The notes under the pieces: model-generated
Database searches by the model: none
Told to the model about the DNA's origin: nothing
Seen by the model: only the letters and a program-made list of their open reading frames with translations
In this document: positions 1 through 39,329 of the stretch, in pieces
How the letters are laid out: each line of letters starts with the position of its first letter
Position numbering within the stretch: position 1 is the first letter of the stretch
DNA from: Craspedostauros australis
Taxonomy: Eukaryota
Assembly (NCBI GenBank): GCA_030167865.1
Contig: JALAGF010003472.1
Coordinates: 1 to 39,329 of the forward strand
Length of the DNA: 39,329 bases
Reading direction: 5' to 3'
Position numbers and translations under genes: made by a program

Positions 1-354
1 TACTTGGATCTTTGCCTGACTTGCGGCATCACTCGATTCGAGTTCACTTGGTGCGCTTGGCACCACAGAGCATTGCTGCATCAAGCACATGAGCTTCGTT
101 TCTGAGACATTCCGAGCCATCCAACTTGTCTTCTACGAGTGCTCGCACATCACGACCGCACGCCATCTCATTCCATACCATGTTCTGCTCTTGCTGCTAA
201 TCTACCGCCCGTCCGTACGCCGCCGAACGCGATCATCTCGCTCCGTTCTGCAATACACACCACCGTGCCTGCAATTTCCGGCACGATATTCTTCACCACG
301 ATGATGGCATTGGCGATGACGAACGCGTTGACGACGACACTGCGATACCCCCAG

Positions 355-605
355 TCGTCTCCAAGGTGCCGCAGCAGGTTTGGGTTGCCGTCGGCAGCAT
401 CAGCCTCATCGGCGCATGTGCTTACCCCGTGTACTCCATTAACACCCGGCCTGGTCATGATCTGTTCAGCTCCGAAAAGCCAGAGGCCATCCGAGAAGCG
501 CAGGAGGCGAAGCGCAAGGAGTACAGACGTCTCATCAAGGAACGCCGGGCGCAACTGGAGAGAGATCAGGACGAGCTGGATAAATTCAAGACGGATACAA
601 AATGA
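355..605 (+). CDS. Probable 3' coding exon of a small single-pass membrane protein; 5' end not resolved
   Basis: Frame reads VSKVPQQVWVAVGSISLIGACAYPVY (hydrophobic helix), then a charged helical tail, to TGA at 603-605. A CAG at 352-354 could be the acceptor. There is no in-frame ATG and I could not find the upstream exon. Confidence 0.45.
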
Positions 606-988
606 GGTGCCGCGAAGCAGTACGGTCTTTCTATTTTCCGTGGCATCGCCGTTGAATTGCTGCATCGTCAAGGAGCGATTGCACGCCCACAGCAACACCT
701 CCGATTGCGCCAATATAGCCACAAACATTTCTCACAGCATAAACTGCCATTGCCTCTTCGCTTCTGTTCTTACCATGTTATGCTTCCTCCTGTATGCCGC
801 CCATCGTCGTCATGATGTTATTGTACCATTCGGACGAGTGCATTCGTGATTGTAGGTGCATGCGCAGCAACAGGGTGAAGCGCTGGCACATCGAGCATTC
901 GAGCCACTCTGTATCAACACTCTACATTAACACTCTGCTTGTCCTCGATGACACCGTCTTCATTGATTACACACACACAGTATCCAAC

Positions 989-1993
989 ATGGCAGACTAT
1001 CAACAATCCTTCCAAGATTTCATGCTGGGCCGTTCGTCGGCACCAGGATCACCACCTGCAGTATCCACGTCGCTGCCAAGTCCTTCTTCCTCGGCAAATC
1101 GCCAACAACAACAACGCAAGCGCAACCAGAAGCAAACGGGGTCGGTATTCAAGGCATTCGTCGGCAGGTTGGAGGAATGGACGCAGCTCGATGATCAAAT
1201 GTTCGACATCCTTCAATCAATTCACAACCTGAGGACGAGGTTGGCATGGGAGCAACAGCAGCTCAAACAGCTGCGGGTGCAAAACTTGATGTCCACGGCA
1301 GCGCAACAACTTCCAGCAGAAGTAGTGGCAGGGACGAGAACGAACGAAACGCCGCCGTGTCACGGGTTCCTTCAAGCCAACGCCATGGCAGTTATGTCGT
1401 CAACTCCGCAGCGGCCCACAACGAATGACATCTCCCCAACCGCGTTGACTGAAGATGATGTGAGCATGGCGTACAACGCGGATCTGCGACGTCATGAGCG
1501 AATGGTCACGCTGCTACGTAGCCAGATGAGCTCATTATCGCAGATTCAGGATGCCATGGGTCGCCGGTTGGATGAATGGATGAGCTTCGAGATGGAAAGC
1601 GCCGCATTTATGGATGATGGAAGCTATGGCAACACCGAAGCTCCGCCTGGCAGCGCGGCCAACTACCGATTGCGCCTAAGCCACTGCGAGCGCATCTTCG
1701 CGCATACGTCTAAAGAATTGTTCCGAAAACAGATTCTCGCTCAAAGGCTGTTCGATTCCTACGATGGATTACAGGACGAGTCGAATGGATGTAAGGATGG
1801 AGTTGTCGACGGTGGTGCTGTTGGCAGCGGTGTCCGCTACATCAATAGCATCGATCCTCATGGCGGCGGGATTGGCGATGAGAATGGGCCGCACATGTCC
1901 TCCCGACGCACCGCCAAAGAATGCGTGATGGAGTGGCAGAGCAAAAAACGAAGCAACGGCTGGTCGATCGTTGAAGAGATCTTAAAGTGCTGA
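989..1993 (+). CDS. Hypothetical protein (334 aa, predicted helical/coiled-coil segments)
   Basis: Long ORF with the likely start at ATG 989 (caacATGgca; MADYQQSF) and TGA at 1991-1993. The upstream in-frame part of ORF 794.. reads like UTR. Confidence 0.75.
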   Translation: MADYQQSFQDFMLGRSSAPGSPPAVSTSLPSPSSSANRQQQQRKRNQKQTGSVFKAFVGRLEEWTQLDDQMFDILQSIHNLRTRLAWEQQQLKQLRVQNLMSTAAQQLPAEVVAGTRTNETPPCHGFLQANAMAVMSSTPQRPTTNDISPTALTEDDVSMAYNADLRRHERMVTLLRSQMSSLSQIQDAMGRRLDEWMSFEMESAAFMDDGSYGNTEAPPGSAANYRLRLSHCERIFAHTSKELFRKQILAQRLFDSYDGLQDESNGCKDGVVDGGAVGSGVRYINSIDPHGGGIGDENGPHMSSRRTAKECVMEWQSKKRSNGWSIVEEILKC

Positions 1994-2228
1994 CGAGCTG
2001 CGGCATCCTGGCGTCGCACTCAAGGTATGGATAAATGAATTAGTTATGCGTTGGAGCCGTTGCAAGGATCTCGCCTTTTGGATTCTGATGGCGCATCGAC
2101 CCTTGGCGTGACCTGAAACAATGAGCGACTGGCAAACCATTGGACGATGGGGCTTCTCTATTCTACTCTTCAATTAGTATTAGAATTGCCCTCTACTTGC
2201 ACTCGATGAGTGTGGCGTTCCCATGTGT

Positions 2229-3419
2229 TTACAGATCCAAATCATCATCAGGATCTTCTTCGTCGAAATCGTCGAATTCCGGATCATCGTCTTGCATGAA
2301 AATCCTTGGCTTGACGACGACCGGCGCTGACGGATTGCTCTGCTCTTTGCTGCCGGCATTGCCATGATGAATATTATCTTCCGCATCTTCCTCCAGTTTC
2401 AGTGATATCTTCTTCGCCTTGGAATTGGCGCCACGAAGACTGGAGACCTGCGATCGGTTATCATTTCCATCCACTTGCCCCGATGTGCGCGCGCTGACGG
2501 CCGGCGCGGATGCTGCATGGCTGCTGTTCCCTTTGTTATCGTCCTTATCTGACTGAGACCCCGCCTGGAGCAGCTCGTATCCCCATGTACGCGATTCGAT
2601 TCGGAAAGGCACCGCCGCGCGCACAATGTTGCCGGATTCGCGGACGCCCTGACGCACCATGGTCATGTCGCCTTGCCGCAGACACAGCAGGGCCTGGCAG
2701 ACGTCCTCGAGGAAGGCGTGCTGCTTGGGCGTCATGCTATCGTGCTGGACTGGCAGTATCATCATGCAAGGCGGGATCTTCTGAAGGAAGTGCATCGTGC
2801 GAGCGAATCCATGTCGCACAAGGATGGGGGAGAGTGACTCGAAGACGATGCACATCTTCCTTGTTGTGTCGTTGGCAAGTTGCCGCTCGATGGCCTGCAG
2901 GATGCTATCCAAATCATCCAATGATGGAAGAGCATTGTCGCCACCTTCGTCGTCGTTGTCGTCCCATCCTGATGGTATGCAACTTGTGGGAACGGTACCG
3001 AATGCATCATGGCTGGTGATATCGTCTGGCAGGTTGGTGATTGTGGATGCGGAAGACGTTGGGATCCAAATCAAGCTCCTTCCATGCTTGTTCTCCATAT
3101 CATCGCTCGCATCCTGCCCAGAATGATCCTTGACCGACGATGCCTTCAGGATGAGCCGCAGCAACTCGTGCAGCCAAAGGGAACTCCCCAGCATATCCTT
3201 CGTCGCATTCTCGCCGGGCGTGCGCAACCCAGCACGACGGTACAGCTGCTTCTCCTCCAGGAATGCGTGCGCGGATGCGGTACGGACAGGAAAGGACGCG
3301 AGCGGACGTTGGAAGACGATGCGGTAGCTTCTGCGGCTGTCACCGTCTCCTTCGCTCCATTGCGTCAGGAACCATTGGCGGAACAACGACTCCAGCGGCA
3401 TCAGTTTGGCCGATGGCAT
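2229..3419 (-). CDS. ELP5: Elongator complex subunit 5-like protein
   Basis: C-terminus PRIFMQDDDPEFDDFDEEDPDDDLDL matches the characteristic Elp5 ending (..EDPDDDLD[IL]). The central CIVFESLSPIL resembles the RecA-like strand of Elp4/5/6. Start taken at ATG 3419 (MPSAK); an upstream in-frame ATG at 3596 is possible. Confidence 0.75.
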   Translation of the reverse strand: MPSAKLMPLESLFRQWFLTQWSEGDGDSRRSYRIVFQRPLASFPVRTASAHAFLEEKQLYRRAGLRTPGENATKDMLGSSLWLHELLRLILKASSVKDHSGQDASDDMENKHGRSLIWIPTSSASTITNLPDDITSHDAFGTVPTSCIPSGWDDNDDEGGDNALPSLDDLDSILQAIERQLANDTTRKMCIVFESLSPILVRHGFARTMHFLQKIPPCMMILPVQHDSMTPKQHAFLEDVCQALLCLRQGDMTMVRQGVRESGNIVRAAVPFRIESRTWGYELLQAGSQSDKDDNKGNSSHAASAPAVSARTSGQVDGNDNRSQVSSLRGANSKAKKISLKLEEDAEDNIHHGNAGSKEQSNPSAPVVVKPRIFMQDDDPEFDDFDEEDPDDDLDL

Positions 3420-4057
3420 TGTGCTGTGGTGAACTGCCCGGGCGTGGTGGAGTGATGTTGATTGGGTGTTGTTGATGGGTGTTGATGAGTGTTGTGCGAT
3501 CGTGAACGTGGTTTCGCAACACAGAATCAGTGTGGAACAAATGAGGCAGATTCGTCTTCGTGTTTTGGTTGATCTCAACTTCCACGTGGAAGCCATCCCT
3601 CACGAAATCGAGTGGTCTCATCAACTACTACGCATGAGTGCAGAGAGCATGGATGATCGGAGGACAGATGACATGACTTCAACCACTCTACTCGACGAGT
3701 ACGCAGACACATGTGTACGAGCATGCTACTTCTTAACATACAATCTGAGAGTTATGCGATGTTGTAGTCAATGGCATTGCTGCCCGGATTCTCTGCGGCG
3801 GCCTTGAGCACCTTCTCCAAGTACTCCATGGAGCGTGCTGTTGCTTCCTCGGCCTTCAGACGTTTGCGATGCTTCAGGAAGGTCTGCGCATAATAGTAAT
3901 CGAACGTGCCACGAGAATCTTCCATGGGAGGAGCGTTGGCGCGGTATCGTTCCAGTCAGGCCGCGTTCTGTTGATATCCAGATGCAGTTCTTAATTTGAA
4001 TACTACTAAAGTACTCCGTTCTGCTCCAGAGTATTATCGCTCCGTACACGCTGCCCT

Positions 4058-5883
4058 CTACTTCTTCATCTGGCTGCAGAGGTCAACGGCTCTGGAGAAT
4101 TTGTAGAGGGTGGAGATGAGCGTTGCAAGCTCCACGCGGTGGACTCTGTTGGGGTCACCGCCCTCGCCCGATCGGCCCATGAGTATTTGGAATACCGTAG
4201 ATAGGCCCATCATGGAGATCTTGCCGTGCAACCGACATTTGTTGCATTGCACGCAGTTCATTATCCTCAGCAGCTCTCGGGTGCGCATCCTGGCCTCCCA
4301 AAGCGCATTGTCGGACTCCAAGTCCTTCATGGCGTCCGCATGCAGCTTCTCGGCCGCGACACCGATGCTTGCGTCGCTGAAGATGGGATGGCTGAGAAGC
4401 AGCTGGATGTCGCCCACGACTTCGGCATCGATGCGAGCATTGTCGCAATCCTCCAGCAGTCGGTCTTTCGCTTTGGTTGCGGCGGTCAAAGCCAGCATGT
4501 AGGCGAAGAATAGATTCTCGGAGGCCTTGGGCGTTTCGCCGGAGGGGCTCAGCCGTCTTTGGTACTCCAACTCGGCGTCCGTCCACACCTCGTCGGCATC
4601 GAATGCCTCGCCCCTGTCTGCCTTGTCTCGGATGCCTCGGACGACCTGCGCCGAAATCACGGAATGGAGGCCGGACACGGCCTTGTTGAAATCTGCCTTC
4701 CAGTGATCGTCATCGTAGCCGTATTCGCTGAAACATAAACGGTTGTGGATAAACTTCCACACCTCCGCCCCGTCGTATCCTGTGTAATCCTCTGGGAACT
4801 CTTCAGTGTCGTAGTAATCGTTGCTCGGCATGTCCCATCGTGCCCATCCATCAATTTCGAATTCGTGCTCGAAGTGATCTATGCCCCTGATTTTGGCTGG
4901 GACCTGTCAACGTATGCGCGACATGTGTTGAGCGGCATCGCACGATGTTGTGTGATGTGATATGATGTGGTGTGTTTTGCGGCACATGTTGATGGGGAAT
5001 GGAAACCATTTCAATGTGTCGGATGCGATTGTATGGCATTGCATCCCATTGTGTTGTTGCCCATGCCAGACCAAGAGCCATTTTGTGAGGACGACAACAG
5101 AAGTTGAGCATTGTGTGACAATCAAGAGATACGGGTTTAGGTGGACAGAGACAGACATACATACGTCCTGTACCCATATTCTGCACACGCTCAGAATGTA
5201 GCACAGACTGAAGCATAGAATGCGATTGGCATGATCGCGAAGCATGCATCGCGAGAGCACATCACCAGCAAAGTTCGCTGGCTCGTCCGCCATTCCACCA
5301 AGGAATGAAGTATTGTGGCGAAGCGAAGCATGCATGCTGCGGTCGATCGATCACCATCATGAAACACCCCATGCCAAAGGCGAAGCAACTTGTCAATCAG
5401 CCAGTCCGCACGGTTTGTATACCCGATCACGCGGTGCAGCACTCCTCGCAAGCCGCAAGCAACCTCACTGCGAACGCAAGTGCAGAACCCTTGATGATGG
5501 CCTACCTCTTCATCGTCCACCGGATAGATCTCGCAGGTCTCGCTGTAGCATTCGAACAATTCCTGCGGCATGTACTCGCAGCTGGCCAAGATGTCGACGC
5601 TGTATAATCGAAAGTACGAGCTCTGGCGCAACCGACCGAGAATCTGGAGGAGGTCCGCGTTGGCCTCTTCAATGCTTTGCACGCCAGGTGACAGATGGTC
5701 GCTGGTGGACGAGGATGACTCCACCATTTGCAAGGGTGCGATGCCGTATCGGTGACACTGCTGCTGTTGCAGCTGAAGTTGCTGCTGCAGCCCTGATCTT
5801 CTCCCTCCTGCCGAAGCCGAAAAGGCCCATGCTTCTGCGACGCAGAGAAGAGACAGCGCGGTTGTGAGCAGCAGCTGGATCAT
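4058..5883 (-). CDS. ERO1: ERO1-like disulfide oxidase with signal + plastid-transit-like presequence; exons 5883-5506 and 4903-4058 (407 aa)
   Basis: ERO1 motifs YFRLYSVD..C....CYSETC..EEVP, YTGYDG..VW, VSGLHSVIS and IMNCVQCNKCRLHGK (CxxCxxC). Intron 5505-4904 (GTAGGC...GACAG, phase 0) joins the two ORF pieces in frame (378+846 nt). Confidence 0.88.
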
Positions 5884-6679
5884 CGTCTGAAACGTCTTCG
5901 TTGGATGCTGCGAAGCTTGAGGAAGGAGATGGTCGATCGGAAGACCAGCTTTGGTTTGGTAATGTGTTGATGCAATGTTATGCAGTATGATGCGATGCAA
6001 CACGCAACGATGTTGCTTTGTGATGGATGGAATAGCCAAAGTGTGTGATGCCTCTGATGGATTGTGCTGACAACCGTTCGCGATGTGGATTGGACAATTT
6101 GGGGGGTTTGTGAGAGATCCTTCGTTCTGCTTCTTTCCGCCGTCTCCTGGCTGCGTCTCTCCCTCCTGTTGGTGTCTGACATCTGGTGAACGAAAGGAGC
6201 TCCGCGGATGTGGAGAAGCCGACACGAACTCGACAGTGATGGCGAGACGCCCACGAGAAAGTCCGTGTTGATGTGCCGTATCCTCGGTTCAACGATCTTC
6301 CACAATGTCAAAAAGGCTCTAACTCAGGCTCAATCGACATCCAACAGCGTAGGATCACAGAAACAAGTAGAGAGGAGCAGTCTAGGCCATACGTTGTTCG
6401 AACGCAGACGACGGTCATTCTAAGTTTGTGCAACACCAACAAGCATCATCCATGAGGCAATCTACAGGTACCATGATGCATCCTGGAACATTGCACATTT
6501 ACCATACCACACTGGCCTTCTACGATTACAACTTTGCTTCTGCACGCGAGAACGCTCCGCAGCAATAAAATAGAGCGGAATAGCATGAATACATCCTCTG
6601 GTACTCTCTGAGTACATGGTGTGAATAGCAGTAAAGATGATCAATGTAGCATGGCCGAACTCTTTCTTGTGAGTATGCG

Positions 6680-6684
<5 letters not shown>

Positions 6685-6710
<26 letters not shown>
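6685..6710. repeat. (CT)13 microsatellite
   Basis: Direct reading: perfect CT run just downstream of the DoxX gene stop. Confidence 0.95.
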
Positions 6711-6830
6711 GTTTCTCCCCACAAGTGGAGGTACCGAAACAATGAGGTTTGGAACTGATTGCCGTGTCCTCAGCTCTTGCGAAAAGCATGAGGGTCATCA
6801 GAGAGCAGCACCTGCTTCTTTCACTCCGCT

Positions 6831-7939
6831 TTACGCACCATCTTCATCTTCGTTGGAGATGCTCTTGTAGATGATGGAGTCCACAGATAGTGGGCCAGCG
6901 CCGTTGAACCAAAACATGAGGAAGATGAGAGCATACAGCAGAGGCTCCTCAAAATCGTACGAATAGTTGGCGACGTGTCCGAGCGGGAAACCCTGCGCTC
7001 CGGCGGCCGACAGGTGGAAGTACACAGCGGACAGCATGGTGACGAACAGCGACAAGGCCGCTGGGCGGGTCAGGAATCCAATCGCGAACAATGCACCGCC
7101 GAAGAACTCGACGTAATCATGAATCGCCGACCACAGTTCCGGCGGTCCTGGGAGGAAGCCAAAGTACGGTGTGATGATGTAGTCAATGAATCCTTGGAAT
7201 TCGGGTGTGCCTGAGGACGGTCATGCATTCATATTACATACGAATGAATCGACCAATGAAATGGTGGGACACAACATGGCCATTATCACCAACCCGATGG
7301 ATGTGAAGATTCATACGGTTGTGTTCGAGCATTGCAAGACAGAGCAGTTGGTTAGTTCGATGATCCAAGTTGTGAATGGCAGAGTCGTAGTGCTTCGTTG
7401 TTGAGCAAGTTGCGCTGAACAGTGTTGATTTCGAGTTGTAGAGTGGTGCGCTGTAAAATGATGCATCGCCCGTCCCATCCAAGCAAATGAACCCAGCATG
7501 CATGCATGCATGCACGCAATACAACAGATCCGTGAGATCGAATCCAATGCACGAACTCACCAAAGTTGGCCGGACCCACGCCACCTTCGGATCCATGGTG
7601 GATCATGAGCAACCCCGTGAGGATGCGCAGCGGGACGAGGGGCACGGAGTGGATCCCCTGCCAGTTGGTGACTGTCTTGAACAGCTTTGGACCAGTGATG
7701 CGGTCCCAAGTAGTCTCCTTGCCGTCATCGGACAAGTGCAAGTTCACGCCGTCGCTTCGTTGGTTCGCAGAATCGTGGATGTTCTTCTTCAGGAATGAGG
7801 ACGGCCGTTGCTGCGGCGATGACACGAACGTCGCACCCTTGCCGTTGCCTGGCGTCACGAAGGCGTTGGATGTTGCCATCAACAGGCAGAGTCCGGCAAG
7901 GATCACGGAAGCATTTCGCTGGTTTCCGAAGACTTTCAT
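6831..7939 (-). CDS. DoxX-family membrane protein with bipartite plastid-type presequence; exons 7939-7561 and 7210-6831 (252 aa)
   Basis: DoxX-like motifs LRILTGLLMIHHG, VEFFGGALFAIGFLTRPAAL, AVYFH and GAGPLSVD. N-terminus LCLLMATSNA-FVTP fits the ASAFAP-type cleavage site. Intron GTGAGT...CTCAG; 379+380=759 nt. Confidence 0.88.
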
Positions 7940-8535
7940 CGTGCAGATCTGTGTGCTCTACTTGTATGTAGTTGTGCGAGTGGGGTGGAGTCAGTGGATC
8001 TCTTCCAAGGTATCCGTATCGCATGTATGGGTGCCTTCCGATGATGATGGTGTCACGGTTGCCGTCGTCTTGTGGGGAGCCCACCTTGTGGCGAAAGTGT
8101 GGCGAGGGTCGAGATGGATCTTTCCCTCGCATCCCGCCAACAAAAAACGTATTTGTCTCAATCGCTTGAGTCTGATTTGACATATTAGTCGGCATAGTCA
8201 ATATGTTAGTCCGTTGAGTCGATTGGACGATACAGCAGCAAGAAGACAGCACACGCAAAAGAATCACGATACCAAATCAACGACAAGACGAACAGCAAGA
8301 TGCATCTTCCGACCAAGCAAAAACGGCCACAGCACCATCGCCGCCGTGTTCGTCTCGACCATCATCAACACGGTCGCCATCAATCCCCCACGAGCGCATC
8401 CGCATCAACAACTCCACATCAACCTGCTGACCTCCGCTTGCTCACGAACAGTGGCAAACAGGATCCCCTCGTCGTTCTGGAAGTTGTAGCGAAGCAACGA
8501 TCATCTGAGCAAGACACCCACCATAGAACTGGAAG

Positions 8536-10201
8536 ATGACGTCCATCGGCACACGCGTTGTTGTTGCGGCTTCCAGCGCACTGCGCAAGGCTGGGTGAGT
8601 CGGAGGAGTCTGTGTTGGCTGCGCAGTGTGCCTTGTTCACGTATTTCCGTGCTTTCTTGTCAATCGCAGCTTGCTCGGAAAGGCGCCAGTTATCGAAGTC
8701 GATGAAGCAATGTGGAAGATGCAGCGACATGCAAGCTCAACTCAAACCAAAACACAATGCCAACATGTGGGCATGCACACAGAAGGCTTGGTGCTGCGAA
8801 GCACTCGTACGATCACAACGCAATCATGTGCTGGATGTGCATTGTTGCGCCAATTCTGAAGATTCCAAAATGATTGGAAGGAATCATGCACAAACTGCGC
8901 AAGAACAGCCTTGCTTGTGCATCTGGAGATATTCCTGACAGAAGCAACCACGAAATCGAATCTAGCCAACATCTCATCAACTCTTGCTTTCTTCCAATCC
9001 TCCATCCATGGACCTTTGATGGCGGCACCTACCTCCTTCTATTCTGCACATCAATGCGAATGAATGAACGCTTGTCTACTACTCCACCCTGCGATCTGGC
9101 GACCCATCGAAAACCAACGGATCTTTGATGAATCACAGTGCGGCAATGGAAAGCTTCGGCAAGCAAATCGAAGTCACAAAATACACAGAGCGGTTGGTCC
9201 CATCCACACGGTTTGTTTCGGTTGATGGCATTGCTCCCGTCGTTTCTGGTGCCAACAACTTCGTTGCTCCGTCGGCGTCTGTCGTTGGAGATGTTTCCAT
9301 CGGAGAGCATTCCAGGTGAGTGACGCAAAGCGCACGCGTGTGGGATGATGTGGTTCCCAAGAAGTATGCACGAGAACAACGTATGAGAGGATGACGGCAT
9401 GTCCGTACTTGTTGAGCACCAGAGTCGGCACTGGAAGACACGCATGATGTCATCATCTCATTGAACAGCCAAGATTGTGCAATGCGAAGATGCCACATGG
9501 GCACCGACCGGGTCCTAAGATGTCGTTTCCCACTTGTTAACGATCTCACATCTCCCATTATGTCTTGCGCGCACATTAGTGTCTGGTACGGTGCCACCGT
9601 CCGCGGAGACGTCAATAAGATCACCGTCGGATCGAAAACCAACATCGGTGACCGTGCCGTGGTCCATGTCGCCAAAATACAAGGAGACCATGCCACCTTC
9701 ATCGGCAGCAACGTCTCCATCCGAGCCGGCGCAGTCGTCCATGCCTGCACGATCAAGGACTTCGTCATGATCGGCGAGTCGGCACAGGTAATGGATGGTG
9801 CCGTCGTCGAATCCAACAGCATCGTCGCACCCGGATCGCTCGTCACGGCGGGAACGGAAGTCCCAAGCGGCGAGCTCTGGTCCGGCGCACCGGCCAAGAA
9901 GGAGCGAGCCTTGACGACGGAGGAGATTGCCTTCATCGCGGAATCCGCCCACGACACGCTCGAACTCGCCTACCTGCACTCCGTGGAGAACTCGAAGGAT
10001 TACAAGCAACTGGTGACGGAGGCGGAGGATCAGCTCGACAAGGAGCTCCGCGAGGAGGGCGAGGCATGGTTCGATCCCAACAGCCCGGATCCGGAGGACG
10101 TTCTGGGACAAGGTGCACCTGGCCGAATCTTCAACTCCACCTTGACCAACCCAGAGGAAGGATTGAAGATGAGAATGGACAGAGCAAAGCAGTCCGCATA
10201 A
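8536..10201 (+). CDS. Mitochondrial-type gamma carbonic anhydrase(-like) protein, complex I CA-domain family; exons 8536-8594, 9139-9315, 9580-10201 (285 aa)
   Basis: Hexapeptide repeats FVAPSASVVGDVSIGEHSSVWYGATVRGDVNKITVG..NIGD..VVHVAK and ELWSGAPAK..R.L. The amphipathic N-terminus ALRKAGAAMESFG resembles that of mitochondrial gamma-CAs. Two GTGAGT..AG introns; 59+177+622=858 nt. Confidence 0.9.
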
Positions 10202-10932
10202 TCGGTGACCTGGTGGCAAGTAGATTAGTCTCCGCGCGCATATCTCTCGCCTCTCGCTGTTATCGGTCTTGCACGTATCCATAGTGAGCTGCAAATACTC
10301 TTCCAAGAATGTCCGCACTCGTTGGGTCGCCGGCGCAGTTACTCGCCTTGGTGCGGGCGAACTTGAGTCTCAAGCGCTGTGACCAATCGTAACGTACACG
10401 GTACAAGTCTCAGAATCTGCTTGCATCTTGTCTTTGGGGTGTTACTTTGCTATGTTGTACTATCTATGTATTCGTCAGGTTCGTGCCGTTGCTGCGTTAT
10501 GATATACTCGTACGTCGCCAAACATCTGGAGCATCTTATGTTCTCCATCCTCGCTTTTTTGTTTCAGGTTGAGTGCTTGTGTTGCCCCGCACAAGGTCAG
10601 ATGTATCGTACATATTCGTGCTCCAAGTCGACCACGGGAGTTGAATTTGCGCCGTCGATGCCAAGCCGTTGCAACGTGATTCTTCACACTTCGCAATGTC
10701 TCGAGTTGATTCTCGGCGCATGGTTGCTTCCGTTCTCATTCACCTGCATCCGCCAGGTCGGGTTGGCGTAATAGAATGAGTCCGCAGTGGATATCAGTTT
10801 CTCTAATCTAAGTCCGATCGCGCGATGCAATGTGCCTGTCGGCTTGCCTGCATGCCATCCGGTTCCATTTTGGTGAGATGCAACCTCGGCGAAGATATCG
10901 TGAAGTGCGTCATTGTCTTTCACGTAGGCAGC

Positions 10933-11996
10933 TTACTTACGAACGTATTGCGAGCGGTACTCCTCGCGTGCCTTGCGTTCCAGCTCTGGATCGACACGCC
11001 CACTCTGTGGGTCAGTTCCCAGCGGTCTTCGGAACAGCAGGATGTGTGGCTCAGGGCTGAGATTGCCGTACGTCGTCAGTCGTGTTCCATGTTTTAGCAG
11101 GGGTGTTCCATTTCGTGACGCCATGATGTGCGAGAGGCCCGACAAGATGAAAGGCGAAAGATGCGGAGGAAAGAGAGGTGAGAACAGTGCATACTCTGAG
11201 GAATCGTGTGTTGCTGACCAAATTGCTGCTCAATTCATCCCGCAAGCTCCTGGATACACCAACACCTTCGCAAGCTCTCCAGAACAAGTGATGTTCCATT
11301 CTTGCCCATGGCAAAAAATCACATGCAGGCCTTCCCTTCCCTAATGCTCTGCTCAGCACCCAATGCACCAATCAATCAGAAGCATTCTGCAACCAACCCT
11401 GTGGGTTGCATCAAAATGGTACTCACCGGTGGATGGCATAGTGATGCCAACCCCGACTTTGCTGGACACCAATGCCGCGCCATTCGGATTCTGTCAGCAG
11501 TCGGCTCTTTGGCAAAGTCTTGGCCAGATCCTTTGGCAGGATCACGTGACTGGAATCGTGCGTGCGGATTGCAAAGCGAGCAGTTGTCCATGAGGCGAGC
11601 ATCATTGGTATGCCAGAACGACGAGAAGCAATATCACGAGGCAATGTTTGGAGGTGTTCATTATCATGGTGTTGGTACATGCGTGTGTGCGTGTGCGTGC
11701 GTGAAAGTGGACATGAATGCGTGAGAAAGTGAAACATTTGACGCCATTGATGCCATTGAAGCAGGCGACACCAATCTCCGTCCTTGAGACACTTCCTCTC
11801 TCCAGCATCAATGGTGACGGGGCATCTGCACATGCTCGTCTTGCAGCATCAAGAGCATTGACAAGAACAGGCGGCACCCACAAAGTCCATGCGTCGTCAG
11901 CAGCCCCCAACAGTCGAAACCAATCACTCACCGATACTCGTTGGCATCGTCTGCGTATTTCTCGCTGTACTCGATACGTGGGGCGCTGCTGCTCAT
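10933..11996 (-). CDS. CKS1: Cyclin-dependent kinase regulatory subunit CKS1/Suc1; exons 11996-11932, 11549-11427, 11056-10933 (103 aa)
   Basis: Spliced product [21 protein letters not shown]...[37 protein letters not shown] is the canonical CKS signature. Both introns are GTGAGT...CAG; 65+123+124=312 nt. Confidence 0.96.
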
Positions 11997-12669
11997 CGTG
12001 GATCAATGCAAAGGTCTTCTGGTGTTCTTTCTTGCTGCGCTTACTGCTTGCGGCTGTTCTTGAGAATGGTTTGCGTGTGGCTTGTTTCACTTGTGATGTT
12101 GCTCTGTACTTGTTGTGTGGAAGGCAATGGGGAAGTGGGTGGGTGCATGTTTGTTGTGCTCTCTCTCTCTTGTCTCTCCTCGCACTCTTTCGATCTCTCT
12201 CGCACCTGTATTGGCACGGTGGAGGGGCATTGGCCGTGAAGAAGGAATGCGCTTTCTTTGGCGGGATTTCGAATTGGGAAACCGTCACACGTACATTCCT
12301 ACGCAGCTTCTGTGGTAGTCATCGAATTTGAATCTGATTTAGGTCGAAGCGGTCGAAGATAGCCATCACTTTCGAGTCGCGTGTGAGTCATGGTGGCAGG
12401 ACAAAGAGAAGCGAAAATCGTGTTTCTGTGACTTTCGCCGCTTCGCATCCGCTGCTGGAGCATCGCCGTGTGACCACAGCGACATCCAAGGAGGCGCCTG
12501 CCAAGGAGAGCAGAGAGCGAACGACAGCACACATCAACGATAGCAGCCACTCGCATTGCAAGTGTAATACCTTCCATCCCATACTTCTTGCGTTGGATTT
12601 TGGAAAGAGGCGTTGCATCAATCCTCATTCGAAGCAAGGAAAGCCAAGAGGAAGCTGGCGGATTGAACT

Positions 12670-14681
12670 ATGGACAAGGTCAATGAAATTCTGGAGGCGC
12701 TGCGTGTTCAGGCTGAAGCGCATCTGCCTCCCAGAGAAGATCTCCCCAACTACGTCCGACCCACCCTCATTCTCATCTGCGGGATGCTCCTCTTCAATCT
12801 CCCAACCTTGATCTACAAGACGAGGTTTTACCTGAAGGGCGTCATGTACCTTGTTCTGTGCAACGACAAGTCCTGGAAGAAGCCGGCGGATCCTGCGGTC
12901 GTCTTCAAGAAGCTGCGGCAGATGGAGGGTGAAATTGATCGCAAGACGGTGTACTTTGTTCGCCACGGCGAGTCGACGTGGAACGATACGTTCAACAAGG
13001 GGAGCCATCGATCTGCCCTGGTCTTCGTCATCGGCTTCGTTCCTGGCCTCGTCAAGTCGGTGCTGTATGAGACGTACCTCATTTTGTCAGGCAAGCTGGA
13101 TAGGTGAGTGATTCATTTCCTTCCGATTACGTCGTGTGGCATGCAATTGCATGAGAATGAGATGGATTGGGTTGGCATCGCATGGCATATGAGTGTGTTC
13201 AGCGACCGCTACTTGAATCTTTGCAATTCACATTGCAGGCATGGATGCATCTGAGCATACGGAATGGATAATGGTTGTGTTCGTAGTGCCGTGCCATCGT
13301 GTCACTCTTGTGCTGTCTCACTGTTCATACGTGACACTCATGAATATGTTCGTTCGCTTCCTCATCTGGTGGATCTTGCATCGCACGTTACTCCATGGCC
13401 ATCGCGCCACATCATATCCCATGGCTCCAACGATGCAATTATCACGCTCTATACACAAACATTCCGGTCGATTACATTGTTGTTTTGTGCAATTCAGCTG
13501 GTTCTACGATTCGCCAATCTCCTTCCTCGGGCTCGCGCAAGTGGAGGAGCTGGCAGCCTTCCTCAACAAGAAACCAATCAACGAAACCGAGGCAAAGCAT
13601 GTGGGAATCCTCAGAGCGGACCCTGGCTCGCCACCATCCAAGGTTCTGTGTTCGAGCTTGCGTCGAGCAGTGGCGACTGTGGCTGCCGGATTCCGTGATA
13701 GGCTATCACGACGGTACGTGTTCATGGGATTGCTCCGGCGCGCGGATTCTCGGTGTGCTTGTGCTGAATGCGATGTACTGCGTTGTGCCGCGCTGTGCAA
13801 GAAAATCTATTGCGTTGCGGATGGTGGCACAGCACTGATGCATCACCCATACGATTCTGCAACATTCTCACCACTCCATGTGTCATTCTGTTGCATTGCT
13901 CCTCACACTCTGAAATACTTGTTTTATCTATTGTTACGCTACTGCCTCACAGGAGGGAGGAGAAGGTTTTGATCGTCCCATCATTGCAAGAAATCAGGTG
14001 AGTGAGCTGCTGGTCCCTGGCAGGAAGTTGTGTCCAGTTCGTTCGTTTCCTTTGACGTCAGCATATGCCTTGGCGTCGACTTCCGCGTTGTTGTGAACGG
14101 GTGGAAGATACCGCATACTGTGGGTGCGAGTCCGAACTATGGTAACAACGCCTTTGCTCATTTTTCGTCTCGTTCGTATCGTCTCACATTCATGGCACAT
14201 CGTATTGAATGTACTCTATCTGGTTTTATGCATTGCCTGTACTCGTATCAAATCGCACAGTCGCAATCCGGACACCTTGTCCATCACGCCAGCGCACACG
14301 CCGATCAGCGCATCGTTCATCGAAAAGTCTTCTCGAGTCTGCAACTTCCAAGAAATCTACTATGAACAGGTGGACATGAGCCTGCACTACGGGAACAAGC
14401 CATTGAACACCAATGGGTTGAAGCGCATGATCGAATTCTGCGACTTCCTTTACACCCCGTCCGTGAAGGAACGCCACGTGATCGTGGGCGGGCATTCCAT
14501 TTGGTTCCGATCCTTCTTCCAGACCTTCCTCCCGATGGACCTGGCGCATGATTCCAAGAAGAAGAAGATCGTCAATGCGGGCATCGTCAAGTTTGATCTC
14601 CTTCGAGCTTCGGCGAACGCGGGGACGGCGTACATGATTGATCAGAATAGCATCGAAGTGGTGTACGGAGGCTTCAGCTAA
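12670..14681 (+). CDS. Histidine phosphatase superfamily (phosphoglycerate mutase-like) protein; exons 12670-13103, 13498-13713, 13953-13997, 14261-14681 (371 aa)
   Basis: Catalytic motif VYFVRHGESTWN, plus DSP..LG..Q, CSSLRRA..T, LQE and VIVGGHS. Three GT-AG introns; 434+216+45+421=1116 nt. Confidence 0.88.
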
Positions 14682-15069
14682 ACTGCTCGGAAGGGCGGCC
14701 GAAGTGTAAGGCAAGACAGTGGGATGCAGAAGGCAAGAAGTAAATCTATGTTTGACTTTTTCTAGTTCCTATTTCTACGAATTCTGGTCCCTACCATGAG
14801 AACGGCACAAATAACTCCGCGCAGTTCCATGTCTTGACCTACGAGTACATGATCCAACTCATGCTCGGACCTGCGACCGGACTACAATTCCTGTGTCATT
14901 CACATTCCGTTGGTGCATCCGCTGTTCATTTGGGTGGCTCGAAAGGGTGGCAGGGCTAGAGAATGTGATTGGAATCGCATGCAGTGCAGAGAACCTCTCC
15001 GAGTCCTCTCATCATCGCATACATCATGCGAGTATTCTGTACAATCACCAACCGGCAAATACACCAACA

Positions 15070-15818
15070 TCATTTCCCATCCTGATTGGATTGCACCCAA
15101 TGCCCACCATGACTGTCGCTCAATCCTTGCCCATTGTGTATGGTATCCATCAACGTCTTCCGTCGCACCGTGCGCATTTTCTGCATCTCGGATGCGCTCA
15201 TATCATCATTGGTCGAAGCCACGTTGGCGTCATCGCCGCCGAACCGGGTGATGTCCGTCTCGTCGGATTGTTCACGTTGCGACGTGCTCGCGCGTTCTTT
15301 CGCCGCCTCGTACACCGTTGTCTGCGGTTTGGATCCGACCTCGAAGATGGGATGCAAGTTGTGCACGCCCTCCTTGCCCGCCTTGAGCGCAAAGAGGAAG
15401 CTGCCCAGCGCTCCGCCTCCCAGAACGGACATCATGAAGGTGTTGCGTCCCAGTTTGGCGTTGGGGAAGAGGCCGAACCTCTTCATCAGCTGGGCGGTGG
15501 TGTGCAGGACGAAGCCCGAACCGGTGCCGAAGGCTGAGACAAGTAAGGAGAGAGAAAGCAAGAAAGAAAGAACAAGATCGAGACAACAATAGGAAAGCAG
15601 AAGAAGCAGGAAGGAGCATGAGAGAAGAACAATCACACAGCTGCAACAACGACATCGACAAGAAGTCGCAAGACCGTGAAGCCCAAGCAGTTCTGTGGAT
15701 TGAAAGATGGCTCACCAATGCCCTGGAATGAGTTGGTCCAGATATCACGCCGCACATCTCCCAAGGTTCGGATGTCGCTCTTGCTGAGAGTGTCTGGAGG
15801 TGTGAAAGCGCGTGTCAT
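15070..15818 (-). CDS. Hypothetical small membrane protein; exons 15818-15716 and 15533-15070 (188 aa)
   Basis: GTGAGC donor and a pyrimidine-rich TCTCAG acceptor give 103+464=567 nt in frame. Two Gly-rich hydrophobic segments. No family recognised. Confidence 0.72.
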
Positions 15819-16649
15819 GTTGCCACAGTCTGGTCCGCCTTGCGTGATTGAGATGGTTTGCTTTGCTGTGCTCTATTGGCAATGAAAATGACGTCAACTT
15901 TGAGGATGATGGCGGTCCGTTCGGTTTGGCTGCGAATGCTGCTGTTTGTAGCTTGCGTTGAGGGCAGAGCAACAGTCGTATGGTATCGTAGGCGGTTGCA
16001 CGTGGCCAGTAGAGGTGTGGATGTCTTCTGCGAGATGGGCGAATCCGCGGCTGCCTTCGTCCTGGCTCCTTTTGCGTTGGCTGTCGCTGCGGTTTGCTTG
16101 GTGGCTTTCGTCCGCAACGTGCTTGGTACTCTCTGTGCTTCTTTGGAGTGCTCGTTTTTGTGCTTCGCTCGTCTCGGTCTGCGTGTTTGTGTATTTGCGT
16201 GTCTCTCTGGGTTGGTGATGACAATGGTGATGATGACGGTGGAGATCGGGGTTCTTCAGAGTGAGCGTTTTCTTCGTTTTGGCATCAACCCATCACACAG
16301 GATGCGAATCCGTTCCATGATCATGGTTTCTCTCTCTAGATAAAATCTGGTAGTATTGATGTATGTGTAAACGTATATTTACCGCAACTTCTATTGGCTC
16401 ATCATGGCGTTCTGCCACGTGACAACAATGCTGACACCAACAACGCTGACACCAACGACGACACAAGCGACAGAAGACCTCATTGACGTCGGCAGATGCT
16501 ACATTGGCATGTCGCCATTGCGGTTGCTGCAGATGGCATCACACCATTCATGTTCTCATTACGAGTAGTCAATGCGATGAATTGCTGAAGAATCAATAGA
16601 AGCCACAGCAACAGCATCACAGCAAACAAGGACAGCAACGAAGACGGAA

Positions 16650-18512
16650 ATGGCAAGGAACGCCGATGGTCGGCGGAACGCATTCCGAATTGGCGCCATT
16701 TTCCTCGCATTCCTCGTTTCCTCGCAAGCGTTCCAGCTGCACCGATTCAGCGGTCGCACCCGTACGCGTGGGGGTAGATGTGAAGATGAAAAGAGATATC
16801 GACAGCAATGGCGACGGCAAGAGGCAACGCACTTGTTCGGAATCGGTTCAGATCCCGACATGCCGACCGAACCAATCGATGCATCGGAGATGGGATCAAT
16901 GCCGGACGCTCTACCTGCAATTGTTCCCATCAGCAACCTCACCAGCAGCCTTGCTAGCAACCTCACCACAAGTACGAATGAGACATCATCCACTTGGGAA
17001 TTGATGGATCAAGCCATTCCACCTGCGGGCATTGCGATTGAAACGCCAACGAACGAAGAGCAGCTAGGGATCCCGACAGGCGTGGATGAAACTGAAGCAA
17101 TCGGGCCTGCGTCGCTGCCGATCGTATCATCGCAACCCATCGATGGAAACATCAACACCACACAACCACAGCTGTCAAGAAGGCATCTTTTCGTGAGAGG
17201 CACGGTGTTACTCGGAGCTGGCTTGGTCATTTCGTGGCAGGTTGTGCAGGCACAGGAGAGGGCCGCGTTGGAAGCGCAACGACTTGCGCAGCTGCAAAGG
17301 CAGAAAGCAGCATCGATGATCCCCAGCAAGATCGAGTTCAATGCGAACGTGAGCACTAATGCCTCCACGATTCCTGCAGCAGCGACTGGAGCACCTGCCA
17401 ATGCCACAGTTCAGCTTGCCACAGATCAACGAACGGCCGCCGCTAACTCTCCAATCAAGACTGCACCAGCGCCTGCAACGACTTCTTCTGCAGCCACGCC
17501 TGCAGCAACGCTCGAGCCGGTCAACCTCACGAAGGTCGCATCAGAAACGAACATCAATGTCACGCTGCTCGACGGAAAGGAGCAAGTGTTCGTGGATCCG
17601 AAGAGCCTCACCAAAGTCAAGGTCGCCATCAAGCCAACTTGGTTCCCGGCCTTTCTGTCACCACAGCCGCAGATCGTCAAGACGTTCCCGGATTTCGAAA
17701 TCATGGAGGCTGCCATCGTTGCTGGTTCCGTCACCGAGATGGTCCGAACGTCCGTGCTCTACCCTGTGCAAACGGTCAAGACGAGAATACAGACGGATAT
17801 CCATAACGTGACCCTCCAACCACCGCCCGTAGAACAGCGCCTGCAAAAGCTGGCGTACAATGTCCAACGCCACACGCAGGAGGGCAATCTGTACGCTGGA
17901 ATCGTGCCTTCCTTGCTCGTCTCCGTGCCGGCCACCGGAGTCTATTACGGCACGCGCGACATCTCCAAACGCATGCTCTCCATGCTGCCGATCAACGACG
18001 TCACTGTCGCATTGACGGCCGCCTCCATCGCCGACGTTATATCGCTGGCATTCCGGACGCCGGCCGACGCCCTGGCCTTGCGTCTGCAAAATCAGGACGA
18101 CGAAGGCAACTGGATTCGTGACGGCCTGCAACGATTGCCGGCGGTGGTTCTCACGGATCTGCCCTACCTCGTCACCAAGATTGCACTGAACCGCGTCTTC
18201 ATCCAAGGCCACACCAGCATCGATCGGTACATCGAAGGCGCCATCGCGGCTGCCATCATCGCAGCTTTCGTCACGACGCCCTTCGACGTGGCGCGCACGA
18301 GGATCCTGATTGATAGCGACGGCGGTTCCATGGGAAACGTTGCGGACACGATGCATGACATCATGAAGGAGGGAGATGGCGGCGTTGCCAACCTCTTTGC
18401 GGGTTGGCTGGAACGCACACTCTATCTTGGCATCGGCCGGGCCTGGTTGGAACCCTTCGCCATCCTCGGGTACGCCTTCATCCGCGACGCCGTCCTGCTC
18501 AAGTGGCTGTAA
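16650..18512 (+). CDS. Mitochondrial carrier family (SLC25) protein with signal peptide and long N-terminal extension (620 aa)
   Basis: Three Px[DE]xx[KR]xR-type motifs (YPVQTVKTRIQ, TPADALALRLQ, TPFDVARTRI), plus LYAG and LFAG. N-terminus IFLAFLVSSQA-F. Confidence 0.88.
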   Translation: MARNADGRRNAFRIGAIFLAFLVSSQAFQLHRFSGRTRTRGGRCEDEKRYRQQWRRQEATHLFGIGSDPDMPTEPIDASEMGSMPDALPAIVPISNLTSSLASNLTTSTNETSSTWELMDQAIPPAGIAIETPTNEEQLGIPTGVDETEAIGPASLPIVSSQPIDGNINTTQPQLSRRHLFVRGTVLLGAGLVISWQVVQAQERAALEAQRLAQLQRQKAASMIPSKIEFNANVSTNASTIPAAATGAPANATVQLATDQRTAAANSPIKTAPAPATTSSAATPAATLEPVNLTKVASETNINVTLLDGKEQVFVDPKSLTKVKVAIKPTWFPAFLSPQPQIVKTFPDFEIMEAAIVAGSVTEMVRTSVLYPVQTVKTRIQTDIHNVTLQPPPVEQRLQKLAYNVQRHTQEGNLYAGIVPSLLVSVPATGVYYGTRDISKRMLSMLPINDVTVALTAASIADVISLAFRTPADALALRLQNQDDEGNWIRDGLQRLPAVVLTDLPYLVTKIALNRVFIQGHTSIDRYIEGAIAAAIIAAFVTTPFDVARTRILIDSDGGSMGNVADTMHDIMKEGDGGVANLFAGWLERTLYLGIGRAWLEPFAILGYAFIRDAVLLKWL

Positions 18513-18976
18513 ATTAGGGACGAGGAGGGTCGTCGTAGAGACACGGAATGGTAGTTGTGCTTGTTCGCTGACAAACAGTATAGAATAGAGGATGACTGGT
18601 AGCATAGGAATAGTTGAGCATTTGTACCATTTGCAACATTGTCGGTAAAAGTTGAGTCAAGTTCACGGAATCGAGCTGCGGAGCATGGAGTAATAGTAGT
18701 TGTAGACTACGCGCCAGGTAGCATCAATGGGAAAACACACTTCGCGGAATACCTCCCCAAAATGGTTTGCCACTGGAAATGGATTTTTGGTGGTTATCGG
18801 ATTAGCTTCTCAAACATCAACAAACCCATCACCACCACCACCAAAGATTTTGATTGCCTCTCTTGTGCACATCTCATTCCACATCAGTTTCACGGAGGCA
18901 GTCCTTGGTTGTTCCATTCTTCAGACCTTCCCACCAATCACAACTCGCAGCGACAAGCAACAAGGGATATTACACC

Positions 18977-21165
18977 ATGAGACCTCCTGTGACCTTCCGA
19001 GGCAGCATCGGCGGAGGCGGTCGAATGGGCGGTGGTCGCTTCTCCCGCGGTGGAGGACGCAGAGGGTACAGAGGTGGCGGCAGAGGTGGAGGAAGAGGAT
19101 ACATGCGCGGAGGTGGGCGTGGGCGTGGGCGTGGACGTGGCTACAACAATGGTCGTGGTGGCAGAGGAAGAGGTGGGGGCAGAGGCAGAGGCAATCAGCC
19201 AGTGGAGAACGACTTCGTCGAAGTCATCGGCGAGAAGGCCAAAGCCGCCTCATTGGCTCCCATGCTCAACATTGCTGTGGAGGGATGCTGCCATGGAGAG
19301 CTGGATCGCATTTACCAGCGCTTGCTGGCATACGAGGCTCAGACCAAGACCAAGATCGACCTGCTGCTGTGCTGCGGAGATTTCCAGTCGATACGTTTCC
19401 CCAGCGACTACCACAGCACATCGATACCGCCCAAATACAGACAGCTGGGCTCTTTCCCCAACTACTACTCCGGTCGCAAGAAGGCACCGATCACGACCGT
19501 GTTCATCGGCGGGAATCACGAGGCAGGACAGCCGTTACGGGAGCTGCATTACGGTGGTTGGGTGGCACCGAACATCTACTACTTGGGAACTGCCGGAGTC
19601 CTGCGTTTCGGCGGATTGCGCATTGGAGGTATCAGCGGCATCTACCAACCGTACCACTACAAGCTTGGCCATTTCGGTGAGTCATCCGTTGCTGCGCGAT
19701 CAACGATGGAGCAGCATTGCCAACGCTGCCTTGTTTGCCCTGTATTCATCTTGCATTCCCTTTGGGAACAACTCTGCATTCGTTCGTCTCACACTTCACA
19801 CCCACATAATCCCCATCAACAATTGCACACGCCACAGAACGACCTCCATACGATCGAAAGGCCGTGAAGAGCGTGTATCACGTGCGCAATCTGGATGCCT
19901 TCCGCATGAAGCAAGTTCCCACCCTCGATCGCAATGTGGACATCATGCTCAGCCACGACTGGCCGAATGGAGTCGAGAAGCACGGCGATGCTGAGGGTCT
20001 GATTCGAAAGAAGCCATTCTTCAAGAAAGAGATCAAAGACAACGCATTGGGAAGTCCACCGAACCGCGAGATCCTCGAAAGCTTGCAACCCAAATGGTGG
20101 TTCTCCGCGCATCTCCATGTCAAGTTCCGCGCGACTTTCAAGCATGGGCAGGAGGCGGATCCGGCTGCGGGAGGACGCAAGGACGACTCCGAGAAGAGCA
20201 AGCAGGGAAGCAACCAAACACTGCTGGTTCCTTCGCAAGTAACGCCGACAAAGAAGCCAGGTGCGAGCAGCAAGTTGGATGAAGCGGAGGCTCCACCAGC
20301 TGATGATGGAGCCGACGATGGAGCAGACGACAAGGCGGCCGAAGCTGCACCAACCGAAAATGCTGCAGAAGAAGAAAAGGCGCCTGACACCGCAGCAGAG
20401 AATGATGTTCCCACCACCAATTTCATGTCGCTTGACAAGTGCCTTCCAAGAAGACAGTACCTGTCCGTTCTGCGAGTTCCTTCTGTTGATCCGGACACCA
20501 CGCGAAAGCTGGAGTACGATCCCGAGTGGCTTGCGTTGCTGCGCAAAACCCACCATCTGCTTGTTACAGAGAACAGGGAAGTCACGGTTCCTGATGGCCT
20601 TGTGTCCGACGACCAAGCTGACGCTGAGACCAACACCGACTCCATCAAGGCGGTGACCCAAAGCGATGTCGACTGGGTGATCGAGCAGTTTAAGAAGAAG
20701 CGACCGGAGCACGGTCTGTGCGTCCCGGACAACTTCGTCCCGACGGTTCCCCCGCAGCACCGCGATTCGGGACCGCTTCCCCTCATGGGCAATCCGCAGA
20801 CCGATGAACTATTGGACATACTGGATCTGGAACACAATCTGACCGTCCCGTACGACCCTTCCGCGTATGACAGCAAATACGCCATGGTGTGCGCCGATGT
20901 GCCACCGCCGCCGCCACCACCACGTGTGCCAAATGTGGCGGCAGCAGATGACAACGAGATTGGGATAGACTCCGATGATGATGGCGATGACGATGCAGCG
21001 GGGCAGGATGATAATGAGATCGGGCTCGATTCCGACCTCGATGGCGACGAGGATGACAATGCCGGCGATGACAACGAGATTGGCATTGACTCGGATGATG
21101 GAGATGAAGGCGAAGGCGACGAGGCTCCTGTGAAACGCGCAAGAGTGGGATCCACAACGGATTGA
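18977..21165 (+). CDS. DBR1: RNA lariat debranching enzyme; exons 18977-19676 and 19838-21165 (675 aa)
   Basis: Metallophosphoesterase/DBR1 motifs [27 protein letters not shown]...SVYHVR, SHDWP, WFSAHLH and LDKCLP. Intron GTGAGT...CACAG; 700+1328=2028 nt. Confidence 0.96.
20947..21096 (+). repeat. Three degenerate coding repeats with 60-bp period (DDNEIG[IL]DSD) in the DBR1 C-terminal tail
   Basis: Units start at 20947, 21007 and 21067. Synonymous differences between units, with the peptide conserved. Confidence 0.85.
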
Positions 21166-21502
21166 GCGAAGCGCATATATGGTACTCCAGTGCATTGTTG
21201 ATTGTGTTCGTCAATGGAAAATGGCGGACTTGGGAATGCTCGATTCATGCTCGCTGATCCCAACCAGGCGCGAGAACAAGAGAGCACAGAACTTCCGCAA
21301 GGCCGAGCCATGCTCGTACACTCGTTGAGCGCAATAGAGACTAATCGCAGCTGAGCCTGCATCTCAGCACTCTCGATTAAAACAATAGAAGCAGGCGTGG
21401 CATGCCAACTCACAGCGACCATCAGCATTGGCGAGAAGAGGAGGAGGCCTCGAGAGTTCCGACGCGAGGTTTCTGTTTGCGAGAACATCGACAGGCAAAA
21501 AG

Positions 21503-21575
21503 TGGACACTGCCGGAATCGAACCGGCGACCTTCCGCATGCAAAGCGGACGCTCTGCCAACTGAGCTAAGCGCCC
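21503..21575 (-). tRNA. tRNA-Ala(UGC)
   Basis: GGGCGCT TA GCTC AGTTGGCA GAGC G TCCGC TT-TGC-AT GCGGA AGGTC GCCGG TTCGATT CCGGC AGTGTCC A. Full cloverleaf with the G3:U70 Ala determinant and a downstream TTTTT terminator. Confidence 0.97.
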
Positions 21576-21801
21576 TTGGTGCCTGAGACGGGACAATTTA
21601 TATTATCGATAATGAAAGTGGTCCATCACGAAATCCCACAAACATCAACCACCAACGGAAATCAACATCCCCTCCCGTTTCCTGCCTCCGACACAGTTGT
21701 TGTATCTGTACGAGTGCGCTGTGAACAGACACTGCTCGTCCTCGGTCGTCACACAGATTGGATCTCACATACCGGAGACAGACAGGAACAAACGCAAGAA
21801 G

Positions 21802-24800
21802 ATGGCAGGACCTTCGCTGCGGTTGAACATCTCCGCGAAGCCGAAGGGCGACGCCAATCCTCCGGCGGCGAAGAAACGGAGGTTCACGCCGCCGAGCTCC
21901 ACGCGATCCAACACGGCGGACGCCTCCAACCTGCGGCTCCTGCATCAGCGCAGCTCCCTCTCCTTCGTGCTGAACGACTCCGTGAAGGACGCCGCCTCCA
22001 CGGAATGGTGCGCACAGGGCGAGACGACGCTGTTCGTCGTGGACGAGTCCAAGGCTTCCAAGTCCAGCAGCGCTGCTCCGCTCATCCTGCATTTCGCGCT
22101 GCATCTCAGAGGAACCTGCTGCGTCACGGACGTTCAGGTGCAGTCCATCGACAAGAAGGACTGCTCCGCGCTCGCCGCCTTCAGCTGCACGCATCAGCAC
22201 GTGGATCCGCTCGAGCGCGTCATGATCCGGCCTGCGGATACGTACGAGATCGATCCTGATGTGATCAACGACGCCAATGGTGACAATGATGGTGACAATG
22301 ATGGTGACAATGATCTTGACAATCCTCGCGACGACAAGTTCCATGCGGATTCCCAGTCCTCGCGTGGGGCTGTCGGCATGACGAACGCGCTGAGGGCGGC
22401 CAGCGTCGCCTCCGCGATGGGAGAGTTGCGTCTATCCACGGTGTACCAGGGCCTCGACAAGAGCAAGGTCGACGAGGCGCAGCAGGAAAAGATCCTCGCC
22501 TGCTGGACGGAGGAACTGTCCAAACCCGCAGAGGCGAATGCGGGGCATGCCATGACGGACCTGCAGAGCACGATGCGAGAGAGATCCGAACTGCGCAAGT
22601 CTCCGCGCATGGAATGGGTGGCCAAGGAGATGGCGAACGCGTCCGCGGCATCCGAGTTCCAGCGATCGCTCAAGATCACCGTCAAGTACAAGATAGAGCT
22701 GTCGGGTCGCGAGCATTTGGGAGGCATCCACGCGGTGCATCGCAATCGCACGCCCTACATATACACCACGTGCGGCGTATACGGCGACCACGAAGGTCCC
22801 CGGTGTTGGCTCCCCACGTTGGATTCCGCAAACGCCAACCACAGATCCTCGCACGAGCTCGCCATCAAGGTCACGGCCCCCATGAAGGAAGGGATCTCCG
22901 CGGCGGGCTTCGGTGAAGACCATGGAGACTCGGCGTGTCTGCTGCACAGGAGGGTTGGGTCTGCCGGCAACGAGGACAGTGTGAAGGAACAGCTCGGCGC
23001 GTCGCATTACGATCACGTCCGTGAGAATCGCGAGCGTATCGAGCAACAGCACACAAACGTGCACATCGTTCCGCCCGACACAACGCAGCAGGTTTCCATC
23101 CATGATGTGGAGGCGACCTACATCTGGGCATCGGCAAGTTGGATGCCCATACCCAGCAGATCCGTCGGATTCGTCGTGGGGCCATTGCGAACGCTCAAGG
23201 ACCCGGAATACTTCCTCGAGCACAAGAGCAACACGGATGCAGTTCGGTACGATGGGATACGCCACGCCTACTTCGCCCCGCTCTTTCTGCGCAAGTTCCT
23301 GCACTCCAAGGCCAGAACGGAGCTGCTCGATACGGACTCCATCGATTTCGAACCGTTGCGGCCGCATCAGGTCGACACGTTGCATGGGCTGGACAATTGC
23401 GTCCTCGGCGCGTCCTCCGGCGTTCCCCATCGCTCTCTCACGCTCATGCGCGATGTGCTCGCCTTGCCAGCATTCCGCACGACATCCTACACGCAGTTCT
23501 GGATCCCGGAGGCCGTCCACGGCGGGTCGTCCAGCGGATCGCTGCACAGCTGCTCGGAGGTCCTCATCAATCCCTTCCTGGGTGGCTCGATCATGGACTC
23601 TCACCTGCTCCCGCCCATCGGCAAGCAGTTGCCCTACTATGCGGGCGGGCGCGTTCTGCAATTCATGCAGGCACGCAACTCCGTGCGTTCGTGGATCACT
23701 GCCGCCATTCCGCTTGGTGGCCGCGACGACACGGGGCAAGGCTACCTGCATTCCCTCATCGAGAGCTTGATTATCAGCATCTACGAACGTGCCCATGGGT
23801 CGTTTGGACAAGGTGAGTCTTTGCGCGTGCGCAGTCGGGGCCGACGGTACAATGAGTTTGACAGCCAGATACCGTGAGGGAAATATGCACATCAGCTTTG
23901 AGGCAGGCCAGCTCACACTTGCAATTGTGCACATGATTATCGCCCATTATTTCATTTCTCCTCCTCGTCCTCGTCCGTCTCAATTTCATTTATTGTATGA
24001 TCGATTGACGAACAACGATTAACCAGGTGGTTCGGAGGGTGGCTTCTTCTTCTCCAAACGCCGTGCAAGGACCAGCGGCCTCAACAGCCCCAATTTGGAT
24101 TTCCTTCCTGTGCAGAACGTGGAAGAAACAGATCTCGACATGGTGGTGGGATCGGTCGTCGGCGCGGTTCCTGTGGAAGATAGAAACAACGAGCAGCTGT
24201 GGCGATCCACGAGGAATGGAACAGAATCGCACACTGCCTCGAGCGACGAATTCACCATCCGACAGATGCTGTGCAAAGATGTCATCAAGGCGCTGGAGTA
24301 CGGGACGGACAAAGACAAGCTCGTGCCGACACCGTCCATGGGATGGCTCGGTTCTTACCTCTCCCTGTCCTTCCTGTCCAGCAATGCCGCCTCCAGCAGC
24401 GAGCTTGGTTGCGGCGCTGTCGAGCTCCTCCATCCCACCGGTGGCCTCGTGTACCGCCGTCTGAAGAGCGACATCCTCAGCTGCATCGTGGAGGCAAGAG
24501 CCGGCATCGCGAATTTCATCCGTCTCATCCGTGCAACATTCATCGCTGCGTACCTCTCCGACATTGGCAGGTCAGAATTGGAATACCCGTTTGACAGAAA
24601 GATCAAGGCATCGGCGAAAGACAATCCCAAGAGCACGTCGCTGGGTTCCAAGATCAATGCTGAGCCAGACTATCACGACGGTCCCAAACCACGTTTCGTC
24701 GACTGCGTCAACCAAATCTTGAAGAGAAAGGGATTGACGCACACGCTCTTCACGCGTGCTCTGCAGACCTTGTCAGGTCGCATTCGCGAGGCGCATTTGT

Positions 24801-27679
24801 TCGGAACTCTCGTGGATGTAGAGCGTGACTCGAAGGATCCGCGCAGCGGCAAGCCGTTCGTCGATCCTGAGGGCTTCCCCAACTCGTACGTGCGAGGTGC
24901 TTCGCAGCTCCATCTGAAGGTCGGGGCCCATGTGGAGCCGTCGAAGGATAGCTCGGGCAGCGGCATATCGAAGGGAATTCAGATGCAGATCTATGCCGAG
25001 CCCGTCATCCCGGAAGGAGGCATCGCGTTTGGGGGGTCCGTGACGATGAGAATCGTGGAGAACGAGGGTCAATTCCGGGAGTTCGTCAAGGATATCGCTC
25101 TCGACGGCAGCCGTCGCGATTGGGGCAGCGTGACGCTGCATGCCAAGCCAGTCACATCACCAAAAGCGCAGATGGCTGCAAGCGGCATCATCGAGGCAAC
25201 ATCGACAAAGCAATCTCGCAGCGACAAGAACAACTCGCGAAAGTCCAAGGGCCTGCTGGCGGCATCGTCGGGCAGTCAGGGGGCGTTCACTGAGGCTGGG
25301 ATACACAAGGGTGGATTCCAAGCAATCGAACTGATCCGGCTGACCAACCTGACACCGCTGCTTTGGATCCGAGTGGATCCTAGCCATCAGTATGCCGGAC
25401 AGATCGCAATCTCGCAACCAGACGCTTGCCTCGCAGAACAGCTCTTCTACGATGGTGATGCAAGTGCTCAGCTGGATGCTTTGCGGTCCTTAGCGGAGAG
25501 GCCATTTCGCATTCAAGGGTCTGTCAAGATCTCATCTGTGCACGATGTCCCCGTCTCTCAATTGCCCGTCCGAGTTCTCGGTGATTGCTTGCGCGGGTCA
25601 GCGGCGGTCCACAGCTCCCTCCCACACACGCCAGCAGTTCGCATGCATGCGGCTCTGGCCATCGCACAGTGGCAGAATGTTCAGGCGCCAAGGAGCAAAG
25701 AGCTGTCGGGTGAGGTCCACTGGACTGGTCTGTACCTGCTCATCCAGTACTTCCGAGAACGGTACTACAGCAAGGGCAACGTCGTCCCTGTGCGATTCAC
25801 AAGGACCGTGCTGAAGAAGAATATCGAAGCGCAGCAGGCGAGCGCGTCCTCGGAGCAAGGCAACGCTGGGGCGACGAATACCGAAGATGACTCCTACGTA
25901 TACCTGGATTCGTTCGAGGAGAGCGAGGACCGCAAATCTGCTTGCGCGGAAGCTGCAGAGATCGACCTGGAGGAGGACGAAGAGTACAGGGTCCGATCTG
26001 CCGTCATAGTCGCGATTGCCTCCATTCGAGCCAAGGATGGCAAAACACCAGACGTGGCGATCGAGTTCCTCGAGACCGTGCTGGGAACTGGCGATATGGA
26101 CAATGCCTTGAACTTCGTCTTTCCAGATGAATCGCCAGCGAAGAAGGAAGTTCCGCTGAATGATGAGGAACCGTCGGAAAATGACAAGATGCCAACACCG
26201 CCGAAGCCGTACGTTGCGAGCATGCTGATCGCCGACTCGCTGTTGGCACTCGCGTCGGTCAATGCAAGCCCGACGTTCATCACAGACCCCACAACTGGCA
26301 AGGCGGTGCAATCAAATGCGAATCACCCAGTGGAGAATCTCATATCCTTGGCCAGAAAGTGGCTTGATTGGGAGATTTACCGAGATAGCATACGGTGCGA
26401 AGTCGAGGCGGACCTGTGCTCCGGCATTTCGGGGGCCTGCCATGCCCCGATCGCAGCAGCAGCCATCACGGCCCTTTCCACCCTGGCAATTCTTCGCCAA
26501 AGCACCACGGACCAACAGTCGAAGCCGATGCGGACACCAGACGGGCCGTCATCATCGGAAGCATCAGGGCAAACCGTCGACCATGCGTTGGAAGAAGCCA
26601 CGACTATGAAGTTCTACGTCTCAATATTCGAATCGAGCCGTGTGCGGTCGGATGTCACGAAAGCAGCGTGCGCACAAGCAATCGCATGCATCTGCTGTGC
26701 GGCTGATCGATTCAGCCACGACTCCCAAAAGCCAGTCGGTCTGCTGACAGCGCTGGAGTTCATCTTTGACAAGATCGTCGAACCTTCAACCTCCATGAGC
26801 CTGCGCCATACACTCGCGCTTCTCATGATGGATGCTTGCACCGGCAAGATTTGCAGCATGCAGCGCATCGCTTCCATTGGCGGTCGCAATGATCTGTATT
26901 CAACATCGTCGCGCTTCTTCAGCGGAGCGCTGGGCGCCAGCTACGGCGCTGAGAATGGGGGTGCCTGCATCAACACCGTCAACGCGGCGTTTCATCCAGC
27001 CGCAACATCCGTCAATGATGGCGCGCGCCGTGGACTCCGCTTACTGAGTAGAGCGGGGCATCCCAAGGAAAGTGGGATCGAGGAAGCCATCATTGTTCGC
27101 ATCGCCACGTTCGCCACGAAGCTGTGGAGGACCATCAACGGAGAGAAACTGGCGCGCACGAAGAGCTCCCCAGGCGTTGCGAATGGATACGCCGGCATAT
27201 GCAGTACCGATGGATATCTACGTTGCGCGTTGCTCTCTCTGTGGCAGTGGCTTTGGCCACGCGGGTGCTATTCTGTGATGCAGGTGCAGTTCGCCGAAAA
27301 CCAAAATCCGGCTTTGTACAAGAAGTTGGGATCGGAGAAGGTGATGAAAACGAGCAAGCTGGAGAAAGAACGAGCATCTGCTGAGGAGGCCTCGTTATCC
27401 GGAATGAGCGACATCGTTGACCGAGAAAGGGATCGGCAGCTGTGGCGAGGCGAGATGGCGATTCATGCGTACGAGTACAAGAAGACGCAGAAAAATCGAC
27501 AGGATCCAAACCTAAATGCACCAGATCAGCTCGATTGGCAGCCACTGCCACCCATCCAGCGGGATCCTGCTTTCAAAGCAGGGGGTTGGATTGTGTCGTC
27601 GGCGCAGCAAAGGCGGGCCATGGCATTGGACGGCGGCAGCGCAGTGACGAAGTTGCGGTTAAGAAAGAGCGGTGACTAA
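21802..27679 (+). CDS. TAF2: Transcription initiation factor TFIID subunit 2 (M1 aminopeptidase-like fold); exons 21802-23812 and 24027-27679 (1887 aa)
   Basis: GPRCWLPTLDS and PLLWIRVDP....I...QPD....EQLFYDGD..AQLDAL..L match conserved TAF2 blocks, as do VR..AALA and FL. Intron GTGAGT...ACCAG; 2011+3653=5664 nt. Confidence 0.88.
22279..22314 (+). repeat. Perfect 12-bp tandem repeat (GGTGACAATGAT)x3 encoding GDND in TAF2
   Basis: Direct reading of the sequence. Confidence 0.9.
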
Positions 27680-28136
27680 AGCGAAAGGCATGACTATCTC
27701 TACTGGCGTGTAAACAGCACTATTTTCTGCCCTCTATTTTTTCTCTGCTCTTGTCTATTCTGTGCCCGTAAGATCTTTTCTTTGCTTGGACTATGGTTTG
27801 AGGCATCGCATTTGCACTTTGCATGACGTTGAAGTTCGTGCTGCGAAGTATTATATTATTCTATATAATATGATGTTACATGTCATGATTGCGAGGGGTG
27901 TATGGCAGCTGGGTGGGATGGCCCTGCTCTGCTCTATTTGCCTTTCGTCTCGTATCGTATCGTTTGTCCTGTGTCCTGTGCCCTGTGTCTCCATATATGT
28001 ATGGTACGCCGCTGACTCTCCTGAGGTCCCCACTGCAGAAGGAGATCGGACGCGTACATATGTGTGCCTTTGATTCCTCCATCACACATGCCTTCATTGC
28101 CGCCGAGCAATCCCCGACCGATGGCACTCGTGGTCT

Positions 28137-28652
28137 CTATTTGGACCTCTTGTTCTTCTTCTTCTTCTTGCTGGAACTGTGATGATGATCACTGTTGGAG
28201 GATCCGTCATCGTCGCTGGCAACGTCGAACGTGATGGTCTCAAACAACCCATTGGCCTTTTCGGGACTCTCGAACTCTTCATGATGCACCCCGTTGATCT
28301 CCAGGACCCTGTCACCAACACTCACATCCGACGAGCCATCCCCGACCGAAGTGACTGCGTGCGTTGCAACGAATAACGAAACGAAGATGGGAAGATTCAA
28401 AGTCGGCCATGGTGAGTTAGTTGCCTGCACGTCAAGCGGCAGCAACGCAATTCGAGGCATCGCACACGTTCGCACCCTTCTCAATCACACTGTGCCAGGC
28501 ATCGTGTCAGGCATCCTGTTCCACGCTGGCCGTGTACCGGTACAAGTCGTTCACTCACTGTAGTAGTATCCATCCTTCCTCCTCTCAACTTCGATTCCGC
28601 ATTTCTTCTTGGAATGCCTCTTGACGCGGATCAGCCCGGAGTCGTCGCCCAT
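28137..28652 (-). CDS. Small PDZ-domain protein; exons 28652-28559 and 28354-28137 (103 aa)
   Basis: Spliced product MGDDSGLIRVKRHSKKKCGIEVERRKDGYYYITSVGDGSSDVSVGDRVLEINGV... has the PDZ pattern (GI.V, I..V, V.VGDR.LEING) and ends in a poly-Lys tail. Intron GTGAGT...CGCAG; 94+218=312 nt. Confidence 0.8.
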
Positions 28653-29188
28653 TGTATGGAACTATCACCGGCTCGTAGAGTAAGTTGCTCTGTTATTGTC
28701 AATCGTCTTCTGTGGAGATGTGAACGCGAGCATGAGCGTGGACTGACAACGTGGAACGGCGGTGTGCTTGGCTCGAATAAGACCAAACGGATGATGGTTC
28801 AGGCAGGTCGCTGATGCTGTTGTGCTTCAATCGTACTCGTAGTCGTATGGTACCACACAGCACTCTCGTCAACAAAGGACATCGAACCCGACAATGAGAA
28901 AGACCTTCATGGGTGGCAGAAAACACACGCGAGCAGGAGAGAGGCTGCGGAACACATCAACGAGCGAAAACAAAAAGTATCTTGTGTGTTGCGATGACCG
29001 CCCCGCGCAAGATCTGTTCGTGTCACTTTTGCCTCTCCACCGCGCGCGACGGAGAAACTTGGGACGGCCTTGCTTGGGACGCATGAGAAACTCCACACTA
29101 TTACTCAAGTCTAGATGCGATGCAGGTTCTATCTCGCCGCTGGTTGGCTTGGAACCGATGGACGCCTTTGCTACAGCTGCGAGCAGCC

Positions 29189-30883
29189 TCAAGATAAGCC
29201 AAGGTACGCCGTGATGGTTTTGAGCTTCCCATTCAGCAAATTCTGTTCCATGTCGATCACGCCTCCGAAGCCAACATCGATCGCGCTGTGGGCCAATCGG
29301 TATCCGTTTGTGTTGCGTGGTAAGAAATAAGCCACCATCTTTTGCTCACCCAAGGCATCATGCGCCAAACGAAGGAGCTCGATGCCATCGATTTTGACAT
29401 CCTTTGATGCGATATCCGCACCTGCAGTTGCTCCAAGTTGGATGCATTTCAAGTCGTAGTTGCGCTTGCCGACCAGTGCATAATCGATGCCGCCCCACGG
29501 AGGCGAAAGGAATACTGCATCCAACGTGTCTGGAAGCGAGTCGAAGACACCGTGAGAGATTCCACTCATGTACTGACGATGTGTCGCATGCTCATCTGCA
29601 TTTCCGCTGATATTCTCGTCTGTGGCGTCGGATCCACCGTTTCCTGCATCCGAAATGGTCTCCCTCTTCTTCTTCGTGCCATCCTGGTAGCTGTCCAGAA
29701 CGTGGCAAGCGTCAGCGTGCACGAAGATCATCTTGCTCTCCTCCACATCGTAGATCTTCGCATTGGCTGCGGCCCGGGCAAGTTTTTCCTTGTCCGTATC
29801 CACGCATATCACTTTGCCGACCTCCGGTCGCCGTGCCAATGCGATGCTGTTCCCTCCACATCCACAGAACGGATCGATCACGATGATACCTTCGTCGCGA
29901 TCCGACGGAAACGGTTGAACCATGCGCATGGCGATATGATTGGCTATGGCTTCTGGTGTCACCGAGTACCACGATTCCTTGTCCAGCTGTATGCCACTGT
30001 CAAAGCGCGAAAAGAGACGCCTGCGCTGTGACCAGAACTTGTCAGGGCAGATATCCTTCGGGTGCGGATTCTTGACTCCGTCTCCGCAATCGCCATCCGG
30101 GAGAGGCTTGAAATTCTCGTCTCCAGCGAAATGCTTGGCACGACCTTTCGCGCTGGAGCACCGCTTGAGGACGATCCATTTTCTGTTTTCCTCGTTGCTC
30201 TTGCGAGGGGCGTTCATCGCTACCATTGCGCTCGTTTCCGGATTCTTGTTGTTGTTTACATCCGCGGATGTCATGGCACCCGACGCATCCGACGTATCCG
30301 GCTGCGTCTGGATACCGGCGTCGCCAGCATCATTGCCACAGTCTGTTCCTGCTTGATTCTGAGCGGGCGTTGCCTTCGATCCGTCATCCATCGCTTCGTC
30401 TGTGTTTGCAATTTCTCCGGACTTGTCCAACTCTGCTCCAGTCGTAGCAACCTCAGGTGAATCGCCCTCCGCTACGTCATCTTGATCGTCTTCCATCGGT
30501 GTCTCGCTCTGCGCTTTCGTGGTCGTGTCGTCTGTCGCAGCCTCTTGTGCACCGCCGTTCGCGCGCTCGTCGTCGCCTTGGATGGCGCTCAGCACGGTCA
30601 GATGATTGACCTGGCGGTAGTCGTCCTCCAGCTGCACCCGCGTTATCTTCAGCACGATGTCAGGATCTCTCGGTGAGTCCTGTCCTGCATCGTCGCCATC
30701 ATGATGCATACGATCAGAGAGCTTGGTCTCGCGCGCTTGCTCGATCCAGAACTTCTCTATCTTTCGCTTCTTCCATTTCGTCTGGCCCGCGCGATGATGC
30801 TGTTTGCCTTTCTTGCCTCGATACTTGTTCTTGCCGTGATTCTTGCCGTCCTTTCCACCTTTGCTTCCTTTTGCTTTCGCCAT
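29189..30883 (-). CDS. TGS1: Trimethylguanosine synthase (RNA cap guanine-N2 methyltransferase), 564 aa
   Basis: Motifs KFWSQRRRLFSRFD.GIQLD.ESWYSVTPEAIA.HIA, IDPFCGCGGN, VFLSPPWGG and YFLPRNT. First ATG at 30883 (MAKAKG). Confidence 0.95.
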   Translation of the reverse strand: MAKAKGSKGGKDGKNHGKNKYRGKKGKQHHRAGQTKWKKRKIEKFWIEQARETKLSDRMHHDGDDAGQDSPRDPDIVLKITRVQLEDDYRQVNHLTVLSAIQGDDERANGGAQEAATDDTTTKAQSETPMEDDQDDVAEGDSPEVATTGAELDKSGEIANTDEAMDDGSKATPAQNQAGTDCGNDAGDAGIQTQPDTSDASGAMTSADVNNNKNPETSAMVAMNAPRKSNEENRKWIVLKRCSSAKGRAKHFAGDENFKPLPDGDCGDGVKNPHPKDICPDKFWSQRRRLFSRFDSGIQLDKESWYSVTPEAIANHIAMRMVQPFPSDRDEGIIVIDPFCGCGGNSIALARRPEVGKVICVDTDKEKLARAAANAKIYDVEESKMIFVHADACHVLDSYQDGTKKKRETISDAGNGGSDATDENISGNADEHATHRQYMSGISHGVFDSLPDTLDAVFLSPPWGGIDYALVGKRNYDLKCIQLGATAGADIASKDVKIDGIELLRLAHDALGEQKMVAYFLPRNTNGYRLAHSAIDVGFGGVIDMEQNLLNGKLKTITAYLGLS

Positions 30884-31671
30884 TGTTTCCGTACTTGAGA
30901 TGAATATGGAGACAGAGCAAAGAAGGGTGGGGAGCAGTTCGACCGACAATGGTGTTGTTTGAAGCTCTGCGATTGTTGTGAAGAGATTGTCAGTGATGGT
31001 TGGTTGTGGGAAATCCTGACTGTGATACGCTGTTCCATAGCGGTAAATATCTTATAAACTGTGTTTGTTCATCAGCACAATGTGTTTGTATAATAGATAT
31101 AATATAACCATATTGCCGTGGCTTACAAAGATCTCACATTTTCGTCAGATGCGTCTGAATGGCTGGTTGTGCCCGTCCGTTCTCTTCAAGCGACATCTGC
31201 AAATCATGCCTGCAACCCACATCTTCCAATTTCTGTTGGTATTGTGCGAAATGAAACTTCCGTATCGGAGTTCACGATTCCGTGGCATGACATCGTCGCG
31301 TGCCAGCGGAGCCTGTTGTGTTCAGGAAGCATTCAGCTTGAGGATCAATACTTGCAGAGCAGAGAATGGACAGAAAGCACATATCAGAACTACGAGAACG
31401 ACACTGTTGTACCATGAAGTAAAGATGATTTGAATGAAACTTTCTGCACAGATCTCGTGCGACAACGATGGTAACTGTAACTTACAAAACTTCATTGCTT
31501 GAGTCCTTGCCGTGACTCTCCAGAGAGTATGCTCGGGCGTGATGGCGGCAAAGGAAGGTGTAGAGTTAAAGGACAAGATCTCAACGCTGGAGGGGCATCA
31601 TGGTTTCCACGCAAGCAATAAACATAAGCTATTTGAACTAATGATTTCGTTTTCAAGGCACCAAGAATTGA

Positions 31672-31753
31672 GACACTGTGGCCGAGTGGTTAAGGCGAGA
31701 GATTCGAAATCTCTTGGAGTTTCTCCGCGTAGGTTCGAACCCTGCCAGTGTCG
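31672..31753 (+). tRNA. tRNA-Ser(CGA)
   Basis: GACACTG TG GCCGAGTGGTTAAGGC G AGAGA TT-CGA-AA TCTCT, long variable arm GGAGTTTCTCC, GTAGG TTCGAAC CCTGC CAGTGTC G, followed by TTTT. Confidence 0.97.
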
Positions 31754-32290
31754 TTTTGCCCCGTTTGTCAACGAAAATAGTCTCTGCGAGCGGCCATTTC
31801 TTTTAGTGCTGGTCTGATTAATTCCAGACCAAAGTATTGTATTCTATGGTACAGTACGAGTACACACTTGTGCCATGACAACGACGACACTCTTGGATTC
31901 CATACTTTAGTTCTTCTCTTTTTGGTGCTGTGAGTTTGATTTGTGTGTCCCACAATTGTTTCTCCTGCTCCTGGTTGCTCTACTTCGACATACCCGCAAT
32001 CCGAAGGCCACCGCCTCCGCAAGACCATCTCTTGATCATTCGCATCAATTGTCAACACGAGGACAGCACAAGTGCTCTTAGCGCGACGTAGGGAGTCTAT
32101 TTCTTACAGTATGCTATCATTCTATGTGATTATCATGCGCAATGATGGAGTAGAGTTATCCACTCGGATCGAAGACCCCCAAATTCACGCTCGATGGCTG
32201 CGCATTCTCCATCTTCGTAATGTGATGGGCCGATGTGCACACGCGCATTTCTTCCTGCTGTCGATGTCGAAAGCACAGGGCACACACATA

Positions 32291-33877
32291 TTAATTGCCC
32301 TTCGAAACACCAGCCGCCTCAGCCAGCTTCTTCATCATCTCCAACACCTCCTCCGGGCTGTTCTTCGTGAACTTTCCTTCCGTGAAGGCGGGACCGGCGA
32401 TATGCTTTCTGCACGTATCTCTGTCCAGGTACAGCGCTCCATTCTCGATATCGCTCTGCTTCGTGCCCATCAACCACGCGATACCTTCCGATCCCTCCCA
32501 CGGCGTTCTCAGCGGCTCCAGGAACTTCTTCGCACTTCCAAATGCCTCATCCACACCCGCGGTTGATGACCAACCAGGATGCGCCGACACCCACTTGATG
32601 TGAGGCCTCGACTTGGCATTCTCCTCGGCGAGAAGCACCTGCCCGCGCTTGGCATACGAGTAAGCGAACTGACCGTCGTATTTGTGACTCGAGCCATCCC
32701 CGTCTGTCGCAGTCGCCCAGTCGGGGAACTTCGCGTTGTACATCCCACCGCTTGTGACGTAGACGACGCGGGCGGAGTCCTTTGCCGCCTCCAGCTGGGG
32801 AAGCAGTAGCTCAGATAGAAGGTAGGATCCACCCAGCAGATGCAGCGCGAAGGTCAGCTCGTTGCCCTCCGATGTGGTCCTTCGTTCGTTCGCCAATACA
32901 CCAGCATTGCAGACCAGCACATCCACCTTCTCCTCCTTCGATTGGAGCTCCTTGACGGCGGTTCGCACCTGCGCCAGCTCCGAAAGATCAGCCTGTCGAT
33001 GTCATCATCATCATCATCAGCGACAGTACCAGTACCAGTGACAGTTTCAGAGATGCATATCGGGACATGAACATGTGAGTGTTTGGGCATGCGTACAGTG
33101 TGATTGCAACAACAAGCATCATACTCGCACAAGCCAACACAATCAAAGCCCCATGGTTTGCACTATCTGCGTGTGCAAAGTCAAGCAATGCGGAGCTTTT
33201 GCACTCCATCAGAGAGTTGCAGATCCCTTCCATGTTGCTCACTTACCAACAAAATGTCGACGCTATCATTCGATGTCTGCTCCACGATCTCGCTTCTCGC
33301 TTGCTCTGCGCGTTCCTTCGAACGACACAGCATGTAAACTTTGGCGCCCTTTGCTGCTGCGTACGTCGCAAGCTCTCTTCCGACTCCCTTGTTGGCGCTG
33401 CGGTGTGCGTATTGGTTCAATGAAATGAGGCCATATTATGCAAGATGGAGCATGCAGATTGTGAAGTTACATTGCAGCAAAGTCAGACAGATGAGTTGGG
33501 ATGAATGTGGCATGAGTTCGATGAGTTCGATGATGGTGCATAGGTAGAGCAGAGAGGACATCGAACCACCACAGCAACGCCATAGCATCATCAGAGCAGC
33601 CCCTTCAAGGAGAGCAACTCAGAATGAAAACAGACAGATCATTGATCCTCATGCGGCATCGAACTCACCCTGTCACGACGACGACTCGGCCATCCATGGA
33701 GACACCGTCTGCGCCTTCCTGACCGATGCCGATGGAGGCAGATGCTTGTGGAGGAGTGGCATACTTCTTGATGTGCTTGGCGTAGCCCGTCTGTGTGAAG
33801 TGCTGCTTGCCGTAGAGGAAGAATTGCGTTGATGAAATTGTTTGTCCCATGATTGCCAGGAATGCTTTGAGTCTCAT
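32291..33877 (-). CDS. DHRS12: Short-chain dehydrogenase/reductase, DHRS12-like; exons 33877-33669, 33397-33247, 32992-32291 (353 aa)
   Basis: Motifs VVVTGANKGVG, ADLS, VLVCNAG, VTSGGMY, YSYAKR (YxxxK) and HPGW.ST.GV, with N-terminal G...FT.TGY. Two GT-AG introns; 209+151+702=1062 nt. Confidence 0.9.
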
Positions 33878-34607
33878 TCAGGTCTGTGCTGTTGTTGGTT
33901 CGTGGTGATGTTGCGTCTGTTACTGTTGTTTTGTCTGTTGCTGATGTTATGACATCATCTCCAACGAAGAGAGATCTTTCTCGGTGGATCTGTTGGAAGA
34001 TGGCACACGAGGAAAAGTGCGCAACGTGTGCGAGGAGCCTGTGTTGCGATGTGGTGTGATGTGTGGAACGCGGAGAAGTGACGTTTCTCGGAACTTCCTC
34101 AAACATGATGATCGGTTGTTGTTGTTCCTGTTGGTTCTTTGATGGAGAACACGTCATCAGCAACATTCTGACCTGTCCGCCCTCACTTTTTCCACCACCT
34201 CCGAATGAGCGCAGACACGGACAAAGGGATGAAATGCAACGGATCGATGCATGACAACGCGCTGTGAGAACAGCAAGAAGTTGCAACCCTCCACGGAGAG
34301 TGGGAGGCACTTCGCGCTACTCATACGAGTACGCTGCGGACCCATCCACGATCGTGCCACTTTCATGGTGCGGAGAATAGTGTACACCGCGGGCAGCAGC
34401 TGTTGCGTTGTTGTTGATCAAGCCGTTTCTGTTCGTGTTTCCATACTCTACTGTCGTTTGCTTTACGTTACTCGTACGGCAATGGATTCTATATTTGAGT
34501 TGTTTCTATTGCATTATTATGTATCATTTGACAGCACTTTGCGGAGGAGTGGGGTGCCCTCTACCTTCTGCCGCATTTGCCTGTTCATTTCTCTACTCGG
34601 ACTCTCT

Positions 34608-35783
34608 CTAGTAGATGCCCGTCGACTGTCCCCACTCGGTGGATGCAATGTAGTTCTCCAATGCACCGCCCAAGTACACCGATGCGGCGCTCACCAACAG
34701 TACAATCCACAACGGTGTCGACTTCGTCTTCTTGTTCACGCTCAGCACGAATGGAACCGTGTACGAAAAGAAACCGAAGCATGAGGTCATCAGATGCAAG
34801 GCCTGGATGCCGGTGGATTGGATGCGGGATGCATTCCTCACGATGTTGAATGACTGGACGAAGTACAGCCATGGCCAGTGGCTGCCGAAGGCGCTTCCCA
34901 CGGCATGCGCACCAAGGCCGGATGCCAATCCTTGGCATGAGAACACGATGGGCTTCACTGACTGGTTCCATCCCAAGATGAATGGAACCAACGCCACCAG
35001 CACGGTCGGGAGGAAGGCCAGCATGACCTTCTTGGTGTTCGTTGGCGTGATGGCAGCAGCCAGGCCACTCATGCCGCCGCACAATCCCAGGCAGAAGACG
35101 AAGTTCGTCCATCCAGATGATGATTCCGATTTGGGCAGGTACACCCATCCGTCGAATTCGTGACCGACGATTTCTGCGAAGTTGCCGATGATTGTGATGA
35201 TGGCACCGATGGCCCAGAAGATGTCGGAGAGCGTTTGGTCTCGGCCTGTCCAAATCGCTGGCTGCTTTTTGTTCTGCGCGTTGTCGTGGTCGTTGGTCTC
35301 CTTGGCAGCAGCAGTGGCGTCGTTGTCCTTCTTGAGATCCCTCAAGGCCGGTCGCAGGATGGAAACCATGGAGAGCGGCGTGAGGCTGTTGAAGAGATGG
35401 ACCGCACACAATATGGGCCACAACGGTTCTGACATCCGTTCATCGAGTCTGGATTCCATGAGTGGCTCCAGTTGATAGGAGATGGCGAGCGATGCCAGGA
35501 AGCACGTGGCGATGGACTGGAACCATTCCAGGGTGAGCGCGGAGCTTCTGAGCGTCTGGACGGCCCCGTAGATGTAGAATGTCGCCAGGATGGGGACGAC
35601 GACCTCCAAAGACAGCAGATTTCGGAGGCCATCATGCAGCTGGGCATCATTCTGCTTGTCGTTGATGTGCATGGTGGTACCGATGGTGGTTGCCGTGATG
35701 AGGATGATGGCAGAGTTCATCTTTGCTGTGGTCGACATGGATGTTGTTGTTGTTGCTGGTGGTGTAGAGGAGGTGGCTTTCAT
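34608..35783 (-). CDS. Hypothetical multi-pass membrane protein (up to 391 aa)
   Basis: Intact long ORF with coding-like codon use and many hydrophobic segments. Start uncertain (several in-frame ATGs). Family not recognised. Confidence 0.72.
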   Translation of the reverse strand: MKATSSTPPATTTTSMSTTAKMNSAIILITATTIGTTMHINDKQNDAQLHDGLRNLLSLEVVVPILATFYIYGAVQTLRSSALTLEWFQSIATCFLASLAISYQLEPLMESRLDERMSEPLWPILCAVHLFNSLTPLSMVSILRPALRDLKKDNDATAAAKETNDHDNAQNKKQPAIWTGRDQTLSDIFWAIGAIITIIGNFAEIVGHEFDGWVYLPKSESSSGWTNFVFCLGLCGGMSGLAAAITPTNTKKVMLAFLPTVLVALVPFILGWNQSVKPIVFSCQGLASGLGAHAVGSAFGSHWPWLYFVQSFNIVRNASRIQSTGIQALHLMTSCFGFFSYTVPFVLSVNKKTKSTPLWIVLLVSAASVYLGGALENYIASTEWGQSTGIY

Positions 35784-36144
35784 GGTTGTAGAACTGAGGT
35801 TGTCGGTTCGTCCTGTTCTGTGCTGTACTATTATCGTTTGTGTGTTGCTTTGTTGGTGTTGCTTTGTTGCTTGTTTCGATTTGTGAGCATTCCGGAGGCA
35901 TCGCAGTTCAACAGGCCCGACTTCTCTCCCATCACATCCATCCCCTCAATTGCCCATAGGGTTGACGTGGTAAATCATGACCGTGCTGTGTGCACGAGTG
36001 CGTATGCATGCTCGGTATTGGATTCCCAAGACCACACCGCAAAGATCGCCACGACTTCTGCGTTCGCGTCAATGCCAGCATGTTCTCACAAAGAATGAAC
36101 CTGTGCGGGGAGTTCGTTGTCTGCAGCGTCGCTGGTTTGGTTGT

Positions 36145-36237
36145 TGTTAAAATAGCGCGCTGCGGAACCGAACCACGGAGCCAGTCCACGCCCTGCATGA
36201 ACACAAGAAATTAACGCTTATAACCCATGTCGCGACA
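36145..36237 (-). repeat. 3' LTR of the TRIM (93 bp)
   Basis: Identical to 36409-36501 except C36168 vs T36432 (plus-strand bases); adjacent to the PPT. Confidence 0.92.
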
Positions 36238-36245
36238 CCCTCCCT
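36238..36245 (-). other. Polypurine tract of the TRIM
   Basis: AGGGAGGG on the minus strand immediately precedes the TG of the 3' LTR. Confidence 0.8.
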
Positions 36246-36395
36246 AATTCTTGGATTCATGCCCTTGAGCCCCCCTATCATGAGGACCCCCCACACTCTA
36301 TCTTTATACTGCCGCTGTAGGCAGTCGGCAAGTTTCGGGTGTTTCTGTGTGTTTTCGTAGCAGGGGTGGGTACCAGCCGACGGAATCGAACCTTA

Positions 36396-36408
36396 GGCCA
36401 CGCTACCA
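36396..36408 (-). other. Primer-binding site, probably complementary to the initiator tRNA-Met 3' end
   Basis: Plus strand GGCCACGCTACCA is a tRNA-like 3' end with CCA, discriminator A and U72, as in eukaryotic initiator tRNAs ending ..GCUACCA. Confidence 0.8.
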
Positions 36409-36501
36409 TGTTAAAATAGCGCGCTGCGGAATCGAACCACGGAGCCAGTCCACGCCCTGCATGAACACAAGAAATTAACGCTTATAACCCATGTCGCGAC
36501 A
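36409..36501 (-). repeat. 5' LTR of the TRIM (93 bp)
   Basis: Minus strand reads TGTCGCGACATGGGTTATAAG...GGTTCGATTCC...TATTTTAACA, adjacent to the PBS. Confidence 0.92.
36428..36438 (-). promoter_or_regulatory. Pol III B-box consensus (GGTTCGATTCC) inside the 5' LTR
   Basis: Identical to the B-box of both tRNA-Ala genes in this window. The 3' LTR copy (36164-36174) reads GGTTCGGTTCC. Function not demonstrated. Confidence 0.6.
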
Positions 36502-37215
36502 GGTTGTGACCAACATGGCGAGGAGTTGCGCACAGTCTTTCCTCCCAACATCAATGCTTCATGCTGTGTCGTGATTCGTTGGTGTGACTGACACGTCGCC
36601 AATCTGCCTTGAACCGGTGGTTGCCTGGCACGGTGCCGTACATAGACTCGCGCCAACTAGTGCTCTGTCTATGTGTGTACTCGTATTGCCTGTTCCTGTC
36701 ATCACGAGGAACCTTAGCCAATACGAAGTGTACGGTATACTCTTGGCGTCGTGTACTGATAGTCTATCTCAGAGGCGGTACATCCGTGTCGAGTGCAGTA
36801 CGAGTAGGTAGAGTCGGCTGCTATGTGGCGTATTAGATGTGCTCGTACAGATATCAGGAGCATCGCTAACCCACCCTCTCCCCCCCCCAGCCTCGGATAC
36901 CGTATTGCAGCACATCTCAGGACAAAGATGAGACACACAGCACAGCAATAGGTTGAAGAGCGTGTCGAGTAGACGAAGGTGGCAGAGATGACTGAGGATT
37001 TGCTGGAGTCGGGACCCAATGAATGGGAAAGGAATGTGATGCGGCAATCGAAAGGCTTGGTAAAGACGTGCCAAAAGGAACAGGCAACCTACCCTTCGAA
37101 TGCATAGCATGATAAGATAGATAGTATTAGTACGAAGATGATGGCTTCGCTCACTCCACCATCGAGCAAAAGTGAAGCAGAGATTGTGCCTGGAGTTGTG
37201 TAATTCAACAAAAAG

Positions 37216-37288
37216 TGGACATTGCCGGAATCGAACCGGCGACCTTATGCATGCTAAGCATACGCGCTGCCAACTGCGCCAAACGCCC
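37216..37288 (-). tRNA. tRNA-Ala(AGC)
   Basis: GGGCGTT TG GCGC AGTTGGCA GCGC G TATGC TT-AGC-AT GCATA AGGTC GCCGG TTCGATT CCGGC AATGTCC A. G3:U70 pair; downstream TTTTT. Confidence 0.97.
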
Positions 37289-38091
37289 ACGAGCTGTTGT
37301 TGCTTGGTGACAATTCAAAATGCTCCAGAGTTCATTTACCTATCATGAAATCTCTCATTTTCTTTCTACATTCAGAAGCTTGCTGTCTGTTGCTTTGCAA
37401 CCTCTCCAACATCCTCCTCCTCATCGCTTTTGTCTGGTCTTGCATTGGACGATTTCGGAAAAGTAACAAGATGCTCTTCGTATTAGCAGCTCGTACATAT
37501 TGTAGTATTCCTATCATCGAAGGCATGGCGCTTCTGCCGTTCCTGTAGACAACGAGCTTCATCGTCCAGTGATGCAGGACTTCCACGTGACCTTGCAGAG
37601 ACAGTGGAGCAAAGCAATCCTCTTTACCAACACAACGTATTGATAAACTGAACTGTAGAGCAGCCAAGCTGGAAGAGGAACAGAGGCGCAATCTATGGCA
37701 CATGGCTCGTGTCATCCTGTCTCTCTAGCTTCGATCACAGAATTCTCCAATCAATCAAGCGAACTCTGGGAGCGTCTGTTTGTCGCGAGCAGTTTTGCCT
37801 GTTGTTCTCGCCACATGAGCGACTGCCTGTGACAACAAGAACAAAACAGGATTCGGTCGCCTTGGCGCCAACGCCGGAGAGGCATCAACTCACAAAGAGA
37901 GACACAGACGCAAAGTACCAAGGAAGAGAGAAAGAGAGAGAGCGAGCGACGATTTGGCGACCCTAACCAGCAACAAGACGAGTTGACCAACTTGAAGTGA
38001 AGCCACTGTGACTTTGTGGCCATCCTGCAACACAGTTACAAGTCAGACAGTACACACACGTACGCCAGAGGAGCAACCCGAACGAAGCAAC

Positions 38092-39329
38092 ATGATAAAA
38101 AGCGGGAGCAGAGGGGAGAAAAGGTCGCAAGTGCCAGGTCCTCGCCATGGTGGCGCGGCCGCAGCCTCCACAGGTGCTGCTGGTACTCCTTCTCTGAAAG
38201 ATGATGGATTTCTCAACAGCGCAACGACTTTGGGTCGCACAGTCAGCATCACCGTGGAAGCCTCTCAGGCGTTGCAACGACATCTCCTTCGGATTGATCT
38301 GGTTGCAGAGATCCGCGATCAACGCAGCAAGCGCAAGGTGGTCTCCGATACTGCCACTACCGCCACCACCACCACCAACGACACAAGTAACACCAACACC
38401 ACCAATCGCCGCAAGTTGCCAAAATCCAGGAGCAGACCGGCTGTGCATTCACCGCCCCGTGCAACGTTGGCATCGAATCCGCAGCTTGCACCAGGGAAGC
38501 ATCACCACTTTCCCAACGAACGCCTGGCCACTTCGGAGAGAATCGCGAGAGATCCACTGCAGTCGTTGGCGGCTGGTTGCTCTCCAAAACGGCGTCTCGT
38601 GCGAAGAAAGCACAAACGGACTGTTGCTGAGGCCTCTCTCCTTTCAACAGAAACACTCCCAGATCTGCAGGTACCCTTGCCGAAGGCCTCGAAAAGTACG
38701 CGAGCCCGGAGTTCATTTTCGCAGGAACCTGACTCACAAATGCAAGACAAGTCAGACAACCAGGACGTGATCGATCTCACAGACGATCTGGAGTACGACA
38801 ACACAGAACAAGAGCTGAAGATGGACATGCTCAACCAATCGCATGCGCAGGGCTCTCATCCACTGAATCAGAGCACAAGCACGAATGCGCCCATAAACAT
38901 GAACGTCAGAACAAACACTAAAAAACGCACCACCTACGAACAACAGCGCGCGTACATTCAGCAGCAACAACAGCAACAACGACGACAACAACGACGACAA
39001 CAGCTACAAGAGCAGCAGCTAAAACATCAACGACGACAGAAGCAACAGCAGCAGCAGAGACTGATGGCCAACCACCGTCCTGACTATCAATGCGTCAAGA
39101 AGAAATCGCGAAACATCAGATCAATCACGGCGGAGGAAATCGCACCCAGCATAACGGATGATGCCACAGGCGTGATCTACATTATGAATCGTCGGGTCAA
39201 CATGAACAATCTGCAGAGAGACGCCAGCACGTACTCATTGCTGCGAGCATGGGTAGAAGATGATCCGTATCGCCAACGAACACATTGGGACCTCAACGAT
39301 GATGTTGTGACGCCCCCTCGGCGATCGAC
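38092..39329 (+). CDS. Low-complexity, Gln-rich putative nuclear protein with a LIN37-like motif; runs off the window end
   Basis: I read the frame open from ATG 38092 (MIKSGSRG) to the window end without a stop, so it is absent from the ORF track. Contains VIDLTDD, a poly-Q/R tract and IYIMNRRVNMNNLQRDASTYSLLRAWVEDDP. Confidence 0.75.
   Translation, partial: MIKSGSRGEKRSQVPGPRHGGAAAASTGAAGTPSLKDDGFLNSATTLGRTVSITVEASQALQRHLLRIDLVAEIRDQRSKRKVVSDTATTATTTTNDTSNTNTTNRRKLPKSRSRPAVHSPPRATLASNPQLAPGKHHHFPNERLATSERIARDPLQSLAAGCSPKRRLVRRKHKRTVAEASLLSTETLPDLQVPLPKASKSTRARSSFSQEPDSQMQDKSDNQDVIDLTDDLEYDNTEQELKMDMLNQSHAQGSHPLNQSTSTNAPINMNVRTNTKKRTTYEQQRAYIQQQQQQQRRQQRRQQLQEQQLKHQRRQKQQQQQRLMANHRPDYQCVKKKSRNIRSITAEEIAPSITDDATGVIYIMNRRVNMNNLQRDASTYSLLRAWVEDDPYRQRTHWDLNDDVVTPPRRS

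Follow-up and report, generated by a model that had tools for sequence, protein, structure and literature searches.

A 357-nt LTR element of probable TRIM class with tRNA T-arm-like modules in a contig of the diatom Craspedostauros australis

Results and discussion

Structure and genomic setting of the element

Direct-repeat search and sequence inspection of contig JALAGF010003472.1 identified a 357-nt element composed of a 93-nt LTR, a 171-nt interior and a second 93-nt LTR, located within the 39,329-nt stretch of DNA that was analysed (hereafter, the window). The site is intergenic, 713 nt from a tRNA-Ala(AGC) gene and about 360 nt upstream of an open reading frame (34608-35783) of the same orientation, so that the element could influence the promoter of that gene. 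The LTR pair is the longest of the five direct-repeat families in the window, the second longest being a pair of tRNA-Ala genes. The named homologues of a mitochondrial carrier encoded in the window belong to raphid pennate diatoms, in agreement with the 'diatom-like' genome of the original prediction.

Read on the minus strand, the element starts with the 5' LTR (36409..36501, TGTCGCG...TTAACA) and ends with the 3' LTR (36145..36237). These two repeats (family D1) are identical at 92 of 93 bases, the sole mismatch being C at 36168 versus T at 36432, which gives a derived G in the B-box of the 3' LTR. On the plus strand the repeats read TGTT...GACA, and the element therefore has TG..CA ends whichever strand is considered. 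The bases next to the repeat edges, both inside and outside, are unlike between the two copies, and the LTR boundaries are thus exact. The hexamer GGTTGT is found at 36139..36144 and again at 36502..36507, in both cases abutting the LTR, as a target-site duplication (TSD) would. The duplication may also be of 5 nt plus one coincidental base.

A primer-binding site (PBS), TGGTAGCGTGG(CC), lies on the minus strand at 36396..36408, where TGGTAGCGTGGCC begins immediately 3' of the 5' LTR, and a polypurine tract (PPT), AAGAATTAGGGAGGG, at 36238..36252, with 12 purines out of 15 and purines only in its last 8 positions, ends immediately 5' of the 3' LTR. This placement is seen in the minus-strand orientation only, the opposite orientation giving neither of the two. 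The original prediction had described a TSD-LTR-interior-LTR-TSD layout of 357 bp with PBS and PPT in the canonical minus-strand places, and it was confirmed to the base, TGGTAGCGTGG and AAGAATTAGGGAGGG both abutting the LTRs. A TATAA sequence at LTR positions 16-20 (36482..36486, minus strand, and present also in the 3' LTR), as read from the sequence, is a possible candidate for a Pol II core promoter. By simple arithmetic, the chance of a 6-nt flank identity is 1/4096, that of TG..CA ends 1/256 and that of an 8-purine run abutting the LTR 1/256, so that the joint occurrence of TSD, TG..CA ends and LTR-abutting purine run is far beyond chance. We interpret the locus, with a probability of roughly 80%, as a complete TRIM-class LTR retrotransposon, non-autonomous and recently inserted, comparable in size to SMART and Helenus and with its sense on the minus strand. 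In the original definition of TRIMs the LTRs are of about 100-250 nt, and the 93-nt LTR is slightly below this range. The 6-nt duplication and the length of 357 bp agree with the 4-6 nt and the total of less than 1 kb that characterise TRIMs.

The 171-nt interior (36238..36408, minus strand) contains short stop-to-stop frames only, and no Pfam family was matched at E<=0.1 by any of the six frames that lie within the element or cross it, which bears out the earlier description of the element as non-coding and protein-free. No reverse transcriptase, integrase or gag families were detected among the 131 frames of at least 110 aa in the window, nor was an autonomous partner element found in it; together with the architecture of the element, this fits the non-autonomous LTR retroelement that had been proposed. 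Disruption of a gene by the insertion was rejected, since an empty-site model from which the element had been removed restored no frame longer than 87 aa. A retrozyme identity was also dropped, as no hammerhead ribozyme family of Rfam matched the LTRs on either strand at E values up to 10. When compared with shuffled sequences, neither the fold of the whole element (z -0.82) nor that of the LTR-PBS region (z -0.07) displayed extra stability. In predicted folds, the acceptor-like strand of the LTR (see below) can pair with the PBS in a 9-bp stem, which we record as an observation only because the folding energies are no better than those of the shuffles.

tRNA-like modules in the LTRs and the interior

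Each LTR contains a sequence resembling the 3' half of a tRNA gene, consisting of a T-arm with the B-box GGTTCGATTCC at LTR positions 64-74, followed by 7 nt, an A and TTTT. This is the layout of the tRNA gene ends in the window, where the three tRNA genes each run straight into T4-T5, and GGTTCGATTCC itself equals the T-arm of the tRNA-Ala genes of the window. In the 5' LTR the module spans 36413..36441 on the minus strand (CGTGG/TTCGATT/CCGCA/GCGCGCT/A/TTTT; B-box at 36428-36438). In the 3' LTR it spans 36149..36177 on the same strand, as a 92% copy within repeat family D2 in which the B-box is mutated to GGTTCGGTTCC. A second module of this kind, also of family D2, is located after the PBS in the interior (36367..36395, minus strand; TAAGG/TTCGATT/CCGTC/GGCTGGT/A/CCCA; B-box at 36382-36392), and a blastn comparison showed a 12-nt identity between it and the T-arms of both tRNA-Ala genes. 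The A-CCCA end of this interior module, which is placed directly 3' of the PBS, resembles that of a matured tRNA. The motif GGTTCGANNCC, with nine specified bases, would be expected about 0.3 times per window on both strands by simple arithmetic; it is present six times, three of them in the tRNA genes, one at 10068 and two in the 357-nt element. These tRNA-like modules of LTR and interior had not been noticed in the original prediction.

In a more speculative reading, the 93-nt LTR would amount to little beyond a promoter stub and the 3'-terminal third of a tRNA gene, comprising the T-arm with its B-box, the acceptor strand, the discriminator A and the T4 terminator. By analogy with Cassandra and Helenus, the LTR modules may recruit TFIIIC and Pol III or may terminate the transcript. 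The modules of LTR and interior might also provide the element RNA with tRNA-like ends, aiding packaging or priming.

Related sequences outside the locus and alternative explanations

No further copy of the element is present in the window, where blastn searches with a word size of 7 yielded matches of 11-19 nt at most. Sequences of the element were found in a public sequencing run of another organism (X1), which consists of contigs only and for which 8 of the 12 placed contigs were listed; X1 held a fraction of 0.31 of the words sampled from the region. Among the matches listed, contigs with 30-nt overlaps and 0-2 differences each tile positions 36208-36501, which include the full path from PPT to PBS and an LTR. 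The depth of the listed element contigs is 30.8-147.4, versus 16 for a listed contig that corresponds to 36718-37100 apart from 37 differences, and, again among the matches listed, the interior contigs have depths of 104-140 versus 147 for the LTR-bearing contig. Two pairs of 57-nt variant contigs (depths of 134/45 and 104/59) and a contig terminating precisely at the LTR edge 36501 are also among these matches. At least one different outer junction exists in X1, in a contig that runs from the edge 36501 into 255 nt unlike the window flank. The flanks 35600-36160 and 36518-36670 are uncovered in X1, a gap that alone proves nothing. X1 consists of contigs that may come from an RNA library, and its high depth could therefore correspond to expression instead of copy number.

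In two further runs (X2 and X3) no contigs were placed on the region, and no RNA runs were among the matches listed as carrying its sequence. Exact patterns taken from several parts of the element rendered no matches in metagenome, prokaryote genome or viral contigs. The element is near-identical in X1, while the neighbouring DNA differs by about 10% between the two diatom genomes. Provided that the flank-like contig of X1 is an orthologue, such similarity would point to strong constraint, to horizontal transfer or to very recent activity in the two genomes.

The depth, the variants and the different junction of X1 would, on the sequence data, argue for a multi-copy family over two explanations that invoke a single event. 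One of these holds that the element arose once, by internal deletion from an autonomous LTR retrotransposon, and inserted or decayed at this locus only, with no propagating miniature family behind it. The presence of a single copy in the window would fit, and some TRIMs are described in the part of PMC10886601 consulted as derived from autonomous elements by internal loss. However, the short interior 36238-36408 is contiguous in X1, with a depth similar to that of the LTR (104-140 versus 147) and with variants, and the window flanks are absent from that run; taken together, the interior path, the variants and the missing flanks indicate that the short form exists off-locus in more than one version, which makes the deletion derivative an improbable explanation. 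A local duplication, namely a partial tandem repeat with a period of 264 and 1.35 copies that mimics an LTR-interior-LTR arrangement, would be consistent with repeats placed 264 nt apart and no further copy in the window, and TRIMs and tandem repeats can resemble each other. Slippage at a microhomology, however, gives unit-unit arrays and no identical 6-mer bracketing the pair from outside, and a local duplication would predict neither TG..CA ends nor repeats of which one is immediately followed by TGG... and the other immediately preceded by a run of purines. Moreover, the sequence is seen again in X1 with a different outer junction, and we regard this explanation as highly improbable.

A different alternative would refine the TRIM reading rather than replace it, in that the element would be a true Helenus-type TRIMp3 whose LTR is a degenerate tRNA or SINE head with A and B boxes for Pol III and a T4 terminator. 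A perfect B-box, followed by 7 nt, A and TTTT as at the ends of tRNA genes, supports this view; at 90% of its threshold ARAGORN called both LTRs, as tRNA-like folds of 89 nt, versus 0.7 calls per shuffled 39-kb window, and the 357 bp of the element fall within the 311-1263 bp given for Helenus in the part of PMC10886601 at hand, which also mentions a PBS for a tRNA-iMet 3' end in some fungal Helenus. Neither LTR was called, however, at 100% or 95% of the ARAGORN threshold. At 90%, calls were also obtained for 46/500 and 61/500 sequences (9-12%) in which everything except the T-arm had been shuffled, so that the T-arm alone accounts for the call, and a reading of the LTR as a whole tRNA is unsupported past the T-arm. 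The Rfam tRNA model gave no match, only a weak tmRNA/tRNA-clan match (E 0.013) being obtained, for the 5' LTR module. TRGCY and YGG, the motifs of box A (from the portion of PMC10886601 available to us), are not both found at a workable position, the best candidate (LTR positions 3-13) agreeing at 6 of 9 specified positions with TRGCY unmatched, and the sole TGGCT of the LTR lies 6 nt ahead of the T-stem. In addition, the T4 at LTR positions 86-89 would halt a Pol III transcript in the 5' LTR before the PBS, and the TATAA points to Pol II. A true Helenus-type element is a tentative and rather unlikely refinement. It is more doubtful still that a TRIM constructed from parts of small-RNA genes is represented here for the first time in a stramenopile. 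None of the papers retrieved describes tRNA-like LTRs for any TRIM of a diatom or stramenopile.

Comparison with known elements

The TRIM-class element of C. australis is of a recognised type, and TRIM/LARD-type repeats were on record for a diatom before: the Phatr3 data on Phaeodactylum tricornutum, as given in the part of PMC5859163 seen, include 27 copies of 'putative TRIM/LARD' repeats that add up to 7,291 bp. Both are small non-autonomous LTR-type repeats of pennate diatoms; the Phatr3 entry, however, is a pipeline class presented in that part of PMC5859163 with no PBS, PPT or duplication, and the two are likened by description only. What is new here are the tRNA T-arm modules in each LTR and the second T-arm after the PBS.

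SMART (FRetro129) of grasses, according to the passages on it in PMC3281118, has 85-nt LTRs, a 122-nt interior, a total length of 292 bp and a 5-nt duplication. It shares with the diatom element the miniature, protein-free structure, the TGT...ACA ends, the PBS, the PPT and the location near genes. The two differ in that there is no sequence relation between them, in the host (grasses versus a diatom) and in the duplication (5 nt versus 6 nt), and these passages describe no tRNA-like module, which the diatom element does possess. With SMART, an LTR element smaller than the diatom one is already on record. The very small size emphasised in the original prediction thus holds as a measurement (357 bp) but is not unique, given the 292 bp of SMART and a Helenus range starting at 311 bp in the sources as seen.

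Helenus (TRIMp3; Kojima 2024, PMC10886601), in the portion of that paper considered, is characterised by tRNA-like LTRs with a conserved box B (GGTTC), by a PBS and a PPT, and by elements 311-1263 bp long that are flanked by a duplication of 4-5 nt; Helenus-1_SMo, for instance, has an LTR of 120 nt and an interior of 85 nt. Of these tRNA features the diatom element shows only the T-arm, the acceptor-like strand and the T4, with no recognisable box A or remaining tRNA, and unlike Helenus it has a second T-arm module in the interior. Its LTR acceptor-like strand is predicted to pair with the PBS (9-bp stem), whereas no such complementarity is reported for Helenus in the text consulted (PMC10886601). 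The Helenus hosts in Table 1 of PMC10886601 are fungi, animals and Selaginella only, and no diatom or stramenopile names appear in the supplement as seen. Cassandra shares with the diatom element, in the descriptions available, the condition of a TRIM with a Pol III module of small-RNA-gene origin, putative in the diatom element, and a terminator in each LTR, and its transcription by Pol III has been reported; it differs in its 5S-rRNA-like module, its length (565-860 bp) and its restriction to plants (PMC10886601, in part). If the modules of the diatom element are functional, the borrowing of Pol III gene parts known from Cassandra and Helenus would reach a third eukaryotic supergroup.

Miniature LTR elements are systematically missed. 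In one diatom genome paper, LTRharvest was set to accept LTRs of at least 100 nt and LTR distances of at least 1500 nt, values that exclude an element with 93-nt LTRs. An apparently young, structurally complete TRIM would serve as a marker of recent retrotransposition in diatoms and as a compact vehicle for insertion-polymorphism work, and its PBS, PPT and LTR ends would offer a handle on the active autonomous element.

Proposed replication and primer tRNA

The diatom TRIM would be transcribed from a start in the 5' LTR to an end in the 3' LTR, and an autonomous partner located elsewhere in the genome would supply the Gag in which its RNA is packaged. Minus-strand DNA synthesis would then be primed by a tRNA with the 3' end ...CCACGCUACCA, i.e. 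...CCACGCUA(CCA), paired to the PBS, and plus-strand synthesis at the purine tract; the LTRs would be rebuilt through two strand transfers, and the integrase of the partner would insert the product at a staggered cut. The PBS implies a primer tRNA ending in ...GCUACCA, that is, with an A1:U72 pair, which is a hallmark of eukaryotic initiator tRNAs, and we infer from this sequence that the primer may be an initiator tRNA-Met. An extension of the PBS pairing into the T-arm of the primer was considered and dropped, as position 61 of the tRNA would then have to be U, and nearly all tRNAs carry C there. None of the three tRNAs of the window is complementary to the PBS. A scan for initiator-type patterns rendered only one locus with a PBS-complementary 3' end; this tRNA lies on a 127-kb metagenome contig with a second tRNA-Met adjacent to it, is probably prokaryotic or archaeal rather than of diatom origin, and was rejected as a candidate. 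A full-text literature query with the initial 8 nt of the PBS retrieved, among the matches listed, unrelated primer-type matches only.

The apparent initiator-tRNA type of the PBS makes a Ty1/copia-type (CoDi-like) element the most likely partner. In the part of PMC2806351 examined, CoDi Ty1/copia elements are described as prevailing among the autonomous LTR elements in diatoms, with TG/CA ends in 23 of 26 families and recent insertions, and duplications of 4 and 5 nt are given for two diatom copia elements; the main text contains no information on their PBS. They differ from the diatom TRIM in being autonomous and kilobases long, and the comparison is by description only (PMC2806351, in part). 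By this comparison, CoDi elements would be the most plausible source of enzymes for the TRIM. The duplication of 6 nt, versus the 5 nt typical of copia, counts against a copia-type partner.

Structure of the element

Of the five families of direct repeats found in the window, the longest is a 93-nt pair at 36145-36237 and 36409-36501 on the minus strand, with a pair of tRNA-Ala genes second in length. The two copies are identical at 92 of 93 positions, with a sole mismatch of C at 36168 versus T at 36432, and enclose 171 nt (36238-36408), which gives an element of 357 nt in total. The hexamer GGTTGT, at 36139-36144 and 36502-36507, abuts each LTR on its outer side. Read on the minus strand, the region is ACAACC, TGTCGCG...TTAACA, TGGTAGCGTGGCC ... 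AAGAATTAGGGAGGG, TGTCGCG...TTAACA, ACAACC, that is, target site duplication, LTR with TGT and ACA ends, primer binding site (PBS) starting with TGG, polypurine tract (PPT), LTR and target site duplication, whereas the plus-strand orientation offers neither PBS nor PPT. The layout advanced in the original prediction, with its overall span, its lengths of 93, 171 and 357 nt and GGTTGT on both sides, is reproduced exactly, and the PBS and PPT that it placed on the minus strand each abut their LTR in that orientation only. The element is a real and complete miniature LTR retrotransposon of the TRIM class, as had been proposed. The insertion is probably young, since the LTRs have diverged by only about 1% (1 mismatch in 93 nt). 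A sensitive blastn search detected no further copy or fragment of it in the window, only matches of 11-19 nt.

Genomic setting and coding content

The window is eukaryotic nuclear DNA, with Pfam matches to ERO1, CKS, a mitochondrial carrier, a lariat-debranching enzyme, TAF2 and a cap guanine-N2 methyltransferase, as well as three tRNA genes (ARAGORN). For the carrier protein, the named homologues belong to the raphid pennate diatoms Cylindrotheca, Nitzschia, Pseudo-nitzschia and Mayamaea (identity of 64% or less), which agrees with the earlier description of the genome as diatom-like; the database searched contained no close relative. The lariat-debranching enzyme gene (18854-21162, plus strand) lies in two frames, with the Metallophos domain at 18854-19864 and the DBR1 C-terminal domain at 19810-21162, a split that suggests an intron or a frameshift. 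Three copies of a 47-nt repeat (20947-21113, spaced at 60 nt, 74-81% identical to the reference copy) are found inside the frame 19810-21162, downstream of the DBR1 C-terminal domain match (residues 202-342).

Among the 131 frames of at least 110 aa in the window, Pfam detected no reverse transcriptase, integrase or gag, and none of the six frames lying within or spanning the element has a match at E<=0.1, in keeping with the claim that it encodes no protein. In an empty-site model, from which the element and one GGTTGT were deleted, no frame of more than 87 aa is restored, and the insertion is therefore intergenic. It lies ca. 360 nt upstream of, and co-oriented with, an ORF at 34608-35783 (ATG at 35783), and 713 nt from a tRNA-Ala(AGC) gene at 37215-37288. 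Just upstream of the same ORF, at 35842-35869, the 14-mer GTGTTGCTTTGTTG is duplicated exactly in tandem (direct-repeat family D3).

The short form in a second organism

Exact searches with the LTR, LTR-PBS and PPT-LTR strings rendered no matches in the metagenome, prokaryote-genome and viral collections. The sole evidence from outside the window comes from X1, a public sequencing run of another organism seen as contigs, which contains 0.31 of the words sampled from positions 36000-36650. The details available rest on 8 of the 12 contigs aligned to a 1.5-kb stretch. Among these eight, contigs tile 36208-36274, 36245-36301, 36272-36305, 36276-36332 and 36303-36501 with overlaps of 30 nt, so that they follow the whole path from the edge of the 3' LTR across the PPT, the interior and the PBS as far as an LTR end. 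The element contigs listed show 0-2 differences apiece from the window, at depths of 30.8-147.4 that would reflect copy number or, if X1 is RNA, expression. Two stretches of the element appear as paired 57-nt variant contigs (depths 134/45 and 104/59). One contig ends precisely at the LTR outer edge, 36501, while another extends outward from there through 255 nt that do not resemble the window flank, and no X1 contig covers the window's own element flanks.

The short form is thus present in a second organism, in more than one sequence version, and is joined at least once to DNA other than that of this locus. This pattern fits a dispersed family, of which a contig graph gives no copy count and cannot reveal target duplications. 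The presence of the short form in X1, its several versions and its different outer junction would hardly be expected from a local duplication or from one deletion derivative. It could also be the case that the contig extending beyond 36502 represents not a flank but the PPT end of another element sharing the LTR, from a possible partner or sister family. Past the LTR edge, its 30 visible letters are rich in pyrimidines on the plus strand, and therefore in purines directly upstream of the LTR on the sense strand.

The only non-element contig among those listed, at intergenic positions 36718-37100, has a depth of 16, 37 differences (ca. 90% identity) and five inserted T in the C-run 36880-36884, in contrast to the two differences at most per contig of the element copies. 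It could mean that X1 comes from a diverged relative whose element family is nearly identical, that the contig represents a paralogue of this stretch, or that it belongs to a strongly diverged haplotype.

tRNA-like modules

On the sense strand, the LTR contains the 12-mer GGTTCGATTCCG, which recurs 16 nt inside the interior (direct-repeat family D2) and exactly matches the T-arm shared by the two tRNA-Ala genes of the window. These two minus-strand genes (21496-21575 and 37209-37288, anticodons TGC and AGC) are 15.7 kb apart and 88% identical across 80 nt, including a 6-nt T-rich trailer. The window has six matches to the Pol III box B pattern GGTTCGANNCC, against ca. 0.3 expected by chance (own calculation): in the three tRNA genes, twice in the element and once at 10068-10078 (plus strand). 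The last match lies within a hexapeptide-repeat ORF (9416-10198) and is probably a chance occurrence in coding sequence. The copy of the motif in the 3' LTR contains the one LTR mismatch; an X1 contig has the base of the 5' LTR at that site, which makes the G of the 3' LTR the probable derived state.

The LTR module consists of T-stem CGTGG, loop TTCGATT, T-stem CCGCA, seven nucleotides GCGCGCT, A, TTTT and the terminal AACA, the same layout as in the three native tRNA genes, in which T4-T5 comes straight after the last base. The interior module reads TAAGG, TTCGATT, CCGTC, GGCTGGT, A, CCCA. Rfam gave a weak tRNA-clan (tmRNA) match at 36386-36442, far under the gathering score (E of 0.013 in a 391-nt search and 0.083 in a 2.5-kb search). 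ARAGORN called no tRNA in the LTRs at the default and 95% thresholds, and at 90% called an 89-nt long-arm "tRNA" in both, with a background of 0.7 calls per 39-kb shuffled window. A complete tRNA-like LTR is unsupported, since shuffles that kept the 17-nt T-arm and randomized the remaining LTR context were still called (46/500 for the 3' LTR and 61/500 for the 5' LTR); the real signal lies in the T-arm, the acceptor-like strand and T4. A sub-threshold "tRNA-Pro" at 11504-11582 (plus strand, 90% of default) fits the false-call rate. The pair of modules resembling a tRNA 3' half makes a whole-genome follow-up worthwhile.

Comparison with known elements

SMART/FRetro129 of grasses is the same kind of object but smaller, with LTRs of 85 nt, an interior of 122 nt, a total of 292 bp versus 357, TGT and ACA ends and a 5-nt duplication, and its copia partner was identified via interior similarity (PMC3281118). 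The nearest functional counterpart is Helenus, a group of TRIMs measuring 311-1263 bp that have tRNA-like LTRs and occur in fungi, animals and Selaginella, the fungal ones linked to copia and some of them primed by the tRNA-iMet 3' end (PMC10886601). Membership in Helenus is not established, because the element lacks a matching box A, the best candidate in the LTR (positions 3-13) fitting 6 of the 9 specified positions. Table 1 of that report lists no stramenopile, and none of six diatom or stramenopile names occurs in its supplement (PMC10886601). The TRIM class is not new to diatoms, since the Phatr3 annotation of Phaeodactylum already includes 27 "putative TRIM/LARD" repeats (PMC5859163). 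No prior account of a structurally complete TRIM, or of one with tRNA-like LTRs, was found for diatoms in searches of published papers.

Proposed replication and transcription

Having the anatomy of an LTR retrotransposon and no genes, the element must be copied in trans. An RNA of the form R-U5-PBS-interior-PPT-U3-R would be packaged by the Gag of a partner, minus-strand DNA would be primed at TGGTAGCGTGG by a tRNA with the 3' end ...CCACGCUACCA, and the plus strand from the purine tract; strand transfers would then rebuild identical LTRs, and the 6-nt (or 5-nt) duplication would be made by integrase. As judged from its sequence, the PBS implies a primer tRNA in which position 1 is A and position 72 is U, a combination characteristic of the eukaryotic initiator tRNA-Met, and its first eight bases probably correspond to those of the yeast Ty1 PBS. 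This presumed resemblance to the initiator tRNA-Met/Ty1 type points to a partner of the copia type. Such elements account for the majority of annotated transposable elements in P. tricornutum (PMC2806351, PMC5859163).

The TATAA at LTR positions 16-20 suggests that transcription may be ordinary Pol II transcription. The box B and T4 suggest a possible involvement of TFIIIC/Pol III, by analogy with Helenus, for which such a role has been proposed, and Cassandra, for which it has been reported (PMC10886601). The T4 in the 5' LTR would stop a Pol III transcript ahead of the PBS unless termination is leaky. In predicted folds the acceptor-like strand of the LTR forms a 9-bp stem with the PBS, with energies no better than those of shuffles (z of -0.82 and -0.07).

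Two tRNA-Met genes lie 21 nt apart (271-343 and 365-439) at a locus, L001, in a 127-kb metagenome contig of probable prokaryotic or archaeal origin. The first of them combines an anticodon stem-loop of initiator type with the T-loop ATCGAAT and the 3' end CCACGCTA.

Follow-up and report, generated by a model that had tools for sequence, protein, structure and literature searches.

This locus raises the question of whether the long terminal repeat (LTR) of a very small diatom retrotransposon contains a promoter and terminator for RNA polymerase III (Pol III) that derive from a tRNA gene. A preliminary description of the sequence had proposed a TRIM whose LTR carries a tRNA-like Pol III module, composed of a TATA-like box, a mini acceptor/T-arm, a B-box and a run of four T. 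The DNA analysed is one stretch of 39,329 nucleotides, here called the window, and the motifs on which that proposal was built are all present on its minus strand, namely TTATAAG (36487-36481), GGGCGTG (from 36457), GGTTCGATTCC (36438-36428), AGCGCGCTA and TTTT (36416-36413). The host is a pennate diatom. The window holds genes for TAF2, a mitochondrial carrier and a cap-trimethylase domain, which point to a eukaryote; the carrier has a best match of 66%, its best named relatives come from the raphid pennate diatoms Cylindrotheca (61%) and Nitzschia inconspicua (58%), and Pseudo-nitzschia, Mayamaea and Fragilariopsis follow. A scan for bacterial promoters and terminators, which is not applicable to a eukaryote, found nothing.

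The element is a complete TRIM of 357 bp, located at 36145-36501 on the minus strand. Its 5' LTR (36409-36501) and 3' LTR (36145-36237) are direct repeats of 93 nt with TGT...ACA termini (TG..CA type), and they are identical at 92/93 positions (99% in the direct-repeat search), the sole difference being an A versus a G within box B of the 3' LTR. The hexamer GGTTGT, read from the sequence of the plus strand, is found beside the 5' LTR (36502-36507) and again beside the 3' LTR (36139-36144). This target-site duplication is 6 bp long as judged from one copy, and it may instead be 5 bp plus one chance base. The primer-binding site TGGTAGCGTGGCC (36396-36408, minus strand) lies immediately 3' of the terminal CA of the 5' LTR and, from its letters, would correspond to the 3' end of the initiator tRNA-Met, the gene of which lies outside the window. 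The polypurine tract AAGAATTAGGGAGGG (36238-36252, minus strand) lies immediately 5' of the 3' LTR. The internal part measures 171 nt, so that the unique sequence of the element amounts to about 264 nt, and no ATG ORF inside the element is longer than 44 aa. An LTR pair with TG...CA ends, a primer site, a purine tract, a target-site duplication, small size and the lack of coding capacity together define a TRIM, and in this respect the preliminary description was right. There is no second copy within the window.

Further copies were sought in a public sequencing run (X1), which was used as contigs and whose RNA nature is a guess only. The X1 contigs cover 36208-36501 with 0-2 differences. One of them, 200 nt long, spans 36303-36501 without any difference inside the LTR, and alternative contigs cover the internal part at 36245-36332. 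Another contig departs from the window sequence exactly at 36502 and continues with 255 unlike bases, which confirms the LTR boundary and places the element in at least one other flank context. A family consensus with the variant GGTTCGGTTCC in box B had been named beforehand as a point that would count against the module; the 200-nt contig carries the canonical GGTTCGATTCC, and the G found in the 3' LTR appears to be a change private to the window copy. The whole LTR is invariant in X1, box B and surroundings alike, and the family is therefore too uniform to give a sign of selective conservation of box B. The word depth of X1 is about 100-400 on the element and 16 on another contig, values that stand for neither copy number nor expression level, and X1 cover is absent from 35600-36148, 36515-36697 and 37186-37400.

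Searches outside the host returned no relative. A metagenome scan with a 27-nt seed from the 5' part of the LTR gave 0 matches, two scans of prokaryote-genome contigs gave 0 and 0, and viral contigs gave 0. A gapped metagenome scan for box B followed at a distance by TGGTAGCGTGG gave 23 loci, all of which were dropped as unrelated, none showing the LTR; ARAGORN called tRNA genes in 13/23, mostly in clusters of prokaryote or phage type, and none in the other 10/23. Four near-identical marine metagenome stretches among them (L001, L002, L005 and L008; GC 0.56) match the gapped pattern and have no tRNA gene according to ARAGORN. L001, the sole one of the four examined further, has no direct repeat of at least 30 nt and has its ORFs on the wrong strand; all four appear unrelated to the TRIM.

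Some other features of the neighbourhood were recorded. A 425-nt X1 contig matches the intergenic stretch 36718-37136 with 37 substitutions and 5 gaps, in the same run in which the TRIM contigs are near-identical, and this stretch could belong to another repeat family or correspond to an orthologous region in a relative. The segments 36686-36706 and 37067-37087 form a weak inverted repeat of 21 nt. A short tandem of 14-nt units (TGTGTGTTGCTTTG-like) occupies 35839-35869, and a further copy of the unit is at 37384-37397.

The resemblance to tRNA genes is strongest at box B. The 11-mer GGTTCGATTCC of the 5' LTR (36428-36438, minus strand) is identical to box B in both tRNA-Ala genes of the window, exactly as had been claimed for the T-loop. 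A second exact box B is located in the internal region (36382-36392, minus strand), separated by 16 nt from the 5' LTR and by 3 nt from the primer site, and no T-stem surrounds it. Both tRNA-Ala genes contain the 12-mer GGTTCGATTCCG, which is found again in the LTR and in the internal region. The corresponding box B of the 3' LTR (36174-36164) reads GGTTCGGTTCC and is one base off GGTTCGATTCC. For GGTTCGANTCC, 4 exact sites are present in the window, two in the tRNA-Ala genes and two in the TRIM, versus 0.10 expected, and 0/100 shuffles reached 4; the frequency of box B in the window is thus far above chance.

The position of the T-run also agrees with that in tRNA genes. The TTTT of the 5' LTR (36413-36416, minus strand) starts 11 nt past box B, with AGCGCGCTA in between, and the tRNA-Ser gene at 31754 has the same 11 nt between its box B and TTTT, a parallel that had already been pointed out; in the tRNA-Ala genes, 12 nt separate box B and TTTTT. 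If these 11 nt of the LTR are read as tRNA, they divide into 3 nt of T-stem, 7 nt of 'acceptor' and a single 'discriminator' nucleotide. The T4 of the 5' LTR and its twin in the 3' LTR (36152-36149) are the only runs of at least four T on the sense strand of the element. This lack of other T-runs is weak evidence, because by our own estimate only about 0.7 would be expected anyway, and it was rejected as an argument for Pol III. On the minus strand of 36382-36408, the internal box B, 11 nt and then CCCA (GTCGGCTGGTA-CCCA) resemble the CCA 3' end of a mature tRNA, not a gene with a T-run, and TGGTA, which is present at the start of the primer site, is present again there. The idea that the internal box B is an extended primer site was rejected after a hand check, as its reverse complement cannot make a T-arm beside the acceptor strand.

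Upstream of box B, the order of motifs is the same in each LTR: TTATAAG, then 23 nt, GGGCGTG and the box B/T-loop 11-mer. In the 5' LTR, the TATA-like TTATAAG is at 36481-36487 (minus strand; LTR positions 15-21), which puts it some 28 nt ahead of the proposed start. The preliminary description could find no clean A-box. A box-A-type motif, TGGCTCCGTGG (36437-36447, minus strand), had been overlooked; it occurs in both LTRs and fits TRGCY-N3-YGG, the definition TRGCY...YGG being that given for box A of Helenus elements in section 3.5 of the article (Kojima, 2024; PMC10886601). This motif class is not rare, with 8 occurrences in the window versus 7.28 expected, and the terminal GG of the motif is the first GG of box B, so that the two overlap by 2 nt. 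The distance from the start of box A to the start of box B is 9 nt within the LTR and 55 nt to the internal box B, compared with 44 nt in the tRNA-Ala genes and 53 nt in the class-II tRNA-Ser gene of the host; a tRNA-like spacing is therefore missing inside the LTR. At 9 nt, the two boxes are too close together to be bound at once by TFIIIC. Since a tRNA-like spacing comes only via the internal box B, the promoter would be complete solely in the context of the 5' LTR.

One further signal sets the LTR apart from the tRNA genes of this host. The LTR has no copy of GGCACCAAG, a motif that precedes each of the three tRNA genes of the host, either exactly or with one mismatch. Sites of this type are at 21575-21583 (minus), 31657-31665 (plus) and 37303-37311 (minus). 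The window contains just two exact matches, each immediately 5' of a tRNA gene and on the same strand, one overlapping the first base of tRNA-Ala-TGC and the other 6 nt before tRNA-Ser; the copy with one mismatch, GTCACCAAG, is 14 nt before tRNA-Ala-AGC. The motif may be an upstream element of diatom tRNA genes.

As a tRNA, the LTR is a fragment. The 3' half of the D-stem and the anticodon arm are missing from it, and the cloverleaf of a tRNA gene or pseudogene, with D, anticodon and T arms, is not found. The Rfam tRNA model has no match in the LTR, either at the gathering score or at E values up to 10, and ARAGORN at default settings reports in the window the three true tRNA genes only. A local alignment of the LTR and the internal part with the three host tRNAs shares nothing except the 12-mer GGTTCGATTCCG. 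With relaxed settings (-ps80), ARAGORN proposes an 89-nt 'tRNA-Lys(ctt)', which was rejected because its acceptor stem borrows 4 flank bases that differ between the two LTRs. Rfam scans, whether of the window or of the region alone, gave no match to a 5S rRNA type of promoter (box A, IE, box C). Weak Rfam hits to mir-5366, SNORD44, HCV_SL1412 and a piece of cyano_tmRNA (E = 0.03-0.05) are far under the gathering scores and were discarded, the cyano_tmRNA piece reflecting only the T-arm-like motif and the stem between the LTR end and the primer site.

The RNA fold imagined for the LTR fares no better. The 45-nt minihelix stretch has a folding energy of -11.7 kcal/mol with z = +0.80, and 156/200 shuffles are as stable, so the claimed mini acceptor/T-arm does not exceed chance. 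Its acceptor-like stem of 6 bp holds two G-U pairs and has to compete with stronger long-range pairings.

Our best reading, which we put forward as tentative, is that the element is a young, non-coding diatom TRIM in which the 3' half of the LTR is a cut-down tRNA-gene module that serves, or served until recently, as a candidate Pol III unit; it would be a truncated, Helenus-like 'TRIMp3'. This reading is preferred because there are two exact box B motifs in 264 nt, a T-run at the offset of tRNA genes, a G-rich start with a TATA-like box some 28 nt ahead of it and a layout like that of Helenus. Of the tRNA-like Pol III module first proposed, box B, the spacing of the T4 and the TATA-like box are supported, and the RNA fold is not.

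In such a unit, TFIIIC would bind box B, where the LTR copy overlaps the box-A-type motif and the internal copy, 55 nt from that motif, comes near the 53 nt of the host tRNA-Ser gene. TFIIIB would be placed on the TATA-like box, and Pol III would start near 36460-36457. Some transcripts may end at the T4 of the 5' LTR and give an RNA of about 45-48 nt; read-through to the T4 of the 3' LTR would give an RNA of about 310 nt, with an R of about 45 nt and a U5 of 4 nt. This longer RNA would pair its R/U5 with the primer site and the leader as a hairpin, and it would be reverse transcribed in trans by an autonomous element, probably of Copia type, from a tRNA primer on TGGTAGCGTGGCC. The Pol III reading is compatible with a terminator placed before the primer site, since Cassandra, as described in the article text, starts and ends inside its 5S part with an R of 18 bp (Kojima, 2024; PMC10886601).

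Several observations stand against the Pol III reading. No tRNA model matches the LTR, which lacks the D-stem 3' half and the anticodon arm. The overlap of boxes A and B is unlike the host genes, the box-A class is common, the minihelix is at chance level, and GGCACCAAG is absent from the LTR. A TATA-like box with TCA at about +25 is compatible with a core promoter for Pol II as well. The judgement is made from one copy, whose 3' LTR has already lost the consensus A, and the uniform family in X1 shows no selective conservation of box B.

The closest known elements are those of Helenus, described as TRIMs with tRNA-derived sequence in their LTRs ('TRIMp3') from fungi, six animal phyla and Selaginella (Kojima, 2024; PMC10886601). 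The preliminary description had tentatively named Ajax as the tRNA-carrying counterpart, in oomycetes; according to the text of the same article, Ajax is a 5S-bearing TRIM of two nemerteans, and the tRNA-bearing group is Helenus. The element of the diatom shares with Helenus the primer site, purine tract and target duplication of a TRIM, a length of 357 bp within the range of 311-1263 bp stated there, a T-run ahead of the primer site and possibly the box-A-type motif TRGCY...YGG. Compared by eye with the Helenus consensus sequences of Data S1, it also has the arrangement of the small fungal LTRs, in which a tRNA-like part with box B (GGTTC...) and about 11 nt is followed by the T-run, a short tail and CA, and, like some fungal Helenus, it has an internal part that starts with TGGTAGCG.

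There are also differences. Whereas the small fungal Helenus LTRs presented by Kojima (2024) hold a full-length tRNA-like part, the LTR here keeps a tRNA fragment only, which tRNA models do not see; it is thus not recognisably tRNA-like as a whole, and its box B (GGTTC...) agrees with the Helenus pattern. The LTR is 93 nt long, versus 106-284 nt in the fungal rows of Table S1 that were compared, the box-A-type motif overlaps box B, and the target-site duplication is 6 bp, versus 4-5 bp as given for Helenus. A second box B is located past the primer site, and the host is a diatom. The LTR and the primer site also show complementarity, at the 3' end of the former, a feature that the article text reports as missing from Helenus (Kojima, 2024). 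The use of Pol III by Helenus is itself untested by Kojima's own statement, and the main text of the article (PMC10886601) does not contain 'diatom', 'stramenopil' or 'oomycet'. A literature search joining diatom, LTR retrotransposon, tRNA-like and RNA polymerase III found nothing, and for 'TRIMp3' the literature searched contained no relevant paper besides Kojima (2024).

Other small elements resemble the TRIM in part. Cassandra of plants and Ajax of nemerteans, as the article presents them, have the promoter and terminator of a small-RNA gene in both LTRs, as is proposed here; the short R predicted here is like that of Cassandra (18 bp), and the retention of only part of the source gene, here a tRNA gene, is like Ajax, which retains only the promoter part of its source (Kojima, 2024; PMC10886601). 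Their source is the 5S gene with box A, IE and box C, unlike the tRNA type found here. The tRNA-derived SINEs (SINE2) are likewise short and non-coding, with the logic of A and B boxes and a terminating T-run. The diatom element differs from them in lacking a LINE-type tail and in possessing LTRs, primer site and purine tract, which imply that it depends on an LTR retrotransposon and not on a LINE.

The main rival to the Pol III reading, doubtful in our judgement and still to be taken seriously, is that the element is an ordinary Pol II TRIM. Its U5 would be an 'anti-primer-site' that mimics the 3' end of a tRNA, with acceptor strand and discriminator A, and its T-loop-like motifs would be leader, packaging or primer-contact elements taken from an autonomous partner and not promoters. 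A U5 that pairs with the primer site must resemble the 3' end of a tRNA, because the primer site is itself complementary to such an end. The folding results speak for this rival. A 101-nt hairpin (36360-36460, minus strand) joins the 3' half of the LTR to the primer site and to some 36 nt of leader through 31 Watson-Crick and 7 G-U pairs, with an energy of -45.3 kcal/mol. It is more stable than expected (z = -2.74; 1/200 shuffles as stable), shuffles of its arms reach its value in 4/1500 and 3/1500 cases, and only 15/15692 windows of 101 nt across the whole stretch are as stable. The antisense strand of the region reaches only -35.3 kcal/mol, the advantage of 10 kcal/mol for the sense strand being due to the 7 G-U pairs, and the 3' LTR with its flank reaches -31.2 kcal/mol. 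Two pairings within the hairpin, that of GCGCGCUA from the LTR end with UAGCGUG from the primer site and that of GCAGGGCGUGG with CCACCCCUGC, are each stronger than the 6-bp acceptor stem. The hairpin starts at 36460, where a TATA-like box plus 25-28 nt predicts the start.

Retroviruses and LTR retrotransposons are known for stems between U5, leader and primer site, and the pairing of R/U5 here with the primer site and the leader behind it is of this kind; unlike such stems elsewhere, the paired arm carries the box B of the host. It is this arm that the Pol II rival fails to explain, for if pairing were all that mattered, the second arm would be expected to carry the complement GGAATCGAACC. 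It has the exact box-B 12-mer instead, and the two copies of box B pair with each other at only 8/11 positions. The exact tRNA-gene distance of the T-run is also left unexplained, and no recognisable poly(A) signal is present in the element, although diatom poly(A) signals are poorly defined. Several fungal Helenus internal parts provide a parallel for leader elements of this sort. In Data S1, those of Helenus-2_PGr-I, Helenus-3_PSt-I and LTR-1_PTrit-I, for example, hold, by eye, 1-3 T-arm-like motifs of the GGGTTCAATCC type, which are comparable to the internal box B here and pass without remark in sections 3 and 4 of the article, and one internal part with such motifs is reported there as homologous to a Copia leader (Kojima, 2024; PMC10886601).

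An improbable alternative is that the motifs are sites for TFIIIC only. Yeast 'extra TFIIIC' sites recruit TFIIIC without productive Pol III transcription. By analogy, the element would use TFIIIC as a shield against silencing or as a boundary, or it would be a decaying relic of the Helenus type. This would account for three box-B sites within 357 bp, for the lack of a usable A-B spacing inside the LTR and for the internal copy without a T-stem, which points to a motif acting at the level of DNA over one of RNA structure. It offers no account of the TATA-like box, of the box-A-type motif or of the tRNA-gene distance at which the T-run lies, and the concept is carried over from yeast.

Less probable again is that the LTR is a Pol III gene for a short RNA, a T-arm/acceptor minihelix of about 45 nt whose end, ...GCGCGCUA plus CCA, would anneal to the element's own primer site, either as a self-primer or as a decoy that regulates priming; the second box B would then be the missing half of a split promoter, functional in the context of the 5' LTR alone. 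The LTR segment does end in ...GCGCGCUA just before the T-run, and this end makes 7 consecutive pairs with positions 4-10 of the primer site, or 10 with the added CCA (hand count). Kojima sought such complementarity in Helenus as well and, according to the article text, the tRNA-like part there shows none to the primer site, so that it is no general by-product of the architecture (Kojima, 2024; PMC10886601). Against the short RNA stand a minihelix that folds no better than shuffles, a C-A mismatch in its T-stem and a primer site that begins with TGG and extends over 13 nt, as for a host tRNA; pairing in cis within the hairpin accounts for the same complementarity. Self-priming is known from elements such as Tf1 of fission yeast. 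In contrast to Tf1-type priming, the primer site here starts with TGG, as for the CCA 3' end of a tRNA, and the complementary stretch is located 7 nt upstream of the primer site and not in the first bases of the RNA. Finally, chance resemblance in an otherwise ordinary TRIM is very unlikely, given two independent exact 11-mers in about 264 nt where about 0.1 are expected in 39 kb on both strands and a T-run at the exact tRNA-gene offset, even though the stems and the box-A class are at chance level and there is a single genomic copy to judge from.

If the Pol II rival were true, the element would be a clear case of a U5 that owes its likeness to the 3' end of a tRNA to its pairing with the primer site. 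Under the Pol III reading, if it is true, the element would represent the known TRIMp3/Helenus kind in a new host lineage, and the range of TRIMp3 would widen from fungi, animals and plants to diatoms (stramenopiles). An LTR of 93 nt with a partial tRNA would then suffice, and the element would be a very compact case of an LTR element with a Pol III terminator ahead of its own primer site. Three TFIIIC-type sites would enter the genome with every copy, which bears on the annotation of tRNA genes and pseudogenes and on studies of diatom chromatin, and diatom genetics would gain in the LTR a compact candidate unit of Pol III promoter and terminator.
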